Below the pieces are notes generated by a model. The model searched no databases and had not been told where the DNA came from. It was given only the letters and a program-made list of their open reading frames with translations. Positions 1 through 60,242 of a stretch of DNA of 60,242 nucleotides are shown here, one piece after another. This stretch comes from an uncultured Candidatus Saccharibacteria bacterium (GTDB taxonomy: Bacteria; Patescibacteriota; Minisyncoccia; Minisyncoccales; CG1-02-41-26), in NCBI GenBank assembly GCA_964383715.1, contig CAYLHU010000001.1, positions 17,733 through 77,974 on the forward strand, in the 5' to 3' direction. The position numbers were made by a program, and so were the translations under genes. Each line of letters begins with the position of its first letter. Positions within the stretch are counted from its first letter, which is position 1.

Positions 1-1054
1 AACCCAATAATCTTATACTAACACCAATGACAGCTAAAATCATTCCGATAATCCAAAACCTCATTGTTATTTTTTCAGCCGACCAACCCTTGGCTTCTAA
101 ATGGTGGTGGATTGGAGCCGATAAAAAAACTTTTTTCCCAAAAAATTTCTTTGACGCAATTTGAATAATATCGGAACCGGATTCAATTACCAAAAGACCT
201 CCGATAATCGGCAGGACAATCAATGAATCGGTTAAAAAGGCAACTACAGCCAATGTTGTTGTTAAGCCCATTATCCCGCTTTCTCCCATATAAAAACGGG
301 CAGGAGGGATGTTAAACCAAAGAAAAGCTAAAATTGTTCCTACTAAGACGGAACAAAGAGCCGCCAAATCATATTGGGCTTGAGAGAAGGCAATAACAGT
401 AAAGGCCCCGAACATTATAGCAAAAGAACCGCCGGCTAATCCGTCTAACCCGTCGATTATTCCTCCCGACCAACAAGAAAGAACAGTTAAAACAAATAAG
501 GGAAAATATAAAAAACCAATTTCTAAATCGCCGATCCCCGGGATATAAAGAGTATGCCAACCTAATTTGAAATAAAACCACCAAGCCCCGATTGCCCCTA
601 TCGCCAAGACAAGCAGTAATCTTCGGGTAAATCTCATTCCTCCTCCCCGACATTGACCCTTTTGGAATATCAGCAAGATATCATCAAAGAGTCCCAATAA
701 TGAAGCCAAAAGCAATATGCCTAAGGGAAGCCAGGTTTGCCCCCTTGATAAAAAATTTATTTTTTCAAACCAACTAATTTTTAAGATATTGGGGAGAAAT
801 GAAAAAAGGAAAGCGATAAAAATTGTAGTTATCCAAATTAATGCTCCTCCTAATCGAGGGATATTAACTCCCCTCTTTTTATCTAAGCCGTTGAGAATGG
901 GAAGTGCTCTGCCGTCGATTGATTCCGTTTTGCCGAATTTTCTCCAAAGTTTATGTTTGTAAAGAAAATGAGTTAGGATAGGCGTCCAAATAACGGTTAA
1001 TATGGCGGAAAAAGCCAACAGAAATAATATTTTAATTATATTTGTATTTAGCAT
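1..1054 (-). CDS. mraY: Phospho-N-acetylmuramoyl-pentapeptide transferase MraY, 3' end cut by the window edge
   Basis: I translated the reverse strand from the ATG at 1054. It reads MLNTNIIKILFLLAFSAILTVIWTPIL ... LFDDIL ... GIIDGLDGLAGG ... FYMGESGIMGL ... APIHHHLEAKGWSAEKITMRFWIIG. These match MraY signature motifs. The gene is missing from the ORF track because there is no stop codon inside the window. Confidence 0.9.
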   Translation of the reverse strand, partial: MLNTNIIKILFLLAFSAILTVIWTPILTHFLYKHKLWRKFGKTESIDGRALPILNGLDKKRGVNIPRLGGALIWITTIFIAFLFSFLPNILKISWFEKINFLSRGQTWLPLGILLLASLLGLFDDILLIFQKGQCRGGGMRFTRRLLLVLAIGAIGAWWFYFKLGWHTLYIPGIGDLEIGFLYFPLFVLTVLSCWSGGIIDGLDGLAGGSFAIMFGAFTVIAFSQAQYDLAALCSVLVGTILAFLWFNIPPARFYMGESGIMGLTTTLAVVAFLTDSLIVLPIIGGLLVIESGSDIIQIASKKFFGKKVFLSAPIHHHLEAKGWSAEKITMRFWIIGMILAVIGVSIRLLG

Positions 1055-1958
1055 AACCGTAATCAATCAATTTTTCCATATCCTGATAACGATTTTCAGA
1101 ACCCAAAATTACATTCAGGGTGTAAATCTCTTTCTCTTTATTTTTCAAAATTAGGACCAAGCATTCTCCAGCTTCATCCGTAAAGCCGGTTTTCCCTCCG
1201 ATTATTTCCGGATTTTCACCTAAAAGTTGATTAGTATTATGAAGAGTATGGCCGTTGATGGAGTATTCTTTTTTAGAGATGATGTCTAAAATTAGGGGCT
1301 TGTTGATAATATATTTGGCTAACTTTGCCAAATCAGAAACGGTCGAAAAGTTAGATGAATATGTATTTTCTCCATCAAGTCCGGTGGGGTTAAAAAATGA
1401 ACTTTTCTCCATTTTTAATTCTTTGGCTTTTAAGTTCATTAGACCAACAAATGATTCGGGGGTCTTTAAAGGGATAGTTAAAGCGAAAGCGGCATCGTTG
1501 CTTGATTCAATAAGCATAAAATAGATGAGTTCTTGAGCATTTAATTTTTCTCCCAATTTTAATCCTCCGAAACTCTCCGGTTGGTCTATCGCCTCCTTTG
1601 TGATTGTAATTTCTAAATCGGGCTTATAGAACTCCGAAGCAATAACGGCAGTCATCAATTTGGTTAAGCTGGCGATTTCCATTTTTTCATTTTCATTTTT
1701 TTTGAATATAATTTTTTCCTCTCCTTTTTCATTGATAACCATTGAAATAGCGCTTTTGGCTGAAATTTCAAGTTCGGTTTTTTCCGAAGGGTTATAGGAA
1801 ATATTGGCGAGCAGTTCAGATACTGGAAGAGGAGGATTTTTTTCAAGTTTTTTAGAAATTAAAAAATTTTCCAAATTGGATTGGAAGATATTTATTATAA
1901 AACAAAAAAACATTACAAAAATAAAAGAAGTTAAAAATAATTTAAAATTTTTAGACAT
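1032..1958 (-). CDS. D-alanyl-D-alanine carboxypeptidase (serine peptidase S11, low-MW PBP)
   Basis: N-terminal TM anchor. SxxK (SLTKLM), SxN (SSND) and KTG (GKTGFT) motifs occur in the expected order. Confidence 0.8.
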   Translation of the reverse strand: MSKNFKLFLTSFIFVMFFCFIINIFQSNLENFLISKKLEKNPPLPVSELLANISYNPSEKTELEISAKSAISMVINEKGEEKIIFKKNENEKMEIASLTKLMTAVIASEFYKPDLEITITKEAIDQPESFGGLKLGEKLNAQELIYFMLIESSNDAAFALTIPLKTPESFVGLMNLKAKELKMEKSSFFNPTGLDGENTYSSNFSTVSDLAKLAKYIINKPLILDIISKKEYSINGHTLHNTNQLLGENPEIIGGKTGFTDEAGECLVLILKNKEKEIYTLNVILGSENRYQDMEKLIDYGYAKYKYN

Positions 1959-3336
1959 TTTTTAGATGGAGTTCTTTTAGCTGTTCTTTGGAAATGGTCG
2001 AAGGAGCATTCATCATTAAATCGCGATTGTCGCCGGTTTTAGGAAAAGCGATTACTTCTCTTATATTTGGTTCGTTTAAAATGAGCGCTAAAAATCTATC
2101 AATGCCCGGAGCTATTCCTCCGTGTGGGGGCGTTCCGTACTGAAAAGCGTCAAAATAATTTTTAAATTTTTCTTTGGTTTCTTTAGAAGTATGTCCCAAG
2201 ACCTCGAATACGGCATTTAAGATATCAAAGTTTGTTGTTCTTAAACTTCCCCCGGCAATTTCAGAGCCGTTTAAAACAAAATCGTATTGATAAGCCATCA
2301 CTTTCTCGGGTTCTTTTTTAATTTTTTCAATATCTTCCGTTTGAGGTTTAGTGAAAGGATGATGCATTGCTCTCCATTTTTTCTCTGAGAGAAGAGGTTT
2401 TACCTCTTCGAACATAGGGAAATCAATAACAAAACAAAAAGCCAATTCGTTAGGGTTATTCTTATCTTTTCTCAAATCCGGTTTATCGGTCTTATATTTT
2501 TTCATCGCTTCAGAATAAGTAATTTTAGGAAATGGAATTTTTTGAATTTTCTTTTCTGGGAATAATTTTTTAATCAAAGAAATATATAATCTTTCCACTA
2601 AATCCAAAATCTCTTCTTGGGTGACAAAACTCATCTCAATATCTAATTGGGTAAACTCCGCTTGCCTGTCCCCTCTGGGGTCTTCATCTCTAAGGCATCT
2701 GGCAATTTGAAAATAATTTTCTATTCCGGCAACCATCAAAAGTTGTTTATATTGTTGAGGCGACTGGGGCAAAGCGTAAAACTTCCCGGCCTCTAATCGG
2801 GAAGGAACAAGGAAATCCCTGGCTCCTTCTGGAGTTGATTTTGTTAAAATAGGCGTTTCTATCTCTATAAATCCTTCTTTTCCTAAAAAATCTCTAAAAT
2901 ACTGATTTACCTTGTGTCTAATTTTTAAGTTTTTCAATAATCGGTTTCTTCTCAAATCTATGTAGCGGTATTCTAACCTCTTATTCTCCGATATTTCATA
3001 TCCTTCGCTTTCAATGGAAAAAGGCAGAGTTTTTGCTTCGGCTAAAACTTTCATTTCAATTACTTTTATCTCTATTTGACCGGTTTGGATTTTCGGGTTT
3101 TCCATTCCCTTAGGCCTTTTTTTAACTTCGCCGATTATCTCAAGTATCCACTCTGACCTTAATTCTTGAGCTGATTTGTATTTTTCCGGAGGAAAAACTA
3201 TTTGGACTATCCCCGACTTGTCTCTCAAATCGATAAAAATTAGTTTGCCATGGTCTCTCCGAGAGTTTACCCAACCGCACAACTTGATTTGTTTCCCTAA
3301 ATACTTAGGAGATTCTTTAGCAAGTATTCTTTTCAT
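1951..3336 (-). CDS. aspS: Aspartate--tRNA ligase, short form without the GAD insertion domain
   Basis: OB-fold N-terminus (GWVNSRRDHGKLIFIDLRD). Class II motif 2 (FRDEDPRGDRQAEFTQLDIEMSF) and motif 3 (GGIAPGIDRFLALI). Only 461 aa. Confidence 0.9.
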   Translation of the reverse strand: MKRILAKESPKYLGKQIKLCGWVNSRRDHGKLIFIDLRDKSGIVQIVFPPEKYKSAQELRSEWILEIIGEVKKRPKGMENPKIQTGQIEIKVIEMKVLAEAKTLPFSIESEGYEISENKRLEYRYIDLRRNRLLKNLKIRHKVNQYFRDFLGKEGFIEIETPILTKSTPEGARDFLVPSRLEAGKFYALPQSPQQYKQLLMVAGIENYFQIARCLRDEDPRGDRQAEFTQLDIEMSFVTQEEILDLVERLYISLIKKLFPEKKIQKIPFPKITYSEAMKKYKTDKPDLRKDKNNPNELAFCFVIDFPMFEEVKPLLSEKKWRAMHHPFTKPQTEDIEKIKKEPEKVMAYQYDFVLNGSEIAGGSLRTTNFDILNAVFEVLGHTSKETKEKFKNYFDAFQYGTPPHGGIAPGIDRFLALILNEPNIREVIAFPKTGDNRDLMMNAPSTISKEQLKELHLKNV

Positions 3337-3468
3337 ATAGATAATAAATTTGTTTTAATTCAAAAATCAAAAATCAAAATACAAAATGACAATGTAAAAT
3401 GCAAAATTTAGTAAATTCTTTTTGAATTTTGATTTGTCATTTTGATATTTGCATTTTGCATTTTAAAT

Positions 3469-3837
3469 TTACTTTAGGTAGGTCTTTATTTTTTTCACCA
3501 TTTGATTTGGGGTGTATCCGGTTTTAATCAAATAACTCTTAACTCCCCATTTCTTTGTTTCTTCTTTTATATCCGGTCCGTCATAATTTGAAAAAGCAAT
3601 CACTTTTGTTTTAGAGATAGCGGGGTCATTTCTTAATTGCTCCAAAAAATATATTCCATTTTTTTCCGGCAAAAGCATATCTAAAATAATCAAATCCGGA
3701 TTTTCTTTTTTTGCTAAACTTAACCCCTCTGTGGCATCAGGAGCCGCTATCACATTTAATCCTTCCCGGCTGAATTTGTCCACATACATACTTCTTAGGG
3801 TTTCTTCGTCTTCTATAATGAGAATTTTTTTAGCCAT
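3469..3837 (-). CDS. Single-domain response regulator (CheY-like receiver)
   Basis: KILIIEDEE ... DLIILDMLLP ... AFSNY ... K pattern typical of a receiver domain. No output domain. Confidence 0.8.
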   Translation of the reverse strand: MAKKILIIEDEETLRSMYVDKFSREGLNVIAAPDATEGLSLAKKENPDLIILDMLLPEKNGIYFLEQLRNDPAISKTKVIAFSNYDGPDIKEETKKWGVKSYLIKTGYTPNQMVKKIKTYLK

Positions 3838-3958
3838 AAAAACGCTTTAGTTTCTTTATTTTAATAGATATATTCTTAAATATCAACAGCATTTGGAAAA
3901 TATAAAAAACCCGCTTCTAAAAAGCAGGTTTTTTAAAGTTTGAAAAAATGAATCCGGT

Positions 3959-4171
3959 TTAAATTTCAGGTCCTTGGGGCTTTTGAAACTCTTCCGATGT
4001 TTCAGAATCGTCGGGAGTTTCTGTTTCCTGAACACCTTCTGAATCGGGAGTGTCCGCTTTCTTAACGAGGGATTCTTCCTTTTTTTGTTTTTTTGTTTTT
4101 GAGTAACTAAAAATCAAACCAACAACGACCAAAACGACAATAACCCAAAATAACCAATAAAGAAATGACAT
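3959..4171 (-). CDS. Small membrane protein with an acidic C-terminal tail (hypothetical)
   Basis: One N-terminal TM helix followed by a Lys-rich and then an Asp/Glu-rich tail. No recognisable family. Confidence 0.4.
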   Translation of the reverse strand: MSFLYWLFWVIVVLVVVGLIFSYSKTKKQKKEESLVKKADTPDSEGVQETETPDDSETSEEFQKPQGPEI

Positions 4172-4239
4172 ATTTTTTATTTGTTAAAATAAATTTCAAC
4201 CTTTCATTCATTTTAGAGAAAGATTGAAAGGAAGTCAAA

Positions 4240-5598
4240 TCAAATTGGGGATAATTTTTTGGTCAATTCATAAATATCGCCGGCTCCCATCATTATCAAG
4301 ACATCAATCTTTTTATTTTTTAATTCTTCTTTTAGTTGAGAAATAAGATTTTCTTTCTCCAAGTAAATTATTGAATTGTTTTTTATTTTCCTCACAAGTT
4401 TTTTGGAATTAATTTTCTTTTTTATTTTTTCATCCTCTCGTCCTGAAACATCAAAAATATCGGTAATTATTATTTTATCCGCTAACCCCATATCTTTAAT
4501 TTTTTGGAAAGTAGAGACGAATTTAAGTAAAAGATGAAAAACCCTCTGATATTGGTGGGGCTGGAAAACAAGCCAAATTTTCTCATTTTTAAATTTTCCC
4601 CGAGCTGCTTTCAATGTAGCTAAAATTTCCGTTGGATGGTGGGCATAATCGGAAATTAGTTTGTAGTTTATTGTTTGTAGTTTATGATTTTTAAAAGAAT
4701 GATTGGATTCTTCAAATCGTCGCCAAGCGCCTTGATAATCGGAAAGGGCGGAAAAGGAAATGTCATCTGATATACCTAAAATCCTTGCTGTCTCTAAGGC
4801 GGCTAAGGCGTTCTCAATATTATGTTCACCCGGCACTTTAAGTATTTTTTTAAGAGTTTTTTTATCCTTGGGTTCCTCTTTTTGAAAATTGAAAATTGGG
4901 AATTGGAAATTGAAAATTAATTTTTTAATATTCTTGTCCTTTCCGTTGATTATTAATATCCCCTCTTTTGGTAAATGGCTGATATATTCTTTGTAGGTTC
5001 TCAAAATATGGTTTAGATTTTTATAATAATCCAAATGTTCTTTTTCAATATTGGTCAAAATAATTATTTGAGGATAATAGTTTAAGAAAGAGGCCTGCCA
5101 TTCATCGGCTTCAATAAGGAGATATTTGCTTTTTCCAGCCCTGAAATTAGAGTCGTCAAACTCTTTGAGTTTTGTCCCGATTATGACTGTCGGGTCCAAG
5201 CCAGCTTTTATTAAAATCAAAGCCAGCATTGAGGAAGTGGTGCTTTTTCCATGAGTCCCGGAAACAGCGATAGTAAAATGTTTTTTAGTTAATTTGCCAA
5301 GAGCTTGAGGGTAACTTAAGACCTGTAACTTGTAACTTGAAACTTGTAACGCAAGAGCCTTTTTTAATTCAGGGTTGTTTTTTTGGATAGCCGGGCTATA
5401 AATTACCAAATCGGTATTTTCGGGCAAATTATCGGACTTATGCTCTCCGATAAAAATTTTAGCTCCCTTTTCTCTAAGGAGATTTATAATTTCCGAATCT
5501 TTTAAGTCTGAACCTGTTATTGTTTCCCTTTTTTCTAAATAATATTGGGCTAAAGCGGAAACACCGATTCCCCCAATACCAATAAAATGTATATTCAT
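4240..5598 (-). CDS. murC: UDP-N-acetylmuramate--L-alanine ligase MurC
   Basis: IHFIGIGGIGVSALA Rossmann N-terminus and GTHGKSTTSSM P-loop. The probable true start is the ATG at 5598 (MNIHF), because the longer ORF start lies inside the upstream low-complexity repeat. Confidence 0.9.
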   Translation of the reverse strand: MNIHFIGIGGIGVSALAQYYLEKRETITGSDLKDSEIINLLREKGAKIFIGEHKSDNLPENTDLVIYSPAIQKNNPELKKALALQVSSYKLQVLSYPQALGKLTKKHFTIAVSGTHGKSTTSSMLALILIKAGLDPTVIIGTKLKEFDDSNFRAGKSKYLLIEADEWQASFLNYYPQIIILTNIEKEHLDYYKNLNHILRTYKEYISHLPKEGILIINGKDKNIKKLIFNFQFPIFNFQKEEPKDKKTLKKILKVPGEHNIENALAALETARILGISDDISFSALSDYQGAWRRFEESNHSFKNHKLQTINYKLISDYAHHPTEILATLKAARGKFKNEKIWLVFQPHQYQRVFHLLLKFVSTFQKIKDMGLADKIIITDIFDVSGREDEKIKKKINSKKLVRKIKNNSIIYLEKENLISQLKEELKNKKIDVLIMMGAGDIYELTKKLSPI

Positions 5599-5739
5599 AT
5601 AATTCTCAATTCTCAATTTTCAATTCTCAGTGAATTCTCAATTCTCAAACAAATTAATTAATTCATTTAATTGGAAATTGGAAATTGGAAATTAAAAATT
5701 AAAAGTTGGTTATTGGGGTTTCATTAGGTCAATTAGAAA

Positions 5740-6324
5740 TTAGGTTAATTTCAAAGATTCTATTATTATGTATTCTGGTCCGTTTCGCTTTAACTGGCTT
5801 TCCATTATTTCAATAGAATCTACATTAACTTTAAGATTGATTTCTTTTTCAATATCGGGTCTTTCTTCGGGCTCTATTTTTCGCCATTGCCATTCCTTAA
5901 TTCTCCCTAATGTTATATGGGGCGAAAAATTTTTCTTTTCGTCTTTGTCTAAGATATTAGCGCTAATTATCTCATCTTTTATTTCTTGGGCTAAGTCCGA
6001 CAATCCACTATTTCTTTCTATTTCTAACCAAATAAGGCGAGGAGGAATTTTTTGAGAAGGGCCATAAGAAACATTTTTAATTTTTAGAGTGAAAGGTTTT
6101 TTATTTTGGCTTATTTTTTTAATAATTTGGTTGATTGTTGCAAGATTTTCTTTCTCAACGGGACCAAGAAAAACTAAAGTGATATGAAGATTTTTTTTAT
6201 CAACCCATTTTATCAATCCCCTTCTTGATTCCTCTGGAAAAGAATCTTGGATTTCTTTTTTTATGTCTTCCAGTTTATCTTTGGTATCGGGAGCCAAGTT
6301 GATAGCGATGAATATTCTAAACAT
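5740..6324 (-). CDS. thpR: RNA 2',3'-cyclic phosphodiesterase (2H family, LigT/ThpR)
   Basis: Two HxT motifs (HITLVFLG and HITLGRI) at the expected spacing. Confidence 0.8.
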   Translation of the reverse strand: MFRIFIAINLAPDTKDKLEDIKKEIQDSFPEESRRGLIKWVDKKNLHITLVFLGPVEKENLATINQIIKKISQNKKPFTLKIKNVSYGPSQKIPPRLIWLEIERNSGLSDLAQEIKDEIISANILDKDEKKNFSPHITLGRIKEWQWRKIEPEERPDIEKEINLKVNVDSIEIMESQLKRNGPEYIIIESLKLT

Positions 6325-6741
6325 TCTTAAATTGTATCTTTTTTTATGTTAAAATTCAAATGAGGCGGATATTTAGTTTGGAAAATAAAAGAGCCAACAT
6401 TATTTTTTACCTCATAAAAAAATTTATTCTAAACATTGACTTAATAAAAGAAACTTCATTTTTATTTTTTACCGATAACACAATTTTTGTCCATAACTAT
6501 GATTAGTTGTATTCACGGTTTAGAATTATCAAGATCAAATTATTCTATAATAACTAATTTTTTTAAAAAATTAAAAGTTAAAAATGTGTTTTAGAAAGAA
6601 TTGTCGAAATCACTTTAAAAAATAAATTTTCTCTTATCTCTCACACCTATGTCGAGCTATCTACAAAACATCCATTTTGACGAACCCGACAAATGTTCTC
6701 AATATAGTGATAATTTAGGTTTAATTTCAAAATAACAAATT

Positions 6742-7737
6742 ATGCTTACTAAACAAAAATTATCTTTGCCAGTTTTAAAGAAAATTCTTAAAGATTATGA
6801 GTTGGGAGAAATTAAGGAGATAAAGTCAATGGCTACCAGTGGGAATATTACTTTTTTAATCACTTCCAATATTGGAAAGTTTGTTTTGAGACTTTGCCCT
6901 AAGGGAGAAAGATGGAGATCTAAAGAAGAAATTTTAGCGGAATTGGAGTTAACTGATCATCTTCTTAAAAATAATTTTCTCATATTAAAACCTGTTGTCA
7001 AAAAAAATGGTGAAAGAATTATTAGTTATAAAGGTAAATTTGGCTATTTGCGTGAATATAATACCAGTAAACCTATTTTAAACCCAATCGTTAAACAGGT
7101 TGAGGAATTTGGTAAATTAGTAGGTTGGTTTCACTCTTTGGTTAAAGGATACAAAACAAAAAACTCCAGAAACCATCTCTGGGACTTAAAAGAAACTAAA
7201 AAATATTTTCAAGAAAAAAAGAGAATTATTCTAAAAAGTAATTTTAGAAATAAGAAGGAATTCATAGAAAGATTTGAGAAAGAAATTTTTTTATTAAAAT
7301 TTTCCAAAGATCTTCCTTCGGGTATGATTCACGAAGACTTGGGGAAAAGGCACATTCTTTGGGAGGAGAAGAAAATAAAGGCAGTTTTGGATTTTGATCG
7401 TTGTTATTATGGCAAGCTTATCCTTGATTTGGGTCAGGCCTGTCGTAGCTGGTGTTTTGTTGATAATTGGGAGAAATGGAGCAATGGGAATTTCAAAGTT
7501 TTTTTAAAAGGATATATCACCAAGAAAAAACTAAAAAAAATTGAAAAAGACCATTTGTTCCCAGCGTTAAAGTTTGCTGTTTTAGAAAGGGCTTTGGCTT
7601 TTTGCCTTCGTTATATTGAACAAACCAATGATAAAGAAGATGAAAAATTTGTTTGGCATTCTATCTCAAAAAATGGGCCTTTAGGGATATTAGAGAAAAA
7701 TGAGCAAGGGATTAAAAAAATAATAAAAACCGCTTAA
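6742..7737 (+). CDS. Phosphotransferase-family kinase (APH / homoserine kinase type II-like)
   Basis: Catalytic-loop-like IHEDLGKRHILW followed by DFD. The length and layout fit the APH/ChoK fold. Confidence 0.6.
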   Translation: MLTKQKLSLPVLKKILKDYELGEIKEIKSMATSGNITFLITSNIGKFVLRLCPKGERWRSKEEILAELELTDHLLKNNFLILKPVVKKNGERIISYKGKFGYLREYNTSKPILNPIVKQVEEFGKLVGWFHSLVKGYKTKNSRNHLWDLKETKKYFQEKKRIILKSNFRNKKEFIERFEKEIFLLKFSKDLPSGMIHEDLGKRHILWEEKKIKAVLDFDRCYYGKLILDLGQACRSWCFVDNWEKWSNGNFKVFLKGYITKKKLKKIEKDHLFPALKFAVLERALAFCLRYIEQTNDKEDEKFVWHSISKNGPLGILEKNEQGIKKIIKTA

Positions 7738-7777
7738 TCATAATAGTCGTAGATACCAAATGATTAAGCGGTCTAAA

Positions 7778-8323
7778 TCAAAGATTTAACCTAAATCTTG
7801 ATCTTTTTCTGGACCAAACTGGGCGGACAAGAAGATGTGGGAAAGGGTAGATTTCCTTAAGGTCTTCCTTAATCCATCTTTTCCTGTTATAAAAGTCGCG
7901 GAATACGGCTTTAAAAATGGGAAAGATATTGCGAAAATCTTCTGCTCTTCCTGTTCCTTTCCAACCCTTGTCAGCTTCCCAAGAGAATAGACCTTTTTCA
8001 AACCAAGCTACCATTCTTGGTACCCAGAACATCAGATGAGAAAGAATACCGGGTTTGAGGTATAAGATTAGATCATACTCTTTTAGAGAAAGAATCGATG
8101 ATGGCAATGGGCCATGAACGTCTTCGATGATATACAGTATTCCCTTTGAGAAAGTGTCAGGCAGTTTTTCAAGACAATCTACATCTGACAGATGTCGGAG
8201 CTCCTTAAATTTGTCAGCATCATAATGCTCTACTGGCAATCCAATATCTCTTAACATGCTTGTTAAGATTCTTCGCATGGTGCTTTTCCCGGTAATACCA
8301 ATCCCGGTAATTAGTATCTTCAA
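7778..8323 (-). CDS. P-loop NTPase (hypothetical)
   Basis: Walker A ILITGIGITGKST. AAGGAGGTG sits immediately upstream, so the TTG at 8323 is the likely start. Composition looks more G+C-rich than the neighbours (by eye). Confidence 0.55.
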   Translation of the reverse strand: MKILITGIGITGKSTMRRILTSMLRDIGLPVEHYDADKFKELRHLSDVDCLEKLPDTFSKGILYIIEDVHGPLPSSILSLKEYDLILYLKPGILSHLMFWVPRMVAWFEKGLFSWEADKGWKGTGRAEDFRNIFPIFKAVFRDFYNRKRWIKEDLKEIYPFPHLLVRPVWSRKRSRFRLNL

Positions 8324-8476
8324 TTTTCTCACCTCCTTTGATTTTTAATTTACTGTTTAAAACGACAGTTACATATTATCATTATATTTAAAAATGTCAA
8401 GAATTCATTTCATTAATAAGAAAAGTTAATTTTATTGAGAAGAAAATAATAATTTAGAAATCTATTTTTAGAAAAT

Positions 8477-9106
8477 ATGGTTAAAAAAGTTAAAAGAAAA
8501 AGTTTATCTTCACCAAAGCTTCCGCCTTTGCCAAGGATTCCACTTTCGTCAGAGCTTCCACCTTCGTCAGAGCTTCCACCTTCGTCAGAGCTTCCGCCTT
8601 TGCCAGAGCTTCGGCCTTTGCCAGAGCTTCGGCGGACAAGTCGGCGGACAAGTCGGCGGACAAGTAAGCGAACAATAAAGAAGAAAAAAAGAGAAGAAAC
8701 TGATATCCAAAAGATTGTTAATCATTATTTTCAAACGAAAGGTTTTAGCTTAGAAAAAATAAAGAAAGACGCCAAGAAAAAGAAAATTATCTATTCCCGT
8801 TTTACTCGGCCGGCGAAACAACTTTTAGAATTGGCTGGTTCGGTTAAAAAAGCCCAAAAAGCGATTGATATTGTTGCCGGCTGGGCAAAATCAAGAAAAT
8901 TGGATTATGCGATTGAAACCGTTTTTAAGAAATGGTTAGAGATTGATAAATTAAAACCCAAAGAAATAGTCAAAAAGCCCTTTTTTGAGAATAAGCCGAT
9001 GGTTTGGTCGGGAAATTGGAAAAAATGGTATGTTATTGACGATAGTGGCGACTGGTTAGAGTTTGTCGGCGATGAAAAAAGCATTGAATGGCGGAAAATG
9101 AAATAA
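8477..9106 (+). CDS. Hypothetical protein with a tandem-repeat N-terminus
   Basis: The N-terminus reads LPPSSE x3, then LPPLPE/LRPLPE, then RRTS x3, encoded by 18-nt and 12-nt DNA tandem repeats. The C-terminal part is basic and has no recognisable family. Confidence 0.5.
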   Translation: MVKKVKRKSLSSPKLPPLPRIPLSSELPPSSELPPSSELPPLPELRPLPELRRTSRRTSRRTSKRTIKKKKREETDIQKIVNHYFQTKGFSLEKIKKDAKKKKIIYSRFTRPAKQLLELAGSVKKAQKAIDIVAGWAKSRKLDYAIETVFKKWLEIDKLKPKEIVKKPFFENKPMVWSGNWKKWYVIDDSGDWLEFVGDEKSIEWRKMK

Positions 9107-9167
9107 TTTGGCAATAAAAAACCGGAACAAATTTGTTTTAAATGGTCCGGTTTTTCAGTTCAGAGTT

Positions 9168-9572
9168 TTAAGCATTAATCAGTCCCTGTTCCATTTTGCG
9201 GATTAATTCGAAGTGGGGGTTAAGGTAGGCAGTGTTGAATTCTCCTCCGAATCCATCTTGGTTGAAATTAACAATTGGTATAATCTCGGCCGAGATTTCT
9301 TCGAGAATCTTCAAAGCCGGACCATTTTCCCCTTTCATAAGAGCAATTTCGGCTAACCGAATTTCCCTGATTCTTTTTTCTTCGTGACTTATTTTGCTCC
9401 GGATTTTTGCCTCTCTTTTACTTGAAAGGCGGTAACGGAAAGAATTTTGGGGAAGGACACCTTTTCTTTTTTCTATCCTCCCAATTTTTTTCTCCCCTGT
9501 CTGAATTTCCTGAGCAACAAAGATTTTTTGAGAATCAAGAAATCTGATAACATTCAGAACCTCTTGTTTCAT
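9168..9572 (-). CDS. Hypothetical protein
   Basis: Intact 134-aa ORF in a dense minus-strand context. No motif recognised. Confidence 0.4.
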   Translation of the reverse strand: MKQEVLNVIRFLDSQKIFVAQEIQTGEKKIGRIEKRKGVLPQNSFRYRLSSKREAKIRSKISHEEKRIREIRLAEIALMKGENGPALKILEEISAEIIPIVNFNQDGFGGEFNTAYLNPHFELIRKMEQGLINA

Positions 9573-9654
9573 TTCACACCTTCTTTCTATGTTAGATTTT
9601 TAATTACCTATTGGCATTATACAATAACAATTTACAAAAGTCAATTAACGAACC

Positions 9655-9922
9655 CTTACGAAGTAAGGGTTCGTTGGAGATGAAGCTTTAGCTTCATCGA
9701 CTATACACCGAGCTTTTGCGAAGTAACTCAAAGATTTTTTTCAAAAATCTTTTCCACTCACCCTTGCTTTGCAAGGGTTCGTAAGCGAAGGTAATGCGAT
9801 GAAAGATTACTTTCATCTTAACTCGCTCACAAAATGAGCCCGTAGATGAGAGCGAAGCTCTCATCGCCTACGAGCCCACGAAGTGGGCGAGTCAAGATGA
9901 AGACGAAGTCTTCATCGCCTAC
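9655..9922. repeat. Hairpin-element array
   Basis: gatgaagctttagcttcatc (9679-9698), gatgaaagattactttcatc (9798-9817), gatgagagcgaagctctcatc (9845-9865), gcccacgaagtgggc (9874-9888), gatgaagacgaagtcttcatc (9896-9916), plus the composite accgagcttttgcgaag... module. Confidence 0.9.
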
Positions 9923-10669
9923 TTAGAACTTTCCAACCTCTTTTGTATAATGACAGTAATCGCAGTCCTTATCCATCTCTGGGACTTTATCATTTTTAAG
10001 ACACTCGGCAATGTCAAAAATAGTTTTTTCTATCCATTGGTCGTCTCCTTGATAAGGGATAATTTTAACATCAAATTCAATTTTTTTATCAAAGGCGTTT
10101 TTGTCGGCATCACCATTGCAATAAACAAAATAACTTGTTTCGGAAACCGGAAACCCATTTTTTCGAAAAAGCCATTGATAAATTTCTATTTGTCTTTTAT
10201 AAGCAATTTGCCAATCAGCGTCTAAGGAGACCTCTCCGCTTTTAGCGGTTGCCTTATAGTCAACTATCAAAAGCTCCCCGTTAGGTTTTTGCCAAACATC
10301 GTCAATAGCCCCCATAATTAAAAAGTTTGTCGGTTGGTGGAGATACTGGATTCCCCTTTTCCAATTGCGCCAATCATCAAGATATTGATTTTGGAAAGGG
10401 ACAGCATCAATATTGTATTCTTCCATTAAGGGGTGGCGGGATTTATTAATTCTGTGAAAATCAAATTCTTTTTTTAATAACTTATCCACGGCGCTATTTA
10501 GGGTAAAAGGAAACCCGGGTGGGCGACTTATCCCTAACCGGCAATCCAAGTAAAAACAGCGAGGACAATTCAAAAAGAGGTCAATTTTAGACCGACTTAT
10601 CTTGAAGGGCTCAATTGCTCCCGGGTCGTATAAATTATGAATTCTTTTAGGATTGTAAAATCGGGACAT
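9923..10669 (-). CDS. PD-(D/E)XK nuclease, Cas4/RecB-like with a Cys cluster
   Basis: N-terminal CPRCFYLDC, a D...IVDYK core, QIEIYQ (QxxxY) and C-terminal CDYCHY. This is the Cas4-like Fe-S nuclease layout. Confidence 0.7.
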   Translation of the reverse strand: MSRFYNPKRIHNLYDPGAIEPFKISRSKIDLFLNCPRCFYLDCRLGISRPPGFPFTLNSAVDKLLKKEFDFHRINKSRHPLMEEYNIDAVPFQNQYLDDWRNWKRGIQYLHQPTNFLIMGAIDDVWQKPNGELLIVDYKATAKSGEVSLDADWQIAYKRQIEIYQWLFRKNGFPVSETSYFVYCNGDADKNAFDKKIEFDVKIIPYQGDDQWIEKTIFDIAECLKNDKVPEMDKDCDYCHYTKEVGKF

Positions 10670-10689
10670 ATCTTTACTTTAGAAGAAAT

Positions 10690-11607
10690 TTATTTTTTAG
10701 CAACCAAAAATCCATTAACGATTAAACCTATGGCTTCTTTCTCGTTTAATCCCCTCGTTCTTAAATAAATCAGTTCCTCTTCGGATATTCTTCCTATTGA
10801 TGCCTCGTGAGTTATTTGAGCCATTTTATTTTGGCAAATTAATTCAGGAGTTAAGAAAATTTTTGCTGATTCACTAATCAATAATCCTTGGCAATCCAAA
10901 TGTCCCCTTACTTCCTCTTTGGCGACAATTGAACTCTTGGCTTTAATTTCGCTGTTTTCTCCTCCCACTAATTTTAATCTCACAATCCCTTGAGAGTTTT
11001 TACCTTTAAGAACGAGATTATCTTTTATATCTATCTTTGTATTAGACGCCCTAATAGTAATATCCAATTCTGAAGAAGAGTTTTTATCTTCAAAAACAAA
11101 TGTTTTTATTCGGAGTTTTTTAGGCGGGAATAAATTTTTATAATTATAATTGAGAGAGGAGTTTTCCTCTAAAATAAACCTATAATCCGTCTCAACAGAA
11201 TCGTTTTCTCCCCACTGATGACAATGGTTATATTCTAAAGAAGCTCCTTTCTTAATAATAATTTTCCCTTGGGCAATATGACTTCCTCGGAGATTATTTT
11301 TTTGAGCATTACAAAATCCGTTAATTTTAACCTTTATCCCCTCTTCAATTACTAACAAGTTATTTAATTTTTGAGAAATATTAGGAGAAGCAATCGTTAA
11401 ACAAGTCGTTAAAGGGTTTTTCCCTTCTTTCTTCAACCAAACAAAATATCCTTCTTCTGGTTTTCTTAGAAAGTATTTTTTTACCCAACTAAACTTTTCC
11501 CAGGCCTTTGGACTGGGCATAACAATGGCACCTTCCCTCTCGGAAACATTTTTCAATCTATGGTCAATTTGCCAGTAGTCCACATTTTTTACATTTTTCA
11601 TATCCAT
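10690..11607 (-). CDS. Fe-S cluster assembly protein, SufB/SufD family
   Basis: C-terminal HEASIGRISEEELIYLRTRGLNEKEAIGLIVNGF is the SufB/D signature. The start is uncertain because the longest ORF overlaps sufC by about 100 nt. Confidence 0.75.
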   Translation of the reverse strand: MDMKNVKNVDYWQIDHRLKNVSEREGAIVMPSPKAWEKFSWVKKYFLRKPEEGYFVWLKKEGKNPLTTCLTIASPNISQKLNNLLVIEEGIKVKINGFCNAQKNNLRGSHIAQGKIIIKKGASLEYNHCHQWGENDSVETDYRFILEENSSLNYNYKNLFPPKKLRIKTFVFEDKNSSSELDITIRASNTKIDIKDNLVLKGKNSQGIVRLKLVGGENSEIKAKSSIVAKEEVRGHLDCQGLLISESAKIFLTPELICQNKMAQITHEASIGRISEEELIYLRTRGLNEKEAIGLIVNGFLVAKK

Positions 11608-12289
11608 ATTTTTTGATAGTCGCCAAAACCTTTTTAAAATTTTTTTCTCGGCAAATGATTTTTCCACTAACCATCACATTGGTAATAGCGGGCTTCAAAA
11701 AGTTTAAAATTTCTCCAGAGTGAGTAATCAATAAAATTGAAATTTTTTTATCTATTAGTTCTTTTTTGATAATATCTGAAAAAATCCTTATCTTTTTTAA
11801 GTCCAAACCGGAATCAATTTCATCAAAGATGACTAATTTTGGCTTTAGAGATAATATCTGCAAGAGTTCGGATATTCTTTTTTCCCCTCCGGAAAAATTC
11901 AAATTTGTATCTCTTAATAAAAAGCTGTCTTTGATTCCCAATTCTTTTAGATTACTCTTTTGGAGTTCCTCCTTACTGATTCTATCCAGTAATTGGTATA
12001 ATTTTACTCCTTTTATTGCTGGGGCCGATTGCCAACTTAAACATACCCCCAATTTTGTCCTTTCTTCGGGAGGGAGCTTGGTTATATTTTTTCCGTTTAA
12101 AAAAATCTCTCCCTTTTTTATTTCGTATTTTGGGTTGCCTGAAATTACTTGGGCAAAAGTGCTTTTCCCTGAAGCGTTGGGTCCCAATAGGGCCTGAATC
12201 TCCCCCTTTTTTATTTGAAAGTTTATTCCCTTTAATATCTCCTTTTTGCCGTTAGATGTGGCTTCCAAGTTTTTGATTTCTAATAACAT
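11564..12289 (-). CDS. sufC: Fe-S cluster assembly ATPase SufC
   Basis: Walker A GPNASGKST, ABC signature FSGGEKR and Walker B FDEIDSGLD. The likely start is MLLEIKNL at 12289. Confidence 0.85.
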   Translation of the reverse strand: MLLEIKNLEATSNGKKEILKGINFQIKKGEIQALLGPNASGKSTFAQVISGNPKYEIKKGEIFLNGKNITKLPPEERTKLGVCLSWQSAPAIKGVKLYQLLDRISKEELQKSNLKELGIKDSFLLRDTNLNFSGGEKRISELLQILSLKPKLVIFDEIDSGLDLKKIRIFSDIIKKELIDKKISILLITHSGEILNFLKPAITNVMVSGKIICREKNFKKVLATIKKYGYEKCKKCGLLAN

Positions 12290-12381
12290 AAAATTATCTT
12301 TACTATAAGAAATTTTTGATGAATTATCAACACAAAAAGTCCCTTTTGGGGACTTTTTGCTTTTCATCGATAAAAAAACAC

Positions 12382-12642
12382 TTAAAAGCTTTTTTTCATC
12401 GGCCTTGCCTCATCTACCGTGATGGTTCTTCCGTCTAATTCTTTTCCGTTTAAGGTTTCAATAGCAGTTTTTGCCTCTTTTTCACTAGACATTTCTATAA
12501 AGCCAAATCCTTTTGACCTTCCAGAAATTTTGTCTTTAATGATAGTGGCTGATTCTACTTTACCAGCTTTTGAAAAAAAATCTTGGAGAGAATCTTCAGT
12601 AGAGTCATAAGAAAGACTTCCTACGTAAAGTTTCGTATTCAT
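12382..12642 (-). CDS. RRM-type RNA-binding protein
   Basis: RNP2 LYVGSLS and RNP1 KGFGFIEM. Confidence 0.85.
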   Translation of the reverse strand: MNTKLYVGSLSYDSTEDSLQDFFSKAGKVESATIIKDKISGRSKGFGFIEMSSEKEAKTAIETLNGKELDGRTITVDEARPMKKSF

Positions 12643-12894
12643 TTTTAGAAAATTTATTGATTAAATTTTAACGACCTTACTCTCAACTTGGAGATTACGG
12701 CACCTTCTCTAACAGAGATTTTATCTTACAAAATCTCATTTAAAGAATTGCTACTTTTGATTATACAGAAGTTATTTCTTTTGTCAAATGTTTTTTGGGG
12801 AAAACAAAAATCACAAAGGAAATTACGAAGGTTAAACCTTCGTAATTTTTAGTTTCTATTTTGAATCTATATTTTTTAAAAAAAAGGGGGTTGA

Positions 12895-13143
12895 TTAAAT
12901 CAACCCGATTTTTGTTTTTATTTCCCTTCTCCTTATTTTGGAAAAAAACAGGATTAGGAAAAGAACTATTGTTGAGAAGATGAGCGTCGCCCATCTCTGG
13001 TTGGTGGTCGTAAAGGTTGCTGTCAGAACAAAAATTACTGAAAAAAACAAGGCAATTTTAACTTTCCCCTTAAAGGAAAAGTAAATGGCTGTGAAGATAA
13101 GGATAATCCCCACTGCCTCCCCTACAAAATATAAATTGAGCAT
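12895..13143 (-). CDS. Small integral membrane protein (hypothetical)
   Basis: Three hydrophobic segments. A hairpin terminator lies downstream at about 12825-12855. Confidence 0.4.
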   Translation of the reverse strand: MLNLYFVGEAVGIILIFTAIYFSFKGKVKIALFFSVIFVLTATFTTTNQRWATLIFSTIVLFLILFFSKIRRREIKTKIGLI

Positions 13144-13235
13144 CCTCTTTCCTCCTTTAATGTTCTACTACAATAATATCATAAAGATATTATTTTGTCA
13201 ACTTTTTTATGATGAAAACAAAGTTTTTATCGTTA

Positions 13236-13673
13236 CTATGGTTTCACAATATCTAATAATTCAATTTCAAACACGAGAACAGCACTTGGCGGAATTACAT
13301 TAGGAATTCCATTTGGCCCATAGGCGAGGTCGGAAGGAATTGTTAATTTTCGCTTCTCTCCTACTTTCATTTCTAAAATACCTAAATCCCAACCCTTAAT
13401 AACCCGACCGGCTCCCAATTGGAAACTAAATGGTGTTCCCCTATCCAAGCTTGAATCAAACTTTGTTCCATCTTCAAGAGTCCCGGTATAGTGGACAGAA
13501 ACGGTATCTCCGTTTTTTACTTCTTCTCCTGTCCCCTCTTTTAATATTTCTATTTTTAATCCGTTATCCATAATTTTTTCTTTTGTTCCTTTTTTATTGC
13601 CTAAAATAAAGACGCCGACAATGACGACAATAATAACGGCAACGACCAAAGAAACGATTAATATTTTTTTCAT
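13236..13673 (-). CDS. FKBP-type peptidyl-prolyl cis-trans isomerase, membrane anchored
   Basis: N-terminal TM helix, then VHYTGTLEDGTKFDSS ... GAGRVIKGWD ... LVFEIELL. Confidence 0.85.
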   Translation of the reverse strand: MKKILIVSLVVAVIIVVIVGVFILGNKKGTKEKIMDNGLKIEILKEGTGEEVKNGDTVSVHYTGTLEDGTKFDSSLDRGTPFSFQLGAGRVIKGWDLGILEMKVGEKRKLTIPSDLAYGPNGIPNVIPPSAVLVFEIELLDIVKP

Positions 13674-13690
13674 AAATTTATTTAGTTAGA

Positions 13691-13833
13691 ATATTATATT
13701 CGTTACCCCTCTATTTTTATTATAACCCTATTTCCCAAAATCCCAAATAAAAAACAACAGGGTTAAACCGTGTTGTTTTTTAATAGTTTGAGTATAGGAT
13801 GGCGTTAGGACTTGTTTGAAAAATAATTAGATT
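13691..13833 (-). repeat. Terminator-plus-promoter module, copy 1 (long form)
   Basis: Near-identical to 15731-15873, and in its core to 14983-15071. Read on the minus strand it holds a hairpin terminator (aacagggttaaaccgtgtt plus a T-run), then TTGGGA-16 nt-TATAAT directly upstream of the FKBP gene. Confidence 0.8.
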
Positions 13834-13850
13834 TTTTTTAATTTATTTTA

Positions 13851-13884
13851 GGTGCGTTTTACTGCGATCGCAGTAGAATGCACC
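13851..13884. repeat. CGATCG-centred nested palindrome (ggtgc-gtttt-actgCGATCGcagt-agaat-gcacc)
   Basis: Same frame as 38093-38126 (ggtgc-gtttt-gggaCGATCGtcat-agaat-gcacc), but the inner arms differ. Confidence 0.75.
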
Positions 13885-13888
13885 CGTT

Positions 13889-14755
13889 TTATATCTGATT
13901 TTTTTCACTTTGTTTTTCGTTAAAATATTCAATTATCTGTTTTTCTAATATTTTTTTTCTTTCATTCAAAAAAACCACTAATATATGATTAATTTTTTCA
14001 GAATCACTACCACGTTTATAGAACTGATATTTATTAACTCTTTCTGAAATTTGCTCATTTGTTAACTTTCTAATTCTCTTAATTATTTCATTAAAATCAG
14101 AAAGTTTGCTTTTATTAAGTATTAATTTTTTGGTTTTTCTCCCAATACACCTATTAAGAGTGTCTTTGTTTATCTCGTATGTTTTAGCACAAAAACCAAG
14201 AGATTTACCCGAGTTGTCAATTGGTCCCCACAACTGATAGTCAATAGTCCAAAGTTTATTCTTGTTATCTATAAGATAATCGTCATCTTTTTTATCCAAA
14301 TTACCTAACCAACAATCAAAAACGAATATTTCTCTAAGTCGGGCCATATTAATTCTCTTAAAATCATATTCTTCTAACTGTACCCCACTATATTTACTTA
14401 ATAATATAAAATTATAATCATAAAATTCACTAGTTTTTAAATTTTTTGCTAATTGATCAAAATTTAAGATTTTATCATTTGGAACAAGTTTGATTTCCGG
14501 CATTGATATGTTCATAAGCTTGGCTAAATCCCAAGCAAGAAGAGCCCTTTGATTAAGGTCAAAAATCCCAGGAGGAGTTATAAATTCGACTCGTTTTGAT
14601 ATTTTGCCAACCCAATTATATAAAATAAAAATTTTATTGAAAATGATATAATTCTCTTGCACATTAAACTTTTTATTATAACCCGAATAATTCACTTGTT
14701 CCGGTAATAAAAGGTATGTATGTTTAAGTATTGCTTTCATAGATTTATTTTCCAT
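13889..14755 (-). CDS. Hypothetical protein, possibly a degenerate HipA-like kinase
   Basis: FDCWLGNLDKKDDDYLIDNKNKLWTIDYQLW resembles the HipA-like catalytic-loop layout (D..N.D....N ... IDH), but key residues are substituted. Confidence 0.35.
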   Translation of the reverse strand: MENKSMKAILKHTYLLLPEQVNYSGYNKKFNVQENYIIFNKIFILYNWVGKISKRVEFITPPGIFDLNQRALLAWDLAKLMNISMPEIKLVPNDKILNFDQLAKNLKTSEFYDYNFILLSKYSGVQLEEYDFKRINMARLREIFVFDCWLGNLDKKDDDYLIDNKNKLWTIDYQLWGPIDNSGKSLGFCAKTYEINKDTLNRCIGRKTKKLILNKSKLSDFNEIIKRIRKLTNEQISERVNKYQFYKRGSDSEKINHILVVFLNERKKILEKQIIEYFNEKQSEKNQI

Positions 14756-14963
14756 ATTTTTCTTTACATCCTGACCTACAACCCAAACAACTCACATCTT
14801 TATTTAGAGAAAAATTTTTGAGGCCACAATAATCTGCTTGACATTTTTCTAAACAGGCCTGATATTTTCGTTCTGTTTTCTGATGGCCCCATACTAAAAA
14901 ACTACTAAGTAAAACTCCTATTATTAGAATTAAGATTATATAAGTTTTAGTTTTTTCTATCAT
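14745..14963 (-). CDS. Small Cys-rich membrane-anchored protein (hypothetical)
   Basis: One TM helix followed by 8 Cys in about 40 aa. Overlaps the downstream ORF by 11 nt, which suggests an operon. Confidence 0.45.
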   Translation of the reverse strand: MIEKTKTYIILILIIGVLLSSFLVWGHQKTERKYQACLEKCQADYCGLKNFSLNKDVSCLGCRSGCKEKYGK

Positions 14964-14982
14964 AAATTTATTTTATTAAAAA

Positions 14983-15071
14983 ATTATATTCATTAACCCT
15001 CTATTTTTATTATAACCTTATTTCCCAAAATCCCAAACAAAAAACAACAGGGTTAAACCGTGTTGTTTTTT
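14983..15071 (-). repeat. Terminator-plus-promoter module, copy 2 (short form)
   Basis: Core of the module, including the hairpin and the TTGGGA/TATAAT promoter. Lies directly upstream of the Cys-rich ORF and downstream of hicA. Confidence 0.8.
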
Positions 15072-15078
15072 CTTTTTC

Positions 15079-15303
15079 TTATTTACTTAACCAAATTTTT
15101 TGAGAAATACCAGATTGTAAGATAATTCCTTTCATGGTTTTTGGCTTGAAACTTTTATTCCCATGAAATGGTACTTGGACGATTCTTGATTTAGAACCAA
15201 TATAGTAATAATGACTTCCTCTCACATGCCCAAGTATAAATCCGTTATTTTTCAAAAACTTTTCTATATCCGTGAATGTCCAGTTAAACAATCGGTTAGG
15301 CAT
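15079..15303 (-). CDS. hicA: HicA-family mRNA interferase toxin
   Basis: GSHYYY ... VPFHGNKSFKPKTMKGIL matches the HicA/YcfA pattern. Adjacent to a HicB-like ORF. Confidence 0.75.
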   Translation of the reverse strand: MPNRLFNWTFTDIEKFLKNNGFILGHVRGSHYYYIGSKSRIVQVPFHGNKSFKPKTMKGIILQSGISQKIWLSK

Positions 15304-15308
15304 ATTTA

Positions 15309-15641
15309 TTAAAATGCTAATGCCGGAGAAAAAGCGCCTGTGTGGTATCCAAAATGGTATACTTGTTTTTCAGAAGGTATTTTTTTATGTTCTTGTAATG
15401 CTTTCCAGAGTTTTTCATATTCCCCATCTGGTTTCTGATTTAAGGCAAAAGGTCGCATCTTATATTTGCGCGCCGTTTCTATATAGCCCTTTATAGCTTG
15501 GTCTAAAGAGGCCATTACTGCTAATGGGTCTTGTCCTTCTTCAATAAGATTAAATTCTAATGCCACGCCATACCAAGTGCCAGCTTCTTTGAATATAATA
15601 CAACGAACAGAACCCTTATTGAAAGTATTCTTGTATCTCAT
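15309..15641 (-). CDS. hicB: HicB-like antitoxin
   Basis: 110-aa ORF 5 nt upstream of hicA. The N-terminus looks like the HicB fold (CIIFKEAGTWYGVALEFNL). Confidence 0.6.
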   Translation of the reverse strand: MRYKNTFNKGSVRCIIFKEAGTWYGVALEFNLIEEGQDPLAVMASLDQAIKGYIETARKYKMRPFALNQKPDGEYEKLWKALQEHKKIPSEKQVYHFGYHTGAFSPALAF

Positions 15642-15730
15642 ATTTTTATTATATACTTAACACCAAAAAAAACAATATACATATTATGATTTTTTTATCT
15701 CAATTATTAATTTTTATGTGAAATAGTTAA

Positions 15731-15873
15731 ATATTATATTCATTAACCCTCTATTTTTATTATAACCCTATTCCCCAAAATCCCAAAAGAAAAAAACAAC
15801 AGGGGCTAACCCTGTTGTTTTTTAATAGTTTGAGTATAGGACGGTGTTGGGACTTGTTTGGAAAATAATTAGA
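15731..15873 (-). repeat. Terminator-plus-promoter module, copy 3 (long form)
   Basis: Aligns with copy 1 over its whole length. Its hairpin is a perfect aacagggGCTAAccctgtt. Confidence 0.8.
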
Positions 15874-15882
15874 GATTTTCAA

Positions 15883-16344
15883 CTATTTCTTTTTAGTTTT
15901 GACAATCGGAGCTGTTTTCGTTGCTTTCTTGATTTTTTCTTTTACAACCAAAGGTTTAGTGTTTGCTATATTCTCTATTGCCCTAATAAGTAAATCCATT
16001 TTCCCATTCAATATTTCTAACTGTCTTTTCACTTCATCATTATTCCCCCTGCTAATGTCGCTTCTATTACTTCCAAAGTCCGGCTTAGTTGGGGCTCTAT
16101 AGTTACTAGAATCTCTTTGAGAGGATCTATCCCCGCCTCGATTGTTCCCAATTTCTTTTTTGTTTCCAAAACAAGCACTACAATACACTGGCTTATCGCC
16201 AGTTGGTCTAAAAGGGACTTCGCATGATTCTCCACATTTATCACAGGTCGCTTGATGCATAGTGACTGGGCCACGGTCTCTTCCTCCACCAAATCCACCT
16301 CGTCCACCGAAACGCCCTCCACTATCTTTTCTAAAATTTCCCAT
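15883..16344 (-). CDS. CxxC-x17-CxxC zinc-ribbon protein with a Gly/Arg-rich N-terminus
   Basis: GRFGGRGGFGGGRDRG followed by CDKCGESCEVPFRPTGDKPVYCSAC. Confidence 0.7.
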   Translation of the reverse strand: MGNFRKDSGGRFGGRGGFGGGRDRGPVTMHQATCDKCGESCEVPFRPTGDKPVYCSACFGNKKEIGNNRGGDRSSQRDSSNYRAPTKPDFGSNRSDISRGNNDEVKRQLEILNGKMDLLIRAIENIANTKPLVVKEKIKKATKTAPIVKTKKK

Positions 16345-16539
16345 ATATTTATTTTAGTTGTTATTACGATGATGATGAATTAAATATACATCATCTTAAT
16401 CTTAGTTATTATTCCTTCGACATTACGAATTCTAATTTTTCTCTTAATAATTAAATAATAGCAGAAAATATATTATTGTCAACCCTTAATCAATATTGTT
16501 GCAGGTCGTGGACGATGTTAGAACCTGATTAGTAGGAAT

Positions 16540-16920
16540 TTATGCTAATTTTTTAATTTTTTCTATTGTAATAAGGACTGCCCCCTTTGGATTTTCTTTT
16601 TTATTCTCTGGCAGATTATTTACGAATTCTCTCCATTTACCAGAAGTTAAATATTCAGCTTTACCTTTTAGCTCATAACCCTCACAATCTTCTTCATTTT
16701 CCCAATTCCTACTCCAAACAGCTAAGGCAACATTATTATTTCGTTCAATATTTTTAAGCGTTTCTGTAATACATATAACTGACAAGATGATTTGATTATC
16801 AGAAACAACTTTGGGATAACCGAGGGCGATACAATGAGGATTACTATTCTCATCAGTTGTTGCGACTGCTAAAGCATTCTCCTCAATTAGTTTTTTGATT
16901 TCAGGGATTATTTTATTCAT
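16540..16920 (-). CDS. Pyridoxamine 5'-phosphate oxidase-like FMN-binding protein
   Basis: Size and pattern fit (ALAVATTDENSNPHCIALG ... NIERNNNVALAVW). Family-level call only. Confidence 0.5.
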   Translation of the reverse strand: MNKIIPEIKKLIEENALAVATTDENSNPHCIALGYPKVVSDNQIILSVICITETLKNIERNNNVALAVWSRNWENEEDCEGYELKGKAEYLTSGKWREFVNNLPENKKENPKGAVLITIEKIKKLA

Positions 16921-16936
16921 AAATTTTTATTTAGTT

Positions 16937-17140
16937 TTATTTTTTTAACCTTTTCAATAAATAAAGAATTAAAGTCGCTGATAAGAAATAAAACAATTCT
17001 CCAACTAAAAATGTATTAATCCCTAATCCATTCAAATAGGGATATTGAAGCTTTGATATTTTATGCATTCCTTGAATTGCCCAAATTACCGTCCCGATTT
17101 CAGCAACAGTAAATAAAATTTTCTTAATTTTTTCTTTCAT
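16937..17140 (-). CDS. Small membrane protein (hypothetical)
   Basis: The likely start is MKEKIKKILF at 17140. The longer ORF-track N-terminus runs into the hairpin repeat array. Confidence 0.4.
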   Translation of the reverse strand: MKEKIKKILFTVAEIGTVIWAIQGMHKISKLQYPYLNGLGINTFLVGELFYFLSATLILYLLKRLKK

Positions 17141-17419
17141 AAATACTATTTTATCTACTTTCAGTATAATCCTATTTTTCGAAGAATCCAAACAAAAAAT
17201 CGCTTGAATAAAAAAACGATTTGTATTTGTTGCGGAGCTTGGATTCAGACACCGAGTTTTTGCGAAGCAACTCAAAGAGATAAATCTCTTTTCTACTTTG
17301 CACTTTTGCTTCGCAAAAGTTTAAGTAAGTGAAGGTAAAGATGAATGCGGAGCATTCATCGCCCTTCGGGCTTTGTTCAAGATGAATGCTTGCTATTCCG
17401 TAGCCTTGGCGAAGGATAG
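17141..17419. repeat. Hairpin-element array, left flank of tRNA-Gln
   Basis: Contains the composite module accgagtttttgcgaagcaactcaaaga..., gatgaatgcggagcattcatc (17339-17359) and agcccttcgggct. Confidence 0.85.
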
Positions 17420-17490
17420 TTGCGGGGCTAGGACTCGAACCTAGATAGACAGCTCCAAGGGCTGTTGTCCTACCGTTAGACGACCCCGCA
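17420..17490 (-). tRNA. tRNA-Gln (anticodon UUG)
   Basis: Cloverleaf folded by hand. It has a U1-A72 pair, T arm CTAGG-TTCGAGT-CCTAG and anticodon arm ACAGC-CCTTGGA-GCTGT. The loop appears to have C at position 33. Confidence 0.75.
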
Positions 17491-17728
17491 TTAGGAAGTG
17501 AATAAGTGGATAAGTGGGGGCGATGAAGGAGTACCTTCATCTTGACTCGCTCACTTCGTGGGCTCGTAAGTGAACAAGTGGGTAAGTGGGTAAGTGAAGG
17601 CGATGAATACTCCGCATTCATCTTGACCCGCCCACTTCGTGGGCTCACGGGCGATGAATGTTTCGCATTCATCTTGACTCAACCCTTTGGGTTTCGTAAG
17701 TGAACAAGTGAGCACTTGAGCACTTAAA
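17491..17728. repeat. Hairpin-element array, right flank of tRNA-Gln
   Basis: Three units of gcgatgaNNN-loop-NNNtcatcttgac, each followed by a gcccacttcgtgggc-type UUCG hairpin. aagtg-rich words lie between them. Confidence 0.85.
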
Positions 17729-18844
17729 TTACTTAAGCACTTCCTCTCCGCAGATTTCTATCACGGCTAATTCTAAGGGTAATTGAGGAATGGCGGCATA
17801 TTTTGTTTTTTGATTGGCCAAGCTAAGTTTCTCCAAAATTTCTCGGACTTCTATTTCCGAAAACTTGCCGAATAAATCAATAAGATATTTTCTTTCTTCA
17901 GCGCTTAAAGTCAAAGAAAATTGGTCTTTAAATTCAGGAGCTATCCGAAGGACAAGAACTTCCCTAAAATAATAAACTAAGGTTCTACTAAACTCCTCAA
18001 GGTCAACACCTTGAATTATGAGATTATTGAGAAATTCTATGGTTTCTTTAACTTTCTTTTTGGCTAAATATTCTAAAAATTGAAAAATTGTTTTTTTATT
18101 CGCCAATCCGGTTAATTGTTCAACTAAATCTTTTTTGACTACCCTATCTTCCCCGGAAAAACTGATTATTTGGTCAAGCAGGGTTTCGGCGTCTCGCATT
18201 GAACCGCCGGAAGAAAAAGCGATTAAGTTTAGAGCTTCGGGCTCAAACTTCACCTTCTCTTTTTCCAAGACCCTTTCTAATTTACCAACAATCTCTTCAG
18301 GTTTCAGTCGGCGAAAATCAAATCTTTGACAACGGGAAATAACAGTCGCTATCATTTTTTGAGGTTCGGTGGTGGCAAAAATAAAAATGGCATGAGAAGG
18401 CGGTTCCTCTAATGTTTTTAAGAGAGCATTATTAGCCGATTTGGATAATTGATGGCATTCGTCAATTATAAAGACCTTATATTTTGATTTCACGGGCAAA
18501 AAACCAATCCCCTCCTTTAGGTCCCTAATGTCGTCTACGCCGGTATTTGTTCCGGCATCTATTTCAATTAAATCCATCGCGTTACCTCGATTAATTTCCG
18601 AACAGGAAGAACATTCATTACAGGGTTCATATTCTCCCTTTTTCCGATTCTGGCAATTTGCGGACTTAGCCAAAAGCCGGGAAATTGTTGTTTTCCCCGA
18701 ACCCTTTGGCCCAGCAAAAAGATAGGCGTGGGAAATATCGTCTAAGGAAACGGCATTGGTCAATGTTCTGACAATATGCTCCTGCCCTATTACCTCTTTG
18801 AAGAATTTTGGGCGGTATTTTCTGTAAAGCGCTAAGTTTTTCAT
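17729..18844 (-). CDS. dnaX: DNA polymerase III subunit gamma/tau (short form)
   Basis: YRPKFF, GPKGSGKTT, a zinc module CxxC...CxxC, DECHQL and SRCQRF. The likely start is MKNLALYRKYRP at 18844. Confidence 0.9.
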   Translation of the reverse strand: MKNLALYRKYRPKFFKEVIGQEHIVRTLTNAVSLDDISHAYLFAGPKGSGKTTISRLLAKSANCQNRKKGEYEPCNECSSCSEINRGNAMDLIEIDAGTNTGVDDIRDLKEGIGFLPVKSKYKVFIIDECHQLSKSANNALLKTLEEPPSHAIFIFATTEPQKMIATVISRCQRFDFRRLKPEEIVGKLERVLEKEKVKFEPEALNLIAFSSGGSMRDAETLLDQIISFSGEDRVVKKDLVEQLTGLANKKTIFQFLEYLAKKKVKETIEFLNNLIIQGVDLEEFSRTLVYYFREVLVLRIAPEFKDQFSLTLSAEERKYLIDLFGKFSEIEVREILEKLSLANQKTKYAAIPQLPLELAVIEICGEEVLK

Positions 18845-18961
18845 TGGCTTGATTTTATCATAGATTATTCCAATCTTCAACGATTATCAATCAGGGCTGA
18901 AATAATTGGCAATCCATTGCTATTTTATAGATAAAATTTTCATAGGCCTGTCCTTTGTAAA

Positions 18962-19100
18962 TTAAAAAAGGAGCTTAGCTCCTTAAAAATTAAAGTAAAG
19001 AAAAAGAGAGGAAGAGATACGGCGAAGCGATGAGCTGGCTGATTCTTGTCTTCCTCCCTTATAACTCCCATGATGGGAGTATGGAACCAGAGGCGAAACC
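18962..19100 (-). ncRNA. Candidate small RNA upstream of dnaX (identity unknown; a divergent SRP RNA was considered)
   Basis: Minus-strand TTGACA (19129-19134), a 16-nt spacer and TATAAT (19107-19112). About 140 nt downstream lies the intrinsic terminator aaggagc-taa-gctcctt plus a T-run (18964-18984). Internal hairpins are ACUCCC-AUCAU-GGGAGU and GGGAGGAAGA...UCUUCCUCUC. Confidence 0.45.
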
Positions 19101-19142
19101 ACTATCATTATAATCTTATCATAAAACTTGTCAAGGTCTAAA

Positions 19143-19176
19143 AATGACGGGGTCAGACCCCGTCATTTATTTTGAA
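19143..19176. terminator. Bidirectional hairpin (atgacggggtcagaccccgtcat) flanked by A- and T-runs
   Basis: Perfect 10-bp stem. It belongs to a recurrent family (28300, 28410, 45155, 45465, 46005, 47695). Confidence 0.6.
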
Positions 19177-19223
19177 AAAGTCCAGTTGTTGAAAACTTAA
19201 ACAGATTGGGTTAAGATGGGTTA

Positions 19224-20666
19224 ATGTTGAAGATATACAATAGTTTGAGCCGTCGGGAAGAGGTCTTTCAGCCGAGAAAAGACAAAAAAGTCCAGATTTT
19301 TGTTTGCGGTCCGACGGTCTATGATTTTTCCCATTTAGGACACGCCCGAACTTATATTTTTTACGACAATTTCGTTAATTATTTGAAATATCAGGGGTAT
19401 AAAGTTGTTTATATTCAGAATATCACCGACATTGACGATAAAATTATTCAACGAGCCAAAACGGAGAAAAAAGATTGGCGGGACATTGCCAGAAAATACG
19501 AGAAAGGATATTTGAAAGATATGAAAGCGTTGAAAATTGAAAATGTCTCCAAATACGCCCGGGCGACTGAAAATATTAAAGAAATTAAGAGCCAAGTTAA
19601 ACGGCTTTTAGAAAAAGGGGTTGCTTACCAAACCAAAGACGGCATTTATTACGATATTAAAAAGTTTTCCGATTACGGAAAATTATCTCGAAGAACCGTT
19701 GAACAGGCGGAAGACGCCGTCTCTCGGGTAGATATGGCCGAAGGGAAAAGAAATAAAGGGGATTTTTGCCTTTGGAAATATACCAATAACCTAAACTCGT
19801 TCACGGCTCACTCTATAAGAAAAGGCAGATACGAATATGAACCTGCTTGGCAGAGTCCTTGGGGGTGGGGACGGCCGGGCTGGCATATTGAGGATACGGC
19901 TATTGCTGAAAAATATTTTGGATTTCAGTATGATATTCACGGCGGAGCCAGAGAGCTGATATTCCCCCACCACGAAGCCGAGATTGCCCAAATGGAAGCT
20001 CTTTCTGGGAAAAAACCGATGGTTAGATATTGGGTCCATAGCGGACTTTTAACGGTTGACGGGCAAAAGATGGCGAAGTCGTTGGGAAATTTTAAAACTA
20101 TCGGGGATTTTCTCAAAAAACATAGTCCTTGGGTTTTAAGATTTATCACTTTTTCTTCCCGTTATAACTCCCCTCTTGATTATTCGGAAAAAACAGCCGA
20201 GGAAGCCGAAGAAAACTTAAAAAAAATAAAAGAGTTTTTAATTCGCCTAAGGGGAGTAAGAAATAAAATTAAAAAAGAGAACAGAGGTTTTATCGTTTCT
20301 TTTGAGAAAAAGGTTTTTGAGGGGTTAGAAAACGATTTTAATACTCCTTGGGTCAAGGCCCTTATTTTCAGTTTTATTTCCGAAACAAACAGGAAAATAG
20401 ACCAAAACAACATCTCTCGTAAAGAGTCACAAGAAATAATCAAAGTATTCAGGAATATAAACAAAATTTTCAAATTATTAGATTTTCGAGAAATTAAAAA
20501 AGAAGAAAAATTGCCCAAAGGAGTGAAAAAATTAGTTCAGTTGCGAGAAAAATATCGGAAACAAAAAAAATGGCAAAAAGCCGATGAAATCCGGGAGGAA
20601 ATTGGAAAACTCGGTTATAAAATTGATGATACCGAAGCAAAACCGAAAGTGAGCGAATGTAAATAA
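19224..20666 (+). CDS. cysS: Cysteine--tRNA ligase
   Basis: HLGHARTY (HIGH), GRPGWHIE and KMAKSLGN (KMSKS). Confidence 0.92.
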   Translation: MLKIYNSLSRREEVFQPRKDKKVQIFVCGPTVYDFSHLGHARTYIFYDNFVNYLKYQGYKVVYIQNITDIDDKIIQRAKTEKKDWRDIARKYEKGYLKDMKALKIENVSKYARATENIKEIKSQVKRLLEKGVAYQTKDGIYYDIKKFSDYGKLSRRTVEQAEDAVSRVDMAEGKRNKGDFCLWKYTNNLNSFTAHSIRKGRYEYEPAWQSPWGWGRPGWHIEDTAIAEKYFGFQYDIHGGARELIFPHHEAEIAQMEALSGKKPMVRYWVHSGLLTVDGQKMAKSLGNFKTIGDFLKKHSPWVLRFITFSSRYNSPLDYSEKTAEEAEENLKKIKEFLIRLRGVRNKIKKENRGFIVSFEKKVFEGLENDFNTPWVKALIFSFISETNRKIDQNNISRKESQEIIKVFRNINKIFKLLDFREIKKEEKLPKGVKKLVQLREKYRKQKKWQKADEIREEIGKLGYKIDDTEAKPKVSECK

Positions 20667-20729
20667 CCAAAAAATTGGCTTTGAGCAGGAACTTGTAAAA
20701 TCGCAATAAAAAGCTATAATAAAATCCAT

Positions 20730-22103
20730 ATGACAGCCAACAACTCTAATGACTTTAGCCAATTGACGAATAAAATTCCTCCTCAAAACATTGATGCCGA
20801 AAAGTGTCTTTTAGGGGCTTTGATGATTGACGCTAAAGCCATCTTAAAAGTAGTTGATTTTTTAAATCCGGAGGATTTTTATAAACAATCCCATCAGAAA
20901 ATCTATCAATCAATAATAGACCTTTTTTCCAAAAGAGAAGCGGTTGATATTTTGAGCTTGTCCAATAGATTAAAAGAAAAAAAAGAAATTGAAGATATCG
21001 GAGGAGCGGCTTATTTGAGCTCTTTAGTCAATCTTGTTCCTACAGCCAGTCATATTTTAGAATATGCCAAGATAGTTCAGCAAAAAAGGGTTTTAAGAAA
21101 TCTAATTTCGGTGAGCCAAGACATAGACCAAATGGGTTATGACGAAGAAGAAGATGTCGATATTCTCTTAGACCGAGCCGAAAAAAAAGTTTTTAGCATC
21201 GCCCAAAAGTCCTTAAGCCAGAAATTTATTTTAGTGAAAGACATTTTAGAGGACACATTCAAAAGAATTGACGAACTTTCTAAGCACCATGGAGAATTAA
21301 GAGGAGTTCCGACCGGGTTTAACGATTTGGATAATATTTTGGCCGGTCTCCAAAAATCTGACTTGATAGTTTTAGCCGCCCGCCCCAGTATTGGAAAATC
21401 GGCTTTGGCGATTGATATTGCCCGTAATGTTGCTTGTAATTATAAGATACCGGTGGGGATTTTTAGCCTAGAGATGTCCAGAGACCAAATTATTGACAGA
21501 TTAATCGCTTCTCAATCAGATGTTGACTTGTGGAAACTAAGGACTGGCCGTCTTTCCGACCAGGGGGAAAATAACGATTTTCAAAGAATCCAACAGGCGA
21601 TGGGGGTTTTATCAGAAGCGCCAATTTATATTGATGACGCGGCTGGAACAGATATACTCCAAATGAGAGCTATGGCCCGAAGATTACAGATGGACAAAGG
21701 ATTAGGCCTTTTAATTGTGGATTATTTACAATTAATGGATTCAAGGAATTCAAATTTCAGTATGGTTCAGCAAGTGACTGAAAACTCAAAGGCCTTGAAA
21801 GGGTTGGCGAAGGAACTCAATGTCCCAGTTTTAGTTCTTTCTCAATTATCAAGAGCGGTGGAACAGAGAATCCCCCAAATACCAAGATTGGCTGACCTTC
21901 GCGAATCGGGAGCAATTGAACAGGATAGCGATGTGGTTTTGTTTATATATAGAGAAGACCGTTATAAACCGGAAACGGACAGAAAACATATTGCCGATAT
22001 TATAATTGCCAAACACCGCAATGGCCCTATCGGGAAAGTTGAACTTTATTTTGACGAACCCCGGGTGAGTTTCCGAAACTTAGAAAAGGGTTATCAGGAC
22101 TAA
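20730..22103 (+). CDS. dnaB: Replicative DNA helicase DnaB
   Basis: PPQNIDAEKCLLGALM N-terminus, Walker A ARPSIGKSA, IVDYLQLM and RESGAIEQDSD. Confidence 0.92.
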   Translation: MTANNSNDFSQLTNKIPPQNIDAEKCLLGALMIDAKAILKVVDFLNPEDFYKQSHQKIYQSIIDLFSKREAVDILSLSNRLKEKKEIEDIGGAAYLSSLVNLVPTASHILEYAKIVQQKRVLRNLISVSQDIDQMGYDEEEDVDILLDRAEKKVFSIAQKSLSQKFILVKDILEDTFKRIDELSKHHGELRGVPTGFNDLDNILAGLQKSDLIVLAARPSIGKSALAIDIARNVACNYKIPVGIFSLEMSRDQIIDRLIASQSDVDLWKLRTGRLSDQGENNDFQRIQQAMGVLSEAPIYIDDAAGTDILQMRAMARRLQMDKGLGLLIVDYLQLMDSRNSNFSMVQQVTENSKALKGLAKELNVPVLVLSQLSRAVEQRIPQIPRLADLRESGAIEQDSDVVLFIYREDRYKPETDRKHIADIIIAKHRNGPIGKVELYFDEPRVSFRNLEKGYQD

Positions 22104-22127
22104 AAAATTTTATATTTTCAATCTATC

Positions 22128-22162
22128 AAAAAACAGGTGGCGATTGCCATCTGTTTTTTTGT
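22128..22162 (+). terminator. Intrinsic terminator downstream of dnaB
   Basis: caggtggc-gatt-gccatctg stem followed by a T7 run. Confidence 0.65.
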
Positions 22163-22207
22163 TATTTCTCCGAGAAGATTTTTCAATTAGTACTTCTTGT
22201 CTTTAGA

Positions 22208-22456
22208 TTATTTATAATGGTTATTTATATCAATTATTTCTATTGTGTTTTTTCTGCGAAAAATAAAAATAGCTCGATATTTTCCATTAATCCTGAAACT
22301 CCAAATTCGCATTTTTCTCGGTTCAAGGAGCTCTATTTGTAAACTTGAGTAGAAAGGATTCTTTTCGAAAAATTTTTCTTGTTTTTCAAATTTTGCTTCA
22401 AGTTTGTGTTTCTTGAGATATTCCCTAATTCCTGAATGGAGAGGAAGGATTTTCAT
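22208..22456 (-). CDS. RelE/ParE-superfamily toxin
   Basis: 82 aa with IWSFRINGKYRAIFIF...IEIIDINNHY, which fits the RelE/ParE fold pattern. Overlaps the upstream small ORF by 1 nt. Confidence 0.6.
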   Translation of the reverse strand: MKILPLHSGIREYLKKHKLEAKFEKQEKFFEKNPFYSSLQIELLEPRKMRIWSFRINGKYRAIFIFRRKNTIEIIDINNHYK

Positions 22457-22680
22457 TATTTTTTAAAATAAGAAGAGTTTTTTAAACCGTATTCTAAACT
22501 CTTAAGAAATTTTTCATTATAGAGATTTGTTTTCTTAAACTCTTTAATTATTTTTTCTACATCACGGATTAAAGGCGAAGCAAAAATATCTTCCTCCATT
22601 ATTTGGCGAAGATACTCATAGCGAAAGGCCTTGTCAACTAATCTTTGGTATTCTTTTTTAGGAATAGTTATAGCGCTCAT
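22456..22680 (-). CDS. Putative cognate antitoxin
   Basis: 74-aa ORF translationally coupled to the toxin ORF. No family assigned. Confidence 0.5.
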   Translation of the reverse strand: MSAITIPKKEYQRLVDKAFRYEYLRQIMEEDIFASPLIRDVEKIIKEFKKTNLYNEKFLKSLEYGLKNSSYFKK

Positions 22681-22697
22681 ATAATTTTATTATAATA

Positions 22698-23006
22698 TTA
22701 TATTTTTGTTATTTCTATTTCAGTGTAAAGTTGACGGTGGCCCTTTTTCACTCGGTAACGTTTTTTAGCTTTATATTTAAGAATAGTTTTTTTATCTCCC
22801 TTCCCCTGTTCTAAAACCTTGGCTTTCACCTTTGCGTTTTTAATGAAAGGGTATCCTATTTTCAATTTCCCTTCTTTTTCAATCAATAAAACCTCCTCAA
22901 AGGAAACTTCTTCTCCTGCTTTTTTATTAATTTTTTCAATTTTAATTTTATCTTTCGGAGAAACTAAGTATTGTTTTCCCCCTGTTTTAATTATAGCTAA
23001 ATTCAT
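22698..23006 (-). CDS. rplU: 50S ribosomal protein L21
   Basis: AIIKTGGKQYLVSPKDKIKIEKI ... GHRQLYTEIEI. Confidence 0.9.
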   Translation of the reverse strand: MNLAIIKTGGKQYLVSPKDKIKIEKINKKAGEEVSFEEVLLIEKEGKLKIGYPFIKNAKVKAKVLEQGKGDKKTILKYKAKKRYRVKKGHRQLYTEIEITKI

Positions 23007-23082
23007 AATTTTTAATTATTTTTTATTTTCTTATATTTTTTAGACCAATAATTTTCTTGCGTTATATTTTCTATGTTTTGAG

Positions 23083-24132
23083 TTATACGACTTCCGGTTT
23101 TTCTATTTGTAACGGCTCAATTTTCTTTTCACCGTTAGTTATTTTGACTACATCTTTATCAATTTTTCCCAGCTCTCTATAAGCAATATTATAGCCGTTG
23201 CAAGTGGTTGTCAAATGACCACCGAGTTTTTTCATATATTCATCAAATCCCGCCAGATGACGGCCCAACCTTTCTACCCCCTCGCGAATTTTAACGGCTG
23301 AATCTTCTATTTGGAACGCCCTCAATCCCTGTAAAATGGTTTGGAGATAAGCGTAAAAGGTATTGGGAGAAACTATATGAACATGTTTATTTTTCGTGGC
23401 ATACTCAATCAAGTCACGGGTGTTGGATTTAATGGCTCCAATGTTATTGACCAATAAATCATAATAAATAGCTTCGGCAGGAATAAACATAAGAGCGAAG
23501 TCCAAAGTATTTTCTTGGGGTTTGATGTATTTTGCTGTTTCGTCTATTCTATTTTTTAAGTCCTGCTTAAATGATTTTTCTAAACCTTCTCGTCTAACAG
23601 GGTCTTTTTCTTTAATAATTCTGTTGTAGTTTTCCAGAGAAAACTTGGAATCAATGGGAATAATTTTATCTTTAATGAAAATTACAGCGTCCACTATTTC
23701 TCCATCACTAAACTTGTATTGTAATTGATATTGGCTTGGGCTAAAAACATTCTTTAATAATTCTTCAAGATAATACTCTCCCAAGATGCCTCTCTGTTTC
23801 GGATTTTTCAAAATGTTCTCTAATGACTGGAGTTGTTCGGCAAACCCCATTACTTGTTTATTGGTATTATCAAGTTCAGTGAGCCGACTGGTAACATCTT
23901 GGACAATTTTGCTACTTTCTTTCAGTTGTCCTTCTAAGGACTCCATATTTTTTTCTCGGCTTTCTTTTATTTCATCACGAATTTCTTTTAGGTCTTGTTT
24001 AATCAGTCCAAAAGCCGAGTCCTTCTCTCCCCCTCTTAATTTTTGGGACTCTTTTTTAATATAAACAATGGAAAATACAATTGCCACCAAAACAATCAAA
24101 AAAATAATTAAAATAAAAGTAAAATCTGACAT
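23083..24132 (-). CDS. rmuC: DNA recombination protein RmuC
   Basis: N-terminal TM helix, a coiled coil, then GILGEYYLEELL and MFIPAEAIYYDL. Confidence 0.85.
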   Translation of the reverse strand: MSDFTFILIIFLIVLVAIVFSIVYIKKESQKLRGGEKDSAFGLIKQDLKEIRDEIKESREKNMESLEGQLKESSKIVQDVTSRLTELDNTNKQVMGFAEQLQSLENILKNPKQRGILGEYYLEELLKNVFSPSQYQLQYKFSDGEIVDAVIFIKDKIIPIDSKFSLENYNRIIKEKDPVRREGLEKSFKQDLKNRIDETAKYIKPQENTLDFALMFIPAEAIYYDLLVNNIGAIKSNTRDLIEYATKNKHVHIVSPNTFYAYLQTILQGLRAFQIEDSAVKIREGVERLGRHLAGFDEYMKKLGGHLTTTCNGYNIAYRELGKIDKDVVKITNGEKKIEPLQIEKPEVV

Positions 24133-24348
24133 AAGTGAAGATTCATCTCTATAAACTTTAATTATTTTAGCACCCTAAAATAAAAAAAGCAATGAATTGA
24201 AAACAAATCTATAAACGAGACCCGGACTTGTTGGTAGATTTGGTCCGTTGACATCTGATGTCAACAGACACAAATCTATCAATAAGTTCTATCAATAAGT
24301 TCTATTAATAAATTCCATTAATAGACTGGGGCTCGTTGACAAACTTTG

Positions 24349-24384
24349 CTTATAAACGACCCACGATCGTGGGTCGTTTATAAG
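24349..24384. repeat. Perfect 36-nt palindrome centred on CGATCG
   Basis: cttataaacgacccacga|tcgtgggtcgtttataag. I checked base by base that the two halves are exact reverse complements. Confidence 0.9.
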
Positions 24385-24601
24385 TAAAATTGAAAGGTTT
24401 AATAATAGTAATATCATGATAATGGTCGGAGTACTGATTATCTTAAAATAATGAGAAACGAAAGGGGCTACAAAATAAATTGTGGCCCCTACATAAATGA
24501 TTAAAATATTCCTCCCATTTTCTTAATAGCCAAATTTCCAAGAGAGCTGTGGTCGGGAGTTCTTTGTCAGACCTCTAACCATTTTATTTTGTAAATTTTT
24601 A

Positions 24602-25555
24602 TTATATCAATATCTGGATAAGAGCAAAAATAAAATAAATAGATATTAGAATATAGGCCTCTCTTTTGTTTATCTCATTGTGAGTTCGGGCAAAAAAGGA
24701 GAAAGCTACAGCTACTATGAAAGTAAACAAAATCCCAACAATATAAGGAGAAAAATTGATTATTTTCAAAGGGGAAATTAGAGCGACTATACCCAATATC
24801 AAAGTTGAGTTAATAATTATTGTCCCAATAAAGTTTCCTAAAACCATTTCTTTATGTTTCATTTTTGCCGCTCTTATGCCAAAGGTAAGCTCCGGGAGGG
24901 TGGTTCCGATAGCGAGGAAGAAGATGCCGGCTGTCACTAAAGGCAAGTTGATTTTTACGGCCAAAAAATTAATTGTTCTTACCACGGTTTCGGCTGAAAG
25001 TAGAAGAAGAGCCAAAGAAGCAAAAAAAGTTCCTAAATCCTTTAATAAAAATTTAAGCTCCCCTACTCTTTCAGGCGAATTTTTAAGGAAAGTTTTACTG
25101 AATCTCTCTTTTTTTGAAATAATTTGACGGAAATAAAACCCCAAAGCTAAAAGAAGAACTATCCCGTCAAAGCGGGATAGGGTTCCGTCCAATATTAAAA
25201 GTAGGGGCAAAGAGACAAAGAAAGTAGCATAGAATAAACTTGATTTAGCCGCTTTGCTTTCTATTTTTAATCCCTTTAACAAAAGAGCCGCTATGCCTAT
25301 CCCCAATGTGAGGTTGATGATATTGGCTCCGATAATATTGCCAAAACTTAGTTGGGGCAATTTATGGAAAGCCGAACTTAGTCCGATAAACAATTCCGGC
25401 AAAGAAGATGTTATGGCTAATAAGCAAAAAGAGACCAAAAACTCGCCCCATCTTAATGTTCGGGCTATTTTAGTTAAGGATTTTACCAACCATGTCCCTG
25501 ATTTTATAAGCAGGAAACAGGATAGTATCAAAATTAAAATATAGAACCAGATCAT
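24602..25555 (-). CDS. Ca2+/Na+ antiporter (CaCA family, YrbG-like)
   Basis: Two alpha-repeats (GNIIGANIINLTLGIG and GNFIGTIIINSTLILG) in a polytopic membrane protein. Confidence 0.85.
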   Translation of the reverse strand: MIWFYILILILSCFLLIKSGTWLVKSLTKIARTLRWGEFLVSFCLLAITSSLPELFIGLSSAFHKLPQLSFGNIIGANIINLTLGIGIAALLLKGLKIESKAAKSSLFYATFFVSLPLLLILDGTLSRFDGIVLLLALGFYFRQIISKKERFSKTFLKNSPERVGELKFLLKDLGTFFASLALLLLSAETVVRTINFLAVKINLPLVTAGIFFLAIGTTLPELTFGIRAAKMKHKEMVLGNFIGTIIINSTLILGIVALISPLKIINFSPYIVGILFTFIVAVAFSFFARTHNEINKREAYILISIYFIFALIQILI

Positions 25556-25639
25556 ATAAATTTTTAATTATTCTAATTGCCCTAATTATTCACCGAGTTT
25601 CCACTATGTGAAAACTTGGTGGATAATTAGGTTAATTTT

Positions 25640-28252
25640 CTATATTTCTGTTTGGTGTCTGACAATAAAATAATATTTAACGGCCTCAATTAAAACTATA
25701 TTAACTAAACCAAGCCCTAAAAGCAATTGCCAGTCAAAAAGATTCAAGGGAACGGTTCTTAAAAGCACTTGGAAAGGAGGCAGATAAAGAGCTCCCAAAA
25801 GCATTGCTATGCCAAAAATCCAAGCAGCAATTAAAAACCTATTGGAAAAAAGATTTATATTCCAAAGATTTCTTCGCAAGCTCTTGCAAGAGAAAATATA
25901 AAAAAATGAACCAATAGTTAACCCTGCAAAGATTATTGATTGAATGTGAGGTATTGTGTAATCAGAATATTTTAAAAGCCAGAAAAATAAACTCAAAAGT
26001 AAAATGTCAGTTATTATCCCGATAATAAAAATCAATGTTTTCATTTGTTTGGTTAATAAGGGAATATTATGATTCTGGGGTTTTTGGCTCATTAAATCTT
26101 TTTCTTTTGGCTCAAAAGCCAAACAAAGCCCAAGTGGGCCATCTTCAATGAGATTGACCCATAAAATTTGAACAGCTACAATTGGCAAGGGCAAACCAAA
26201 AACAAGGCTCACTCCAATTAAAATTACTTCGGTGAAACTATCAGAAAGTAAATAAGTGATGACCTTTCTGATATTATCAAGGATTGCCCGGCCTTCCTCA
26301 ATCGCCGCCACAATAATTGAAAAATCGTCATTAAGTAAAATAAGGTCAGAAACTTCTTTGGCAACATCTGTACCTGAACCCAGAGCCACTCCGACATCCG
26401 CTTTTTTGAGGGCTGGAGCATCGTTGATGCCGTCCCCTGTCATAGCCACGACTTCTTTTCTATCCTGCCATGCCTGAATGATTCGTAATTTATGACGAGG
26501 TTCAACTCGAGCGAAAATATTAATTTTATTTAATTTTTTTTGAAGTTCAGTATCTGATAACGTATCTAAATCTTTTCCCTCTATAACATTTTCTTTTTTC
26601 ACGACTAAATCTAATTCTTTAGCTATTGACTGGGCAGTAAGCAAATGGTCCCCGGTAACAATAATCGGCCGCATTCCTGCTTTTTTACAAATTTTAATTG
26701 CTTCTTTCACGCCCTCTCTTAAAGGGTCTTTTAATCCAATAAACCCGACAAAAGTTAAATCGTTTATTTTATCTTTCAAAATTTCTGTTTCTTTTGTTTC
26801 TTTATAGGCCACGGCAATAACCCTTAATCCTTTTTTAGTCAGATTTTCTAATCCCTGGTTTAATTCTAAAAGAGTTTTTTTGGTAATTATGTTTCTGCCT
26901 TCTTTGTTCTTGATTTTAGAACTTAAACTAATAATTTTCTCCGGAGCTCCAGAGAGAAATAAAATATTCCCCTGTCCCCTCTGATGCAGTGTAGCAATGA
27001 ACTTGTTTTGAGAATTAAAAGGGATTTCATCAATTTTTGGTAATTCCTTTTCCAGTTCTTGTTTTTTTAACCCTGCTTTTACCGCTGCTAAAATTAAGGC
27101 CTTATCTGTGGGTCTTCCTCGAATTCGCCAAAAGGGCTCTAAGTCCTGGGGATTTTCTATAAACGCTTCATTGCAGAGAGCGGCAATTTTAAGACAAAAA
27201 ACTTCAGCCTCGCTTTTAATTTCACTCACAGTCATTTTTCCTTGGGTTAAAGTTAAAGTTTTATCAGTACAGATTATTGAAGTACTTCCCAGGGTTTCAG
27301 CTGAAGCTAATTTCCTGACAAGACCCTTCTTTTTTAAAATTCTTTGCATGCCCAGAGCTAAAATGACGGTCATTGCTACTGGCAAGCTCTCGGGCACAGC
27401 AGCCACTGCTACTGCTACGGAGATAGTAAACATTTCTACAAACTCGCCTTTGGTTGCCATCCCCTCAGCGAATATAAAGAAACAAACAAGGGCAATAATC
27501 CCTCCAACAATTTTTGAAAAACGAGCTAATTTTCTTTGATAAGGAGTTTTTTTCTCTTTGGTCTCTCGGATCATAGCAGCTACTTTTCCAATTTCAGTTG
27601 AGAGACCTGTCCCAGTAACCAAAATTCTGCCTTCTCCATCCCCAACAATTGTCGCCATATAAACCATATTATCCCTGTCAGCCATCGGGGTATCTTCGGT
27701 TAAAATATTTGAGTGTTTTTCAGCTAATAACCATTCTCCTGTTAAAGACGCCTCGTTTATTTTTAAATTTGAACTTTTAATAATTCTTCCGTCAGCAGGC
27801 ACTTTATCTCCGGCCTTAAGTATTATAATGTCCCCGGGAACCAAATCTTTTTGGAAAATTTCCTTTTCCTTTCCATCTCTGAAGCATATGGACTTAACTT
27901 TTAAAATCTTTTTTAATTCTCTTAAAGCGTTTGATACTTTGTTTTCTTGGATATAACCAACAACAGTATTTAAAAAAACAGCAGCGAAAATCACTACTGA
28001 GTCGGTCCATTCTTTCAAAACTAAAGTTATAATCCCGGCGATTATCAAAATATAAATCAGAGGACTTTTAAGTTGCTCCAAAAATATTTTTAATTTGGAT
28101 AAAGGTTTTTTCTTGGGAAGTTCATTTGGGCCGAAATCTCTTTGCCGTTTTATTATTTCATTCTCCGAAAGTCCCTCTTTCAAGTTGGTTCTAAGAATCA
28201 GGGACACTTTTTCGGGAGTCAAATTATGCCAATGATGTTTGATTTTTTCCAT
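25640..28252 (-). CDS. P-type ATPase, Ca2+-transporting (type IIA/IIB-like)
   Basis: LTGEW (TGE), phosphorylation site CTDKTLTLT, VTGDH and TGDGINDAPALKKADVG. Confidence 0.88.
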   Translation of the reverse strand: MEKIKHHWHNLTPEKVSLILRTNLKEGLSENEIIKRQRDFGPNELPKKKPLSKLKIFLEQLKSPLIYILIIAGIITLVLKEWTDSVVIFAAVFLNTVVGYIQENKVSNALRELKKILKVKSICFRDGKEKEIFQKDLVPGDIIILKAGDKVPADGRIIKSSNLKINEASLTGEWLLAEKHSNILTEDTPMADRDNMVYMATIVGDGEGRILVTGTGLSTEIGKVAAMIRETKEKKTPYQRKLARFSKIVGGIIALVCFFIFAEGMATKGEFVEMFTISVAVAVAAVPESLPVAMTVILALGMQRILKKKGLVRKLASAETLGSTSIICTDKTLTLTQGKMTVSEIKSEAEVFCLKIAALCNEAFIENPQDLEPFWRIRGRPTDKALILAAVKAGLKKQELEKELPKIDEIPFNSQNKFIATLHQRGQGNILFLSGAPEKIISLSSKIKNKEGRNIITKKTLLELNQGLENLTKKGLRVIAVAYKETKETEILKDKINDLTFVGFIGLKDPLREGVKEAIKICKKAGMRPIIVTGDHLLTAQSIAKELDLVVKKENVIEGKDLDTLSDTELQKKLNKINIFARVEPRHKLRIIQAWQDRKEVVAMTGDGINDAPALKKADVGVALGSGTDVAKEVSDLILLNDDFSIIVAAIEEGRAILDNIRKVITYLLSDSFTEVILIGVSLVFGLPLPIVAVQILWVNLIEDGPLGLCLAFEPKEKDLMSQKPQNHNIPLLTKQMKTLIFIIGIITDILLLSLFFWLLKYSDYTIPHIQSIIFAGLTIGSFFYIFSCKSLRRNLWNINLFSNRFLIAAWIFGIAMLLGALYLPPFQVLLRTVPLNLFDWQLLLGLGLVNIVLIEAVKYYFIVRHQTEI

Positions 28253-28339
28253 ATTATTCTTTCATTCTAACAAAAAAAACCTTTTTTGGAAACAAAAAAA
28301 TGACGGGGTTAAACCTCGTCATATTCTCGCCAGATTTTT

Positions 28340-28373
28340 GTTACACTTTAGGACGATCGTTCTAAAGTGTAAC
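28340..28373. repeat. CGATCG-centred palindrome (gttacactttaggaCGATCGttctaaagtgtaac)
   Basis: 17-nt arms with one G.T position. Flanked by two atgacgggg...gtcat hairpins. Confidence 0.8.
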
Positions 28374-28456
28374 AACTCTTTTTATGCTCGAATAAAAAGA
28401 GTTTAAAAAAAATGACGGGGTTAAACCCAGTCATTCTCCGTCATTTTTTTTCAAAG

Positions 28457-28528
28457 TAGCCCCATCGGGAATCGAACCCGGATTTCCACTGTGAGAGAGT
28501 GGTGTCCTAACCGTTAGACGATGGGGCC
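28457..28528 (-). tRNA. tRNA-Glu (anticodon CUC)
   Basis: GGCCCCATCGTCTAACGGTTAGGAC D-arm typical of Glu. Anticodon arm CCACT-CTCTCAC-AGTGG and TTCGATT T-loop. My fold has a G1.U72 pair and one T-stem mismatch. Confidence 0.75.
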
Positions 28529-28606
28529 TAAGCCAAACTAAACGACGACGACTTAAATGAAGTTTCTAATAGATAATTTAACACAAAAACAAAAGAAATG
28601 TAATAG

Positions 28607-30286
28607 TTAATAACTTGGAGGGATTTGCCAACTATCAATAATATATTTGGCTAATTCTCCGAATAAAGGAACAACGCTGTGCCCTGACATCGTTGAGTTC
28701 TTGGGATTGTCTAATTTAATCAAAATAATGATTTCAGGGTCTAAAGCGGGGAAAAAACCAATAAAGCTTTGGATAGTTTCATCTTGGGAATATCCTTTGC
28801 CGTTTACCAAGGGGACTTGGGCTGTTCCGGTTTTCCCAGCGATAAAATATCCGTCAATCTTTGTCCTTCTCCCCGAACCATTTTCAATAACACTTATTAG
28901 CATTGAAGTTAATTTGGCACAAGTGTCTGCCGAAAGAACTTTCTTTTTAATTTCCGGTTTGATTTCAACGACTTCACCACTCGGATACACTATGCTGTCC
29001 ACTAAAAGGGGCTTTGTTATATACCCTCCATTAGCTATGGAACTGAAGGCCTGAACCAACTGAATAGGCGTTACCTCAATTCCTTGGCCGAAACTGGCTG
29101 TAGCAAAATCACGAGCATATCCGTTTTTTAGTGTTTCGTTTAGGGAAAACTCTTCTCCTTGCAAATCAACCCCTGTTTTTTCAAAAAGATTAAAATCTTT
29201 CAAGTATTCCAAAAAAAGATTTTCGCCGATTTTTTGTTCGACAAAAACCGCTCCGGTATTTATCGATTCTTCCAAAACATCGGTCATTTTTTGTTCGCCC
29301 CAGACCCTTTTTTGGAAATTACAAATAGGCGGTCCCCCCAATTCAACACACCCTTTATCTTCATAAGTCGTATTTGGTTCTATCAAGTTTTCCTCTATAG
29401 CGGCGGCAAAAGTTAAGGGTTTAAAAACCGAACCGGGCTCAAAAAGTTTTTGAGTAAGAGGATTGATAAAAGTGCCTAAATCCTTCTCTTGCCCGTATTT
29501 ATTCGGGTTGAAAGAAGGAAAAACGGCGGCGGCTAAAATTTTACCGGTATTCGGATTGCTCACTAAAACCTGTCCTGAATCAATATCCCATACTTCCTTT
29601 GCCTCTTTTAACACTTTCTCCGAAAAATATTGAATATTGTAGTCCAATGTTAAAAAAATATCAGCTCCCTGAAAATCATTTTCTTTTTTTGTCCCAAACA
29701 AAGATGTTAAATAACCAAATGGGGATTTTCCTTCCTTTTTGAATCCTTTTACTCCCTTTAGTATCTCGTCATAATATCCTTCAATCCCATATTGGCCTTC
29801 CATTTCTTCGTTCAAAAAGCCGACAATATGGGAAGCTATTTCTTCTTGGGGATATATCCTCCCCCATAATTCCTCTGTTTTAATATCCTCTTCCAATCCA
29901 CTCTCTCTTACTTTTTCCAAATTTTCTTGAGAGACCTCCCTTTTTAGTGTCTTCCCTTTCCCAAGGAGAGAATAAATTTCTTTTTCTGTTTCCTCTAAAA
30001 TAGAATCCAAAAAACGAACTTTTTCTTCAGATTCTCCCTTTAATATTTTTTCAGGGTAAATATAAATTAAATTTCTTTTTTCGGTCTTGGCTAAAGGAGT
30101 GCTTTTGTCTCTAAAAAAAATCTCTCCTCTTTTCCCTTCTATTTCTTGAGAAGAAATTTGTTGGCCTAAAGCCAAGGCCTTGTAATGTTCCCCTTTTTTA
30201 ATTTGAAGATAATAGAGCCGAAAGATAACTACTGCGGCGAAACAAAATAAGAAAAAAAATATAAATTTTATTCTCCAGTTTTCCAT
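28607..30286 (-). CDS. ftsI: Penicillin-binding protein 2 / FtsI-type transpeptidase
   Basis: N-terminal TM helix, SVFKP (SxxK), SIN (SxN) and KTGTA. Sits in the mraZ-rsmH-ftsL context. Confidence 0.88.
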   Translation of the reverse strand: MENWRIKFIFFFLFCFAAVVIFRLYYLQIKKGEHYKALALGQQISSQEIEGKRGEIFFRDKSTPLAKTEKRNLIYIYPEKILKGESEEKVRFLDSILEETEKEIYSLLGKGKTLKREVSQENLEKVRESGLEEDIKTEELWGRIYPQEEIASHIVGFLNEEMEGQYGIEGYYDEILKGVKGFKKEGKSPFGYLTSLFGTKKENDFQGADIFLTLDYNIQYFSEKVLKEAKEVWDIDSGQVLVSNPNTGKILAAAVFPSFNPNKYGQEKDLGTFINPLTQKLFEPGSVFKPLTFAAAIEENLIEPNTTYEDKGCVELGGPPICNFQKRVWGEQKMTDVLEESINTGAVFVEQKIGENLFLEYLKDFNLFEKTGVDLQGEEFSLNETLKNGYARDFATASFGQGIEVTPIQLVQAFSSIANGGYITKPLLVDSIVYPSGEVVEIKPEIKKKVLSADTCAKLTSMLISVIENGSGRRTKIDGYFIAGKTGTAQVPLVNGKGYSQDETIQSFIGFFPALDPEIIILIKLDNPKNSTMSGHSVVPLFGELAKYIIDSWQIPPSY

Positions 30287-30331
30287 TTAATCAATGCTAA
30301 TATACAAATTTAATCGCGTTGTTCGTATCAA

Positions 30332-30628
30332 TTAGCGAATTTCTCCAGCTAAATAGTTGACCGAAATGGGAATATACTTGATTTTTTCAGTTTCAGTAAA
30401 GCCGAGAAATTTTATTTTATTTTCGGTTTTTTCTAAAGAGACCAATTGATAGGACTCTTGACCTAAAGTTAGGTTTTCTTTTTCTAATTCTTTGATTTGC
30501 GATTGATTTTTTTCGATTAAATAACTCTCTTTGGTTAATTTTTCCAACTGAAAAACATAGGAGACCAATAAAGTTAAAATCAAAAATCCGTTTAGAATTA
30601 ATATAAGGTTCGAATATCTTTTTTTCAT
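30332..30628 (-). CDS. ftsL: FtsL-like cell division protein
   Basis: Small bitopic protein with a coiled coil, in the canonical position between rsmH and ftsI. Confidence 0.6.
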   Translation of the reverse strand: MKKRYSNLILILNGFLILTLLVSYVFQLEKLTKESYLIEKNQSQIKELEKENLTLGQESYQLVSLEKTENKIKFLGFTETEKIKYIPISVNYLAGEIR

Positions 30629-31512
30629 ATTTTTTTAGCAACTCTTAATTTTGCCGACCTTGAACGATGATTTTCTTTTATTTCTTCAGACGATGGGCCA
30701 ATTGGTTTTTTTGTTAAAATTTCTAAAAGGCCTTCTCTCTTTTTTTCTTTGAAAAAGTTCTTGATTAGTCGGTCTTCCAAGGAATGAAAAGAAATAACTG
30801 CTATTTTTCCTCCTTTCTCTAAGACATTTAGGGCTTGAGGGAGTGCCTTTTCAATATTATCCAATTCTTGATTAACGACAATTCTTAACGCCTGAAATGT
30901 TTTAGTGGCAAAATGGATTCTTTTTTTGGTATACCAAATCGGCACTGACTTTCTAATAACTTCAACTAATTGAAACGTTTCTTCTATTGGCAGTCTTTTT
31001 CTTTCTTCAATAATCATCTTACTAATACTCCTAGAAAACCTTTCCTCCCCATATTTTTTTAAGGTTTCCTCTATTTCTTTGTAAGACCAATTATTAATTA
31101 TTTTTTCAGCGGTCAAATAGTTTTCTCCTTTTTGGGAATATCTCATATCCAAAGGTTCGTTTTTTTGAAAACTGAATCCCCTTCCCGATTTTTCCAAATG
31201 CCAACTTGACATTCCCAAGTCAAACAAGATTCCATTTATGGGTCCGAAATCATAATTTTCAACAATGTTTTCTAAATTGACATAAGAGTCATTAACTAAA
31301 ACCAGCCCGCTCTCGTTTGTTTCTCTGTTTTTTAGTTCTTGATATAAATCCGAGTCTGTTTCAATCCCTAAAACCTGTCCATCCGGTTCAATCATTTCTA
31401 AGATAGACAAGGTATGGCCTGCCCAGCCGATTGTAGCATCAACAAAATTTTCATTTGCTTTTGGGTCAAGATAATGGAGAATTTCTTTTTGAAGAACAGG
31501 AATGTGAATCAT
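30625..31512 (-). CDS. rsmH: 16S rRNA (cytosine1402-N4)-methyltransferase RsmH
   Basis: HIPVL, DATIGWAGH, FDLGMSS and SFHSLEDR. The likely start is MIHIPVL at 31512, because the longer N-terminus (MLRIHLNSALRAS) is translated hairpin repeat. Confidence 0.9.
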   Translation of the reverse strand: MIHIPVLQKEILHYLDPKANENFVDATIGWAGHTLSILEMIEPDGQVLGIETDSDLYQELKNRETNESGLVLVNDSYVNLENIVENYDFGPINGILFDLGMSSWHLEKSGRGFSFQKNEPLDMRYSQKGENYLTAEKIINNWSYKEIEETLKKYGEERFSRSISKMIIEERKRLPIEETFQLVEVIRKSVPIWYTKKRIHFATKTFQALRIVVNQELDNIEKALPQALNVLEKGGKIAVISFHSLEDRLIKNFFKEKKREGLLEILTKKPIGPSSEEIKENHRSRSAKLRVAKKI

Positions 31513-31514
31513 AG

Positions 31515-31601
31515 ACGAAGCCCGAAGGGCTGAGTTAAGATGAATGCGGAGCATTCATCGCCTGCAAATGAGCAAAGTGAGCTCGTCGAAAAGAGAAGTG
31601 C
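31515..31601. repeat. Hairpin elements between mraZ and rsmH
   Basis: agcccgaagggct (31519-31531) and gatgaatgcggagcattcatc (31539-31559). The latter is identical to the copy at 17339. Confidence 0.85.
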
Positions 31602-32033
31602 TTAAATGCCTAATTCTTTTAACCTTTCGGCTATATCCCCTACTTCTTTTTCGGTTTTCTCTCTGTAAGAGTCCCACTTCTTCTCATCCCAAATTTCAAT
31701 TCGGTTATAAAGTCCGGCTACAATTATTTTTTCTCCCAAAGAAGCGTATTTTTTTAAATAATCAGGGATTAGAATTCTTCCTAATTTATCCAAGTTCACC
31801 TCCATCGCTCCGGATAGCATAGTTCGGGCAAATCCTCGGGCATCTGATTGAGTGAGGGGAAGTTGGGAAATCTTCTTAGCTAATTTTTCCCACTCCTTCG
31901 AAGAAAGTAAGAAAAGACAGCCATCAAGACCGCGGGTAATGAAGGCCTTTTTTCCTAATAACTGCCTAAACTTAATAGGAATAGATACTCTTTTTTTGCC
32001 GTCTATTTTATATAAGTATTCACCTGAAAACAT
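31602..32033 (-). CDS. mraZ: Transcriptional regulator MraZ
   Basis: Duplicated SpoVT/AbrB-like halves (DGKKRVSIPIKFR and DKLGRILIPDYL). Confidence 0.9.
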   Translation of the reverse strand: MFSGEYLYKIDGKKRVSIPIKFRQLLGKKAFITRGLDGCLFLLSSKEWEKLAKKISQLPLTQSDARGFARTMLSGAMEVNLDKLGRILIPDYLKKYASLGEKIIVAGLYNRIEIWDEKKWDSYREKTEKEVGDIAERLKELGI

Positions 32034-32091
32034 GTCAATTTTCTCAGCGAAGCAAGCCCGAAGGGCACCGCTGAGATGTTAGAAAATTGTA

Positions 32092-32197
32092 TACCCAGCA
32101 CTTATTTTTACAGAAGTATTACAAGGGTTTTAATTTTGTAATTCTAAACGATAATGTTAATGCCTATTTTGTGTTTCTATAGAAATAAGTGCTGGGT
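32092..32197. repeat. TIR-bounded element (acccagcacttattt ... aaataagtgctgggt), copy A
   Basis: 15-nt perfect terminal inverted repeats. The internal agtattacaaNNgttttaa is shared with copy B at 54324-54403. Confidence 0.8.
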
Positions 32198-32222
32198 TCT
32201 CGCTCGCTTCGCTCTTTTAAAG

Positions 32223-32413
32223 TTATCCCCAGAAACCCTAACTTATCCCCACCTTTATCCACAATTATCCATCTGTATCCTTTTTATCCCATTTCCCCCT
32301 CAATGTCAACCACTTTATAACCCCCCTATTTAAAGAATGAGGCTAAAGGATTTGTCTTGCTATCACGAGCTAAATGAAAAACACCCTCTTTAAAAAGAGG
32401 GTGTTTATCCACA
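32223..32413 (+). promoter_or_regulatory. Cluster of DnaA-box-like 9-mers, all in one orientation
   Basis: TTATCCCCA (32223), TTATCCCCA (32243), TTATCCACA (32255, perfect consensus), TTATCCATC (32265), TTATCCCAT (32284) and TTATCCACA (32405, perfect). Confidence 0.55.
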
Positions 32414-32493
32414 GTTTTTCCACTATTGATGTTTCTAAATAGAATTTTAGTGGCAAAAAAGATTTTTTAGAAAATCTTTAATTACTAGGAAAC

Positions 32494-33507
32494 TTACTCA
32501 ACAGGTAAACTTTCAGGTAAAAATAAGGGGATTATCTCTTCAATGGGCTTAAACTCTTTAGGAATAATTATTTCCATTTTTTTGTCAACATCAAGAAAAT
32601 TAAAAACCAAATTCAATTTTATTTTTTCAATTTCTTCCATTTCAAAGTCCTTGGCACTCATTTCTTTTTCCATAGCTACTTGGTATAAAGATGAGTCCTT
32701 TTCGTGAAGCCAAAAATCAATTTCTAAAGGATCTATTTTTTCCCAGGCAGTATCAAAATTTTCCTCAAATCCTTTCAAGAAATTATCCAATTCATTTTCG
32801 TAGATTCCCTTTTCTTCTTCGGAAAGATATTCTTTATTGGCATCCATAAGTCCAATAATAGAATCCTTAATTGTTTCCTTATCTACTCTTGTGAGGTAAT
32901 GGATAACCTTTAATTCATCAAGATTCTCCTTGCCAAGATTTTTCTTTATTTTAAAATAATTCTTTCCTTCTGCTATCTTCTTAATGTCGTTAATGAATTC
33001 CTCTTGACTAACTGCTTCCTCTTTTGGTAATTGCCCTAATTGTTCCCTTATATTATTAATGTCGATTTTTATCCATTGGTCTTTAATGCTATCAAAACTT
33101 CCTTCTAAAAAGGGAATAGTTGGCAAAGTGGTAACTTTAAAATAAATTTCATCTTTTACTCCCACAATTTCTCCTCCAACATTCACATTTATTCCTTCTA
33201 CTCCAAATGTTAAATTAAAGTCGGAAGAGGTCTTGGCGTCTTCTGTCCCGGAATCGCTAAAAGTTTCCGATATTAAAAGAGAGACCTCTACTTTTTGTGG
33301 TTCTTTATTCTCATCTCCTGTTTTGGCCCAAACTTCAGCTGATATTTTTCCTTCGATCTTAAAGTCCTTTGAATCAACAAGCTTGGTTATGGCCTTTTCA
33401 ATAATCAGCGAAGCATTGGGTGAAAAGGGACTCCAGATAATCAAAACGGCCGCGATAATGATTATTACTCCTCCTAAAATAACTAATAATAATGTTTTTT
33501 TAATCAT
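32494..33507 (-). CDS. Membrane-anchored hypothetical protein
   Basis: N-terminal TM helix followed by an acidic, probably extracytoplasmic, domain. No family recognised. Confidence 0.45.
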   Translation of the reverse strand: MIKKTLLLVILGGVIIIIAAVLIIWSPFSPNASLIIEKAITKLVDSKDFKIEGKISAEVWAKTGDENKEPQKVEVSLLISETFSDSGTEDAKTSSDFNLTFGVEGINVNVGGEIVGVKDEIYFKVTTLPTIPFLEGSFDSIKDQWIKIDINNIREQLGQLPKEEAVSQEEFINDIKKIAEGKNYFKIKKNLGKENLDELKVIHYLTRVDKETIKDSIIGLMDANKEYLSEEEKGIYENELDNFLKGFEENFDTAWEKIDPLEIDFWLHEKDSSLYQVAMEKEMSAKDFEMEEIEKIKLNLVFNFLDVDKKMEIIIPKEFKPIEEIIPLFLPESLPVE

Positions 33508-36034
33508 AGATAACTAAGTTAAAGTTTTCTGCTCCGACCTTTACCTTGTCTCCTCTCTTTATTTTACCACTTAAAAGGGCTTCGGCTAAAACATTTTCCA
33601 CATTATTTTGGATAACTCTTTTCATCTCTCTGGCTCCAAATTGAGGAGAATATCCCAATTCAACGATTTTCTCTTTTAGTTCTTTTGTTATTTCAAGTTC
33701 TATTCCTCTGTCTTTGAGATTGTCGGCTAATTTCTTAATTAATAGATGGCAAATTAAAAGAAGATTGTCTTTTGTTAGGGGCTTGAAAACGACTATGGCG
33801 TCAAACCTGTTGATAAACTCTGGTCTAAACATTCTTTCGCGAAAAAGATAGTCCAAAAGATCCTCTTTTACCATAACTAACTCTTTATTTTGTTTAATGT
33901 CTTCCCTGATAACTTCCGATCCGGCATTACTAGTGGCAATAATTAAAGTTTCCTTGTAATCAATTTTTCTGCCGATTCCATCAGTAACCCAACCTTCGTC
34001 CAATATCTGTAAAAACAAGTTTAAAATATTTGGATGGGCTTTTTCAATTTCGTCCAATAAAATTAAAGAAAAAGGGTTTTCCCTGACCGGAACGGTAATT
34101 AGGCCTTCTTGCCCGTCGCTATCCCCTATCAATCTTTTAATATCGCCAATCGTTTGAAACTCTGACATATCCAATCTTATCATTTTTCTTTCCGAGCCGA
34201 AATAAATTTTCGCCAACGCCTTGGAGGTCTCTGTTTTGCCAACCCCGGTCGGTCCCAAAAACATAAACGAACCAATTGGTCCATTTTTGGTTTGTATTTC
34301 AGCTTTTGCTCTTCTAATAGATGAACTCACTTCAGAAACAGCTTCTTCTTGATTAATAATTCTTTGGTGAATTAGGTCTTCTAAGTTTAATAATGTCTTT
34401 TTCTCTTTCTCTTCAAGTTCTTCTAAAGGGATTTCCGTTTTTTCAGAAACGATTTTTCTGATGTGTTCTATTCTAAGAACTTTCTCTTTTTTAAACATCG
34501 CCAGCCAACTCATTGATTCATCTAAAAGTCGCAACCCTTTTTCAGGGAAAGGAATATCTTTAAGATAACGGGAACTTAATTTTAAAATTTCTCTCAATGA
34601 CTTATAACTGATAAATTTTTTATGTTTTCTTTCAAAGAAAGGAACGAGATTCTCCAATAATTCTAATGTTTCTTTTTCAGAAATTTCAGCTATTTCCACT
34701 TTTTCAAAAAGGTTTGAGAAAGAGGTGTTTTTTTCTAAGGTTCTGTGAAGTCCTTGATAAGATGTCACCGCAATAACCTGAAAAGACGATAGGGGCAAAT
34801 AACGGCTTAAAATACCCGAAATATCCACTTTCCCGAGAGAGTTTTCTTTACCGAGAAAGTTTTGGATTTCCTCTATAACCAAAACAATATTGCCAGCGTT
34901 GGTGACTTGGTTAAAACATTGGTCTAACTTTAATTCTGTCTCCCCGGAGGAATTCGTTTCGGCAATTAATTGACCAATATCAAAAATTAGAACCCTTTTA
35001 TAATTCACCGAAGAAGAGCTTTTGCCTAAAAATGATTTTTGAGCTATCGCTTCAACAATACTCCCCCGCCCGCAGCCCGGTTCGCCAACCAATAAAACAT
35101 TGTTAATTTCTTCTTTCCCTAAAATTCTTTCCGCTTCTTTAATTTCTTTTTTATGACCGACAATTTCCCTAAAACCGGACTTTTTGAGAACATCTCTCAA
35201 ATCGGTGGAATATTTGTCCAGGGCTATAGTATAACCGCTGGCCAAGTCCCGACCAATAGTTCCTTTTTTAAGGAGGTTTTCGCATTCCCAAAACTTTTTT
35301 GAAAAAAGAACTTTTTCGTTCACTCTTTCATACCAAAAGACCAAACTTTCAATATCCTCTTTTTTTAAGTTATTTAAGTTTAAAATCTTATCCAACGGTT
35401 CACATTCGCAAAAAGCGATTAAAATATCTCCTATACCGATTTTATTATTCCCTCTGCTTTGGGCGATTTTTGCTCCTTCCAATATTACTTTTTCAAAACC
35501 GGAACCCCACTTTTCTTTCATTTGAGAGACGTTTTCTTTTACTGTCTTTTTTATTTCCGAAAGAGAGAGTTCTGCTCGGCCAAAAACAAAATCCAGTTCT
35601 TCCGACTTTGAGCAAAGAAGAAAATACAAAAGAAGTTCTTTGGTCGCCTCTCGGCTTTCTTTTCTTTTGACCGACTTTAATGTCTCTCGGCAGATTTTTC
35701 CAACCTCATAATCAAGGAAAGCTGCTAAATTATAACTTTCGGGGTCCGCTAATAATTGAGAGATTGAGTGTTTGGATTCCGGATTTTTTATTTTTGACTT
35801 GAAAAAGAAAGATATTTCAAAGAAAAACAATGTTAAAACCAAACAAATAATGGATTGCCCTAAAAAATGCTCGGAAAATACCTTCAAAAAGAAAAAAAGA
35901 AAAATAGCGGTTAATACAAGAAACAAAACTTTGAAAAAGTCAGTAAATTTGAATAACAGGGTTTCTCCCAATTTTAAGGATTGATAAATTGAAGTATTTT
36001 TTAATCTGAACATATTACTTAATTTTTTAGACAA
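33500..36034 (-). CDS. Clp/Hsp100-like double AAA+ ATPase with an N-terminal membrane segment
   Basis: NBD2 is canonical (GPTGVGKTE, ILLDEIEKAHP). NBD1 is degenerate at Walker A (GEPGCGRGS) and Walker B (VIEEIQ). The N-terminus carries hydrophobic helices. Confidence 0.8.
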   Translation of the reverse strand: MSKKLSNMFRLKNTSIYQSLKLGETLLFKFTDFFKVLFLVLTAIFLFFFLKVFSEHFLGQSIICLVLTLFFFEISFFFKSKIKNPESKHSISQLLADPESYNLAAFLDYEVGKICRETLKSVKRKESREATKELLLYFLLCSKSEELDFVFGRAELSLSEIKKTVKENVSQMKEKWGSGFEKVILEGAKIAQSRGNNKIGIGDILIAFCECEPLDKILNLNNLKKEDIESLVFWYERVNEKVLFSKKFWECENLLKKGTIGRDLASGYTIALDKYSTDLRDVLKKSGFREIVGHKKEIKEAERILGKEEINNVLLVGEPGCGRGSIVEAIAQKSFLGKSSSSVNYKRVLIFDIGQLIAETNSSGETELKLDQCFNQVTNAGNIVLVIEEIQNFLGKENSLGKVDISGILSRYLPLSSFQVIAVTSYQGLHRTLEKNTSFSNLFEKVEIAEISEKETLELLENLVPFFERKHKKFISYKSLREILKLSSRYLKDIPFPEKGLRLLDESMSWLAMFKKEKVLRIEHIRKIVSEKTEIPLEELEEKEKKTLLNLEDLIHQRIINQEEAVSEVSSSIRRAKAEIQTKNGPIGSFMFLGPTGVGKTETSKALAKIYFGSERKMIRLDMSEFQTIGDIKRLIGDSDGQEGLITVPVRENPFSLILLDEIEKAHPNILNLFLQILDEGWVTDGIGRKIDYKETLIIATSNAGSEVIREDIKQNKELVMVKEDLLDYLFRERMFRPEFINRFDAIVVFKPLTKDNLLLICHLLIKKLADNLKDRGIELEITKELKEKIVELGYSPQFGAREMKRVIQNNVENVLAEALLSGKIKRGDKVKVGAENFNLVIYD

Positions 36035-36088
36035 GACCCGAACTTATTGGTATTTAATCGCAGTTCTCGCCCACTTAACAAGTTTCCC

Positions 36089-36484
36089 CTATATTAATTG
36101 GATTCCTAAGATAAGAAGATAAATGGAAATAAAGGGGGAAAGAAACCAAAAAAGAAAAATAAAAACACTGATGGCAAAAATAAAAATTTCGGTCAATAAA
36201 CCGACGAAGATGAGGAAAACTCTCACAATCAGTCCCAAAGTCCGGGAAATCATATTACCGATAAATGTTTCTAAAAATCTTTTGAGGTCAAATCCCCGAC
36301 CATATGATTCTTTATATTTTCGCCAAGGAGCAAAAAGAGTTTTCAAAAGAGAAAAAACGGAAAAATAATTGAAATTAAAAACTAAAAAACCCTTAGAAAC
36401 TTTTAATATCTTTAAGGGAACTTCTTTGAAATGCCATTTCAACCACATTAAATATATATTTTTCTTCGGAGATGATTCTAACAT
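36089..36484 (-). CDS. Integral membrane protein (hypothetical)
   Basis: Several TM segments. No family recognised. Confidence 0.4.
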   Translation of the reverse strand: MLESSPKKNIYLMWLKWHFKEVPLKILKVSKGFLVFNFNYFSVFSLLKTLFAPWRKYKESYGRGFDLKRFLETFIGNMISRTLGLIVRVFLIFVGLLTEIFIFAISVFIFLFWFLSPFISIYLLILGIQLI

Positions 36485-36522
36485 TATTTTAAACGATTAT
36501 TAATTAATAATAACAAATATCT

Positions 36523-36676
36523 AAAGAAAGAAAAAGAGGCAGGATTTGGGAGTCCTGCCTCTTTACATCCGGTTCTCATTTGAAGAAGTGAGAAGTGGGG
36601 GAAATGAGAGCCGGAGAGATCGGGGATTACGTAAGAATACTGAAGATTGCAATTGTATAAAAGATTTTAATTTTCT
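36523..36676 (-). ncRNA. Candidate small RNA with a C-rich apical loop
   Basis: Minus-strand TTGACA (36706-36711), a 17-nt spacer and TAAGAT (36683-36688). Internal hairpin CCGGCUCUCAUUU-[CCCCCACUUCUCACUUCUUC]-AAAUGAGAACCGG. Terminator gaggcagga...tcctgcctc plus a T-run. Confidence 0.4.
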
Positions 36677-36809
36677 ATTTCAATCTTAGCATACTGATTC
36701 CCGCTTGTCAAGATTTCGCCCTTGACAAGAAGCAGAAATCTGACGAGGTTAAACCCAGTATTATCTTATTAACCTACCGACCAACATTCCAACATTTCAA
36801 CAACTACTG

Positions 36810-36881
36810 TGGGTGGTACAGGATTTGAACCTGTGACCCCTGCAATGTGAATGCAATGCTCTACCACTGAGCTAACCACCC
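36810..36881 (-). tRNA. tRNA-Val (anticodon CAC)
   Basis: GGGTGGTTAGCTCAGTGGTAGAGC, anticodon arm TTGCA-TTCACAT-TGCAG, T arm ACAGG-TTCAAAT-CCTGT and acceptor ACCACCC-A. Confidence 0.85.
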
Positions 36882-36957
36882 TTTCTCCCAATTTCATTCT
36901 AACATTTTTAGCCAATTTCTGAAAGTTCTGCTATAATAAAAGAAATTAATTAAGACA

Positions 36958-37713
36958 ATGGAGAATTTTATTTTTTACTTTAATCCTAAAAAGAGAAGGG
37001 ATATTATCTTGAAGTCATTTTGTTATTCCCCTTCCTCTAAAAAAGAATGTGAGTTAGGTAATCTTTATTTGGTTATTGCGTTGAATAAACCAAGAAAGGA
37101 CTACGATAATCTTTCGGAACTTTTAGAAATTATAAAAAATGAATATTATCATTTGCCGGAAAGAGGAGCAGAGATTTCTTTTAAGGGGGTTTTGGAAAAA
37201 TCAAACGATTTTTTGAGAAAAGAACGGGAGCAACAGAACGACAAATGGTTAGAAGGATTAAGTTTGTCAATTTTTTCCCTAACCAACGATTTTTTTATTT
37301 ATTTTTCCCAAAAAAATGGATTGAAAAATATTTTAATTAGGGGAGAAGAATTGTTTGAGATTGGAGAAATTGAAGAAAGCGAATCCCCTACTCAAAAAAT
37401 GTTTTCAAATATGGTAAAGGGGAAATTAGTCGAGAGAGACAAGATGCTGGTGTTAAACCAAGAATTATTTATTCGTCTTCGGGAAGAATCCCTATTGGGA
37501 GAAATAAAGGATTTGGGAAGCCCGAGAGAATTAAAAAGGATTTTTAAAAATGAAAAAGAGACCCTAAAAGAGTTTTTCGGAGTTCTGCTTCTTATTTTCA
37601 TCAAAAAAGAAAAAAGAAAGATATATTTAAAAATCCCTGAAAGTGTAAAAAAGGTCTTGATTTTAATTTTAATCTTGGTCATACTCTCAATTTTGGGGCA
37701 TTATCTATTCTAA
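36958..37713 (+). CDS. Hypothetical protein with a C-terminal TM anchor
   Basis: Intact 251-aa ORF. A perfect 11-bp stem hairpin (ctatcaacgag...ctcgttgatag) follows directly after the stop. Confidence 0.45.
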   Translation: MENFIFYFNPKKRRDIILKSFCYSPSSKKECELGNLYLVIALNKPRKDYDNLSELLEIIKNEYYHLPERGAEISFKGVLEKSNDFLRKEREQQNDKWLEGLSLSIFSLTNDFFIYFSQKNGLKNILIRGEELFEIGEIEESESPTQKMFSNMVKGKLVERDKMLVLNQELFIRLREESLLGEIKDLGSPRELKRIFKNEKETLKEFFGVLLLIFIKKEKRKIYLKIPESVKKVLILILILVILSILGHYLF

Positions 37714-37765
37714 ATTTAAAATCTATCAACGAGTCCGGGTCTCGTTGATAGAACATTAAGATGTT

Positions 37766-38126
37766 ATTTAGGTGCGTTTTGGGACGATCGTCCTAGAATG
37801 ACCTTTTTCCCCCTTTTTCTCCCTTTTTTGCCTATATCTATCTATTTATTTATTTTATAACAAATCCTGACGATCGGCGATATTTGTTATAAAATGTTTC
37901 TTTTGCCTTATCCTGTCTATCTTTACATTTGGGTGCGTTTTGGGACGATCGTCCTAGAATGACCTTTTTCCCCCTTTTTCTCCCTTTTTTGCCTATATCT
38001 ATCTATTTATTTATTTTATAACAAATCCTGACGATCGGCGATATTTGTTATAAAATGTTTCTTTTGCCTTATCCTGTCTATCTTTACATTTGGGTGCGTT
38101 TTGGGACGATCGTCATAGAATGCACC
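37766..38126. repeat. 161-bp tandem repeat, about 2.2 copies
   Basis: ggtgcg starts at 37771, 37932 and 38093, giving a period of 161. Each unit holds a CGATCG-centred palindrome and the hairpin ttttataacaaat-[cctgacgatcggcgat]-atttgttataaaa. Confidence 0.9.
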
Positions 38127-38218
38127 TGAATTTGTTGAGAGAAAAATTAAGAGAGAAGTTTTTTATTTAACGGAAATTGTTCAAAAATTTATTTTTATTA
38201 GTTTTTATTTTTTCGCTA

Positions 38219-38247
38219 TTGACGAAATTAAAAATGTATGCTATCAT
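38219..38247 (+). promoter_or_regulatory. Sigma70-like promoter for the 38322 ORF
   Basis: TTGACG-17 nt-TATCAT. A 5'UTR hairpin ccgataaagatttatcgg (38259-38276) and AAGGAGG lie 8 nt before the ATG. Confidence 0.6.
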
Positions 38248-38321
38248 CTAAGCAGTAGCCGATAAAGATTTATCGGTTTAAAAATTAAAAATTAACCATA
38301 ATCATAAAGGAGGTAAAAAAG

Positions 38322-38621
38322 ATGAAGATGGGAACAAAAGCGAGATGGAAAATATTATTCGGATTTGTAGCAGTTCTGTCACTTTCTGTCCTGGTGATTC
38401 TCGTGAGCAGTTATCTCTCTATTCACTCCGAAAATGGCTTAAGAGGAGCAGAATATCGTTATTTCCCGGATAATGCCATTACCGAATCCGGTAAAGAAAT
38501 GTCGATGGGACTTGCCTTTAATGTTGAGCCCGAGGATTCCGTCATCGTGACGGTAACGCTCACAAAGAGGGGCAAAGTTTATTATTTCGATCGAAGGGCA
38601 ACCGAAGAAAAAGGAAAGTGA
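38322..38621 (+). CDS. Small membrane-anchored or secreted protein (hypothetical)
   Basis: Signal or TM segment, strong SD, own promoter and own terminator. Visibly more G+C-rich than the surroundings. Confidence 0.55.
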   Translation: MKMGTKARWKILFGFVAVLSLSVLVILVSSYLSIHSENGLRGAEYRYFPDNAITESGKEMSMGLAFNVEPEDSVIVTVTLTKRGKVYYFDRRATEEKGK

Positions 38622-38635
38622 ACTTCAGCAGAACT

Positions 38636-38671
38636 AAAAACCCACCCCGGGAAAATTGGGTGGGTTTTTTA
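38636..38671. terminator. Bidirectional intrinsic terminator
   Basis: acccaccc-[cgggaaaatt]-gggtgggt flanked by A5 and T6. It can serve both the 38322 ORF (+) and rplL (-). Confidence 0.7.
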
Positions 38672-38690
38672 TTTACACCTTTGGATAAAA

Positions 38691-39131
38691 CTATTTCAAT
38701 TCCACTTTGGCACCGGCTGCTTCAAATTTTTTCTTGATTTCTTCGGCTTCTTCTTTCCTAACGTTTTCCCTTACTACTTGAGGTTCTTTTTCAGCTGCTT
38801 CAACTAAGTCCTTTGATTCTTTCAGCCCCTTTTGAGTCAGGTCTCGAATAACCTTAATAACTTCTATCTTCTTATCCCCTATCCCGACCAGTTCTATATT
38901 AAAAGAACTTTTTTCTTCCGGACCTGCTGAAGCGCCAGCCGAAGCACTGGCTGCTGGAGCAACCATCATTTGAGGAGAAGAAGAAACATTGAATTTTTTC
39001 TCTAAGACCTGAACTAATTCCGCTAAATCAACGGTCTTCATCTCTTCAATTTCCTTAACTAACTTCTCAAACTTTTTAGGAATCTCAATGGATTCTTCTT
39101 TTGATTTTTCCGCTTTTTTTTCTTCTGTCAT
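38691..39131 (-). CDS. rplL: 50S ribosomal protein L7/L12
   Basis: Ala-rich hinge, then KIEVIKVIRDLTQKGLKESKDLVE ... FEAAGAKVELK. The likely start is MTEEKK at 39131. Confidence 0.9.
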   Translation of the reverse strand: MTEEKKAEKSKEESIEIPKKFEKLVKEIEEMKTVDLAELVQVLEKKFNVSSSPQMMVAPAASASAGASAGPEEKSSFNIELVGIGDKKIEVIKVIRDLTQKGLKESKDLVEAAEKEPQVVRENVRKEEAEEIKKKFEAAGAKVELK

Positions 39132-39232
39132 ATTAACTAAATTCAAAATACAAGAGTCAAAACGCAAAATATTCGAAAATATTTTTTACATTTTACTTTT
39201 TCATCTTGATTTTTGATTTTTGATTTTTAAGT

Positions 39233-39775
39233 TTATGCTTTGGCTTTTGCCAAAACACATATCAGACCTTTAATATTGCCCTTAAAGACATTGGCTAAGC
39301 CCGAAATAGGGCTCTTTAAACTATAAACTAATTTAAACAACAATTCTTCCCTTGAAGGCAATTGGGCAAATTTATCAATTTCTTCAGGAGTTAAAAGGAT
39401 ATATTTTTGATTTTGCTTTTTGTCCCTACTCGCTCCGCCTAAAATTTTTAGATTTTCATTTTCTTTTGAGGATTGATAACAAATTTTACTGGGAGCCAAC
39501 TCGTCTTCCGAGCTGAAAACCAAAGCTAATTGACCCTCAATTTCTTCAATCCCTTGAAGAAACTTTTTTTCTTCCGCTTTTTCCAAAACCTTTTTTAAAA
39601 GATTTTTCTTAACGATTTTTAGGTCGCATTCGGAGTCCCTCAATTTTTTTCTTAAATCAAAAAGTTTATCAGAACTTAAACCGCTAAAATCAAGAAAAAT
39701 TATTTTTTCTTTCTCTTCAATTTTTTTCCCTAAGTCCCCTATCATTATTTTTTTCTCTTCTTTTGTTTTTGCCAT
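39233..39775 (-). CDS. rplJ: 50S ribosomal protein L10
   Basis: Position directly upstream of rplL, with the L10 pattern (IIFLDFSGLSSDKLFDLRKKLR). Confidence 0.85.
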   Translation of the reverse strand: MAKTKEEKKIMIGDLGKKIEEKEKIIFLDFSGLSSDKLFDLRKKLRDSECDLKIVKKNLLKKVLEKAEEKKFLQGIEEIEGQLALVFSSEDELAPSKICYQSSKENENLKILGGASRDKKQNQKYILLTPEEIDKFAQLPSREELLFKLVYSLKSPISGLANVFKGNIKGLICVLAKAKA

Positions 39776-39925
39776 AAAAAAATATCTGTTTCACCGCAGA
39801 TATTCTAAAAAACTTTACTTGCCTAAATAGGATTTACCTGCTAATCCGAACTTATTTAACGCGGATAAGCAAACCTATTGTCTGCGGCGATTTATTAATT
39901 GTAATTTGAGTATAGCAGGTTTTAA
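39776..39925 (-). promoter_or_regulatory. Structured leader upstream of rplJ (L10-leader-like)
   Basis: Long-range pairing cgccgcaga / tctgcggtg brackets about 100 nt directly upstream of the rplJ start. Confidence 0.4.
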
Positions 39926-39928
39926 AAA

Positions 39929-40468
39929 TTATACAAGACCCCTTATCAATACCTCTCCAAACTTTCGAGCTACTTGAGGTCCAGAAGCGGTTATAATATT
40001 CCCATCAATAACCACATTTTCCTTTTGGTAATCGACCCCTTCTCCTTCTAATATCTTAATTGCCGATTTATCTAAATTAGTTGACCAGACAGTAGCTTTT
40101 TTCCCCTTTAAAACGCCACTTCGAGCTAAAATCGTCGGGGCTATACAAATTGCTCCCAAAATTTTATTTTGAGACAGCATCTCTTGGGCTATCTGATGAC
40201 ATTTTTCATTTTCAATATATTTCATTGCTCCACTCCCCCCGATAAAAACAATGGCATCAAAATCAGAAACATTTAATTCGTCCAATGTTAAATCAACATT
40301 AACATCTCCTCCATAACTTCCAATAGCCCTTCCCTTTTTCTCACTGACTATTTTTGTTTCAATTCCTTCGGCTCTAAAAATACTTTGAGGGATAAAAAGC
40401 TCCTCGTCGCGAAAATCATTGAAAGCGATTATAAAAGCAACTTTTTTATTTTTTAGAAGAGTATTCAT
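39929..40468 (-). CDS. DJ-1/PfpI family protein
   Basis: FIGGSGAM ... LGAICIAP nucleophile-elbow Cys. Confidence 0.8.
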   Translation of the reverse strand: MNTLLKNKKVAFIIAFNDFRDEELFIPQSIFRAEGIETKIVSEKKGRAIGSYGGDVNVDLTLDELNVSDFDAIVFIGGSGAMKYIENEKCHQIAQEMLSQNKILGAICIAPTILARSGVLKGKKATVWSTNLDKSAIKILEGEGVDYQKENVVIDGNIITASGPQVARKFGEVLIRGLV

Positions 40469-40480
40469 TATATTGTTGGT

Positions 40481-41554
40481 TTATTTAATATACTTCCATT
40501 TATTAGTATTGTGCTCCTCCAATGTTTTGCTGAAAATAGTTTCTCCTTCGGGAGTTGTCAAATAAAACCAATAGGGGTTTTCTTCATAATAAATCGTTGC
40601 TTTGATACTATCAAGACCAGGGTTACAAATGGGGCCCAAGGGCAAACCGAGATACTTATAAGTATTGTAAAGGGAATCCTTTTCTAAATCCTCTTTTGTC
40701 AAAGATAAACTTTTTTTGCCTGTTAAATAAATTACACTGGCGTCAACTTGAAGGGGCCAACCATTTCTTAACCGTTTCCATAAAATGGAAGCGACATTTT
40801 TTTTATCTTCGTATGTCTTTACTTCTTTTTCCAATAAAGACGCCATTGTCAAAACCTGATATAAACTTCTTCCCTGTTCCTCAACTTTTTTTCTCAACTC
40901 TAAATTAAATTTTTTATCAAAGTTTCTTAATGTTTTTCTAATAATATTTTCTATCCCCTCTTCCTCGTCTATTTCATAAGTATCGGGGAAAAGATAACCT
41001 TCAAGCCCTACATTCTTTGGCTTTTCTTTCAAAAAACCGAATTCTTCAGAAAAATCTTTTGGTTCGGGGGAATCTTTGGCTTTAGGATAATTAAGATTTT
41101 GAAACCCCGCTATTTCAAAGAATTCTTCTGCTTGAAAAAGTCCTTTACTCTCAAGATATTGACCAATATCTCCTAATCCCCAACCCTCAATAATGGTGAT
41201 TTCTTGTTTAACTGTTTCTCCTTGATTAATAATTTTCAATATCTTAGATATACTCATTGTCGGCGATAGAGCGTATTCTCCCGCCTGTAAATTATTTTGG
41301 ATATTTCGGACAGTAGCCGTGTAATTAAACAAGAATTTAGAATTAATTAGCCCTTCCTTTTTTAAATTAGAAGAAATGTCAAACAATCCGTCTCCTTTTT
41401 TAATATTAAAAATAGTTTCTTTTTGAGAGTATTTTTCAACCGGAATATTAATTTGCCAATAAAAAACGGCGACTATTAGGACTAAAAACAAAACTAAAAT
41501 TGAAATTGGAGAAAATCTCTTTGTTTTTTTTATCTTTAAAAAATTACTTATCAT
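40481..41554 (-). CDS. mltG: Endolytic murein transglycosylase MltG (YceG-like)
   Basis: N-terminal TM helix, MASLLEKE, DASVIY and YNTYKYLGLPLGPICNPG. Confidence 0.85.
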   Translation of the reverse strand: MISNFLKIKKTKRFSPISILVLFLVLIVAVFYWQINIPVEKYSQKETIFNIKKGDGLFDISSNLKKEGLINSKFLFNYTATVRNIQNNLQAGEYALSPTMSISKILKIINQGETVKQEITIIEGWGLGDIGQYLESKGLFQAEEFFEIAGFQNLNYPKAKDSPEPKDFSEEFGFLKEKPKNVGLEGYLFPDTYEIDEEEGIENIIRKTLRNFDKKFNLELRKKVEEQGRSLYQVLTMASLLEKEVKTYEDKKNVASILWKRLRNGWPLQVDASVIYLTGKKSLSLTKEDLEKDSLYNTYKYLGLPLGPICNPGLDSIKATIYYEENPYWFYLTTPEGETIFSKTLEEHNTNKWKYIK

Positions 41555-42216
41555 TTTGAATTTTTAATTAAGGGAACAAAACTGAAACCGGGGTACTCTA
41601 CTTCTTGAAAACGATTCTCTGATTCTTTTTCAAAAAACCAGATTGAAGAATCTATCGGAGCGACAATTATTCCTCCTTTTTTTAATTGTTTTCTCCATAA
41701 TACAGGGATATTCGTTTTGGCCGCCGCCGAGCACAAAATTTTATCAAATCCTTCGGAAAGACCAGAGCAAGAGGAGATATCGGGATAACCTTTAGAACCA
41801 TCAGCGCAAAAAAACTTAACGACTCCTTTTTTTATAAAATTATATTTTGAAACATTATTTTTGCCGAATTTCATCAATTTAGGAATTATATCTATCGCTA
41901 TAACCCTTCCCTTTGATTTTTCATTAAATTTTTCCTTACTCACAATATAAGCAAGGAGGGCGCTTGTCCACCCACTGCCGGCGCCTATGTCTAAGATTTT
42001 TTCCCCGGGTTGAGGTTTTAGAAGTTCCAGCATAAAAGCGACAACCAACGGCTGGGAAATCGTTTGTCCCTCGCCTATTGCCAAGGCCTCATTGAGTTCG
42101 GCTAAATTTTTTAATTCTTCAGGCAAAAAATCAATTCTTTTTATATGCCGAAAAGCATCAATGATTTCAGGGGTCTTTAACCATCTATTCTTAATCAGAT
42201 TCTTAACTAAACTCAT
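41551..42216 (-). CDS. pcm: Protein-L-isoaspartate O-methyltransferase
   Basis: GQTISQPLVVAFMLELL and the SAM motif ILDIGAGSGW. Confidence 0.85.
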   Translation of the reverse strand: MSLVKNLIKNRWLKTPEIIDAFRHIKRIDFLPEELKNLAELNEALAIGEGQTISQPLVVAFMLELLKPQPGEKILDIGAGSGWTSALLAYIVSKEKFNEKSKGRVIAIDIIPKLMKFGKNNVSKYNFIKKGVVKFFCADGSKGYPDISSCSGLSEGFDKILCSAAAKTNIPVLWRKQLKKGGIIVAPIDSSIWFFEKESENRFQEVEYPGFSFVPLIKNSK

Positions 42217-42222
42217 TGTTTT

Positions 42223-42531
42223 TTAACTTTTTTCGTCTTTGTAAAGCGAGGATTTTCCAATTATAATTTTATAAATGTTTTCAATGAAATCCCCACCGGC
42301 ATAACCGATAATAAAACTTAGAGCGGGGCTAAAAACTCCTTCAAGGTTAAAACCAATTTCTTTTATTGCCGTGGCTGCTGATAACCCTATTACCCCAGAA
42401 AGAAAAACCGTAACTAAAAAATTATTTAGTTCAAAGGGAACATTTTTATAGGCAAATTTATGCTTTAGAAAACCGATTAATCCTCTTACAACTCCTCCGA
42501 AAAAGCCCGCTAATAAAATTGAAAAATACAT
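42223..42531 (-). CDS. Small integral membrane protein (hypothetical)
   Basis: Three TM segments. The ATG at 42531 (MYFSILL) is preferred over the TTG at 42549, which lies in a 12-bp-stem hairpin. Confidence 0.45.
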   Translation of the reverse strand: MYFSILLAGFFGGVVRGLIGFLKHKFAYKNVPFELNNFLVTVFLSGVIGLSAATAIKEIGFNLEGVFSPALSFIIGYAGGDFIENIYKIIIGKSSLYKDEKS

Positions 42532-42578
42532 ATTAGAAGATGTTAGCAAGATTGTTTTATGAAAACAATCTTGTGTTG

Positions 42579-42626
42579 CAGATTCTTATACTCGCCTAAG
42601 TTTCCTTTTGGAAAATTTTGGCGGGT
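42579..42626. repeat. Conserved 48-nt element cagattcttaYacYcgcc-taagttt..ggaaaatttt-ggcgggt, copy 1
   Basis: Near-identical to 54415-54462. Both lie just upstream of minus-strand gene starts. Confidence 0.75.
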
Positions 42627-42767
42627 ATTAGACGAAATTATTAAAAAGGACTAATTACACTTCCTAATGTATCGGGGTATCCTTTCGTTAAAAGCCAGAC
42701 GCTAAGGATAAGAGCGATAACGACTAATACAATATCAATAATAACTATTATCTTATTCATTTAATTT

Positions 42768-43085
42768 CTATAGTAATTTTTTTTGGCAAAAAAGATTATT
42801 TGTTTCCTGCCCAATTTTTTTGCCTTTATCCGTTAAAGAAATAAAAGTGTTTGATCCCCCTTTAATTAATTTTCTTTCTCTTAAGTCCCTTAACGGACGG
42901 TCCAACTTTCGGGTGTCTGGCCACTTTGGATTATTTTTCAGGGAAAAAATTTCCGGGAAACAGCCGAAACATTTTTTAACTAAGTTTTCAAAAGTTTGTT
43001 TTTTGCTGTCATTTGAATAGAGAACAAAAAGAATTAAATTCTCCATACTCAACTTCATTATTGAATTAATCCTTTCTCTAACCAT
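42768..43085 (-). CDS. Hypothetical protein, possibly winged-helix
   Basis: Intact ORF with a basic C-terminal half. No confident family. Confidence 0.35.
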   Translation of the reverse strand: MVRERINSIMKLSMENLILFVLYSNDSKKQTFENLVKKCFGCFPEIFSLKNNPKWPDTRKLDRPLRDLRERKLIKGGSNTFISLTDKGKKIGQETNNLFCQKKLL

Positions 43086-43133
43086 ATTGCTAAGATTATA
43101 CCATTAATCTCCCTAAAAGTCGCCTTTTTTAAT

Positions 43134-43688
43134 TTATAAACCCAAATCTCTATCAATCCCCTGCATTGCTCTAAGGGCTATCTCTATAAGTTCTTCTAAA
43201 GTTAAATTTAGATATTCTTGACACTTTTTAATAATTTCTCGATTGACTCCTTGAGCAAAATTTTTTTCTTTAAAATGTTTCAAGATAGACCTTGATTCAA
43301 GGTCGCTTATTTTTTTAGAAGGTAAAACTAAAGTGGAAGCCACAATCAAGCCGGTGAGTGGGTCGGAGACAAAAAGCGCTTTTTCCAATTGTGTTTCCGG
43401 GAGAATTCCATGGGCTTCATTGTGAACTCTAACGGCTTGGCAAATATCCACCTCCAGTCCTGCTTCTTGAAGCATTTGAGCGCCAATAAGGGAGTGTTCC
43501 TTAAGGTCGTCTTTGACTTTTTCGTAATCAATATCGTGTAAAAGCCCAGTTAACTTCCACTTTTCTTTATCTTCCCCAAAATGAAATGCTAAATCACCCA
43601 TTACCGCCTCTACGGCAAAACAATGCTTTCGTAAGTTTTCGTTAGAAATATTTTCTTTTAATAATTTTAAAGCCTGTTCTCTATCCAT
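43134..43688 (-). CDS. HD-domain phosphohydrolase
   Basis: HCFAVEAVM ... GLLHDIDYE (H...HD motif). Confidence 0.8.
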   Translation of the reverse strand: MDREQALKLLKENISNENLRKHCFAVEAVMGDLAFHFGEDKEKWKLTGLLHDIDYEKVKDDLKEHSLIGAQMLQEAGLEVDICQAVRVHNEAHGILPETQLEKALFVSDPLTGLIVASTLVLPSKKISDLESRSILKHFKEKNFAQGVNREIIKKCQEYLNLTLEELIEIALRAMQGIDRDLGL

Positions 43689-43749
43689 AATTTTATTTTC
43701 TTAAATAAATTTAATTTTTCTGTTTTGGTAAAAAACATCAATCTTTGTT

Positions 43750-44298
43750 TTATTTATATTGCCAAAAATTATTTGTTTTGATTTGATATACATCTTTCAA
43801 GGTATTGTTATCTAATTCACGAATTAAAAATTTTTCTATCGCTTTATAAAAATCATCTGCTGATGATTTTTCTCTCAAGTTTTGAAAATTTTCTTGGGTT
43901 AATAATTCGTAAGTAAATTCAAAAATAGTTTCTTTGTTTTTATCAATAATACATTTTAATTCTGTCGAATCTGTATCTTTATTGGTGCTTTTATTGTAGT
44001 TTATTTCGTGTTTTATCACAAATCGGTCACCATAAACCTCTTCTAAGGTTTTTATGGATGCTTGGACTGATAGATTACCAGTATTTTTTAGTTCTAATCG
44101 TTTCCCAAATTTATCAAGTAAAAAACCTAAAAACTCATCTCCCCACGATGGTGTAAATGTTATTACGCCTTCAAAATCAACAATAATTTTTTCAGTTTTT
44201 TTAATTTCTTTTAGAGATGGCTTAAAAGCAGCTAAAGCCTCTCTGCCAAATTGTCTGCTGTTTAATGTTGAACCGAATTTTTTCAAGTATATTGTCAT
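43750..44298 (-). CDS. STAS-like (DUF4325-like) protein with a C-terminal extension
   Basis: The N-terminal 95 aa match the DUF4325 pattern as I recall it (IIVDFEGVITFTPSWGDEFLG). Sits 4 nt downstream of the GHKL ATPase gene. Confidence 0.55.
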   Translation of the reverse strand: MTIYLKKFGSTLNSRQFGREALAAFKPSLKEIKKTEKIIVDFEGVITFTPSWGDEFLGFLLDKFGKRLELKNTGNLSVQASIKTLEEVYGDRFVIKHEINYNKSTNKDTDSTELKCIIDKNKETIFEFTYELLTQENFQNLREKSSADDFYKAIEKFLIRELDNNTLKDVYQIKTNNFWQYK

Positions 44299-44302
44299 AT
44301 TA

Positions 44303-45040
44303 TTAAAACTTAATTAATACTAAACATCCTTGTAGATAGACATTTGATTTATTAATATCTAAATTTGCGCTATATTCTTTAATTTTAAGTATTGCATCGC
44401 CAGTATAAAATATTAAACTTATTTGGTTTGACATAATAACTTTTTTAACAAATTTTAGGCCATTACCCCTATATTCTGGTGCGCGGCCAGAAACAACTTC
44501 GGTAAAAGCAACTTTTAATGCTTCTTGGTGATTTAAAAGTTTTGGCCTTGCTTTTCTTAAAGTTTTTAAAATACCTTGTCCTCTGTCTGCTAAAACAATC
44601 CGTTTTTTAATTAAATCATAAGCAAAAAATATACCCGACATATCAGGCCAATTGCCAAGATTATGGTCAAAAGAATTATTACCAATTTCACCGGCAATAG
44701 CTGTAATTAATGGAAACATTTTCTTCAATCTTTCTACTTTTCCCAAATCATTTTCTAATTTTGATAATCGCGCCTGAAAAACTGATATATCTTGGCAATA
44801 AAAAAGAGATGGTATTTCGCTTTCAGATTTACTAACAGCCCATCTTTTAGCCGATTTGAACAAGTCACTTGTATTGTCTCTAATAAATTCTTCTACAACA
44901 AATCTTTTATAATATCTATGGTCTCCCTTTTTTTGGCGAATAGAAACCAGCTTGCCTGATTTATCCCATCTACGGAGAGTTTGGATAGAAACTCCAGCTA
45001 TACTCGCCACTTGACCTATTGTTAGTAATTTTGACTCCAT
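44303..45040 (-). CDS. MerR-type HTH fused to a GHKL (HATPase_c) ATP-binding domain
   Basis: LLTIGQVASIAGVSIQTLRRWDKSGKL (MerR HTH). N-box EIGNNSFDH, G1 box ADRGQGI and G2 box GNGL. The start at ATG 45040 (MESKLL) is preferred. Confidence 0.7.
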   Translation of the reverse strand: MESKLLTIGQVASIAGVSIQTLRRWDKSGKLVSIRQKKGDHRYYKRFVVEEFIRDNTSDLFKSAKRWAVSKSESEIPSLFYCQDISVFQARLSKLENDLGKVERLKKMFPLITAIAGEIGNNSFDHNLGNWPDMSGIFFAYDLIKKRIVLADRGQGILKTLRKARPKLLNHQEALKVAFTEVVSGRAPEYRGNGLKFVKKVIMSNQISLIFYTGDAILKIKEYSANLDINKSNVYLQGCLVLIKF

Positions 45041-45220
45041 AAATTGAAACTTATTTTCCGTAAACCTATACAAATTCCATATAAACCTATACATTATAAG
45101 TATATATTTTAGATAAATGTTTGTCAAATCAATATTTATCAAAAAAATGAAGAAAAAATACGGAGGTCAGACCTCCGTATTTCCCCATCCCACTGTTCGC
45201 TATTTATTGCTCACTACCTA

Positions 45221-45433
45221 CTATCCCAACTCTCCGATTAATTTTTTCTTTTTGCTGAAAATAAAAATATAAAGAATAGGCAAAATCGCCAAACTATTAA
45301 TTATTAGAAGGGCGACAAACCACCATTTTTGGGCTCTTTGAGCGGCTTTCCATAATGCCACTCCCTTCCAAGGGATAACCCAAGCGACTATTAAAAACAA
45401 AACCCATTGATTTTCAAATATAAATTGTCCCAT
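45221..45433 (-). CDS. Small two-TM membrane protein (hypothetical)
   Basis: WKGVALWKAAQR ... two hydrophobic helices and a Lys-rich end. Confidence 0.5.
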   Translation of the reverse strand: MGQFIFENQWVLFLIVAWVIPWKGVALWKAAQRAQKWWFVALLIINSLAILPILYIFIFSKKKKLIGELG

Positions 45434-45493
45434 AATTTTATTTTTTAACTAAAATTAACTGCTTAAATTACGGAGGTCAGACCTCCGTAATTT

Positions 45494-45652
45494 TTATGTC
45501 TCTTTTTTAAGAAACAAGTATATCGTAGCATTCTCTCCGTAGCCTTCTAAAATGGTGCCACATAATTCCCACCCATCTATCCCAAGATCGTTAAGCACTT
45601 TCTCTGCTTTTGATCTATGAACTGAAATTATCTTGTACTGATGTTTTTTCAT
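45494..45652 (-). CDS. Small DUF4177-like protein (52 aa), absent from the ORF track
   Basis: My translation is MKKHQYKIISVHRSKAEKVLNDLGIDGWELCGTILEGYGENATIYLFLKKET. The LNxLGxxGWEL pattern is characteristic of DUF4177 as I recall it. Confidence 0.55.
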   Translation of the reverse strand: MKKHQYKIISVHRSKAEKVLNDLGIDGWELCGTILEGYGENATIYLFLKKET

Positions 45653-45658
45653 ATTTTT

Positions 45659-45928
45659 TTAATTAAGTCCTCGACTTTTATATTTATTTTTAATAATGAG
45701 AATCCCACTAACGATTAACATAGCACCAATTGAAATTGATAAAAGGGTGTTAGGATAATAAAAATAAGCTACTCCTACTATCTTCTCAGCTCCCACTGCA
45801 GGTAAACGAAGACCATAGCTAGTTCTATAGGAAAAGCCAAAAATGTTATATGCACAAAGTCCTGTGCCAATTATAATCATTATTGCTCCTAAGTATTGTT
45901 TTATAAATTTCTTAATTTTTTCTCTCAT
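45659..45928 (-). CDS. Small membrane protein (hypothetical)
   Basis: The start at ATG 45928 (MREKIKKF) is preferred. The sequence upstream of it is a duplicated non-coding leader, also found upstream of the DUF3800-like gene. Confidence 0.45.
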   Translation of the reverse strand: MREKIKKFIKQYLGAIMIIIGTGLCAYNIFGFSYRTSYGLRLPAVGAEKIVGVAYFYYPNTLLSISIGAMLIVSGILIIKNKYKSRGLN

Positions 45929-46207
45929 AAATTTATTTTTCGCTCTTTCTTTTAAAATACTCCCTTTTTCATCTTTTATCAATCCTTTTGGAGAAGAATA
46001 AAAGATGACTGGGTTAAACCCAGTCATCTTTTGTCGTTGTCCACTAACATTAAATTACCGGGGTCAGACCTCGGTATTTTAATAATATGATAAAATTTGA
46101 GCGAAGCGAAAATTTGCAGCAGGGGCGGCAGGGCGCTACGAGATAAATCTCGTCTTTCCCTTTGCCCTACCATAAAATAAAAAACACATTTAGTGTTTTT
46201 TATTTTA
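45929..46207 (-). repeat. Duplicated leader module, copy L
   Basis: Aligns with 47619-47949, apart from an extra roughly 50 nt in copy R. It holds two hairpins and a 17-nt fragment of the tRNA-Trp 3' end (46117-46133). Confidence 0.85.
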
Positions 46208-46283
46208 TGGCAGGGGCGGCAGGGATCGGACCTGCAACCTTTGGTTTTGGAGACCAATGCTCTTCCAGTTGAGCTACACCCCT
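46208..46283 (-). tRNA. tRNA-Trp (anticodon CCA), copy 1, CCA encoded
   Basis: AGGGGTGTAGCTCAACTGGAAGAGC, anticodon arm TTGGT-CTCCAAA-ACCAA, and 3' end CGCCCCT-G-CCA. The T-loop reads TCCGATC, so C sits at the usually invariant U55 position. Confidence 0.8.
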
Positions 46284-46310
46284 AATTTTTCATAAAATTA
46301 TAATATTTTC

Positions 46311-46661
46311 TTACGCTTCTTTGTCTTTCTTTAAGTTAGCGCAATAGGCAAAATGAAAAAAATACTTGTCTAAGTCCTTTAAAGAGCTTTTATATTCTTT
46401 TCCTCCCGAAATTGCATCTAAAAAAACTTCTCTGGCTCGAGCAATTTCTCGCAATCGTTCTATCCAACGGGGGTCCCCTAATGTTAGGTCAAAAAGTTCA
46501 AGGGTTCGAGACACGGCATTTTTGAAGTTATCTTGATTTTCATTTTTCCAGCGAAGCACTCTACTCACTTCGCTCCCGATATTCCCGAGTTGCTCACAAA
46601 GAGAAAGATTTTGCCAACCTCCCGAAGATAATTCTTTATGAATGGATTTATAATTTTCCAT
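46311..46661 (-). CDS. Hypothetical all-alpha protein, paralog 1 (possibly MazG-like NTP-PPase superfamily)
   Basis: About three quarters of residues are identical by eye to 48050-48400. The motif CEQLGNIGSEV weakly resembles the MazG EExGE helix. Confidence 0.5.
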   Translation of the reverse strand: MENYKSIHKELSSGGWQNLSLCEQLGNIGSEVSRVLRWKNENQDNFKNAVSRTLELFDLTLGDPRWIERLREIARAREVFLDAISGGKEYKSSLKDLDKYFFHFAYCANLKKDKEA

Positions 46662-46767
46662 CTAATTAATAATTAATTTATTAACGATATTTTTTATTTT
46701 TTCTTTTGACATAATTTTTGAGTTAGTTTGATTTAAGAGCTTTTATTTTGATTTTAGTAATTTTGGG

Positions 46768-46795
46768 CTTGACAAGGTTATATAAATTACTATAC
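46768..46795 (+). promoter_or_regulatory. Sigma70-like promoter overlapped by a perfect inverted repeat
   Basis: TTGACA-16 nt-TATACT. The palindrome tactatact-gta-agtatagta (46787-46807) covers the -10 box and the likely start site. Confidence 0.5.
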
Positions 46796-46815
46796 TGTAA
46801 GTATAGTATTGAGAA

Positions 46816-46855
46816 AGGGCGTCGGCTCGATTGGCCGATGGCCCTTTTTCTTTTT
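46816..46855 (+). terminator. Intrinsic terminator, stronger in the plus orientation
   Basis: gggc-gtcggc-[tcgattg]-gccgat-g-gccc followed by tttttcttttt. On the minus strand the trailing run is only tttctc. Confidence 0.6.
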
Positions 46856-47618
46856 ACTCTAATTTACTATCGTCATGATGAAAATGAATGTTAAAAGTAT
46901 AATTTCTAAAATTATTCGTTAGTGTTTTGACGCCTAAATTCTCCTTAAATCTTTCCACGAATTTTCCTTTATATAAAGATGGTTTATCAATAATTTTTTC
47001 TTTAAGTAGTAGTTCATAGTTTATTGAACCAATTAACAAATCTGTTAATTGTAATAAGTCATTTGTTTTTGAATCCAAACGGCAAACTCCGGCAATGGCT
47101 AATCTTTTAAACTTGTTATTTACGCTATTTTTAACATTAACCTCAAACTTTATAATTTTTGGTGCAGTCATATCATCTGCTAAAACTATTAAAACCTCGT
47201 TTTTGCCTAAATTTCCTATTAATAATTGTTTAACGATTTGCTCATAAGCAATCCAAGGATTTTCGTTAAACTCTTTTTTGAAATACTCACTTCTCTTGTC
47301 TATTGTATAAGAAGCAAATTTCACACTTTTTGTTTCAAATAAAGTGTCCAAAACTTCTGATGCAATATTTATTTTAACTTTATTCAGATTATTAAATTTC
47401 AATTCCCACCAAAACCTATTTTTAGACCTAATATATTTTATTTTTTGTTGCAGGTAATATGGTTGTGAGCATTTTATCATTCCAACCGTAAAATACGGTT
47501 GGCTTTTTATGTCTAAAGTTCCTGATTCGTCAATAAAACAAAAAGGTGTCCAAATATTTTTATAGTCAGCTAAAGCTAATGCTTTATTTGTTTCTTTTTT
47601 ATTAAGATTATCAACCAT
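46854..47618 (-). CDS. DUF3800-like protein
   Basis: N-terminal FIDESG and C-terminal DSKTNDLLQLTDLLIG match the DUF3800 pattern as I recall it. Confidence 0.6.
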   Translation of the reverse strand: MVDNLNKKETNKALALADYKNIWTPFCFIDESGTLDIKSQPYFTVGMIKCSQPYYLQQKIKYIRSKNRFWWELKFNNLNKVKINIASEVLDTLFETKSVKFASYTIDKRSEYFKKEFNENPWIAYEQIVKQLLIGNLGKNEVLIVLADDMTAPKIIKFEVNVKNSVNNKFKRLAIAGVCRLDSKTNDLLQLTDLLIGSINYELLLKEKIIDKPSLYKGKFVERFKENLGVKTLTNNFRNYTFNIHFHHDDSKLE

Positions 47619-47949
47619 AAATTTATTTTTCGCTCTTTCTTTTAAAATACTCCCTTTTTGTCTTTTATCAATCTTTTTAGAGAAGAATAAAAAATGACTG
47701 GGTTTAACCCAGTCATTTTTTGTCGTTGTCCTACCAGTATTAAATTACCGGGGTCAGACCTCGGTATTTTAATAATATTATAAAATTTGAGCGAAGCGAA
47801 AATTTGCAGCAGGGGTGGCAGGAGGCGATGAGAACGAAGTTCTCATCTTGACTTCTCGCTACGCTCGTCGCGTGCTACGAGATAAATCTCGTCTTTCCCT
47901 TTGCTCTACCATAAAATAAAAAACGCATTCAGCGTTTTTTACTTTTCAG
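47619..47949 (-). repeat. Duplicated leader module, copy R, with an inserted hairpin element
   Basis: Same as copy L, plus an insertion at about 47823-47875 that contains gatgagaacgaagttctcatc. The tRNA 3' fragment lies at 47807-47822. Confidence 0.85.
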
Positions 47950-48022
47950 CAGGGGTGGCAGGGATCGAACCTGCAACCTTTGGTTTTGGAGACCAATGCT
48001 CTTCCAGTTGAGCTACACCCCT
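47950..48022 (-). tRNA. tRNA-Trp (anticodon CCA), copy 2, no encoded CCA
   Basis: Same sequence as copy 1 except for a canonical TTCGATC T-loop, a T6-A67 pair in place of T6.G67, and a 3' flank of CTG instead of CCA. Confidence 0.85.
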
Positions 48023-48049
48023 AATTTTTCATAAAATTATAATATTTTC

Positions 48050-48400
48050 TTACACTTTTTTATCTTTTTTTAAGTTAGCGCAATAGGCAAAATGAAAGAA
48101 ATATTGTTCTAAGTCCTTTAAGGAACTTTTGTATTCTTTTCCTCCCGAAATTGCGTCTAAAAATACTTCTCTAACTCGACCGATTTCTCTCAATCTTCCT
48201 TTCCAACGAGGGTCATCTAATGTTAAGTCAAAGAGTTCTAATGCTCGTTCAACTGCACCCCGAAAAAGATTTTTGTCTTTTCCTTGCCACCTATATGCTC
48301 TGCCGACTTCACTCCCGATATTCCCGAGTTGTTCGCAAAGAGAGAATTTTTGCCATTTTCCTGAATATAATTCTTTATGAATGGGCTTATAATTTTTCAT
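48050..48400 (-). CDS. Hypothetical all-alpha protein, paralog 2
   Basis: The start at MKNYKPIH (48400) gives a length matching paralog 1 and avoids overlap with the upstream MazG gene. Confidence 0.5.
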   Translation of the reverse strand: MKNYKPIHKELYSGKWQKFSLCEQLGNIGSEVGRAYRWQGKDKNLFRGAVERALELFDLTLDDPRWKGRLREIGRVREVFLDAISGGKEYKSSLKDLEQYFFHFAYCANLKKDKKV

Positions 48401-48444
48401 TTTACTATTTTTAAAAAAACAAAGGGAATAATTGCAAACATTAC

Positions 48445-48783
48445 TTACTCGTTCCAATCTTTTCTTTTGTTTTTTTTGGCGGTTTCTTTAGAAAAACCTT
48501 TAGGGTGTCTTTTTTGAAGTTTTTTTATATTTTCTTTTAAAATATCCTCTATGTCCCAACCGAAGAAATCACAAATCATCGCCACATACCATATAGTATC
48601 TCCTAAATTTTCTCTTATCCCATTTTTTTGATTATCTTCGTGAGAAAATGTTTTTTTAATACAACCAGCAACATCTCCAGCTTCTCCCGCAATTCCCAAT
48701 CCCCAAGTTAGAATCTCTTTTTCTTTGTTTTCAAATTTTTTAGCAGTTTTTTTACAAAGTTTTTGATATTCTTTTAATTTCAT
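48445..48783 (-). CDS. mazG: MazG-like nucleotide pyrophosphohydrolase
   Basis: GLGIAGEAGDVAGCIKK ... LGDTIWYVAMI ... NIKKLQKRHP. Confidence 0.7.
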   Translation of the reverse strand: MKLKEYQKLCKKTAKKFENKEKEILTWGLGIAGEAGDVAGCIKKTFSHEDNQKNGIRENLGDTIWYVAMICDFFGWDIEDILKENIKKLQKRHPKGFSKETAKKNKRKDWNE

Positions 48784-48802
48784 AAAATTATTTTTTATTT
48801 TT

Positions 48803-49366
48803 TTATTCTTTTGTATTACTTAAAAAAATTTTTAAATTTAAAAATTTAATTTCTTCCCTATTATTTTTCAAGTCCTTGAAAGTAAACTTTTGCGTTTCTT
48901 TGTCAAAAGACACACAACAATCTTTAATTACGATGATATCAAAGTTCCTGTCATAAGCCCCCTCTATTAAACTTCTTACACAAAGATTAGTTAAAATCCC
49001 GCAAACTATGATTTGTTTAGTTTTTTGTAATTCTTTTTCCAAATTAGTTTTTAAGAATGAGTCAATTTTGTATTTTGTAATAATTGTATCAGAATTTTTT
49101 TTATGAATCTTGTCAATAATTTCAACATTTTCAGAATTTTCAATAAAGGTTTTTTTTGAATTCTTTTCTATGTGGCGTATGAATATTACCTTATATTTAT
49201 TTTTTCTGCAAAAATCAATAAGATTATTAACTTTTTCTATAACCTGTGATATGTCTCCAATAAAATAATCCGAATTTTTATTAATCCACTCTTTTTCAAA
49301 GTCCACGAGAATTAATGCTTTTATGTCCAAATTCTTTATTCTTTTTATTTCTTTTTCCTTATCCAT
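48803..49366 (-). CDS. Isochorismatase-family cysteine hydrolase
   Basis: ALILVDFE, a conserved K in ITKYKIDSF, and GILTNLCV (catalytic Cys). The start at ATG 49366 is preferred. Confidence 0.7.
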   Translation of the reverse strand: MDKEKEIKRIKNLDIKALILVDFEKEWINKNSDYFIGDISQVIEKVNNLIDFCRKNKYKVIFIRHIEKNSKKTFIENSENVEIIDKIHKKNSDTIITKYKIDSFLKTNLEKELQKTKQIIVCGILTNLCVRSLIEGAYDRNFDIIVIKDCCVSFDKETQKFTFKDLKNNREEIKFLNLKIFLSNTKE

Positions 49367-49392
49367 ATTTTTTATTTTTTTCTCTAAAATGC

Positions 49393-49420
49393 TTGACAAA
49401 TTATAGTGGTGTGATATGAT
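49393..49420 (+). promoter_or_regulatory. Sigma70-like promoter for the 49497 ORF
   Basis: TTGACA-16 nt-TATGAT. AAGGAGGG lies 6-7 nt before the ATG. Confidence 0.6.
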
Positions 49421-49496
49421 ACAACCAGAACTGGAGCTGGCAAATATTCGGCTTCAAATGACAATTTAAACAATTAAATTATAAAGGAGGGTTGTA

Positions 49497-49757
49497 ATGA
49501 AATACCCGGAAAGTTTAGTAAAGAGGATCAGGGAAGAGTTCTCAGAAAAACATCTTCTGTTCGCGTTAGATCAGCAGAATACTCGCTTCGTGAGTGTCTT
49601 CCTCGAAGATAATTGTCAAGACGGCTTTGATCTTTTGGCCGAAAAAGTCCTTGTCGCTCTAAATGAAGGTGACTTGTTGATCATTAGGGAAGCGGCAGAG
49701 AAAGCGATCCGTCGAAAAAAACTTTATGAAGATTGGTTAAAGTATCTTCAGGAGTAG
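49497..49757 (+). CDS. Small hypothetical protein (86 aa)
   Basis: Own canonical promoter, strong SD and a plausible terminator (about 49790-49822). More G+C-rich by eye. Confidence 0.5.
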   Translation: MKYPESLVKRIREEFSEKHLLFALDQQNTRFVSVFLEDNCQDGFDLLAEKVLVALNEGDLLIIREAAEKAIRRKKLYEDWLKYLQE

Positions 49758-49834
49758 TAAATATCAACTATTCGGCATTAACTACCCTATGGCCCTGCGA
49801 TAACATCAACGGGCTTTTTCATTTCGTAGTTTTT

Positions 49835-50035
49835 AATTATTTACGAGTTTTTGCGAAGCAAGTCAAAGATTTTTTTTCAAAAATCTTTTCCACTCACTTG
49901 CTCCGCAAGTTCGTAAGCGAGTCAATCGATGAGGGTTCCACCCTCATCTTTACAAGCTCACTTTGTTCGCTTGTAGATGAAAGTACTCTTTCATCGCAAA
50001 TCACTGACATTCTAACATTCCAACAATTCCAATAT
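49835..50035. repeat. Hairpin-element array downstream of rpmG
   Basis: The composite module acgagtttttgcgaagcaagtcaaaga...tcttttccactcac is shared with 9705-9790 and 17250-17330. Also gatgagggttccaccctcatc and gatgaaagtactctttcatc. Confidence 0.85.
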
Positions 50036-50040
50036 TTCCC

Positions 50041-50202
50041 CTACTTCTTCCCTTCCTTATGTAAAACATGCTTCTTGCACCACTTGCAAAACTTCTTCAG
50101 CCCTAATTTTTCTTCAACTCCTTTTGATTTGTTGACCCTATAATTAACTCTTTTACATTCAGAGCATTGGAGTTTTATAAAGGGTTTCTTTTTTTTAGCC
50201 AT
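50041..50202 (-). CDS. rpmG: 50S ribosomal protein L33, absent from the ORF track
   Basis: My translation is MAKKKKPFIKLQCSECKRVNYRVNKSKGVEEKLGLKKFCKWCKKHVLHKEGKK. It has the CxxC...CxxC zinc ribbon and the LELKKFC-like motif typical of L33. Confidence 0.85.
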   Translation of the reverse strand: MAKKKKPFIKLQCSECKRVNYRVNKSKGVEEKLGLKKFCKWCKKHVLHKEGKK

Positions 50203-50319
50203 AATTTTTTAATTATTTACCCAAACAAAGTGAAATGTGAAAAAAGATACTATGAGATCTTGTCTTATCTTGTCTCGCCTACTATGCGGGATTATAAACA
50301 AAGTTCTCTTATCATTATA

Positions 50320-50392
50320 AGCCGAGACGCGGGGTTGAACCGCGGACCTCGTTATTACCAATAACGTGCTCTACCAACTGAGCTATCTCGGC
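50320..50392 (-). tRNA. tRNA-Thr (anticodon GGU)
   Basis: GCCGAGATAGCTCAGTTGGTAGAGC, anticodon arm CGTTA-TTGGTAA-TAACG and T arm CGCGG-TTCAACC-CCGCG. Confidence 0.85.
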
Positions 50393-50448
50393 AGATAAAT
50401 AAAAAGATTATTTATCATTTATTAATAATCATTTATTAATAATTATTA

Positions 50449-50533
50449 TGGGTGCGGTCGGAGTCGAACCGACGGGGCTCAAAAGAACAACTGTTTTACA
50501 GACAGATCCCACCCCCTATGGGACTACGCACCC
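50449..50533 (-). tRNA. tRNA-Tyr (anticodon GUA), long variable arm
   Basis: GGGTGCG acceptor, anticodon loop CTGTAAA, a long extra arm and T arm GTCGG-TTCGACT-CCGAC. Confidence 0.8.
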
Positions 50534-51193
50534 ACGAGCGATTATATACGAAAGCTTTGCTTTCGTATATAATCGCGAGTTAAGATGAAAGTAATCTTTC
50601 ATCGCCCACAAACTTATAATTATGAAAACTTTTTTTCATAATTATAAGTTTGTCAAGATGAGGGTAATCCCTCATCGCTATCGAGTGGTTAATTATGAAA
50701 GAGTTTCTTTCATAATTATAGGTTTATGAAGATGAGGGTAATCCCTCATCGCTAACGCTCGAACAGGCAAGAGCAATGAATGCTTCGCATTCATCTTTAC
50801 TCAGCCCTTCGGGCTTCGTTCAAGATGAGGGTAATCCTTCATCGACCGAGACTTCGCTTCGCGAAGTCGAAGGTGGAAAAGAGAACGGAGTTCTCTTTGA
50901 CTATAATCGAGTTTACGAAGCATTCAATGAAAACTTTCTTTCATAATTATAAGTTTGTCAAGATGAGGGCGGAGCCCTCATCGCTAACGCTCGAACAGGC
51001 AAGAGCGATGAATGCTTCGCATTCATCTTTACTCAGCCCTTCGGGCTTCGTTCAAGATGAGAGTAATCTCTCATCGGCCGAGACTTCGCTTCGCGAAGTC
51101 GAAGGTGGAAAAGAGAACGGAGTTCTCTTTGACTATAATCGAGTTTACGAAGCACTCAATGAAAACTTTGTTTTCATATCTAATCGTGAGTCA
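50534..51193. repeat. Largest hairpin-element array, containing a 232-bp tandem duplication
   Basis: At least 12 distinct hairpins. gctaacgctcgaacagg starts at 50751 and again at 50983. Eight GATGA...TCATC-type stems. Confidence 0.9.
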
Positions 51194-51916
51194 TTATAAA
51201 ATTATTTTACTATGCTTGTCTCTCCATTCCTTAATTTTTTTATGGTCGCCTGATAATAAAACTTTTGGCACTTGCCACTTCTTCTTTTTAAGAGAGTTTA
51301 TAAAAACTTCAGGTCGGGTATATTGAGGATATTCTATAAACCCTTTATCTTTACTTATTCTCTCTTTTAACAATTCCGGTTTACCAATAACTCCCGGCAA
51401 TAATCTAACCACGGTTTCAATTAACACCAAGGAAGCCAACTCTCCTCCCATCAAAACATAATCCCCTATTGAGACCTCTTCGTCAGTAATATACTTAGCC
51501 ACCCTTTCATCAATCCCTTCATAACGGCCGGAAATCAAAATTAATTTGTCATATTGGGAAAACTTCGTAGCCATTTTTTGATTGAATTTCTTCCCCCGTG
51601 GCGTAAATAGAATTATTTTTGATTTTTTGTTCTTAATGGTTCGGCTTTGCTCACCATCAACCCTGAGCGAAGTCGAAGGATTATTTTTTAGTTTTAAAGA
51701 TTGAATACATCGATAAATGGGTTCAATTTTGATAACCATTCCCCTACCTCCGCCGAAGGGCTTGTCATCCACTGTTTTTCTTTTATCCTTAGAAAAATCC
51801 CTCAAATCGTGAATCTTGATTTTAACAATTTTCTTATCCCTAGCTTTTTTAAGAAGCGATTGATTCAAATAAAAATCAAAAATCTTTGGGAAAATTGTAA
51901 TAATATCAATGTCCAT
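51194..51916 (-). CDS. trmD: tRNA (guanine37-N1)-methyltransferase TrmD
   Basis: DIITIFPKIF, GGGRGMV and SGRYEGIDERV. The start at MDIDII (51916) is preferred. Confidence 0.88.
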   Translation of the reverse strand: MDIDIITIFPKIFDFYLNQSLLKKARDKKIVKIKIHDLRDFSKDKRKTVDDKPFGGGRGMVIKIEPIYRCIQSLKLKNNPSTSLRVDGEQSRTIKNKKSKIILFTPRGKKFNQKMATKFSQYDKLILISGRYEGIDERVAKYITDEEVSIGDYVLMGGELASLVLIETVVRLLPGVIGKPELLKERISKDKGFIEYPQYTRPEVFINSLKKKKWQVPKVLLSGDHKKIKEWRDKHSKIIL

Positions 51917-51981
51917 ATAAAAAAGTGGCGCCACTATATAATTATAGTAGCACCACTTTTAAAAAATACAACTATAGAAGC

Positions 51982-52338
51982 TTAGATATCGAGGTCATCT
52001 AAATCCTCTTTCTTGCTTTCTGGACTTGGACTTATGTCCGAACTTCTTTCTGATCGAACTGGTCGGGCTCTGCCACCAGCAGGCTCTTCAATCTTAAGAT
52101 TAACTCGAGCGTGGTTTTTTAACCCAACAATTCTAATCAAATTCCTAATTGCTTTGGCTGTACCTCCGGCCTTACCAATAATTTGACCCATATCTTCAGG
52201 GTGTACTTTTAAACTAAGTAAAACCCCCATTTCGTCAACTTTTCTTTCGACACTCACATCTTCCGGATGGTCAACTAATGACTTTATTAGGAACTCAAGA
52301 AATTCTTTATCAGAATCTTTTGCCATAGTATCTATCAA
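51982..52338 (-). CDS. KH-domain RNA-binding protein (YlqC-like) with a C-terminal extension
   Basis: LVDHPEDVSV ... DMGQIIGKAGGTAKAIRNL. Lies between rpsP and trmD as in many bacteria. Confidence 0.8.
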   Translation of the reverse strand: MIDTMAKDSDKEFLEFLIKSLVDHPEDVSVERKVDEMGVLLSLKVHPEDMGQIIGKAGGTAKAIRNLIRIVGLKNHARVNLKIEEPAGGRARPVRSERSSDISPSPESKKEDLDDLDI

Positions 52339-52416
52339 TTTAGCACATCTTTTCAGTAGCTCGACCTTTTTTCAAGCAGCTACCCAATGTATAAGTGTAT
52401 ATTACTCCCAATAATC

Positions 52417-52971
52417 TTATTTGTCAATATTTTTTTCTTTTTTCGGTTTTTCGGGTTTTTGGGACTTATCTCCCTCTTCTTTGCCCACAGGTTTATCCAT
52501 TGGCTTGTCTATTGGCTTATTCACCGGTTTACTCACCTCCGCTTCCAAAGGAGCTTTGGCGGGGGAAGAAACTGAATCCTTAGTAGCTCCCCCTTTTTCT
52601 ATAGAAGCTTCAACGGGCAAAGGAGTAGAGATTTTTTCCTCTTTATTTTTTGATTTAATCGCTTCTTGTCCCGAGACATCTTTCCCCTCTTCGCTCTTCT
52701 TCTTAGATTTTTTATGGACATCTATTTTTTTACCCTTAATAATCCCCTCTTTGACTAATAAATTATGAACCGTATCCGATGTTTGGGCACCGACTGAAAG
52801 CCAATACTTGATTCTTTCGGATTTTAAAACCTTTTCCTTCGTTAAAGGATTGTAAGAACCTAATATTTCCAAAAATCTTCCTCCTTGAGGAGAATTTTTC
52901 TTTTCGGTGATCACTATTCGAAAAAAGGTTTGATTCCTTTTTCCTGTTTTGAAAAATCGTATTGTTAACAT
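52417..52971 (-). CDS. rpsP: 30S ribosomal protein S16 with a long low-complexity C-terminal tail
   Basis: MLTIRFFKTGKRNQTFFRIVI ... GSYNPL core. About 100 extra residues include KPVNKPIDKPMDKPVGK repeats. Confidence 0.88.
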   Translation of the reverse strand: MLTIRFFKTGKRNQTFFRIVITEKKNSPQGGRFLEILGSYNPLTKEKVLKSERIKYWLSVGAQTSDTVHNLLVKEGIIKGKKIDVHKKSKKKSEEGKDVSGQEAIKSKNKEEKISTPLPVEASIEKGGATKDSVSSPAKAPLEAEVSKPVNKPIDKPMDKPVGKEEGDKSQKPEKPKKEKNIDK

Positions 52972-53097
52972 ATTAATAAAATGTCTAATTGACCTAATTT
53001 CTAATTAATTTAATCAAGCCCTAAGCTCCAATAACTAATTTAATCTTTTGGGATTTGGGCATTGGGATTTATTTAGAATAATTAGAGCAATTAGTAA

Positions 53098-53838
53098 TTA
53101 GAAATTCTTTAGGGCGTTTTCGGCGGCGTTTTCTTCGGACTCCTGCTTTGAAGAACCCTCTCCTTCGGCAATCAACTTGTCTCCTAAAAAGACCCCAGAA
53201 ACAAAACATTTTATATGGTCGGGACCGAATTCCTTCAAGACCTTGTATGTTGGGGTAATCTTCATTTTCTCTTGAGATAATTCTTGAAAAGTAGATTTAG
53301 AATCGCGCCAAATTTCTTCTTCCAAAATTTTGGACAAAGAAGGGAGCAAATTATTCTCAATGAATTTTTTTGCCACCTTGTACCCCTGATCCAAATATAG
53401 TGCCCCTAAAAATGCTTCGAATGTATCGGCTAAAATATACTGTCGGGCTTTTCCGCCATCATTTGACTCACCTTTACTTAAAAGAATAAATTCGCCAAAA
53501 TTAAGATTACTAGCGAGATCCGCTAAGCTTTGCGACTTAACCAGAGCGGCTCTCCAACTAGTTAAATCCCCTTCCTGGTTGCTATAATTGTTAAAAAGAT
53601 AATCGGTAACAATCAGTTCCAAGACGGCATCACCTAAAAATTCCAATCTTTCGTTATTTTTCAAATTCAACTTTGGGTTTTCATTCAGATAAGAACGATG
53701 AGTAAATGCCCGAACAAGCAAGTCCTTATTTTTAAAGACAACGCCTAATTTTTTTTCAAGTTTCTTAAAATCTTTTTTCCCCCTATTGGGGAATTTTTGA
53801 TTTTCAACAAGTTTGGAAATTTTCTCTTTCTGCAACAT
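53098..53838 (-). CDS. rnc: Ribonuclease III
   Basis: FTHRSY, the NERLEFLGDAVLEL signature and a C-terminal dsRBD. Confidence 0.9.
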   Translation of the reverse strand: MLQKEKISKLVENQKFPNRGKKDFKKLEKKLGVVFKNKDLLVRAFTHRSYLNENPKLNLKNNERLEFLGDAVLELIVTDYLFNNYSNQEGDLTSWRAALVKSQSLADLASNLNFGEFILLSKGESNDGGKARQYILADTFEAFLGALYLDQGYKVAKKFIENNLLPSLSKILEEEIWRDSKSTFQELSQEKMKITPTYKVLKEFGPDHIKCFVSGVFLGDKLIAEGEGSSKQESEENAAENALKNF

Positions 53839-53882
53839 AATATTTTAATTCTTTGAACTCTATAATTTTATACGGACTTATT

Positions 53883-54302
53883 TTATTTTTCTAATTCTTT
53901 ATAAACAGTCCCTAGTACTCCATTTATGAATTTCCCCGAGGCCTCTCCCCCAAAATTTTTCGCTAATTCAATGGATTCGTTAATGGCCACCTTTGAAGGA
54001 ACTTCTTTTTTTTCTTCATATAATAATTCGAAAAGGCCTATTCTTAAAACATTTCTGTCTATAATACTTAACTGGTCAATGGGTCTTTCCGGGGCTGATT
54101 GTTTGATAACGCGGTCAATCTTGCTTATATTTTTAACTATTCCTTCTATTAGTTTCTTTGTAAAATCCGCTTCGTCAAAACCTCCTCCGAATTTTTTTAT
54201 ATTTCTTTCTAAGACATTATTTAAATCGGATTTTCTTTCATAAAAATCCCACTCAAATAAGGTTTGTAAAACTATTGAACGAGCTAAATGTCTTGATGCC
54301 AT
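53883..54302 (-). CDS. nusB: Transcription antitermination factor NusB
   Basis: [17 protein letters not shown] ... [12 protein letters not shown] ... [10 protein letters not shown]. Confidence 0.88.
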
Positions 54303-54323
54303 GTTAGAAGATGTTTCCGCCTA

Positions 54324-54403
54324 ACCCAGCACTTATTTCTATAAAAGTATTACAAATGTTTTAACTTTATAAATTTGTTTTTCTGTACAAATAAGTGCTG
54401 GGT
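54324..54403. repeat. TIR-bounded element, copy B
   Basis: Same 15-nt termini as 32092-32197, with the additional outer pairing ccgcc/ggcgg. Confidence 0.8.
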
Positions 54404-54414
54404 TTGGCGGATTA

Positions 54415-54462
54415 CAGATTCTTACACCCGCCTAAGTTTTCCTTTGGAAAATTTTGGCGGGT
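54415..54462. repeat. Conserved 48-nt element, copy 2
   Basis: See 42579-42626. Confidence 0.75.
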
Positions 54463-54518
54463 TCAAATTTTATTCCTAAATTCTCCGCGTACTTTACACT
54501 TGAGAATTTAGATAAAAT

Positions 54519-54824
54519 CTAAAATTTCTTTTTTGATAATTCTTCTAATGTTAAGGGTTTTTCTTTCTTTGTTTCTTCCTCTCCTTTTTCTTTCTGCCAA
54601 GCGGCAGTTTCTTTCTCCCTTCTCTTCTTTTCCTTCTTTTCTAATTTCGCCAAAACATTTAAAACCTCTACTCCTTTATAAAAACCGCAGTTTTTACAAA
54701 CTGTATGAGGGAGTTTCATTTTTCCGCAATGGGGGCAGGAAACCAAAGTCGTCTCTTTTAAAAAAATATGCGACCTTTTTTGGTCTCTGGCTGATTTAGT
54801 TGTGTGCTTTTTAGGAACGGCCAT
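54519..54824 (-). CDS. rpmF: 50S ribosomal protein L32 with a Lys/Glu-rich C-terminal tail
   Basis: MAVPKKHTTKSARDQKRSH ... CPHCGK...CKNCG zinc ribbon. About 40 extra C-terminal residues. Confidence 0.88.
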   Translation of the reverse strand: MAVPKKHTTKSARDQKRSHIFLKETTLVSCPHCGKMKLPHTVCKNCGFYKGVEVLNVLAKLEKKEKKRREKETAAWQKEKGEEETKKEKPLTLEELSKKKF

Positions 54825-55038
54825 AATAAGAAATGCAAAGTGTAAAAATTAAAATGTAAAATGACTAATAAAATCCCAAACTTCAAGGTCTAATTTTCAA
54901 TTACCGAGCTTTCACGCAGTGAAAACTAACCTCCCCTACGCTTCGTGTTTTACGCTTTATGCTACACGCTTTACGTTACACGTTACATGTTACATGTTAC
55001 ATGTTACACACTTTCAACCTTATCATAAAAAAGATTTT

Positions 55039-55641
55039 TTACAAGAGATGCTTCACGGGGCTGAATGTTTTTCGGTGAATAGAACAAGGCCCATACTTTT
55101 TCAACATTTTCAAATGTAGTTCTGTCCCATAGCCCTTATTTTTATCAAAACCATATTGAAAATATTTTTTATGGTAACCAACCATTATTTTATCCCTAAC
55201 CACCTTTGCCACAATAGATGATATTTTTATTAAAAAAATTTTTTCATCTCCCTTAATAATCGCTCTTTGCCGAATTGTTGAATTAATATTAAAATTGCCG
55301 TCAATAAGCAAACAATCCGCCTTCTTTTTAATTTTCTTTTCCAAAGACATAACTGCCTTTTCCATTGCTAATTTTGTCGCCTGAAGAATATTAATCTTGT
55401 CAATTATTTTTTCCGAAACTCTCCCTATCCCCCATTGCGCTTGAGAAGATTTTTTTAAAAAATAATAAACCTTCTCTCTTTTTTCAGGACTCATTTTCTT
55501 TGAGTCCCTGATACCCCTTAATTGATTAGAAATAGATTTTCCTTCAACTATGATGGCACAAGCGACTACCGGCCCTGAAAGGGCTCCTCTCCCCACTTCG
55601 TCCAAACCAAAAAATATTTCTTTTCTTCTTTTGTTTGGCAT
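55039..55641 (-). CDS. rnhB: Ribonuclease HII
   Basis: GLDEVGRGALSGPVVA, DSKK and the GY/GT C-terminal motifs. Confidence 0.88.
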   Translation of the reverse strand: MPNKRRKEIFFGLDEVGRGALSGPVVACAIIVEGKSISNQLRGIRDSKKMSPEKREKVYYFLKKSSQAQWGIGRVSEKIIDKINILQATKLAMEKAVMSLEKKIKKKADCLLIDGNFNINSTIRQRAIIKGDEKIFLIKISSIVAKVVRDKIMVGYHKKYFQYGFDKNKGYGTELHLKMLKKYGPCSIHRKTFSPVKHLL

Positions 55642-55697
55642 ATACTTTAAAAAGAATTATAATACATATAATCGTTTCTTTATCTTATACTATACTA

Positions 55698-56369
55698 ATG
55701 GAAAATAAAAACATTTTAACCCAATTGGATATTGAAGATGAAATCAGGGTCGCCTCCTTAGAGGAAAGACCGGCAAATTTCAGAAGCAAGGTCTTATCTT
55801 CTTTTTCTCTCCCAAAAAAAACGATAGAGAAAGGGTTGAACCTTGAAGCGGCTATTGTTTTAGGTCCTGTCTATCTTGAAGAGACCATAATTAAAGGAGA
55901 CCTAAATTTGAATGAAGCCATAATCAAAGGTTCTTTTTATTTTGGTGGCGGGGTTCTTAATGGGGACTTGGAAATGGAGGAAACAAAGGTGGGAGGAGTA
56001 GTCAATTTAGTCGGGTCTAAAATTGAGGGACGATTAAACCTAAAAGGCGGAACAATATCCGGTTTCTTGAGTTTAGCTAAATCCGAAATTAAAAAAGATG
56101 TTAATTTCTACGAAACAAAAATCAACGATACCTACCATGCTGGACTGATTGTGAAAGGAGACATTTATCTTAGAGGGGCGGTTCTTTTTGGCGACCTTAA
56201 TTTAGGAGGCGGATTTATAGAGGGGAATTTGGACCTTTTTAATGCTTTTATTAGGGGAAATGTGAACCTGAAATCAACTAAGATTAAGGGCAACTTAATT
56301 CTAAAAACATCTCGGATTAAAGGAACTTTGACATTGGGAGGAGTAGAGTATAAGGAAATAATCAAATAA
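55698..56369 (+). CDS. Beta-helix repeat protein (pentapeptide/bactofilin-like; hypothetical)
   Basis: About 10-residue periodicity (xIxGxLxLxx) over about 180 aa. The start at MENKNIL is preferred. Confidence 0.45.
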   Translation: MENKNILTQLDIEDEIRVASLEERPANFRSKVLSSFSLPKKTIEKGLNLEAAIVLGPVYLEETIIKGDLNLNEAIIKGSFYFGGGVLNGDLEMEETKVGGVVNLVGSKIEGRLNLKGGTISGFLSLAKSEIKKDVNFYETKINDTYHAGLIVKGDIYLRGAVLFGDLNLGGGFIEGNLDLFNAFIRGNVNLKSTKIKGNLILKTSRIKGTLTLGGVEYKEIIK

Positions 56370-56527
56370 TAAAATTTCTAATTATTCTAATTACCCTAAT
56401 GTCTAATCAAATTCTAAATCCTAAATCCTAAACCCATTTATAATTTATAATTTATTATTTAGAATTTGTTTGTGATTTGTGATTTGTGATTTGAAATTTT
56501 CTTATCTTAAACTTCTATTTACACTTT
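56370..56527. repeat. Low-complexity imperfect inverted repeat (ctaat/cctaaa words facing tttag/gatttg words)
   Basis: aaatcctaaatcctaaaccc ... tttagaatttgtttgtgatttgtgatttg. A similar block lies at 59696-59897. Confidence 0.7.
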
Positions 56528-59500
56528 ATGGTTAAGTTTACTCACTTACATGTTCATTCTCACTACAGTTTATTAGATGGTTTACCAAAAATTGACGACC
56601 TTTTGGATTATGTGGAAGAATTGGGCATGGACTCAATAGCCCTAACTGACCACGGAGTCCTTTATGGGGCGGTTGAGTTTTATAAGAAGGCAAAGAAAAG
56701 AGGAATAAAGCCAATAATTGGAGCCGAAATGTATTTGGCAAGAGAGAAAATGACTCAAAAAAGGCCAAATATTGACGATAAAAGATACCATTTGGTCCTT
56801 TTAGTAAAAAACGAAGATGGTTATAAAAACTTAGTTAAACTGGTTACTCAATCTCATCTTGATGGATTTTATTACAAACCAAGAATAGACGAGGACTTAT
56901 TGGCAAAATATAGTTCCGGGCTAATCGGTCTTTCCGCTTGTGTCCAAGGGAAAATCCCTCGTTTAATTCTCAATAACAATATAGAGGAAGCGGAGAAAAC
57001 CGCTTTAAGGTATCAAGAAATATTTGGTCCCGGTAATTTTTATTTAGAAATTGAAAATCACCCTAATGTTTCGGGGCAAGAAAAAGTCAACAAGGAATTA
57101 GTCAATATTTCTAAAAAATTGAATATTCCTTTAGTGGCGGCTAACGATGTTCATTATCTAAGACCGGAAGATGCCGAAGCCCAAGATGTTTTAATGTTAA
57201 TTAACACCGGAGCCGAAAGAAACGACCCTAAACGGCTAACAATGAAAAATGATGATTTCTCTCTTAGGAGTCCTCAAGATATGATTGAGACCTTTAAGGA
57301 CATTCCCGAGGCCATTGAAAATACTCAAAAAATCGTTGACCTTTGCGACTTCAATTTTATATTGAATGAAATAAAACTCCCCTCTTTCGAAACCCCGAAT
57401 GGAAAACCGGATAACGAATACTTAAAGGAACTTTGCTACGAGGGGTTAAAACTTAAAAAGGACCAAATTAAAGATAAGAGCGAGGCAGTTAAAAGATTAG
57501 AATATGAGCTTTCGGTGATTAGTAAAACCGGCTTTGCCTCTTACTTTCTTATTGTCCAGGACTTTGTTAACTGGGCCAAAAAAAATAGAATCGTCGTCGT
57601 GGGCAGAGGAAGCGCCGGGGGGTCGATTGTTTCTTATCTCCTTAACATCACTGAAATAAACCCTTTGAAGTACGATTTACTTTTTGAAAGATTCTTAAAC
57701 CCGGAAAGAATATCTATGCCCGATATTGACCTTGATATCACCGATAGAAGAAGAGATGAAGTGATAAATTATATTTCCGAGAAATACGGCCGAAATAAGG
57801 TTGCCCAAATTATTACATTTGGGACAATGGCTTCAAGGGCGGTTATTAGAGATGCCGGCCGAGCTATGGGTTTAAGTTATAATTTCTGCGACAAAATAGC
57901 TAAGACCATTCCTTTTGGATTCAACCTAAAAGAAACATTAGAAAGGGTTTCCGAATTTCGCCAATTTTATGAAACCGACCAACAAGCCAAGGAGTTGATT
58001 GACTTCTCTAAGAAATTGGAGGGATGCGCCAGACACGCTTCAACCCACGCTTGCGGAGTGGTAATCTCATCCGAGCCCTTAGACGACATTATCCCTATCC
58101 AACACCCCACTCAAAATAATAATACCACCATCACTCAATATGAAATGCATTCCATTGAGGATTTAGGGCTTTTAAAAATGGATTTATTGGGATTGAAAAA
58201 CTTAACTATTATTGAAGACACTCTCACTCGAATTTATGTAGTTCAAGGTAAAAAAGTAGAAATGGCAAAAATTCCTTTTGACGATAAAAAGGTATATAAG
58301 TTGTTTCAAGATGCCTGTACTACTGGAGTTTTCCAGTTAGAGTCATCGGGAATGAAGAGATATTTAAGAGAGCTTAAACCAACTCAATTTGAAGATATAG
58401 TGGCAATGGTTGCCTTATATCGTCCGGGACCAATGCAATTTATCCCCGATTATATTGACAGGAAAAACCGAAGAAAAAATATAGAATACCTTCATCCAAA
58501 ACTAAAACCAATATTAGAAGAAACACATGGTATTTGTATCTTCCAGGAACAATTAATGCAAATCGCCCGCGACTTAGCCGGCTTTTCTCTTTCCGAAGCA
58601 GATGTTTTGAGAAAGGCGGTGGGGAAAAAAATAAAAAGTTTATTAGTTGCCCAAAAGGAAAAGTTCATTAACGGAATGATAAAAAACGAGATAGACAAAA
58701 GAACCGCCCAAAAAATCTGGGAGTGGATTTTGCCTTTTGCCAGTTATGGTTTTAATAAGAGCCATAGCGTTACCTACGCAACTATTGCTTATCAGACCGC
58801 TTATCTTAAAACCTATTTTCCGGTTGAGTTTATGGCTGCCCTTTTAACTTCTGAAAAATCGGAAATTGAAAGAATTGCTTTTTTAATAGATGAGTGTAAG
58901 AATATGGATATTGAGGTTCTCCCTCCCGATATAAATGAAAGTTTCCGAAACTTTTCTGTTGTTCCCGGTAAAGAGAAAATAAGATTTGGATTGTTCGCTA
59001 TAAAAAATGTTGGTTCAAATGTTTCCGAAGCAATCATTAAAGAGAGAAAAAACGGAAAATTCAAGACATTCAGCGATTTCATTTCCAGAATTGATTCAAA
59101 GGACTTGAATAAGAGGTCTTTAGAAAGTTTGGCAAAGACCGGCGCTTTTGACGAGTTTGAGGAAAGAAATAAGATTCTCCAAAATCTTGAAGAAATACTC
59201 ACTTTTAATAGGGATATTAGAACCTTCAATCATTCGGAGCAAAGAAGTTTATTTGGAGAAAAAAAATCCTCTTCTAATTATTCAATCAAATTGAAGGAAG
59301 TTGCTTTGGCTCCAATGGAACAAAAGCTTATATGGGAAAAAGAACTTTTAGGTCTTTTTATCTCTGCTCATCCTTTAGAAAGCTTTAGAAAAATTTTAGA
59401 AAGAAAAACTCTCCCCTTGAAGGAAATAGAAGAAAGGGTCTCCAATCAGAGAGTGAGGGTCGGAGGGATAATATCTTCTGTTAAAAAGATACTTACTAAA

Positions 59501-59695
59501 AAAGGCCTACCAATGATGTTTGTTAAATTAGAGGATTTAACTGACAAAGCGGAAGTGATTGTTTTTCCGTCAATACTTGAAAGAACTTCTGATCTTTGGG
59601 AAGAAAATAAAATAGTTTTTATCCAGGGTCATATTGATAATTATCAGGGCTCTTCTAAAATAATAGCTGAAAATATAGAAGAAATAGTAGAGTAA
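56528..59695 (+). CDS. dnaE: DNA polymerase III alpha subunit
   Basis: PHP domain HLHVHSHYSLLDG, MPDIDLD, the palm/fingers motifs and a C-terminal OB fold. Confidence 0.93.
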   Translation: MVKFTHLHVHSHYSLLDGLPKIDDLLDYVEELGMDSIALTDHGVLYGAVEFYKKAKKRGIKPIIGAEMYLAREKMTQKRPNIDDKRYHLVLLVKNEDGYKNLVKLVTQSHLDGFYYKPRIDEDLLAKYSSGLIGLSACVQGKIPRLILNNNIEEAEKTALRYQEIFGPGNFYLEIENHPNVSGQEKVNKELVNISKKLNIPLVAANDVHYLRPEDAEAQDVLMLINTGAERNDPKRLTMKNDDFSLRSPQDMIETFKDIPEAIENTQKIVDLCDFNFILNEIKLPSFETPNGKPDNEYLKELCYEGLKLKKDQIKDKSEAVKRLEYELSVISKTGFASYFLIVQDFVNWAKKNRIVVVGRGSAGGSIVSYLLNITEINPLKYDLLFERFLNPERISMPDIDLDITDRRRDEVINYISEKYGRNKVAQIITFGTMASRAVIRDAGRAMGLSYNFCDKIAKTIPFGFNLKETLERVSEFRQFYETDQQAKELIDFSKKLEGCARHASTHACGVVISSEPLDDIIPIQHPTQNNNTTITQYEMHSIEDLGLLKMDLLGLKNLTIIEDTLTRIYVVQGKKVEMAKIPFDDKKVYKLFQDACTTGVFQLESSGMKRYLRELKPTQFEDIVAMVALYRPGPMQFIPDYIDRKNRRKNIEYLHPKLKPILEETHGICIFQEQLMQIARDLAGFSLSEADVLRKAVGKKIKSLLVAQKEKFINGMIKNEIDKRTAQKIWEWILPFASYGFNKSHSVTYATIAYQTAYLKTYFPVEFMAALLTSEKSEIERIAFLIDECKNMDIEVLPPDINESFRNFSVVPGKEKIRFGLFAIKNVGSNVSEAIIKERKNGKFKTFSDFISRIDSKDLNKRSLESLAKTGAFDEFEERNKILQNLEEILTFNRDIRTFNHSEQRSLFGEKKSSSNYSIKLKEVALAPMEQKLIWEKELLGLFISAHPLESFRKILERKTLPLKEIEERVSNQRVRVGGIISSVKKILTKKGLPMMFVKLEDLTDKAEVIVFPSILERTSDLWEENKIVFIQGHIDNYQGSSKIIAENIEEIVE

Positions 59696-59897
59696 AATGT
59701 CTAATTTCTAATTTCTAATTCCTAATGAAATCCCAATGACCAAATTCCAAACCCCAATCAAACCCTAAACCCTAATTTCTAAATCCTAAACAAATCATAA
59801 GTCCCAAATTCTAAATCCTAAACCCGTTTATAATTTATTATTTATTATTTAGGATTTGTTTATTATTTGTGATTTGTTATTTGTTATTTAAATTTTT

Positions 59898-60242
59898 ATG
59901 GTAATAAAAATTAATACTATTCGGCATTCTCTATCCCATATTCTCGCTTATGCGGTTCAGGAATTATATCCCGGAACCAAGTTTGGCATTGGTCCTGCTA
60001 TTGAAAATGGCTTTTATTACGATTTTGATATGATAAACTCGATTGCTTTAGATTCTTTGCCAAAAATTGAAAAAAAGATGAAAGAGCTGATTAAAAAGGA
60101 CATTAAGTTCAGAAAAAAAATCGTATCTCGAACAGAATCTAAAAAAATATTCAGGAACCAACCGTATAAATCGGAAATAATTAAGGACTTGATAAAGGGC
60201 GATGAAGCTAAAGCTTCATCTTCCCCCCTCGCTAACGCTCGG
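59898..60242 (+). CDS. thrS: Threonine--tRNA ligase, 5' part, running off the window; no N-terminal TGS domain
   Basis: I translated from the ATG at 59898: MVIKINTIRHSLSHILAYAVQELYPGTKFGIGPAIENGFYYDFD. This is the ThrRS editing-domain signature. Confidence 0.85.
   Translation, partial: MVIKINTIRHSLSHILAYAVQELYPGTKFGIGPAIENGFYYDFDMINSIALDSLPKIEKKMKELIKKDIKFRKKIVSRTESKKIFRNQPYKSEIIKDLIKGDEAKASSSPLANAR

Follow-up and report, generated by a model that had tools for sequence, protein, structure and literature searches.

For the short hairpin repeats described here, the closest described systems are the REP sequences and the RPEs of Rickettsia. REPs carry an unpaired tag, either GTAG or CGTC (TGTC/CCTC), and those of the CGTC type have A-T at the first two stem positions together with a CCA tail (Di Nocera et al., 2013, PMC3733652; Nunvar et al., 2010, PMC2817692). 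A genome with GTAG-type REPs also holds the gene for a cognate RAYT, a Y1 HUH transposase, flanked by REPs, and the RAYT/HUH enzymes, which recognise REP hairpins on single-stranded DNA, are the nearest precedent for the mobilisation of such repeats (PMC2817692; PMC3733652). The comparison with RPEs draws on Ogata et al. (2000, 2002), as summarised in PMC10969869 and PMC3733652. Stem-loop TIGR units are common in CPR bacteria. Their definition calls for two variable spacers of 8–12 nt, each lying between a box C (CNA) and a box D (YG) and enclosed by a stem of 5 bp or more, with a Nop-domain tas gene next to them; their stem is conserved only by box C/D, with CUU at its base, and they may lie in frame in coding sequences (Faure et al., 2025, PMC12045711; Xu et al., 2026, bioRxiv 10.64898/2026.09.09.750476).

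The window analysed here, that is the whole 60,242-nucleotide stretch, has 34% G+C and carries compact housekeeping genes. These include dnaE, dnaB, cysS, sufBD, trmD, nusB and the RNase III gene, as well as genes for an Asp/Asn-type class II tRNA synthetase, a Mur ligase and a penicillin-binding protein. The CysRS of the window is at most 66% identical to that of any of the 185,579 species representatives searched, and its best matches all come from Patescibacteria of the Paceibacteria group (labelled Nealsonbacteria, Staskawiczbacteria, Paceibacterota and similar). The window sequence recurs at 99.7–100% identity on contigs from several ENA and JGI metagenomes.

The initial annotation drew attention to four hairpins in the spacer 9655–9922 that share a GATGA/TCATC outer stem, counted at least 20 such stems in the window, and described an invariant stem base enclosing a covarying inner stem; each of these observations held up under quantitative analysis. 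The pattern GATGA-N3-(loop 3–8)-N3-TCATC, scanned with no requirement for inner-stem pairing, matched the window 21 times, against a mean of 0.25 and a maximum of 2 in dinucleotide shuffles. True hairpins account for 20 of the 21 matches and lie at the seven loci originally named (9.7, 17.3–17.7, 31.5, 47.8, 49.9, 50.6–51.1 and 60.2 kb); the remaining match, at 16374, has one of its three inner positions paired and was discarded as chance. A covariance model, built from window and metagenome copies and run over the window with filters off, recovered the same 20 copies and added a variant at 50776–50794 (G to A in the outer stem), giving 21 full-length copies. In the spacer 9655–9922 the four inner stems are exactly AGC/GCT, AAG/CTT, GAG/CTC and AGA/TCT, as first described.

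The inner stems, of which there are eight types, are fully Watson–Crick in 18 of the 20 window copies and have one mismatch in the other two. In a pooled set of 38 distinct copies, drawn from the window and metagenome contigs, pairing holds in 95.9% of cells. The non-window copies in this set had been chosen for having 7 or more stem pairs, which makes the unbiased window figure the stronger evidence. Two-sided changes were found in 57 cells of the 38-copy set, compared with 17.4 ± 3.8 after shuffling (none of 500 shuffles reached 57), and controls with slid partners gave 1–17 cells changed on both sides. Pairing is kept beyond chance as the inner stem changes. Two processes could produce such covariation, namely selection acting on the fold and templated correction of (quasi-)palindromes.

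The flanks are also conserved, much as the initial annotation had it (gcGATGA...TCATCttgac). The flank consensus is GGC|GATGA...TCATC|TTGAC, in which two bases, the C ahead of GATGA and the T behind TCATC, never vary; it is asymmetric, and every copy therefore has an orientation. Indeed, the covariance-model scores of the two strands differ by 15–30 bits for each copy. Oriented by its flanks, the element reads (G)GC GATGA RNN [c-TYC-g / ATTA / AGTA / TAAA] NNY TCATC TTGAC, with a stem of 8–9 bp and a conserved core of ∼ 32 nt. Loops had been given as 4–6 nt, often cgaa; they measure 3–5 nt, and the frequent cGAAg is more aptly described as a triloop, GAA, with C-G as its closing pair. On one of the two strands, around half of the loops are c-GAA-g or c-GGA-g. 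Since GNA triloops with a C-G closing pair have unusual stability in single-stranded DNA, one strand of these copies may form particularly stable DNA hairpins. Loop classes are less variable than inner stems, a pattern that plain neutral decay does not predict.

The positions of the arrays, single units and their component hairpins are collected in the table.

Table. GATGA elements, companion hairpins and composite repeats in the window (positions are those of the window; strand refers to the flank-defined orientation)
Feature	Position	Strand	Context or remarks
Hairpin array, 9.7 kb	9647..9918	mixed	Spacer after the stop of a PD-(D/E)XK nuclease gene (9923-10669, minus), ahead of the promoter of the following gene
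GATGA elements of the 9.7 kb array	9679-9698 (-), 9798-9817 (+), 9845-9865 (-), 9896-9916 (-)
Companion hairpins of the 9.7 kb array	9871-9891, 9820-9840, 9760-9778, 9730-9752, 9647-9675
Array, 17 kb	17236..17700	mixed	Either side of tRNA-Gln (17419-17490, minus strand)
GATGA elements of the 17 kb array	17340-17360 (-), 17522-17541 (+), 17602-17622 (+), 17653-17673 (+)
Companions CTCGCYCAC-TTC-GTGGGCTCG	17546-17566, 17626-17646		17 kb array
∼ 100-nt composite repeat	17236-17330		17 kb array
Single GATGA element (31539-31559) with a GCCC-TTCG-GGC hairpin	31515..31595	-	Between mraZ and rsmH/mraW
49-nt unit: GATGA hairpin (47827-47847) and CTCGCTACGCTCG	47823..47871	+
Array, 49.9 kb	49830..49997	mixed	3' of an 86-aa ORF; composite repeat 49830-49925
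GATGA elements of the 49.9 kb array	49928-49948 (+), 49976-49995 (-)
Largest array	50538..51190	mixed	Between a tRNA pair and trmD; nine GATGA elements
GATGA elements of the largest array	50584 (-), 50657 (-), 50731 (-), 50776 (+, G>A variant), 50824 (-), 50962 (-), 51007 (+), 51056 (-)
Degenerate GATGA copy (ninth element)	51159		Largest array
Other hairpins of the largest array			AAAGAGAAC, GACTTCGC, GCCC-TTCG-GGC
Tandem 232-bp block	50695-50945 vs 50927-51178		Largest array; 93% identity
48-nt unit in thrS: GATGA hairpin (60201-60220) and CTCGCTAACGCTCGG	60198..60242	+	In frame, encodes GDEAKASSSPLANARL

Non-genic DNA makes up 18.5% of the window but houses 20 of the 21 copies (P ∼ 4e-14). 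The spacers concerned lie between same-strand or converging genes, around tRNA genes and 3' of ORFs and stop codons, and no copies were found in the divergent promoter spacers of the window. Both orientations of the element coexist within single spacers. The element between mraZ and rsmH/mraW stands inside what is normally one operon.

Companion hairpins had been reported to accompany the GATGA stems, and these are present. The working unit is ∼ 48 nt long and consists of a GATGA hairpin, flanks included, and after it a companion hairpin, CTCGC-variable-GCTCG, which has an invariant base and a variable interior of its own and fills the interval between GATGA hairpins. The companion occurs in a long form (CTCGC-CCAC-TTC-GTGG-GCTCG) and a short form (CTCGC-TAAC-GCTCG), and adjacent GATGA hairpins are spaced 45–51 nt apart regardless of their orientation. 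A third module, GTC|AAAGA...TCTTT|TCCAC, has the same plan as the GATGA module, as does a GGC|GAAGA...TCTTC|TTCAC family found in relatives; the general frame of these modules combined is GKC-RAWGA...TCWTY-TYNAC. In addition, copies of a ∼ 100-nt composite repeat are found at three places in the window (9.7, 17.2 and 49.8 kb) and on one further contig. The spacers are therefore mosaics of a few hairpin modules, much like BIMEs. The two-hairpin module, its precise gain and loss, and the position of the 60.2 kb copy in frame in thrS had no place in the initial annotation.

Gain and loss can be followed at several sites. A segmental duplication within the window (45.9–46.7 versus 47.6–48.2 kb) aligns cleanly except for one 49-nt gap. 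This gap corresponds exactly to the GATGA hairpin and companion at 47823–47871, the unit being missing from the paralogous spacer at 46132/46135. At an orthologous locus, one unit is present on two contigs (L096 and L184) and four units with a 47-bp period on a third (L111), while a further contig (L123) carries five units with a 49-bp period, the inner stems of which differ. The alignments, including those of the coding insertions described below, show that units are gained or lost precisely and as a whole, in spacers as well as in frame within coding sequences, and the periodic arrays and the duplicated 232-bp block show local amplification in tandem. Terminal inverted repeats or a target-site duplication could not be defined at the three insertion sites; a possible 6-of-7 terminal inverted repeat, GCGATGA/TCGTCGC, was seen at one site only. 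Among population contigs that are 99.7–100% identical to the window over the aligned stretches, there was no presence/absence polymorphism of elements, and no ongoing movement was seen in this organism.

The copy at 60.2 kb lies within a coding sequence. The window stops 22 nt beyond the hairpin of this unit, 3 nt before the unit is complete. On longer contigs from this organism, the gene encodes a complete ThrRS of 599 aa. Relative to its two closest homologues (80% identity), the window ThrRS contains a 16-aa (48-nt) insert, DEAKASSSPLANARLA in the alignment. The loop concerned is empty in 13 of 15 aligned homologues, the other two (P0008 and P0013) carrying inserts of their own. At the DNA level, the empty site in the relative L217 reads ATA AAA | GAC AAA CAG GGA, and the filled site in the window reads ATA AAG [GGC GAT GAA GCT AAA GCT TCA TCT TCC CCC CTC GCT AAC GCT CGG TTA] GCA CAA CAA GGA, a difference in length of 48 nt. 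This 48-nt unit recurs, in an identical reading frame and with a few substitutions, in the gene for a 793-aa protein on contig L094 (perhaps from another genome) and also on L204, where the unit encodes GDEAKASSSSFANARL; the product is a Wzy_C/TPR-like (O-antigen-ligase/TPR-like) membrane protein that is unrelated to ThrRS. Moreover, the GAAGA/TCTTC sister family is found in frame in thrS, twice in gatB, and in miaB in another Paceibacteria genome (L216). Its thrS insert occupies the same loop as that of the window, in the opposite orientation. Finally, the TrmD of L217/L218 is without a 14-aa insert that in the window protein starts with companion-module sequence.

The distribution of the element among relatives is uneven. 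In 1.1 Mb of sequence from 83 relatives, the covariance model gave 19 weak hits, compared with 21 copies in the 60-kb window. The closest relative found (L217/L218; 80% ThrRS identity) is syntenic but has compact spacers and almost no elements; its dnaE and thrS genes overlap, and its S16 protein has 104 aa as against 184 aa in the window. Among the metagenome motif matches listed, most are due to chance and ∼ 15 loci, all of low G+C, are real. Six matches on viral contigs were set aside as chance, being of high G+C with non-complementary centres. Given the sister family in L216, which looks richer in intragenic copies, the phenomenon is wider than the genome of the window, with stem variants and expansions specific to lineages.

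One site behaves differently. A 52-nt block with one element, GGCGATGAAAACTTTGTTTTCATCTTGACGCTTCACTAAC(G/A)TTCGCGTAAAT, is near-invariant at an orthologous site in three genomes in which the flanking genes are only 70–80% identical, and it is better conserved than the adjacent tRNA gene. In all three genomes the upstream gene ends within the element, its stop codon being part of GATGA, and the downstream tRNA genes differ. This conservation suggests function or strong constraint, or else site-specific re-insertion, rather than neutral junk. The block sits awkwardly with a purely selfish picture of the element.

On this evidence, the family is probably a lineage-specific set of short, oriented palindromic repeats, a mobile element of REP/RPE-like kind in a Paceibacteria (CPR) genome. 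Its spread would need a trans-acting factor, which would recognise the hairpin by its invariant base, unpaired flanks and loop, most likely on single-stranded DNA, as HUH/RAYT-type enzymes do. The inner stem would then only have to pair, with pairing kept by selection or by templated palindrome repair. The unit combines with other hairpin modules of the same plan to give mosaic arrays. Most copies would be near-neutral passengers in 3' untranslated or inter-cistronic RNA, and a few may have gained a host role. A more ambitious formulation, which we put forward tentatively and regard as rather doubtful, is that the modules belong to a Paceibacteria-specific superfamily of ∼ 48-nt two-hairpin mobile units built on the general frame given above. 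These would be spread by a hairpin-recognising enzyme other than a RAYT and would repeatedly remodel essential proteins (ThrRS, GatB, MiaB and TrmD), with some copies, such as the 52-nt block upstream of a tRNA gene, becoming domesticated.

A candidate for such a factor was sought in the genes near the elements. Pfam scans of the tested window ORFs of at least 100 aa found no HUH/Y1, transposase, integrase or Nop domain, in line with the earlier statement that no partner protein is encoded in the window. Likewise, no transposase, HUH/Y1, integrase or Nop domain was found in the window, in the 9.4 kb to its right or in ∼ 100 kb of other element-bearing contigs, and a regular expression for the HUH...Y motif matched none of the ORFs in ∼ 170 kb. 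In a further Pfam scan, 64 ORFs from element-bearing loci were submitted as one alignment; this procedure reports only families matched by several members, so that a single transposase is compatible with its outcome. The ten ORFs nearest to the arrays are unrelated housekeeping genes, and the unannotated ORFs beside the 9.7 kb array have no match among PDB sequences. CGTC-type REPs and RPEs are likewise without a known enzyme, and the lack of a partner is therefore not disqualifying.

Several aspects of the arrays could also be accounted for if they were mainly host RNA elements, serving in 3'-end protection, in processing or attenuation, or in insulation between genes and around tRNAs, with selection acting at the RNA level and mobility being incidental. 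We consider this unlikely. The arrays start a few nucleotides past stop codons and end before the next promoter; that at 9.7 kb starts 6 nt past the stop codon and ends before a TTGACT-17-TATAAT promoter (9644–9616). Arrays also flank tRNA genes, one copy separates mraZ from rsmH, and the 52-nt block, with a stop codon inside its GATGA, is near-invariant at its orthologous site. Moreover, the spacer 9640–9925 is essentially a string of around ten hairpins and folds very strongly as RNA (z = -11.7 relative to shuffles for RNA of the minus strand; z = -9.9 for DNA of the plus strand). However, the presence of both orientations in a spacer means that half of the copies show the transcript the other loop and flanks, there is no T-run after the hairpins, and the genome possesses separate canonical terminator hairpins, a family of A-tract/stem/T-tract structures. 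Perfect copies lie in frame inside thrS and another gene, and the closest relative does without copies at the same loci.

A mobile unit or trans-acting factor would be superfluous if the hairpins had arisen locally, through template switching during replication (snap-back synthesis) and slippage, with their similarity to one another reflecting sequence bias. The nearly always perfect stems, the variation of inner stems but not of loops, the purine-rich 5' arms and the frequency of tandem duplications are all in keeping with such an origin. It is nonetheless improbable, since unrelated loci and other contigs have the asymmetric flanks, the loop classes and the companion in common, and the same 48-nt unit, with few substitutions, is found in two unrelated genes. 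Furthermore, a local process would not yield an invariant GATGA bounded by GGC and TTGAC.

That the arrays are stem-loop TIGR units or a derivative of them, giving rise to guide RNAs for a Nop-domain Tas protein, is very improbable, despite a resemblance that extends to several features. The host is a CPR bacterium, in TCATC|TTGAC a CUU falls at the stem base, this base is conserved with the rest of the stem varying, some copies are in frame in genes, and the ∼ 48-nt unit is close to the 54 nt of the PateTasR tigRNA. Against this, unique spacers of 8–12 nt are missing: conserved modules and the variable 3–4 bp of inner stem account for all of the sequence, and the covariation favours hairpins with loops of 3–5 nt over stems flanking a pair of spacers. 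The published stem-loop rule, re-implemented as box C CNA or CTT, a 9-nt spacer, box D YG and a stem of at least 5 bp, gave one hit in the window, outside the arrays, which is the level of chance (0–4 in shuffles). Neither the window nor its right flank has a Nop/Tas gene, no Nop domain turned up among the window ORFs or the genes called on two other contigs (L001 and L211), and the unannotated array neighbours lack PDB sequence matches. The copies are also dispersed beside unrelated housekeeping genes.

It is scarcely credible that GATGA-N10-11-TCATC is a double-stranded DNA operator for a dimeric regulator, for although its inverted half-sites are invariant and their spacing is fixed, operators do not need a self-complementary centre, up to nine copies crowd a single spacer, and the copies lie 3' of genes and inside thrS with none in a divergent promoter spacer.

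Other candidates were rejected outright. No GATGA element scored as an intrinsic terminator, T-runs are missing and a perfect copy lies inside the essential thrS gene; TTGAC was dismissed as a -35 box, the sole strong promoter being downstream of the 9.7 kb array and outside the elements. A box C/D K-turn was discounted because GATGA is Watson–Crick paired, which makes its likeness to RUGAUGA superficial. CRISPR arrays (no unique spacers), integron attC sites (no GTTRRRY core, no cassette organisation) and inverted pairs of DNA uptake sequences (the flanks are asymmetric) were likewise eliminated.

An Rfam scan of the window returned only seven tRNAs, with no family reaching its gathering score for the hairpins, and no description of repeats of this kind in CPR bacteria was found in the literature. 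The earlier remark that no described class has this consensus is thus borne out as far as Rfam and the CPR literature are concerned. The genomes of CPR bacteria are generally regarded as small, streamlined and poor in repeated DNA. In the window, spacers are inflated by short palindromic modules relative to a compact closest relative at the same loci. The writing of modules in frame into essential genes is a second, independent case of the phenomenon seen in Rickettsia. An invariant base and flanks around a free inner stem form a signature that can lead to a new enzyme recognising DNA or RNA hairpins, if one exists. The arrays also affect assembly and annotation: the window edge lies in the thrS unit, and gene callers produce spurious ORFs across arrays.

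Compared with known systems, the family resembles MITEs such as Correia, ERIC and BOX in being a short, non-autonomous folding repeat near genes, co-transcribed with them and occasionally in frame; it differs in that the unit is shorter than the typical 50–500 bp and, apart from the possible 6-of-7 repeat at one site, terminal inverted repeats and target-site duplications could not be defined. With TIGR it shares CPR hosts, tandem hairpin units of ∼ 50 nt and conservation of the stem over a few base pairs, but its units have tiny loops, are without dual spacers, a box C/D frame or an adjacent tas gene, and occupy many housekeeping loci.

The likeness to RPEs is closer. In both cases palindromic repeats stand in frame in unrelated housekeeping genes, where they add a conserved hydrophilic peptide, and also in spacers; the hosts are dependent organisms with small genomes, and neither family has a known mobilising enzyme. 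On the figures given in the summaries cited above, classical RPE-1 is ∼ 100–150 bp long, compared with 48 nt for the unit described here, and around half of the copies of some RPE families are intragenic, compared with ∼ 5% here. For the RPE-1 to RPE-10 families, the comparison of motifs covered the CGTC form taken by RPE-4 and RPE-6, to which the window motif is unrelated.

The differences from REPs lie in the tags, the unit and the host. The window family has a GTCAA/TTGAC tag with a GCC/GGC tail and a stem that starts G-C, A-T; GTAG precedes only 2 of the 20 window copies, and the tags by which the known REP superfamilies are defined, GTAG and CGTC, are absent. The mobile unit is a ∼ 48-nt two-hairpin module with no RAYT in ∼ 170 kb, and Patescibacteria are not among the phyla reported to carry REPs. 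In its architecture, by comparison, the family fits the REP/BIME description of the GTAG and CGTC superfamilies, namely a 20–40-nt palindromic unit with a 5–13-bp stem and a short loop (PMC3733652; PMC2817692). Like REPs, it has short, unpaired, conserved ends that confer orientation, and many copies (21 in the 60-kb window) clustered in both orientations. Its copies lie between unidirectional or convergent genes and 3' of ORFs, with occasional intragenic examples, and fall into sub-families by stem and loop. That part of the REP assignment, extragenic, clustered, in both orientations and 3' of ORFs, was confirmed. Overall, in a phylum in which no REP- or RPE-like elements were found described, these appear to be small palindromic mobile repeats, and the REP-like interpretation is right in kind.

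A 52-nt block carrying one GATGA element, an oriented hairpin of the form GATGA...TCATC, is near-identical across three genomes, where its flanking genes are 70-80% identical. The block is situated between a stop codon, which itself lies within GATGA, and a tRNA gene, and it is more strongly conserved than that adjoining gene.

Features on the window and on metagenome contigs (unlabelled coordinates refer to the window)
Feature	Location	Remarks
52-nt block, one GATGA element	L096 3423-3480; L184 3090-3147; L111 6340-6429	
87-nt tRNA	50448-50534, minus strand	Phe(aaa) by ARAGORN; Rfam score only 35.8 bits
Array-spanning ORFs, 136-166 aa	17172-17672; 49733-50143; 50780-51199	
Degenerate 8-nt tandem repeats (AAGTGNAN)	17491-17520; 17566-17600; 17690-17728; L123 3510-3578	adjoining hairpin arrays
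Unannotated 209-aa ORF	8477-9106	N-terminal tandem peptide repeats (SSELPP, LPELRP, RRTS)
161-bp tandem unit, 2.2 copies	37766-38122	inside 608-bp spacer
Long hairpin, gatc loop	24349-24384	
Long hairpin, gatc loop	L218 17000-17043	closest relative
AAATTACGGAGGT-cag-ACCTCCGTAATTT type hairpins	12820-12848; 19142-19168; 45156-45182; 45465-45493; 46000-46032; 47689-47721	
RmuC-family gene	23083-24132	

A segmental duplication (45926-46661 and 47616-48150, 84-94% identity) takes in tRNA-Trp(CCA) together with an ORF, 116-135 residues long and lacking annotation, and its two copies are distinguished by the 49-nt indel of a GATGA hairpin with its companion hairpin. Judging from its anticodon loop, CUGUAAA, the 87-nt tRNA probably belongs to class II, as a tRNA-Tyr(GUA) whose variable arm is long.

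The three ORFs that span hairpin arrays are almost certainly spurious. One of them shares a strand with tRNA-Gln and overlaps it; the gene calls on matching public contigs of the same organism include two of the three (L001 2998-3498 and L211 3206-3616).

On L123, another contig bearing GATGA elements, a sigma-70 family protein has its C-terminal tail formed by the 8-nt repeats (...GEVDKWTSGQVDK...). Degenerate short repeats of the CTAAAYY type fill the dnaE-thrS spacer (59696-59898), and the inverted complement of these repeats comes after them; the closest relative has no spacer here, its dnaE and thrS overlapping. Compared with the same relative, TrmD (51640-51690) contains a 14-residue insert, the DNA of which starts with companion-module sequence (CCTTCGACTTCGC), and ribosomal protein S16 (rpsP, 52417-52660) has an 80-residue low-complexity C-terminal extension. 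The unannotated ORF with tandem peptide repeats varies in length among population contigs, with 203 residues on L001 and 209 on L002.

Two further families of inverted repeats are distinct from the GATGA elements. The first comprises palindromes with CGATCG at the centre (TTTTGGGACGATCGTCCTAGAA), which are contained in the 161-bp tandem unit, together with the long hairpins closed by a gatc loop. In the second, the AAATTACGGAGGT-cag-ACCTCCGTAATTT type, the stem is preceded by an A-tract and followed by a T-tract, an arrangement that looks like that of bidirectional intrinsic terminators.

The window also encodes an RmuC-family protein. A role in curbing rearrangement at short inverted repeats has been attributed to RmuC in E. 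coli, and the presence of this gene may be relevant to such a palindrome-rich genome, or else may be a coincidence.

What the first reader, a model, noticed from the sequence alone, without database searches (positions are those of the whole stretch)
45929..48400. Tandemly duplicated tRNA-Trp unit with tRNA 3'-end fragments and a DUF3800-like cargo gene
Two units about 1.7 kb apart share the same parts in the same order:
- a leader of about 280-330 nt;
- a 16-17-nt copy of the tRNA-Trp 3' end (46117-46133 and 47807-47822);
- a terminator hairpin;
- a full tRNA-Trp;
- a 116/117-aa paralog.

The leader of one unit drives a small membrane protein gene, and the other drives a DUF3800-like gene. 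Direct repeats of a tRNA 3' end are the classic scar of site-specific integration at tRNA genes, yet no integrase is present.

The single C/T difference in the acceptor 3' strand (cggc versus tggc) is shared by each tRNA and its own neighbouring fragment. That implies either homogenisation within each unit or duplication of an already scarred unit.

MazG-like and isochorismatase-like genes follow immediately. Nucleotide- and NAD-metabolising genes of these kinds often occur in phage/defence conflict loci.
Basis: partly seen in the sequence, partly recalled or inferred. Interest (0 to 1): 0.65.

Follow-up and report, generated by a model that had tools for sequence, protein, structure and literature searches.

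The report
Duplicated tRNA-Trp block flanking DUF3800 gene
In a small candidate-phyla (Parcubacteria) genome, a 0.75-kb block holding a conserved small gene, tRNA-Trp, its terminators and the next gene's promoter occurs twice, with a mobile promoter-less DUF3800 nuclease-like gene and its small hairpin RNA between the copies. This is ordinary genome plasticity, with one new lead about how DUF3800 genes settle in genomes.

Summary
Two direct copies (733 and 782 nt) run from the ATG of a 116-aa gene to the ATG of the next gene. Each holds an intact tRNA-Trp and a 15-16-nt copy of its 3' end.

- The fragments bracket just 75/126 nt of remnant, not the DUF3800 gene.
- The 'leader' is two generic terminators plus a promoter.
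- The C/T co-variation has about an 8% chance of being coincidence.
- There is no integrase among the 29 window ORFs that I scanned.

At least 17 related Parcubacteria have a single [DUF5674 - 109-aa gene - tRNA-Trp] block and no nearby fragment. The duplication is therefore lineage-specific.

Synonymous divergence of the paralogs is 0.7-0.9, yet the non-coding part is 93% identical. A population variant shows a gene-conversion tract between the units.

DUF3800 (PADLOC PDC-M04A, RNase H-like) is a solo passenger. It sits at eight unrelated sites in Patescibacteria and always carries a conserved convergent promoter-hairpin RNA. At four of the eight sites it lies between direct repeats of the next gene's start region.

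Best reading: a duplication of the target around an inserted DUF3800-RNA module, laid over an older att-type scar.

The parts
47619..48400 (-). Repeat unit B (782 nt): 116-aa gene B, tRNA-Trp B, terminators, 3'-end fragment, promoter/RBS now serving DUF3800
   Evidence: Alignment A1 shows that similarity starts at the ATG of the 116-aa gene and ends at the ATG of the next gene.
45929..46661 (-). Repeat unit A (733 nt): same parts, serving the 89-aa membrane protein gene
48050..48400 (-). 116-aa paralog B, a helical protein of unknown function that is conserved in more than 580 species
   Evidence: It scores 189 bits against the family HMM.
46311..46661 (-). 116-aa paralog A
   Evidence: It scores 191 bits against the family HMM. 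Against B, dN/dS is 0.18 and dS is 0.88.
47949..48022 (-). tRNA-Trp(CCA) B: canonical T-loop, U6-A67 pair, no encoded CCA
   Evidence: (71.6 bits).
46208..46283 (-). tRNA-Trp(CCA) A: T-loop reads UCCGAUC (C at position 55), U6.G67 pair, encoded CCA
   Evidence: (65.2 bits); alignment.
47904..47954 (-). Long A/U-rich hairpin abutting and overlapping the 3' end of tRNA B. It acts as a terminator and is part of the 126-nt remnant.
   Evidence: The stem shows a compensatory change relative to unit A (CGC/GCG versus CAC/GUG).
46165..46215 (-). The same hairpin in unit A: 23-nt arms, 96% complementary, including the tRNA's CCCUGCCA
   Evidence: I7.
47807..47822 (-). 16-nt copy of the tRNA-Trp B 3' end (CCTGCCACCCCTGCTG), read as an att-type scar
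46119..46133 (-). 15-nt copy of the tRNA-Trp A 3' end (CCCTGCCGCCCCTGC)
47823..47871 (-). 49-nt stretch present only in unit B. Its core (47827-47847) is one copy of a dispersed hairpin repeat, GTCAA-GATGAR-N-YTCATC-GCC.
   Evidence: The window holds 20 copies against 0.05 expected.
47689..47766 (-). Two terminator-like hairpins of unit B (47746-47766 and 47689-47721). Both belong to hairpin families that recur elsewhere in the window.
   Evidence: (D4).
46000..46076 (-). The same two hairpins in unit A (46056-46076 and 46000-46032)
   Evidence: Further copies lie at 45153, 45463 and 28407.
47644..47671 (-). Promoter-like TTGATA-16-TATTTT, 25 nt upstream of the DUF3800 ATG. The twin in unit A lies at 45954-45982.
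46854..47618 (-). DUF3800 gene (254 aa), RNase H-like, PADLOC PDC-M04A
   Evidence: Pfam 4e-12; 3.3e-24; phrog_3732. DNA homology to other loci is limited to 47628-46765.
46769..46855 (+). Convergent small RNA gene of the DUF3800 module. It comprises promoter TTGACA-16-TATACT (46769-46796), a roughly 50-nt RNA (46803-46855) with a 10-bp hairpin and a conserved loop UCGAUUG, and a U-run that ends at the DUF3800 stop codon.
   Evidence: Covariation is shown. The covariance model hits 25 of 25 DUF3800 loci and nothing else in 765 kb.
46662..46740 (-). Possible remnant of the last ~20 codons of a DUF5674 gene (..KEKIKNIVNKLIIN*). Its stop codon abuts the ATG of paralog A, as in relatives.
   Evidence: The pairwise score is 44-45 against a shuffle 99th percentile of 38. 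The remnant is not significant with a family HMM, so it is suggestive only.
45659..45928 (-). 89-aa two-helix membrane protein gene served by the unit A promoter
   Evidence: It has 16 homologs and no family assignment.
48445..49399 (-). MazG-like gene (48445-48783) and isochorismatase-family gene (48803-49399). They occupy the place that DUF5674 holds in relatives.

Best explanation
The locus is the conserved Parcubacterial tRNA cluster: tRNA-Tyr, tRNA-Thr, rpmG, DUF5674, the 109-aa helical protein gene, then tRNA-Trp.

In this lineage a segment of about 0.75 kb became duplicated in direct orientation. The segment holds the 109-aa-type gene, tRNA-Trp, its terminators, and the promoter and ribosome-binding region of the next gene.

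At the junction of the two copies sits a promoter-less DUF3800 gene together with its convergent small hairpin RNA gene.
- The upstream copy gives DUF3800 the expression signals of the gene it displaced.
- The downstream copy keeps that gene, a small membrane protein, expressed.

The duplication is old, because synonymous sites of the paralogs are strongly diverged. The tRNA and the non-coding part are nevertheless kept nearly identical, by selection on the tRNA and by gene conversion spreading out from it.

The 15-16-nt tRNA 3'-end copies are a separate scar. They are what remains (75 or 126 nt, including a terminator that abuts the rebuilt tRNA end) of something that once integrated at the 3' end of tRNA-Trp. 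They were simply copied or converted along with the rest.

Shown:
- the anatomy;
- the single-copy state in relatives;
- the conversion tract;
- the mobility of the DUF3800-RNA module;
- the flanking start-region repeats at other sites.

Inferred:
- that insertion and duplication were one event;
- that the fragments are an att scar;
- that the hairpin RNA is transcribed and works with the DUF3800 protein.
For: Single copy in relatives. In 17 Parcubacterial loci the 109-aa gene is followed directly by one tRNA-Trp. None has a fragment within 3 kb, apart from one 12-nt repeat 1 kb downstream in L028.

Same population. All contigs of the same population carry the identical two-unit state.

Divergence. 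dS between the paralogs is 0.88 and stays at 0.5-0.8 up to the last codons. After the stop codon, 30 of 30 nt are identical. The tRNA matches at 72 of 74 positions and the non-coding part at 260 of 280.

Conversion. Contig L003 has a cluster of four changes in unit A that reproduces unit B exactly.

The DUF3800 module.
- DNA homology to other loci covers only the coding sequence plus about 90 nt of 3' flank.
- The gene sits at eight unrelated sites.
- Its dS against homologs is saturated and dN/dS is about 0.05, while the 3' hairpin stays at least 90% identical.
- The hairpin shows compensatory changes in 4 of 10 pairs, and 92.5% of cells are paired.

Flanking repeats. Local-alignment scores between the start regions of DUF3800 and of the next gene are 112 (window), 78 (L152), 64 (L143) and 39 (L155). 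For 259 control gene pairs the 95th percentile is 27 and the 99th is 52.

Older scar.
- The fragment spans the last T-loop base to the discriminator plus 1-2 nt.
- A terminator abuts the tRNA, and the presumed original terminator follows the fragment.
- In L028 a 12-nt repeat of the same part of tRNA-Trp flanks a single 312-aa gene and is followed by a terminator.

No integrase was found among 29 scanned ORFs of the window.
Against: - No close relative with the unduplicated state, or with DUF3800 absent, could be found. The order of events is therefore inferred, not observed.
- Four of the eight DUF3800 sites show no flanking repeat. The repeat lengths (27 to about 780 nt) fit no known transposition chemistry.
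- In L143 the repeated piece looks like DUF3800's own N-terminus rather than the target's.
- The left end of the repeat lies exactly at the ATG of the 116-aa gene. If the DUF5674 remnant upstream of unit A is real, a simple tandem duplication would predict the same remnant upstream of unit B. MazG is there instead, so at least one more rearrangement is needed.
- High non-coding identity could come from constraint rather than conversion.
- The hairpin could be no more than a bidirectional terminator.
- The concordant G/A state of each tRNA and its own fragment is left to chance (about 0.08).
Confidence: 0.5

Rival explanations
1. Classical tRNA-targeted genomic islet. An integrase-borne element carrying DUF3800 integrated at the 3' end of tRNA-Trp. 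The fragments are its attL/attR, and the integrase was later lost.
For: - The fragments have the form of an att identity block and are unique to tRNA-Trp in the window.
- L028 has a comparable 12-nt repeat around one gene.
- L096 has an integrase-bearing island beside the same gene cluster.
- DUF3800 is accessory and defence-associated.
Against: - Each fragment lies only 75 or 127 nt after its own tRNA, and DUF3800 lies outside both pairs.
- The repeated unit is 733/782 nt and contains a complete tRNA and a complete upstream gene.
- DNA homology of the DUF3800 module to other loci stops at its ATG and about 90 nt after its stop.
- The seven other DUF3800 sites do not directly abut a tRNA gene.
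- There is no integrase in the window.
- The spacer and junction sequences were not found in viral contigs.
Confidence: 0.12
2. Plain segmental duplication of the tRNA-Trp block, unrelated to DUF3800. The duplication is kept for tRNA or protein dosage, or is neutral. DUF3800 landed between the copies later because the redundant promoter copy was a harmless landing place.
For: - Both tRNAs and both 116-aa genes are intact and under purifying selection.
- Redundant copies tolerate insertions.
- Four of the eight DUF3800 sites have no flanking repeat.
Against: Start-region repeats around DUF3800 at three to four independent sites are far more frequent than around control gene pairs. Independent prior duplications at each site are therefore unlikely.
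Confidence: 0.25
3. The fragment and spacer form a functional RNA element. The distal copy of the acceptor 3' strand would compete with the true 3' end for the tRNA's 5' strand. This would regulate tRNA-Trp maturation or read-through into the downstream gene, which would explain why each fragment matches its own tRNA.
For: - In the minimum-free-energy folds of both units, the tRNA 3' end is sequestered in the long hairpin and the 5' acceptor strand pairs with the distal fragment (z = -10.3 and -7.9).
- The hairpin shows one compensatory change between the units.
- The non-coding part is much more conserved than synonymous sites.
Against: - The pairing is a trivial consequence of sequence identity.
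- U6 pairs with either G67 or A67, so function would not demand the co-variation.
- No relative has the element and there is no Rfam match.
- The concordance has about an 8% chance.
- The spacer is partly made of a dispersed repeat.
Confidence: 0.06

Closest known systems
tRNA-gene integration scars (attL/attR direct repeats of the tRNA 3' end left by tyrosine-integrase elements; sublocation classes described by Williams 2002, cited from my own knowledge)
   Same: - The repeat is an exact 15-16-nt copy of the stretch from the end of the T-loop to just past the discriminator.
- An intact tRNA is rebuilt, with a terminator directly behind it.
- The presumed original terminator follows the distal copy.
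- Relatives lack the scar.
   Different: - Only 75 or 126 nt lie between the repeats.
- There is no integrase and no cargo inside.
- The scar is present twice because it lies within a larger duplicated block.
DUF3800 genes with associated structured RNAs (DUF3800-I to -XI motifs, Weinberg et al. 2017, PMC5737381); DUF3800 as an RNase H-like accessory of defence systems (PMC10910872, PMC13594972; PADLOC PDC-M04A)
   Same: - A DUF3800 protein lies next to a conserved small RNA-like element that ends in an intrinsic terminator, on the opposite strand.
- It is often found in or beside restriction-modification loci (L134, L140, L152).
   Different: - The RNA here is a single 10-bp hairpin with a conserved loop and its own consensus promoter. 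It matches none of the Rfam families.
- The protein is a solo 250-aa form without TPR or other partners.
- Flanking repeats of the neighbour's start region have not been described, as far as I could find.
Tandem segmental duplication with concerted evolution (gene conversion) of tRNA or rRNA-containing repeats
   Same: There are two direct copies. The RNA gene and its flanks are homogenised while the adjacent coding sequence is diverged. A conversion tract is visible as a population variant.
   Different: The copies are separated by an inserted foreign module. The ends of the repeat coincide with start codons.
Promoter-less gene cassettes (integron cassettes, phage morons)
   Same: DUF3800 has no promoter of its own. 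In most contexts it starts 2-56 nt behind an upstream gene, or behind a borrowed promoter.
   Different: - There is no attC-like site and no integron integrase.
- There is no common platform, because the cassette sits at many unrelated sites.
- It carries its own convergent RNA gene.

Membership tests
tRNA-targeted integrative element / genomic island | Direct repeat of the tRNA 3' end downstream of an intact tRNA gene | tested here: met
   Exact copies of 15 and 16 nt lie 75 and 127 nt downstream. About 1e-4 such matches are expected by chance.
tRNA-targeted integrative element / genomic island | Integrase (tyrosine or serine recombinase) gene within or next to the element | tested here: not met
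   Pfam scans of 29 window ORFs (9 near the locus, 20 elsewhere) found no recombinase. The rest of the window is housekeeping.
tRNA-targeted integrative element / genomic island | Cargo genes lie between the tRNA (attL) and the distal repeat (attR) | tested here: not met
   Only 75 or 126 nt of non-coding sequence lie between them. DUF3800 lies outside.
tRNA-targeted integrative element / genomic island | Site empty in related genomes | tested here: met
   Seventeen related loci have tRNA-Trp without a nearby copy of its 3' end (L028 has a 12-nt repeat 1 kb downstream). No close relative was available.
DUF3800 (PF12686) / PADLOC PDC-M04A | Profile match above the curated threshold | tested here: met
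   Pfam gives 47.5 bits against a cut-off of 21. PADLOC PDLC04353 gives 3.3e-24 over 220 of 232 positions.
DUF3800 (PF12686) / PADLOC PDC-M04A | Conserved acidic core of the RNase H-like fold (F-x-D-E-S-G and later D/E residues) | tested here: met
   D30, E31, S32, G33, E72, D148, E159, D187 and D193 are invariant in 24 homologs. The fold assignment is taken from PMC10910872. Activity was not tested.
DUF3800 (PF12686) / PADLOC PDC-M04A | Demonstrated anti-phage activity, and the partner genes of the candidate system | not testable with these tools
   PDC-M04 is a candidate system. No paper in the library mentions it.
DUF3800-associated RNA motifs (Rfam DUF3800-I etc.) | Match to one of the curated covariance models | tested here: not met
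   cmscan of 46700-46900 at E up to 10 gave only weak terminator-like hits to unrelated families.
DUF3800-associated RNA motifs (Rfam DUF3800-I etc.) | Conserved structured element that co-occurs specifically with DUF3800 genes | tested here: met
   The element is present at all 8 contexts (25 loci) and nowhere else in 765 kb. Four of 10 pairs show compensatory changes. The model was built from these same loci.
DUF5674 + 109-aa protein two-gene module | DUF5674 gene immediately upstream of the 109-aa gene | tested here: not met
   The partner is present in 73 of 86 loci across several phyla. It is absent from the window, apart from a possible 20-codon remnant upstream of paralog A.
Riboswitch / T-box / known cis-regulatory leader | Match to a curated RNA family in the 'leader' | tested here: not met
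   Rfam at E up to 1 over 44000-51500 found only tRNAs and chance-level hits.
Segmental duplication with gene conversion | Discontinuity of divergence along the repeat, and a polymorphic tract that copies one unit into the other | tested here: met
   Coding dS is 0.5-0.9, against 7% non-coding divergence. The L003 tract reads GTTAGT-GG to ACTGGTAGG.

The most novel reading that the evidence does not exclude
The DUF3800 gene plus its convergent hairpin RNA may be a self-contained mobile module. It would insert at or just upstream of the start codons of resident genes and leave a variable-length direct duplication of the target's start region (27 to about 780 nt). That duplication hands the promoter-less DUF3800 gene the target's expression signals while restoring them for the target. 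The RNase H-like protein and its RNA could themselves take part in this insertion, as RNA-associated nucleases of transposon origin do. Alternatively they could form an RNA-protein toxin/antitoxin-like or defence pair.
Probability: 0.2. Interest if true: 0.75.

Novelty: new variant of a known kind. Interest (0 to 1): 0.42.

Why it matters
The tRNA duplication and the scar are ordinary signs of genome plasticity at a tRNA hot spot. They are still notable in a minimal genome, which normally keeps one copy of each tRNA.

The useful by-product concerns DUF3800. This widespread RNase H-like domain has been known since 2017 to travel with many unrelated structured RNAs, and its function is still unknown. 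Three things seen here bear on that question:
- a compact protein-plus-hairpin-RNA form;
- saturated synonymous sites beside a nearly invariant RNA;
- repeated duplication of the neighbour's start region around the module.

Together these give a concrete, testable handle on how these genes spread and are expressed.

The analysis also flags two further items. DUF5674 plus the 109-aa protein is a tightly linked pair that is highly conserved across phyla. This genome also carries an abundant dispersed hairpin repeat.

Tried and rejected
- **Riboswitch or T-box leader.** No Rfam match. The 'leader' resolves into generic terminators and a promoter.
- **Coding potential of the leader.** The 122-aa ORF called by gene finders starts inside hairpin 2, and its frame is broken in unit B by a 1-nt indel. 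The real start is the ATG at 45928.
- **Unduplicated state in close relatives.** A genome-contig scan with the protein family returned 80 of more than 582 related loci. A metagenome scan with the tRNA T-arm/acceptor 25-mer gave 37 loci. Neither gave a close relative. The best homolog of the membrane protein lies at a contig end.
- **Element carrying the spacer or the junction.** No match in viral contigs.
- **Fold of the 116-aa protein.** The AlphaFold2 model is confident (pLDDT 89, five helices), but Foldseek against the PDB gave nothing below E = 1.
- **DUF3800 as a phage gene.** There is one distant hit in a Gordonia phage and one in IMG/VR.
- **The 116-aa gene in phages.** None.
- **Recent horizontal transfer of DUF3800, inferred from 92% amino-acid identity.** Rejected, because dS is saturated.
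- **5' remnant of DUF5674 near 49.6 kb.** The weak tblastn hits are in the wrong order and have no HMM support.
- **Within-unit homogenisation of tRNA and fragment.** Not needed. The chance of the observed concordance is about 0.08.


Full report
**Setting.**
The window is chromosomal DNA of a low-GC member of the Parcubacteria (Patescibacteria). The ORFs I scanned outside the locus are housekeeping genes: AspRS/LysRS-type and CysRS synthetases, DnaB, DNA polymerase III gamma/tau subunit (DnaX), Mur ligase, MraW, RNase III, RNase HII, SufB/D, TrmD and RmuC. The closest homologs of the locus proteins are named Parcubacteria, Patescibacteria and the like. All genes of the region lie on the minus strand.

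The order on that strand is as follows.
- tRNA-Tyr. ARAGORN calls it tRNA-Phe(aaa), but the Rfam alignment shows the anticodon loop CUGUAAA, and relatives have tRNA-Tyr at this position.
- tRNA-Thr, then rpmG.
- An 86-aa ORF on the other strand.
- An isochorismatase-family gene, then a MazG-like gene.
- 116-aa gene B, tRNA-Trp B, DUF3800.
- 116-aa gene A, tRNA-Trp A.
- A small membrane protein gene.
- DUF4177-like, DUF5652, an HTH protein and a DUF4325 protein.

The repeat finder and a pairwise alignment show two direct copies, 45929-46661 (733 nt) and 47619-48400 (782 nt). Similarity begins within about 3 nt of the ATG of the 116-aa gene and ends at the ATG of the next gene. The sequences upstream of the two 116-aa genes and downstream of the two next-gene ATGs are unrelated.

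Each unit contains:
- an intact tRNA-Trp (65.2 and 71.6 bits);
- a long A/U-rich hairpin whose 5' arm includes the last 8 nt of the tRNA;
- a spacer;
- an exact 15- or 16-nt copy of the tRNA's 3' end.

A 15-mer is expected about 1e-4 times in the window, and none of the other five tRNAs has such a copy.

**What the 'leader' is.**
After the fragment come two terminator-like hairpins. Both belong to hairpin families that recur elsewhere in the window.
- TACGGAGGTCnGACCTCCGTA also occurs at 45153 and 45463.
- ATGACTGGGTTnAACCCAGTCAT also occurs at 28407, just downstream of tRNA-Glu.

They are followed by a promoter-like TTGATA-16/17-TATTTT about 25 nt before the ATG. Rfam finds nothing but tRNAs. 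The 122-aa ORF that gene callers extend into this region starts inside a hairpin and is out of frame in unit B. The leader is therefore an ordinary intergenic region: terminators for the tRNA, then a promoter and ribosome-binding region for the next gene.

**Relatives have one copy.**
The 116-aa protein has no Pfam or NCBIfam family. It does have more than 1,600 homologs of about 109 aa at 60-78% identity, and relatives in at least 582 species-level genomes.

In 17 Parcubacterial loci the gene is followed within 3-60 nt by a single tRNA-Trp. It is preceded by tRNA-Tyr, tRNA-Thr, rpmG and a DUF5674 gene. None of these loci has a copy of the tRNA 3' end within 3 kb. The one exception is L028, where a 12-nt copy lies 1,002 nt downstream, beyond a single 312-aa secreted-protein gene, and is followed by a terminator.

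All 22 contigs that encode exactly paralog A belong to one population and carry the identical two-unit arrangement wherever they are long enough. A scan of metagenome contigs with the tRNA's T-arm/acceptor 25-mer brought 37 loci, none closely related. The duplication and the fragments are therefore specific to this lineage. I could not find the immediate unduplicated ancestor.

**Age and homogenisation.**
The paralogs are 75% identical. Both score like ordinary family members (191 and 189 bits; family quartiles 189-201). They evolve under purifying selection (dN/dS 0.18) with dS of about 0.9, and dS stays at 0.5-0.8 up to the last 26 codons.

Immediately after the stop codon the picture changes.
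- 30 of 30 nt are identical.
- The tRNA matches at 72 of 74 positions.
- The non-coding part down to the next ATG matches at 260 of 280 aligned positions.

One contig of the population (L003) differs from the window by a cluster of three substitutions and one indel within 9 nt of unit A. The cluster reproduces unit B exactly, which makes it a short gene-conversion tract. The hairpin behind the tRNA also shows a compensatory change between the units (CAC/GUG versus CGC/GCG), so some selection on structure acts as well.

The simplest reading is an old duplication. Its tRNA is held constant by selection and serves as a seed for conversion of its flanks.

**The tRNA fragments.**
The repeated block runs from the last base of the T-loop through the 3' strands of the T and acceptor stems to the discriminator plus 1-2 nt. 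From general knowledge of tRNA integration sites, this is the form of identity block left by elements that integrate at the 3' part of tRNA genes. The layout fits that reading: a terminator abuts the rebuilt tRNA end, and another terminator follows the distal copy. The L028 case gives independent support.

The fragments enclose only 75 nt (A) or 126 nt (B). The 49 nt that B has in addition contain one copy of a dispersed hairpin repeat, GTCAA-GATGAR-N6-10-YTCATC-GCC. That repeat occurs 20 times in the window (0.05 expected) and clusters around tRNA genes.

The shared G/A state of each tRNA and its own fragment is weak evidence. Of 105 G/C-containing non-coding sites, 18 differ between the units, and 17 of the 20 substitutions are transitions. 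A second difference at the homologous site in the concordant direction therefore has a probability of about 0.17 x 0.5 = 0.08.

RNA folding puts the tRNA's 3' end into the long hairpin and pairs the 5' acceptor strand with the distal fragment. That follows trivially from sequence identity. U6 pairs with either G or A, so function would not require the co-variation.

**DUF3800 is the real passenger.**
The 254-aa protein matches:
- Pfam DUF3800;
- PADLOC PDC-M04A at 3.3e-24;
- phrog_3732.

Published work describes the domain as an RNase H-like fold linked to defence systems and mobile elements (PMC10910872 and PMC13594972). It has also been associated with eleven unrelated structured RNA motifs of unknown function (PMC5737381).

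Its closest homologs are 83-92% identical in protein. Synonymous sites are nevertheless saturated (dS at least 1.1, dN/dS about 0.05). The protein is therefore simply very conserved, not recently transferred.

It occurs as a solo gene at eight unrelated places in Patescibacteria:
- between the restriction and modification genes of two type III-like systems (two sites);
- after a peptidase M48 gene;
- after a YifB-like gene;
- after LigT;
- after RecR;
- in front of a type I hsdR;
- here.

DNA similarity between the window and those loci is confined to 47628-46765, that is, the coding sequence plus about 90 nt downstream.

**A conserved RNA gene belongs to the module.**
The 90-nt flank is more conserved than the coding sequence. 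On the strand opposite to DUF3800 it holds a consensus promoter (TTGACA-16-TATACT, 46769-46796). About 7 nt later comes AGUAUUGA(A/G)AAA, then a 10-bp hairpin with one bulge and the loop UCGAUUG, then a U-run that ends at the DUF3800 stop codon.

Across eight contexts, 92.5% of cells pair and four of the ten pairs show changes on both sides. A covariance model finds the element at all 25 DUF3800 loci and nowhere else in 765 kb. The model was built from these loci, so only the absence elsewhere is informative. No Rfam family matches.

The element may be a small RNA partner of the protein, in line with the 2017 observation. At the least it is a conserved bidirectional terminator. I could not test transcription.

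**Start-region repeats around DUF3800.**
DUF3800 has no promoter of its own. At five of the seven other sites (L134, L140, L143, L149, L155) its ATG lies within about 10 nt of the stop of an upstream gene. At L146 the gap is about 55 nt and at L152 about 285 nt.

I compared the 120 nt around the DUF3800 start with the 120 nt around the start of the next gene. The local-alignment scores were:
- 112 for the window (the 733/782-nt repeat);
- 78 for L152 (about 130 nt, from -95 to +35);
- 64 for L143 (from -1 to +47, sharing the first ten codons);
- 39 for L155 (27 nt).

Scores in the other four contexts were 17-21. Among 259 adjacent gene pairs from the same loci, the 95th percentile is 27 and the 99th is 52. 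Four of eight above the 95th percentile has a binomial probability of about 4e-4.

So the large duplication in the window looks like an extreme case of a recurrent pattern. The DUF3800-RNA module sits between two copies of the region around its downstream neighbour's start. The first copy drives DUF3800 and the second keeps the neighbour expressed. I do not know the mechanism. The variable length fits no standard target-site duplication. A tandem duplication with a templated insertion at its junction, or insertion into a pre-existing duplication, are both possible.

**Which unit is ancestral.**
In 73 of 86 loci, across several phyla, the 109-aa gene is immediately preceded by DUF5674. The window has no DUF5674 gene. 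The roughly 70 nt directly upstream of paralog A translate, in the frame that ends with a stop codon abutting the ATG, to NSKIMSKEKIKNIVNKLIIN*. This resembles the DUF5674 C-terminus (for example NPKIREEIKRIVKKLIIE*), with pairwise scores of 44-45 against a shuffle 99th percentile of 38. A family HMM does not make it significant.

If the remnant is real, unit A sits in the ancestral context. Everything from the isochorismatase gene to the DUF3800 RNA gene would then have been added or rearranged upstream of it. MazG and the isochorismatase occupy the place of DUF5674, are absent from the relatives' synteny and have no PADLOC match. I have no evidence for or against a role in conflict.

**Verdict.**
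The finding is real and the locus is a rearrangement hot spot. It is not a tRNA-integrated island with DUF3800 as cargo.
- The fragments are best read as an old, nearly emptied att-type scar.
- The two units are best read as a duplication associated with the insertion of a DUF3800-RNA module, later homogenised by gene conversion.

I rate the finding as moderately interesting. The tRNA part is ordinary. The DUF3800 part adds a new RNA partner and a new insertion signature to an open question.

Noticed in passing
window 9679-9916, 17340-17673, 31539, 47827, 49928-49995, 50584-51075, 60201: A dispersed palindromic hairpin family, (G)TCAA-GATGAR-N6-10-YTCATC-GCC. The stem interiors vary and the ends are conserved. 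There are 20 copies against 0.05 expected. The copies cluster around tRNA genes and are often accompanied by small GAAG/CGAAG-loop hairpins. It resembles a REP-like element of this genome.
   Followed up: partly
window 50582-51178: Tandem repeats upstream of tRNA-Tyr: a 232-nt unit x 2.1 (93% matches) and a 74-nt unit x 2.4. Each unit contains hairpins of the dispersed family followed by TTGACA. The ORFs called here (50780-51199, 51012-51326) are probably artefacts of the repeat.
   Followed up: partly
window 50448-50534: ARAGORN calls this tRNA-Phe(aaa). The Rfam alignment shows the anticodon loop CUGUAAA (GUA) and a long variable arm, and relatives have tRNA-Tyr(GTA) at this position. It is tRNA-Tyr.
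   Followed up: yes
L011-L096 (for example L028 4634-5330, L091 608-1298): DUF5674 and the 109-aa helical protein form an adjacent, often overlapping gene pair in 73 of 86 loci. The pair keeps 50-77% identity across Parcubacteria, Chlamydiae, Verrucomicrobia, Planctomycetota, Elusimicrobia, Omnitrophota and others. Conservation this high across phyla suggests a horizontally spread two-gene module of unknown function. The window has two copies of the second gene and none of the first.
   Followed up: partly
L028 5368-6452: In a Nealsonbacteria genome, a 12-nt copy of the tRNA-Trp 3' end (GGCGCCCCTGCT) lies 1,002 nt downstream. It flanks a single 312-aa secreted cysteine-rich protein gene and is followed by a terminator. 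This looks like an integrase-less islet at the same tRNA.
   Followed up: partly
L096 1-4976: A tyrosine integrase, an LPD38-domain giant protein and an amidase lie directly upstream of DUF5674 - 109-aa gene - tRNA-Trp in another Parcubacterium. The same tRNA cluster is an insertion hot spot there.
   Followed up: no
window 43750-45142; L152 956-1998: A 279-aa protein has a MerR/excisionase-type HTH (PADLOC mad1 1.5e-13 for the HTH only; phrog_3364 for the C-terminal part). It is followed by a DUF4325 (STAS-like) protein and lies 0.5 kb downstream of unit A. A similar HTH protein plus a small ORF lies upstream of DUF3800 in L152.
   Followed up: no
window 46208-46283 versus 47949-48022: tRNA-Trp A has C instead of U at T-loop position 55, a U6.G67 wobble pair and an encoded CCA. 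Copy B is canonical but lacks an encoded CCA. Two tRNA-Trp genes are unusual for so small a genome.
   Followed up: partly
L143 4001-4047 and 4865-4911: The first 10 codons of DUF3800 (MGLFSSSKKI) and of the following 82-aa ORF are identical at the DNA level. The N-terminal 10-14 residues of DUF3800 proteins are otherwise hypervariable, up to the conserved L-x-D-Y-K-x-I-W-T-P-F-C-F core.
   Followed up: partly
L155 3001-6625: Another DUF3800 gene (53% identical), from the same sample series as the window's population, lies after recR. It is followed by several AAA_33/KTI12-type kinase-like genes and an isochorismatase gene. This echoes the isochorismatase near the window's DUF3800.
   Followed up: no

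Follow-up and report, generated by a model that had tools for sequence, protein, structure and literature searches.

A single hairpin repeat unit distinguishes two paralogous tRNA-Trp leaders in a CPR bacterium

Results

Two paralogous leaders differ by one complete repeat unit

Two paralogous leader regions, here called L and R, differ by the gain or loss of exactly one repeat unit, without target duplication. The extra 49 nt of copy R form one complete unit to within 1–2 nt. With a probability of roughly 0.6, we interpret this segment as a whole unit of a lineage-specific, non-coding family of extragenic palindromic repeats of the REP/BIME/BOX-like kind; the family is new in sequence and host, not in kind.

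The window, i.e., the whole stretch of 60,242 nt that was analyzed (referred to as 60 kb), has a G+C content of 34%, is chromosomal and is rich in housekeeping genes. Its ORFs include DnaB, DNA polymerase III alpha, tRNA synthetases, ribosomal proteins, MraZ/MraW, PBP, TrmD and RNase III (Pfam). Homologs of the 116-aa protein encoded at the locus come from sources named Parcubacteria, Patescibacteria, Paceibacterota, Sungbacteria or Azambacteria, which marks the organism as an uncultured CPR bacterium. All genes around the indel locus lie on the minus strand, in the following order of transcription:

minus strand, first in transcription order, before the 116-aa gene R: MazG-like gene
48457..48050, minus strand: ORF of the 116-aa gene, copy R (116 aa as called in the strain contigs)
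47949..48022, minus strand: tRNA-Trp(CCA), copy R, followed by leader R
47619..47948, minus strand: leader R, between tRNA-Trp R and the DUF3800 gene, paralog of leader L
47618..46854, minus strand: DUF3800 gene, 3′ of leader R and before the second 116-aa gene
46661..46311, minus strand: 116-aa gene, copy L, with a protein 75% identical to that of copy R
46208-46283, minus strand: tRNA-Trp, copy L, followed by leader L
45929-46207, minus strand: leader L, paralog of leader R
45928 (start), minus strand: 89-aa membrane-type ORF, 3′ of leader L

Read on the minus strand, leader R consists of an AT-rich terminator hairpin, a small resident hairpin, the extra unit, a copy of the tRNA 3′ end, a second hairpin, a terminator (47721-47689) and a promoter-like site (47671-47644). 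A block of ~740–790 nt comprising the 116-aa gene, tRNA-Trp and the leader has been duplicated and flanks the DUF3800 cassette on both sides (45929-46668 and 47619-48407). Identity is 92–94% over tRNA, leader and the 3′ portion of the 116-aa gene, and the remaining gene is far more diverged (proteins 75%). This pattern suggests either foreign DNA integrated by homologous recombination or partial gene conversion.

The leaders were compared in a MAFFT alignment of 45900-46320 with 47590-48070, which was then re-counted. They share 260 matches with 18 mismatches (93.5% identity), and are separated by two 1-nt indels and one 49-nt block, the sole large difference between them:

47823..47871, plus strand: extra segment, copy R only; 49 nt, AGGCGATGAGAACGAAGTTCTCATCTTGACTTCTCGCTACGCTCGTCGC; one complete GATGA unit with hairpin, TTGAC linker and a tail of ~20 nt
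46127..46140, plus strand: empty site, copy L; GGCAGG followed by GCGCTACG, with the junction between 46132 and 46133

The presence or absence of one discrete segment between the paralogous leaders, as proposed in an earlier note on this DNA, is thus confirmed by the alignment. The note had placed the segment at 47823-47875; its left end was correct, its right end 4 nt too long, as the block ends at 47871. The pairwise alignment, which the note had suggested for defining the ends, revealed neither ragged boundaries nor a larger deletion in L. The junction is ambiguous by 1–2 nt: either 49 nt were inserted, followed by one C/T substitution, or a 50-nt unit (47824-47873) was inserted with a change of GC to A. 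No useful microhomology was found at the indel junctions. The note had further reported cgctacg/gctacg at both junctions and considered a short target duplication. This was mistaken, as GCTACG occurs inside the segment (47858-47863) and to its right (47874-47879), and the left junction 47822/47823 reads GGCAGG on one side and AGGCG on the other, without a GCTACG repeat.

In all 14 contigs inspected from separate ENA, JGI and Logan assemblies, the R site is filled and the L site is empty, with identical sequence at both. Since 14 independent contigs share this state, the indel is not an assembly artifact, and the difference is real and fixed in the sampled population; no polymorphism at the L/R locus was seen among them.

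The unit is built around a conserved hairpin

The unit of copy R is composed of four elements:

47824-47826, plus strand: GGC, 5′ of the unit hairpin
47827..47847, plus strand: unit hairpin with a 9-bp stem (GATGAGAAC/GTTCTCATC) and a GAA loop; the stem is predicted by RNA folding
47848..47852, plus strand: TTGAC linker, conserved after the hairpin (TTGAC, TTAAC or TTTAC across the family)
47853..47873, plus strand: unit tail, TTCTCGCTACGCTCGTCGCGT; a near-identical tail, TCCTCGCTACGCTCGTCGT(T/A), closes array units elsewhere

The general plan is therefore GGC, 9-bp hairpin, TTGAC and a tail of ~20 nt (19–21 nt in R), with a total length of 47–56 nt. The R segment begins at the unit start GGCGATGA and finishes at CGCTCGTCGC(GT), which is also the end point of units of the same subtype in the tandem arrays of related contigs (L028/29, L037, L042, L049). 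Because units with R's CTCGCTACGCTCGTCG tail repeat in related contigs with a period of 47–56 nt, the 49-nt indel equals one whole unit.

A covariance model (R1) was built from 26 other units, leaving out the R unit. It recovered the R unit at 47824-47852 on the plus strand with 41.1 bits (E 5e-12; minus strand 23.3 bits), so the earlier identification of the segment as a canonical GATGA hairpin with a TTGAC flank is upheld by a model that had not seen it. For the exact 21-mer pattern with up to three mismatches, shuffled sequences give an expectation of 0 matches. The lower five stem pairs (GATGA/TCATC) and the flanks GGC and TTGAC are invariant, whereas the upper pairs vary yet remain complementary, so that only the stem base and its flanks are fixed in sequence (GGC-GATGA...TCATC-TTGAC). 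Covariation was assessed in a 16-sequence alignment of the 9-bp stem against 500 shuffles and slid controls. In this alignment 99.3% of the cells are paired, and the upper four pairs contribute 24 double-sided changes. No shuffle out of 500 reached this level, and only 30–56% of the cells were paired in the slid controls. In unrelated GC-rich contigs, chance matches to the pattern are without inner pairing and reach just 28–29 bits with model R1. Because the stem covaries and chance matches lack inner pairing, we conclude that hairpin formation is under selection. Wobble and mismatch positions, read directly from the sequences, show no strand preference, which argues against a strand-specific RNA function.

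The family recurs between genes throughout the window

A regular-expression survey combined with model R1 yielded ~21 family copies in the window, in both orientations and nearly all intergenic:

9795..9919: three-unit cluster (9795-9822 plus, 9842-9868 minus, 9891-9919 minus), including an inverted doublet (model R1)
17335..17678: four units flanking tRNA-Gln (17335-63 minus, 17519-46 plus, 17599-627 plus, 17650-78 plus; model R1)
31534..31562, minus strand: solitary unit filling a short intergenic gap (model R1)
49925..51075: ~ten units beside tRNA-Thr and a probable tRNA-Tyr, combined with further palindromes in tandem repeats of 74 nt and 232 nt
60198..60225, plus strand: weaker unit at the window edge (21.7 bits, model R1)

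Many unit clusters adjoin tRNA genes. The last two units of the tRNA-Gln cluster (17599-627 and 17650-78) are in tandem, 51 nt apart, and a related arrangement is found in contig L047. Inverted doublets occur (9795/9842, 49925/49973, 50957/51004); head-to-tail arrays and singletons are at least as common. GTAG precedes only the units 9842-68 and 9891-9919. The 5′ flanks read RGGC or AGC, the R unit is preceded by GGCAGGA, and no conserved insertion motif was found at the 5′ flanks of solitary or first units. With ~21 copies in both orientations between unrelated housekeeping genes, the units are dispersed repeats and not a regulatory sequence specific to this locus, which supports the earlier view that the element is not just conserved regulatory sequence.

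The window contains further repeats. The non-coding stretch 50582-51178, upstream of the probable tRNA-Tyr, combines GATGA units with an AT-rich palindrome and other hairpins, and is organized in a 74-nt repeat (2.4 copies) and a 232-nt tandem duplication (2.1 copies, 93% matches). The tRNA itself (50448-50534, minus strand) was called by ARAGORN as an 87-nt tRNA-Phe(AAA), and its Rfam tRNA score is weak (35.8 bits). Since the syntenic gene of relatives, directly before tRNA-Thr(GGT), is tRNA-Tyr(GTA), and the anticodon loop in the window contains GTA, it is probably a miscalled tRNA-Tyr. A non-coding 161-nt tandem repeat (37766-38127; 2.2 copies, 98% matches) contains the palindrome GGGACGATCGTCC, and related palindromes lie at 13846 and 28335. 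Heptamer runs, AAGTG(R)(R)/TAAGTGG, are located between tRNA-Gln and the GATGA units (17545-17600 and 17680-17720) and are conserved in L047:2140-2170 beside tRNA-Gln(CTG). The 18-nt and 12-nt periodic repeats at 8508-8675 fall within the ORF 8477-9106 and probably encode a repetitive stretch of protein. Two more families of terminator-like hairpins with near-identical members, TGAC(N)GGGTTAAACCC(N)GTCA and TTACGGAGGTCAGACCTCCGTAA, are distinct from the GATGA units; the hairpin at 46004-46028 may have been counted as a GATGA hairpin in the earlier note. Terminator-like hairpins are located at these sites:

13749-13787, 15039-15077, 19139-19177, 28295-28445, 46000-46038, 47689-47727: terminator-like hairpins, first list
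12820, 45155, 45465, 46052, 47742: terminator-like hairpins, second list

Tandem arrays outside the window differ by whole units

To describe the family beyond the window, a strict unit pattern (GGCGATGA-N10-11-TCATCTTRACTC) was used. Among 185,579 GTDB species-representative genomes it gave three chance matches, none of them in CPR, and the ten matches in IMG/VR viruses were all chance hits without inner pairing. JGI metagenomes contained 36 loci, ~25 of which are low-GC contigs of the sample series that also provided the strain contigs. In the related low-GC contigs, model R1 added 68 matches at E up to 1e-6, some of which overlap each other. Thus, the family is narrowly distributed, being present in the host chromosome and a few close relatives of the same sample series.

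In these contigs, two to seven units are arranged head-to-tail with a period of 47–56 nt. The units of the arrays L028/29, L037, L042 and L049 carry the tail TCCTCGCTACGCTCGTCGT(T/A), almost identical to TTCTCGCTACGCTCGTCGCGT of the R unit, and several carry CTCGCTACGCTCGTCG. One orthologous array comprises three units in L044 and two in L030 and L034, an exact 56-nt indel between contigs that are 96–99% identical, as read from short-read metagenome assemblies, in which tandem repeats can be collapsed. The arrays lie between co-directional, ordinary housekeeping genes, 20 of them antisense and 13 sense relative to the flanking genes. The contigs L035, L039, L049 and L058 end inside GATGA arrays, which probably break the short-read assemblies of these genomes.

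The unit abuts a copy of the tRNA-Trp 3′ end

Three small features surround the indel:

47809..47822, minus strand: direct copy of the tRNA-Trp 3′ end, copy R; 14 nt, CCTGCCACCCCTGC on the minus strand, abutting the extra unit
46119-46133, minus strand: direct copy of the tRNA-Trp 3′ end, copy L; 15 nt, contiguous
47877..47892 (R) and 46138-46153 (L), plus strand: resident small hairpin ACGAGA-TAAA-TCTCGT, common to both copies

Each tRNA-Trp is trailed by a direct copy of its own last 14–15 nt, 92 nt (L) and 141 nt (R) downstream, comprising the 3′ strands of the T-stem and the acceptor stem. The two tRNAs differ at one base, which is G in L and A in R, and this difference is mirrored in their downstream copies. 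Such copies are absent from all other tRNAs in the window and from relatives. They may be the scar of an integration event at a tRNA attachment site, with the sequence homogenized inside each unit.

In R, the repeat unit splits the tRNA-end copy after nucleotide 14, and the 15th base (G, 47872) comes after the insert. As the copy is contiguous in L and split in R, insertion into R is slightly favored over deletion in L; this argument concerns one base, with a chance expectation of 1 in 4. Nine relative loci keep the order of a gene for the 116-aa homolog followed by tRNA-Trp. They are without a leader or tRNA-end copy and contain no units except for weak matches in L020, and since the leader is lacking altogether, they cannot polarize the indel.

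The resident hairpin shares GCTACG...CTCGTC with the unit tail. It could be conceived as a degenerate unit, making R a two-unit array, but this idea was demoted: with filters off and a threshold of E up to 10, model R1 does not detect the resident hairpin, and a GACGAGA/TCTCGTC variant elsewhere does match (L047:2278-2306, 24 bits). In the predicted RNA fold of L, an 8-bp stem (GGUAGGGC/GCCCUGCC) encloses the resident hairpin (z −3.4). This stem is gone from the minimum-energy fold of R, and it was dropped as part of a structured RNA for that reason. Because the R fold loses the closing stem, the unit does not fit into a conserved RNA as an additional arm.

The neighboring DUF3800 protein has 254 aa, and its cassette spans 46769-47620. 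Beside the gene lies a convergent small transcription unit on the plus strand, with a promoter (TTGACA-16-TATACT, 46769-46796) and a terminator (46820-46840). Together they form a portable cassette which recurs in L076-L079 in a different gene context, where the proteins cluster at 90% identity or more and the downstream hairpin and promoter are conserved. The protein matches the PADLOC candidate defense family PDC-M04A (E 3e-24), and the arrangement resembles that of a toxin gene with an antisense RNA.

Discussion

Origin of the difference between the leaders

If the segment is, as we favor, a unit of a REP/BIME/BOX-like repeat family, the indel would have arisen after the duplication of the ~740-nt block, or in the donor of one of its two copies. 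The units would then behave as selfish or structural repeats at the DNA level, with the hairpin as the recognized feature. They may multiply with the help of an enzyme that is specific for hairpins, acts on single-stranded DNA and causes no target site duplication, or by in-register recombination or slippage. Because one-unit changes occur inside tandem arrays, a change of unit number by recombination or replication is as viable as transposition. At R itself, slippage between neighboring units is poorly supported, since the adjacent resident hairpin is not recognized by the family model. The enzyme search covered the window and scattered related contigs. No RAYT, transposase or integrase was seen among the ORFs beside arrays, nor, for either of two batches of window ORFs, among the 25 best Pfam families. 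The earlier note had taken the indel as direct evidence that the element inserts or excises as a discrete unit. A change by a whole unit is what we observe; we found no evidence for transposition in the strict sense, as no target site duplication, shared terminal inverted repeats, target motif or transposase was found at the sites and ORFs considered here.

That copy L instead lost its unit from a filled ancestral leader, through precise deletion by recombination, replication slippage or enzyme-mediated excision, is a possible though unlikely course of events. One-unit losses or gains do occur in arrays, GCTACG...CTCGTC in both the unit tail and the resident hairpin offers some local homology, and the direction is not fixed by an outgroup, as relatives at 70–78% protein identity are without the whole leader. 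However, there is no direct repeat at the junction long enough for slippage, the neighboring hairpin is not recognizable as a family unit, and a deletion must recreate the 15th matching tRNA-end base in L by chance. We are more doubtful about a stronger version of mobility, in which GATGA units are an undescribed hairpin-recognized mobile DNA of CPR bacteria, copied as single units of 47–56 nt, with no duplication of the target, into new intergenic sites and into head-to-tail arrays by a nuclease of the HUH type or another one specific for hairpins, and favoring the surroundings of tRNA genes and tRNA-end copies.

A functional role of the unit in leader R is improbable. It might act as a protein-binding hairpin, as a transcription or processing signal, or as a piece of leader RNA controlling the DUF3800 gene, and the two leaders would then be regulated differently. 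The strict conservation of lower stem and flanks, with an upper stem that needs only pairing, is what one expects of a protein-recognized hairpin; many clusters adjoin tRNA genes, and R drives a candidate defense gene while L drives a small membrane protein. Against such a cis-element, units face either way relative to transcription (20 to 13), form tandem arrays of identical copies and separate unrelated housekeeping genes, wobble and mismatch positions favor neither strand, neither an Rfam family nor a promoter or terminator call was obtained at the unit, and its insertion weakens the 8-bp closing stem predicted for L. The least probable model is that of the earlier note, a miniature transposable element moving by cut-and-paste or copy-and-paste and duplicating the short target GCTACG. 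The discrete presence or absence of the unit and the dispersal of the family to many intergenic sites would agree with it. Nevertheless, the GCTACG copies at 47858 and 47874 both miss the left junction, terminal inverted repeats common to the family and conserved flanks at other solitary units are lacking, no transposase lies beside the arrays or among the best-listed Pfam families of the window, and head-to-tail arrays of identical units are not expected from MITE insertion.

Several other element classes were considered and rejected. In a CRISPR array the spacers would differ, but here the whole period of 47–56 nt is conserved, including the would-be spacer (the tail), and it is the upper stem and loop that vary. 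An intrinsic terminator was discarded as the terminator scan finds the neighboring hairpins but not the unit, which is followed by TTGAC and the tail rather than a T run. A small ORF starting from the ATG inside GTCAAGATGA is unconserved and soon meets a stop in the arrays, and a sigma-70 promoter using TTGAC was dropped since a consensus scan placed no −10 box at a suitable distance. Orientation, copy number or context spoke against a boxA-like antitermination signal, DNA-uptake sequences, integron attC sites and type III antitoxin arrays. DUF3800-associated motifs are among the described structured RNA families. In Rfam 15 only tRNAs reach gathering scores; permissive scans of the two leaders (E up to 10) and of the 49750-51250 cluster and the L037 array (E up to 0.5) gave nothing relevant.

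Bacteria of the CPR (Patescibacteria) have small genomes, for which streamlining is the usual description. With ~21 hairpin copies per 60 kb and arrays of up to seven units, the family provides concrete, searchable REP-like repeat dynamics in CPR. The L/R pair and the array with three versus two units are usable strain-typing markers and an entry point to what amplifies the units. The L/R indel shows that units come and go whole, not how; as a single indel it is modest evidence and reveals no new mechanism.

Comparison with known repeat families

The closest parallels are the REP/BIME elements of Enterobacteria and Pseudomonas, moved as REPINs by RAYT. Like the GATGA units, they are short (~30–50 nt), high-copy, extragenic imperfect palindromes, which conserve the stem base and vary the remaining stem with compensation. 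Both are found singly, as inverted doublets and in tandem clusters that include other short motifs, and both are lineage-specific in sequence and lack target duplication. In contrast, GTAG, the context in which RAYT recognizes and cleaves, is conserved 5′ of the REP hairpin but precedes only 2 of the ~21 window copies; REP is paired with a single-copy gene for RAYT, a Y1 HUH transposase, which REPs typically flank, whereas none was found in the available DNA; BIME arrays alternate in orientation, whereas GATGA arrays run head-to-tail in one orientation; and the host is a CPR bacterium. Among the papers listed in our literature search, none pairs REPIN/RAYT with Patescibacteria or Parcubacteria, and nothing relevant on REP, REPIN or MITE in Patescibacteria was found.

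Miniatures derived from IS200/IS605 (PATEs) share the logic of DNA hairpin recognition in place of terminal inverted repeats, and likewise cause no target duplication. The clean presence or absence of 49 nt fits them, but the resemblance is one of logic only: a PATE carries a pair of dissimilar subterminal hairpins and enters DNA on the 3′ side of a fixed tetra- or pentanucleotide, whereas GATGA units have one conserved hairpin, and neither a fixed 5′ target motif nor a TnpA/Y1 transposase was seen in the DNA available here. As for MITEs, whose copies have terminal inverted repeats and are flanked by target site duplications, 47822/47823 compared with 47871/47872 reveals no duplication; the ends of the R unit, GCGATGAG and CTCGTCGC, can pair, but the same does not apply across the family.

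BOX elements of Streptococcus pneumoniae (boxA-boxB(n)-boxC) and the MIRU-type minisatellites of mycobacteria are, like the GATGA units, modular, intergenic and non-coding. All have modules of ~45–55 nt whose tandem copy number varies among loci and strains, and stable hairpins are predicted. GATGA units differ from them in lacking sequence similarity and fixed A and C end modules, in a unit number ranging from 1 to at least 7 and in tails which differ between loci. Whole-unit copy differences, as known from BOX elements and minisatellites, are found here in the arrays of two to seven units, in the array with three versus two units (both in short-read assemblies) and in the L/R pair.

Follow-up and report, generated by a model that had tools for sequence, protein, structure and literature searches.

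A mosaic array of short palindromic repeats with a 232-bp tandem duplication between trmD and tRNA-Tyr in a Parcubacteria population

The DNA analysed here, a stretch of 60,242 nucleotides that we call the window, carries on its minus strand trmD (51194..51934) and the gene for tRNA-Tyr (GUA; 50448..50534), which are separated by a 660-bp spacer of hairpin-forming repeats that includes one 232-bp tandem duplication. The trmD stop codon (51194-51196) abuts this array, and the gene contains a lineage-specific insert of 14-16 aa encoded around 51640-51690. ARAGORN miscalls the tRNA as Phe(aaa); we read its anticodon loop as CUGUAAA, and its orthologues in relatives are Tyr(gta). At the tRNA end, the array begins with H1 (50538..50576), an AT-rich hairpin with a TTT loop that ends 3 nt from the 5' end of tRNA-Tyr. 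A preliminary description of this DNA had given H1 a 17-bp stem; the hairpin is present, with a perfect stem of 18 bp. H1 is followed by G1 (50584..50603), H2 (50608..50653; AT-rich, 21-bp perfect stem), G2 (50657..50676; GATGAGGG-TAAT-CCCTCATC), H3 (50690..50718; a 13-bp hairpin that is a partial copy of H2) and G3 (50731..50750), where G1, G2 and G3 are hairpins of the GATGA family in F orientation on the plus strand. H3 is part of a 74-bp sub-repeat, and TRF calls this 74-bp period at 50582-50756.

All of the hairpins listed in the preliminary description lie in the window where it had placed them, including eight GATGA-type stems, which are perfect at 50584, 50657, 50731, 50962, 51007 and 51056 and imperfect at 50775 and 50824. 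The sequence AGCCCTTCGGGCT and the hairpins GACTTCGC-TTC-GCGAAGTC and AAAGAGAAC-GGA-GTTCTCTTT each occur twice in the array. Perfect hairpins with a stem of 8 bp or longer number 72 across the window, compared to 4-13 in shuffled sequences, and 16 of the 72 are within the array, whose folding energy has z-scores of -15 (plus strand) and -23 (minus strand). Two open reading frames (50780..51199 and 51012..51326) both start with MLRIHLYSALRASFKMRV and are, as had been suggested, the repeat read as protein. Neither has a Pfam match, and we rejected coding ORFs in the array in general, since none has a family match. The spacer array is a real repeat pile-up that is assembled reproducibly, and it does not look like a new kind of gene.

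For the tandem duplication, TRF reports a period of 232 with 2.1 copies and 93% matches at 50695-51178, and the word 'gctaacgctcg' begins at both 50751 and 50983, as previously claimed. Copy 1 (50695..50926) comprises the 3' part of H3 through G3, then G4' (50775-50795; R orientation, foot degraded to AATGA), an AGCCC-TTC-GGGCT hairpin (50803-50815), G5 (50824-50843; one G-T pair), S1 (50850-50868) and S2 (50878-50898). Copy 2 (50927..51158) comprises H4 (50927-50944), G6 (50962-50982; loop CGGAG), G7' (51007-51027; R orientation), the second AGCCC-TTC-GGGCT hairpin (51035-51047), G8 (51056-51075), S1' (51082-51100) and S2' (51110-51130). A third unit starts with H5 (ATGAAAACTTTGTTTTCAT; 51159..51178), which is likely the recombination point of the duplication.

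Repeats of this kind could be expanded or collapsed by an assembler, and several contigs do break within copy 2, the trmD-proximal one (four contigs terminate there, at 51036, 51056, 51078 and 51093), while one contig, L096, mixes paralogous variants. However, four independent assemblies agree on the spacer at every base: the same 1437-bp sequence (49758-51194) is found in ENA ERZ27248922 and ERZ27248920 and in JGI 3300028191 and 3300028272, that is, in four contigs that come from four samples of two sources. Furthermore, 6 core sites distinguish the two copies, and the longest identical stretch that they share, 77 nt, is shorter than the k of 141 that is implied by 'k141_' in the contig names. 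We therefore regard an assembly artefact as extremely improbable.

Within the core of the repeat (50743-50926 versus 50975-51158), 6 of 184 positions differ between copies. The preliminary description had pointed to paired stem changes here, and these are real: there is a G-C to A-T double change at 50830/50837, plus a change at 50838, and the stems are intact in both copies. That such changes show selection keeping the stems is not demonstrated, as three of the six substitutions cluster within one 20-nt hairpin. In addition, copy 1 of assembly L096 has the copy-2 states at all five sites between 50775 and 50845. The clustering and the L096 states suggest patch-wise conversion between the copies rather than independent compensatory mutation. 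The source population is nearly clonal, and among the contigs that span the locus we find no copy-number variation of the 232-bp unit; the conversion-like L096 variant is the only difference.

The array belongs to a larger family of hairpins. The core element is oriented, 20-21 nt long and of the form 5'-GTnA-AGATGA-(3-4 variable bp)-loop-(3-4 bp)-TCATCG-CC-3', with a loop that is in most cases a triloop, GAA or GGA, closed by C-G. Often it is joined by another small hairpin, C(GAA)G, in a module of 47-55 nt, and GCC or TTGAC follows the hairpins. Among 22 aligned copies A-GATGA...TCATC-G is invariant, and the upper stem is variable yet complementary: 95.5% of cells in the alignment are paired, and changes on both sides of the stem number 27 against 7.9 in shuffles, a value that 0 of 500 shuffles reach. 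In 60 kb, a covariance model recovers 21 hits that score 33-49 bits, of which 20 are extragenic, with 12 copies in F and 9 in R orientation on the plus strand among co-directional genes. The polarity of the loop is coupled to the flanks in every copy except one.

Besides the trmD-tRNA-Tyr array, the family is present at six places in the window, a dispersal that the preliminary description had missed. Four GATGA hairpins form a cluster at 9679..9916 (9679 F, 9798 R, 9845 F, 9896 F), and copies flank tRNA-Gln on both sides at 17340..17673 (17340 F; 17522, 17602 and 17653 R), each accompanied by another hairpin, C(TTC)G. The mraZ-rsmH spacer holds a 47-nt two-hairpin module (31515..31561, minus strand) that is 96% identical to 51005-51051, and the one copy with loop polarity flipped relative to its flanks is downstream of tRNA-Trp (47827..47847, minus strand). 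Two copies lie downstream of rpmG (L33) at 49928..49995 (49928 R, 49976 F); two Logan contigs end at 49897, near these copies. The sixth place is within a gene, where a module of ~55 nt sits in frame in thrS (60170..60242, minus strand). G1 with its flanks (50575-50605) is 100% identical to 9796-9826 on the opposite strand, and these 31 identical nucleotides, together with the 47 nt at 96% identity, at unlinked loci argue for dispersal of the family.

Insertion in frame is not confined to thrS. The thrS module, which is in R orientation, encodes GDEAKASSSPLANARLAQQ and gives an 18-aa gap relative to PDB 6vu9. A module of the same type is in frame within a 791-aa membrane protein on contig L118, and family hairpins in F orientation are in frame in rnhB of L012 and in trmD of L233/P0016. 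At the two comparable in-frame insertions (thrS and L118), we find no shared flanking target-site duplication. In 743 kb from 81 other Parcubacteria, clear family hits are limited to L012, L233 and L016, and true copies are also found in ~10 metagenome contigs. The hairpin foot is conserved between lineages with no more than 62-74% TrmD identity, and imperfect stems are rare; among 5.8 billion proteins searched, the closest other TrmD is ~70% identical. A literature search, which was not exhaustive, found no description of the family.

The trmD-tRNA-Tyr spacer is 14-114 nt long (median 35.5) in 41 of 42 relatives, and the one long spacer contains a gene. The array is thus a lineage-specific accumulation of modules, and the comparison of spacers shows these to have accumulated in one that was ancestrally ~35 nt long. 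The preliminary description had proposed growth by local duplication, which holds for the single 232-bp event; most of the array length consists of accumulated modules. Based on this analysis, we propose that the array is probably a mosaic cluster of short interspersed palindromic DNA, selfish DNA that resembles REP/BIME, BOX or RPE. After modules had collected in the ~35-nt spacer, the 232-bp block duplicated once, perhaps through unequal exchange between similar ATGAAA..TTTCAT hairpins, and the two copies may have exchanged sequence by conversion since. As selfish or neutral DNA, the family would spread at the level of DNA, and the most plausible aid would be a protein that recognises the foot of the hairpin, for which a RAYT or an IS200/IS605-type single-strand transposase encoded elsewhere in the genome could serve as a model. 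Such spread would tolerate either orientation as well as in-frame insertion into surface loops of essential proteins. Neither the window nor the fetched contigs with gene and Pfam tables give a Pfam hit to a Y1-transposase or any other transposase, and the ORFs that flank arrays in L118, L178 and L224 look like ordinary housekeeping or unknown proteins. Presumably transcribed with trmD and the tRNAs, the hairpins could fold on either strand and may incidentally stabilise or punctuate the transcript, which would not be the reason for their presence.

The main rival to selfish DNA is a role in RNA processing, in which the hairpins are host RNA elements that insulate, stabilise or direct the processing of trmD mRNA and the tRNA-Tyr/Thr precursors, and the array is kept for that role. 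For example, they might be punctuation for RNase III, RNase P or another RNase, as Correia/NEMIS or REP elements are at the RNA level. We found 0 terminator-like sites (a G+C-rich hairpin followed by a T run) in 49700-51400, so that trmD and the tRNAs are likely cotranscribed, and H1 lies 3 nt from the tRNA. The stems of H1 and H2 (18-21 bp) are long enough for RNase III, but the 8-9 bp stems of the family are short for this enzyme. Family copies are enriched beside tRNA genes, and arrays lie directly upstream of, or between, tRNA genes on contigs L163, L125, L149 and L206. The strong covariation of the stems also fits, as would the conservation of the foot across lineages together with near-perfect stems. 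[quoted passage not shown] By hand count, the R orientation is in ~2:1 excess on the transcribed strand across all loci; however, both orientations occur, and essential mRNAs contain the same hairpins both as R (thrS) and as F (rnhB and trmD), where an element that triggers cleavage or termination should be harmful. Moreover, nearly all relatives manage with short spacers, and most lack the family. Taken together, we consider a host RNA function an unlikely explanation of the array, if the most serious of the alternatives.

A related idea concerns the protein that would act on these hairpins. It is conceivable, and we raise it tentatively, that the AGATGA/TCATCG-footed GNA-triloop hairpin is the substrate of a hairpin-specific protein conserved across Parcubacteria, a candidate ssDNA transposase or host RNase and possibly the activity that trims tigRNAs at the stem-base CUU. 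If true, such a system would extend across the CPR, remodelling the flanks of tRNA genes and adding new peptide loops to essential proteins, and would form a distinct counterpart of REP-RAYT and RPE, with a new mechanism, in ultra-small genomes.

CPR bacteria probably rely on DNA uptake, and the conserved words could in principle be uptake signals placed in inverted repeats, as in Neisseria and Haemophilus. TCATCGC is indeed over-represented (21 occurrences versus 3.7 expected), but 16 of the 21 are inside hairpin elements, the remainder equals the chance expectation, and the word in its present form is absent from most related genomes. This makes uptake signals a very improbable reading. The least credible functional reading is a TIGR-Tas-type guide-RNA array or a variant RNA-guided system, which the CPR host, the variable palindromic stems around a conserved core and the CUU at the stem base might bring to mind but for loops of 3-5 nt, too small for two spacers, and a conserved part that is the outer foot and not the loop-proximal end. 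TIGR arrays of the stem-loop type are common in CPR bacteria and may lie within coding sequences (PMC12045711; bioRxiv 10.64898/2026.09.09.750476); their unit is a stem enclosing two 8-12-nt spacers, each between box C (CNA/CUU) and box D (UG/CG). Our scan, modelled on TIGRFinder (two successive runs of box C CNA/CUU, 8-10 nt and box D UG/CG inside a stem of 6 bp or more), found 0 units on either strand of the window versus 0-5 in shuffles, and there is no Nop-domain (Tas) protein among the called genes or unannotated proteins of the window.

Several further candidates were rejected. Rfam at the gathering threshold returns only tRNAs, and the best sub-threshold hits in the array are at most 25 bits against thresholds of 35-140. 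Each 232-bp unit has one sigma-70-like box on the minus strand (50927-50900 and 51159-51132), but the array shows no significant excess of promoter-like sites relative to shuffled sequences. In L206 and L125, R-form hairpins carry TTGAC in their 3' flank, too near the tRNA 5' end for a convincing -35 box. A K-turn or box C/D reading of GAUGA is rejected because this motif is fully Watson-Crick paired with UCAUC, and a mimic of a tRNA minihelix or for RNase P (hairpin plus GCC) would need the opposite orientation in most copies upstream of tRNAs. For a viral origin, all 14 IMG/VR matches are chance matches that lack the inner stem, and IMG/VR viral contigs contain no true family copy.

CPR/Patescibacteria genomes are usually called streamlined, and here one Parcubacteria population has ~1 oriented palindromic element per 3 kb, filling tRNA flanks and sitting in frame inside thrS. 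The elements explain contig breaks in metagenome assemblies, spurious "hypothetical protein" calls (for example, the MLRIHLYSALRASFKMRV ORFs) and odd insertions in otherwise conserved proteins. They offer a tractable case for how selfish hairpin DNA persists in tiny genomes and for whether a conserved hairpin-binding enzyme exists in the CPR radiation.

Among known systems, TIGR-Tas shares with the array a CPR host, variable palindromic stems, a short conserved core and possible locations in coding sequence; unlike TIGR-Tas, the array has no dual spacers, box C/D motifs or Tas gene, and its loops are just 3-5 nt. The Correia/NEMIS elements of Neisseria are also hairpin-forming repeats that are cotranscribed with their neighbours and can be RNase III substrates or carry promoter-like boxes (PMC10969869). 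However, Correia elements are MITEs of 100-150 bp that have terminal inverted repeats and duplicate a TA target (PMC10969869), neither of which features is seen here, and relative to MITEs generally (Correia, ERIC) the units are small (20-55 nt versus 50-500 bp) and lack a target-site duplication at thrS and L118. According to PMC10969869, citing Croucher 2011, the pneumococcal BOX, RUP and SPRITE repeats are similar in being modular with internally duplicated subunits, in their strong secondary structure and in the bunching of different families inserted into one another; their sequences and sizes differ, and BOX has a fixed A-B(n)-C order, whereas no order is fixed here.

REPs are short imperfect palindromes with a conserved GTAG-type tetranucleotide at the foot and many, mostly extragenic copies; two inverted complementary REPs that form one long hairpin make a REPIN, and the RAYT is a single-copy Y1 HUH transposase (PF01797) flanked by repeats (PMC3116915, PMC3337134). 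The array resembles REP/BIME of Enterobacteria and Pseudomonas in its short (20-40 nt), mostly extragenic palindromes with conserved foot and variable stem, in the use of both orientations, in mosaic clusters with other motifs, in frequent inverted pairs and in assembly breaks. It differs in its foot, AGATGA/TCATCG and not GTAG (only two copies are preceded by GTAG, which appears as ..GCCTAC on the opposite strand), in its CPR host and in having copies inside coding genes. The inverted doublets (G3/G4', G6/G7', 9798/9845 and 49928/49976) are, unlike REPINs, complementary in the foot only; their upper stems differ, and I2 is 79% complementary over 29 nt. No RAYT gene is seen among the genes of the window or of the fetched contigs with gene and Pfam tables. 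The RPEs of Rickettsia are ~100-150 bp long, fall into ten sequence families and are Rickettsia-specific (PMC10969869), and are set apart by size and host from the mostly intergenic 20-55-nt modules of these Parcubacteria. Nevertheless, they too are palindromic repeats in the reduced genome of a host-dependent bacterium with no known transposase (PMC10969869), and they share with the present family the in-frame insertion into unrelated housekeeping genes that adds a peptide segment, here in thrS, the L118 membrane protein, L012 rnhB and L233 trmD.

The spacer between the trmD stop codon and tRNA-Tyr (50535-51193) is filled with hairpins. Both trmD (51194-51934) and tRNA-Tyr (50448-50534) lie on the minus strand, followed on the same strand by tRNA-Thr and then rpmG. 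We find all of the hairpins listed in the preliminary description, including eight GATGA-type stems (six perfect, two imperfect); the AT-rich hairpin H1, given there a 17-bp stem, has one of 18 bp, and the stem of H2 is 21 bp. The hairpins AGCCC-TTC-GGGCT, GACTTCGC-TTC-GCGAAGTC and AAAGAGAAC-GGA-GTTCTCTTT each occur twice in the array. The window contains 72 perfect hairpins whose stems reach 8 bp or more, versus 4-13 in shuffled sequences; 16 of the 72 fall within the 660-bp array, which has folding-energy z scores of -23 (minus strand) and -15 (plus strand). The array structure is far above chance and, as a whole, the observation is real and robust. Its open reading frames, previously taken for repeat and not genes, are indeed without a protein-family match. 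Despite an ARAGORN label of Phe(aaa), the name tRNA-Tyr is correct because the anticodon loop is CUGUAAA and the orthologue in relatives is called Tyr(gta). ARAGORN applies that label to the tRNA with a long variable arm both here and in L008 (6768-6853), and in each case the loop is that of Tyr (GUA); the Rfam score of the tRNA studied here is only 35.8 bits.

The 232-bp tandem duplication is confirmed by TRF (period 232 bp at 50695-51178, 2.1 copies, 93% matches), and its two units (50695-50926 and 50927-51158) have six differences across a 184-nt core. It is not an assembly artefact. Contigs were located in public assemblies via exact window proteins, and four of them, drawn from four samples and two sources (ENA ERZ27248922 and ERZ27248920; JGI 3300028191 and 3300028272), agree at every base over 1437 bp (49758-51194). 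Four further contigs end within the trmD-proximal copy, at 51036, 51056, 51078 and 51093. In one of these contigs, L096, copy 1 has the copy-2 nucleotide at each of the five sites from 50775 to 50845, but not at 50923; the pattern points either to a graph chimera or to a tract of conversion between the paralogous units within that population. Every spanning contig has an equal number of 232-bp units, so no copy-number variation is seen among them. Elsewhere, a 161-bp tandem repeat (37766-38127; 2.2 copies, 98% identity), adjoining an unannotated 251-aa gene, is polymorphic in copy number, since a contig from another sample (L085) is 161 nt shorter there. An 18-nt coding tandem repeat (8508-8630) lies in a 209-aa protein that has no Pfam match; contigs L089 and L092 have one unit fewer (203 aa). 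Contig L090 (JGI 3300028156) has 15 differences from the window within 220 bp at 13531-13748 and is near-identical elsewhere; this patch looks recombined or hypervariable.

The gene order trmD, tRNA-Tyr, tRNA-Thr, (rpmG), tRNA-Trp is conserved. Of 42 relatives in which tRNA-Tyr comes directly after trmD, 41 have a spacer of 14-114 nt (median 35.5), and the sole long one (823 nt) holds a small TrpR/YerC-like gene and is without hairpins. Therefore, the 659-nt array is a lineage-specific gain. In most relatives tRNA-Tyr and tRNA-Thr are adjacent, unlike in the Parcubacteria genome L233, where a 183-aa ORF (4976-5527) with no Pfam hit on record lies between them. The first layer of the array consists of 74-bp units, each a GATGA hairpin plus a long AT-rich hairpin (2.4 copies), which TRF reports as a second, older period of 74 bp at 50582-50756. 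The boundaries of the 232-bp unit sit in the similar ATGAAA..TTTCAT hairpins H3, H4 and H5, and such similar hairpins are what unequal exchange or slippage would be expected to act on. At the junction, hairpin H4 and the sequence to the left of GATGA hairpin G6 are closer to H2/G2 than to H3/G3, and the G6 loop is CGGAG versus TAAT in G2 and G3. Of the six core substitutions, three are concentrated in a single hairpin (G5 versus G8), with pairing preserved. Together with the L096 haplotype, these features suggest that hairpin tops or patches are exchanged among copies, in preference to stepwise compensatory mutation.

The preliminary description was partly right but too local, as the GATGA stems belong to a family dispersed beyond this spacer. 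A strict search of the window returned 20 perfect copies. Outside the array, the 9679-9916 segment and the surroundings of tRNA-Gln (17340-17673) hold copies, as do the mraZ-rsmH spacer (31539), the interior of thrS (60201-60220) and sites downstream of tRNA-Trp (47827) and of rpmG (49928 and 49976); one of the 20, at 46004, was excluded as terminator-like with T-rich flanks. Twenty-two oriented copies align readily around an invariant A-GATGA ... TCATC-G, with the consensus GTnAAGATGA-RNN(N)-loop-(N)NNY-TCATCGCC. The upper three or four base pairs are variable yet complementary: 95.5% of alignment cells are paired, and 27 cells have changes on both sides versus 7.9 in shuffles, a value matched by 0 of 500 shuffles. 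Slid controls of this covariation test collapse. In the F orientation (flanks AA...GCC), loops are GAA or GGA closed by C-G, or TAAT, TACT or TTTA, with an AAA triloop closed by C-G in one metagenome contig; the only exception to this polarity in the window is 47827. GNA triloops of the d(GCGAAGC) type form exceptionally stable DNA mini-hairpins, which offers a lead on the triloops seen here. A copy in the opposite (R) orientation commonly has TTGAC after it and then a further small hairpin, whose loop is C(TTC)G; the whole makes a module of 47-55 nt. The array module at 51005-51051 is 96% identical to 31515-31561, and hairpin G1, taken with its flanks (50575-50605), matches 9796-9826 at 100% identity. 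A covariance model based on the alignment recovers the 21 seed copies of the window, scoring 33-49 bits, and finds both AAAGAGAAC-GGA-GTTCTCTTT hairpins as weaker relatives.

The window holds other repeats too. GATGA hairpins directly follow a composite repeat of ~90 nt (..GAGyTTTTGCGAAGyAAsTCAAAGA-hairpin-TCTTTTCyACT..-hairpin-..GTAAG..) found at 9707-9796, 17250-17335 and 49836-49925, and at 7085-7135 and 7455-7500 in another Parcubacteria genome, L012, where its core TCAAAGAGATAAATCTCTTTTCC recurs just upstream of tRNA-Thr and tRNA-Trp. A segmental duplication of ~740 bp (45926-46661 versus 47616-48400, 84-96% identity) contains tRNA-Trp(CCA) and a 116-aa ORF, accounting for the presence of two tRNA-Trp genes in the window, and its copies flank a DUF3800 gene (46854-47618). 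A separate hairpin family with A/T-rich flanks, AAAT(T)ACGGrGG-TCAGA-CCyCCGT(A)ATTT (12820, 19142, 45156 and 45465), looks like bidirectional terminators, and another terminator-like pair lies at 46000-46032 and 47689-47721.

The host is a Patescibacteria/Parcubacteria bacterium. Searched against a one-genome-per-species collection, its TrmD has top matches of 59-67% identity, several labelled Nealsonbacteria; among 5.8 billion proteins the nearest non-self TrmD is ~70% identical. Applied to 743 kb surrounding trmD in 81 other genomes, the covariance model has clear matches only in L012 (several), L233 and L016, and one 29-mer of L012, AAGATGAAGACGAAGTCTTCATCGCCTAC, is found unchanged at window 9892-9920. 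A metagenome scan for GCGATGA-N9-11-TCATCTTGAC gave at least 120 matches, and 12 among those listed combine a complementary inner stem, a low-GC contig and the expected second hairpin; the same scan of IMG/VR gave 14 matches, none with the inner stem. In the true metagenome contigs the hairpins also form arrays, for instance four between tRNA-Ile and tRNA-Val (L115, L163), four tandem 47-nt units directly upstream of tRNA-Arg (L149, L206) and five after a sigma-factor-like gene (L178), while L125 has one upstream of tRNA-Arg. Given this distribution, the family is patchy, locally amplified and often tRNA-adjacent.

Members also lie in frame within coding genes. In thrS, the 60201-60220 copy and a GCTAAC-GCTCG-GTTAGC hairpin encode GDEAKASSSPLANARLAQQ, a peptide located in an 18-residue gap of the alignment between the product and the solved ThrRS 6vu9. 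The module (~55 nt, 60170-60242) continues in L001 (1440-1540), and the window's contig terminates just past it. The same ~55-nt module, read in the same frame (GDEAKASSSSFANARL; 50/59 nt identical), interrupts a 791-aa membrane protein in contig L118. No target-site duplication is visible at these two insertions. A GATGA hairpin and a second hairpin add ~15 residues to RNase HII of L012 compared with the window protein and other relatives, and a short GATGA hairpin (AAGATGAACGAAGTTCATCGCCTA) with a nested hairpin adds ~30 residues to TrmD of L233. Coding strands carry both orientations: the thrS and L118 insertions are R, whereas those of rnhB and L233 trmD are F. The window TrmD has a 14-16-residue loop insert (NNPSTSLRVDGEQSRT; DNA 51640-51690) that its closest relatives are without, and several relatives have, in the same loop, unrelated inserts that resemble it in character. 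GCGAAGTCGAAGG is common to the DNA of the window's insert and the array hairpin S1 (50850-50868), which makes this last case no more than suggestive. Documenting oriented hairpin modules in frame in thrS, rnhB and trmD of Parcubacteria is the most useful by-product of this analysis.

We propose that the array and its family are probably selfish or neutral palindromic DNA of the REP/BIME, BOX or RPE kind, because the distribution is patchy with a burst in this genome, unlinked sites carry near-identical copies, co-directional genes have copies in both orientations, copies are nested and locally amplified, and essential genes take in-frame insertions. The invariant foot, free upper stem and DNA-stable triloop would suit a hairpin-recognising single-strand enzyme, perhaps a RAYT or IS200/IS605 transposase; no gene of either type was found in the window or contigs examined. 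The main rival, a selected RNA-level role in the trmD/tRNA transcript, is unlikely. It would fit the finding of no intrinsic terminator at the array, H1 abutting the tRNA 5' end, H1 and H2 being long enough for RNase III, the enrichment of copies near tRNA genes and a weak 2:1 orientation bias, but essential mRNAs tolerate the same hairpins in either orientation and almost all relatives are without them. The two readings are not mutually exclusive, and REP and Correia elements act both as DNA elements and at the RNA level (PMC10969869). A serious alternative was a stem-loop TIGR array. Such arrays are common in CPR bacteria, with variable palindromic stems, a small conserved core, occasional location within coding sequence and processing at CUU at the stem base (PMC12045711; bioRxiv 10.64898/2026.09.09.750476). 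However, a scan with the published box C/box D/spacer/stem definition found 0 units in the window versus 0-5 in shuffles, family loops are 3-5 nt, and there is no Nop-domain gene among the window's genes. Rfam recovered tRNAs alone, and the excess of the uptake-signal-like word TCATCGC (21 versus 3.7 expected) comes entirely from the hairpins.

Returning to the reading as selfish or neutral DNA, the family differs from RPE in size and sequence and is without doublets of the REPIN type, and no RAYT gene was found in the sequences examined. Nonetheless, the array works similarly to REP/BIME and RPE, and we file it as a new family among the interspersed palindromic repeats that form mosaic clusters.
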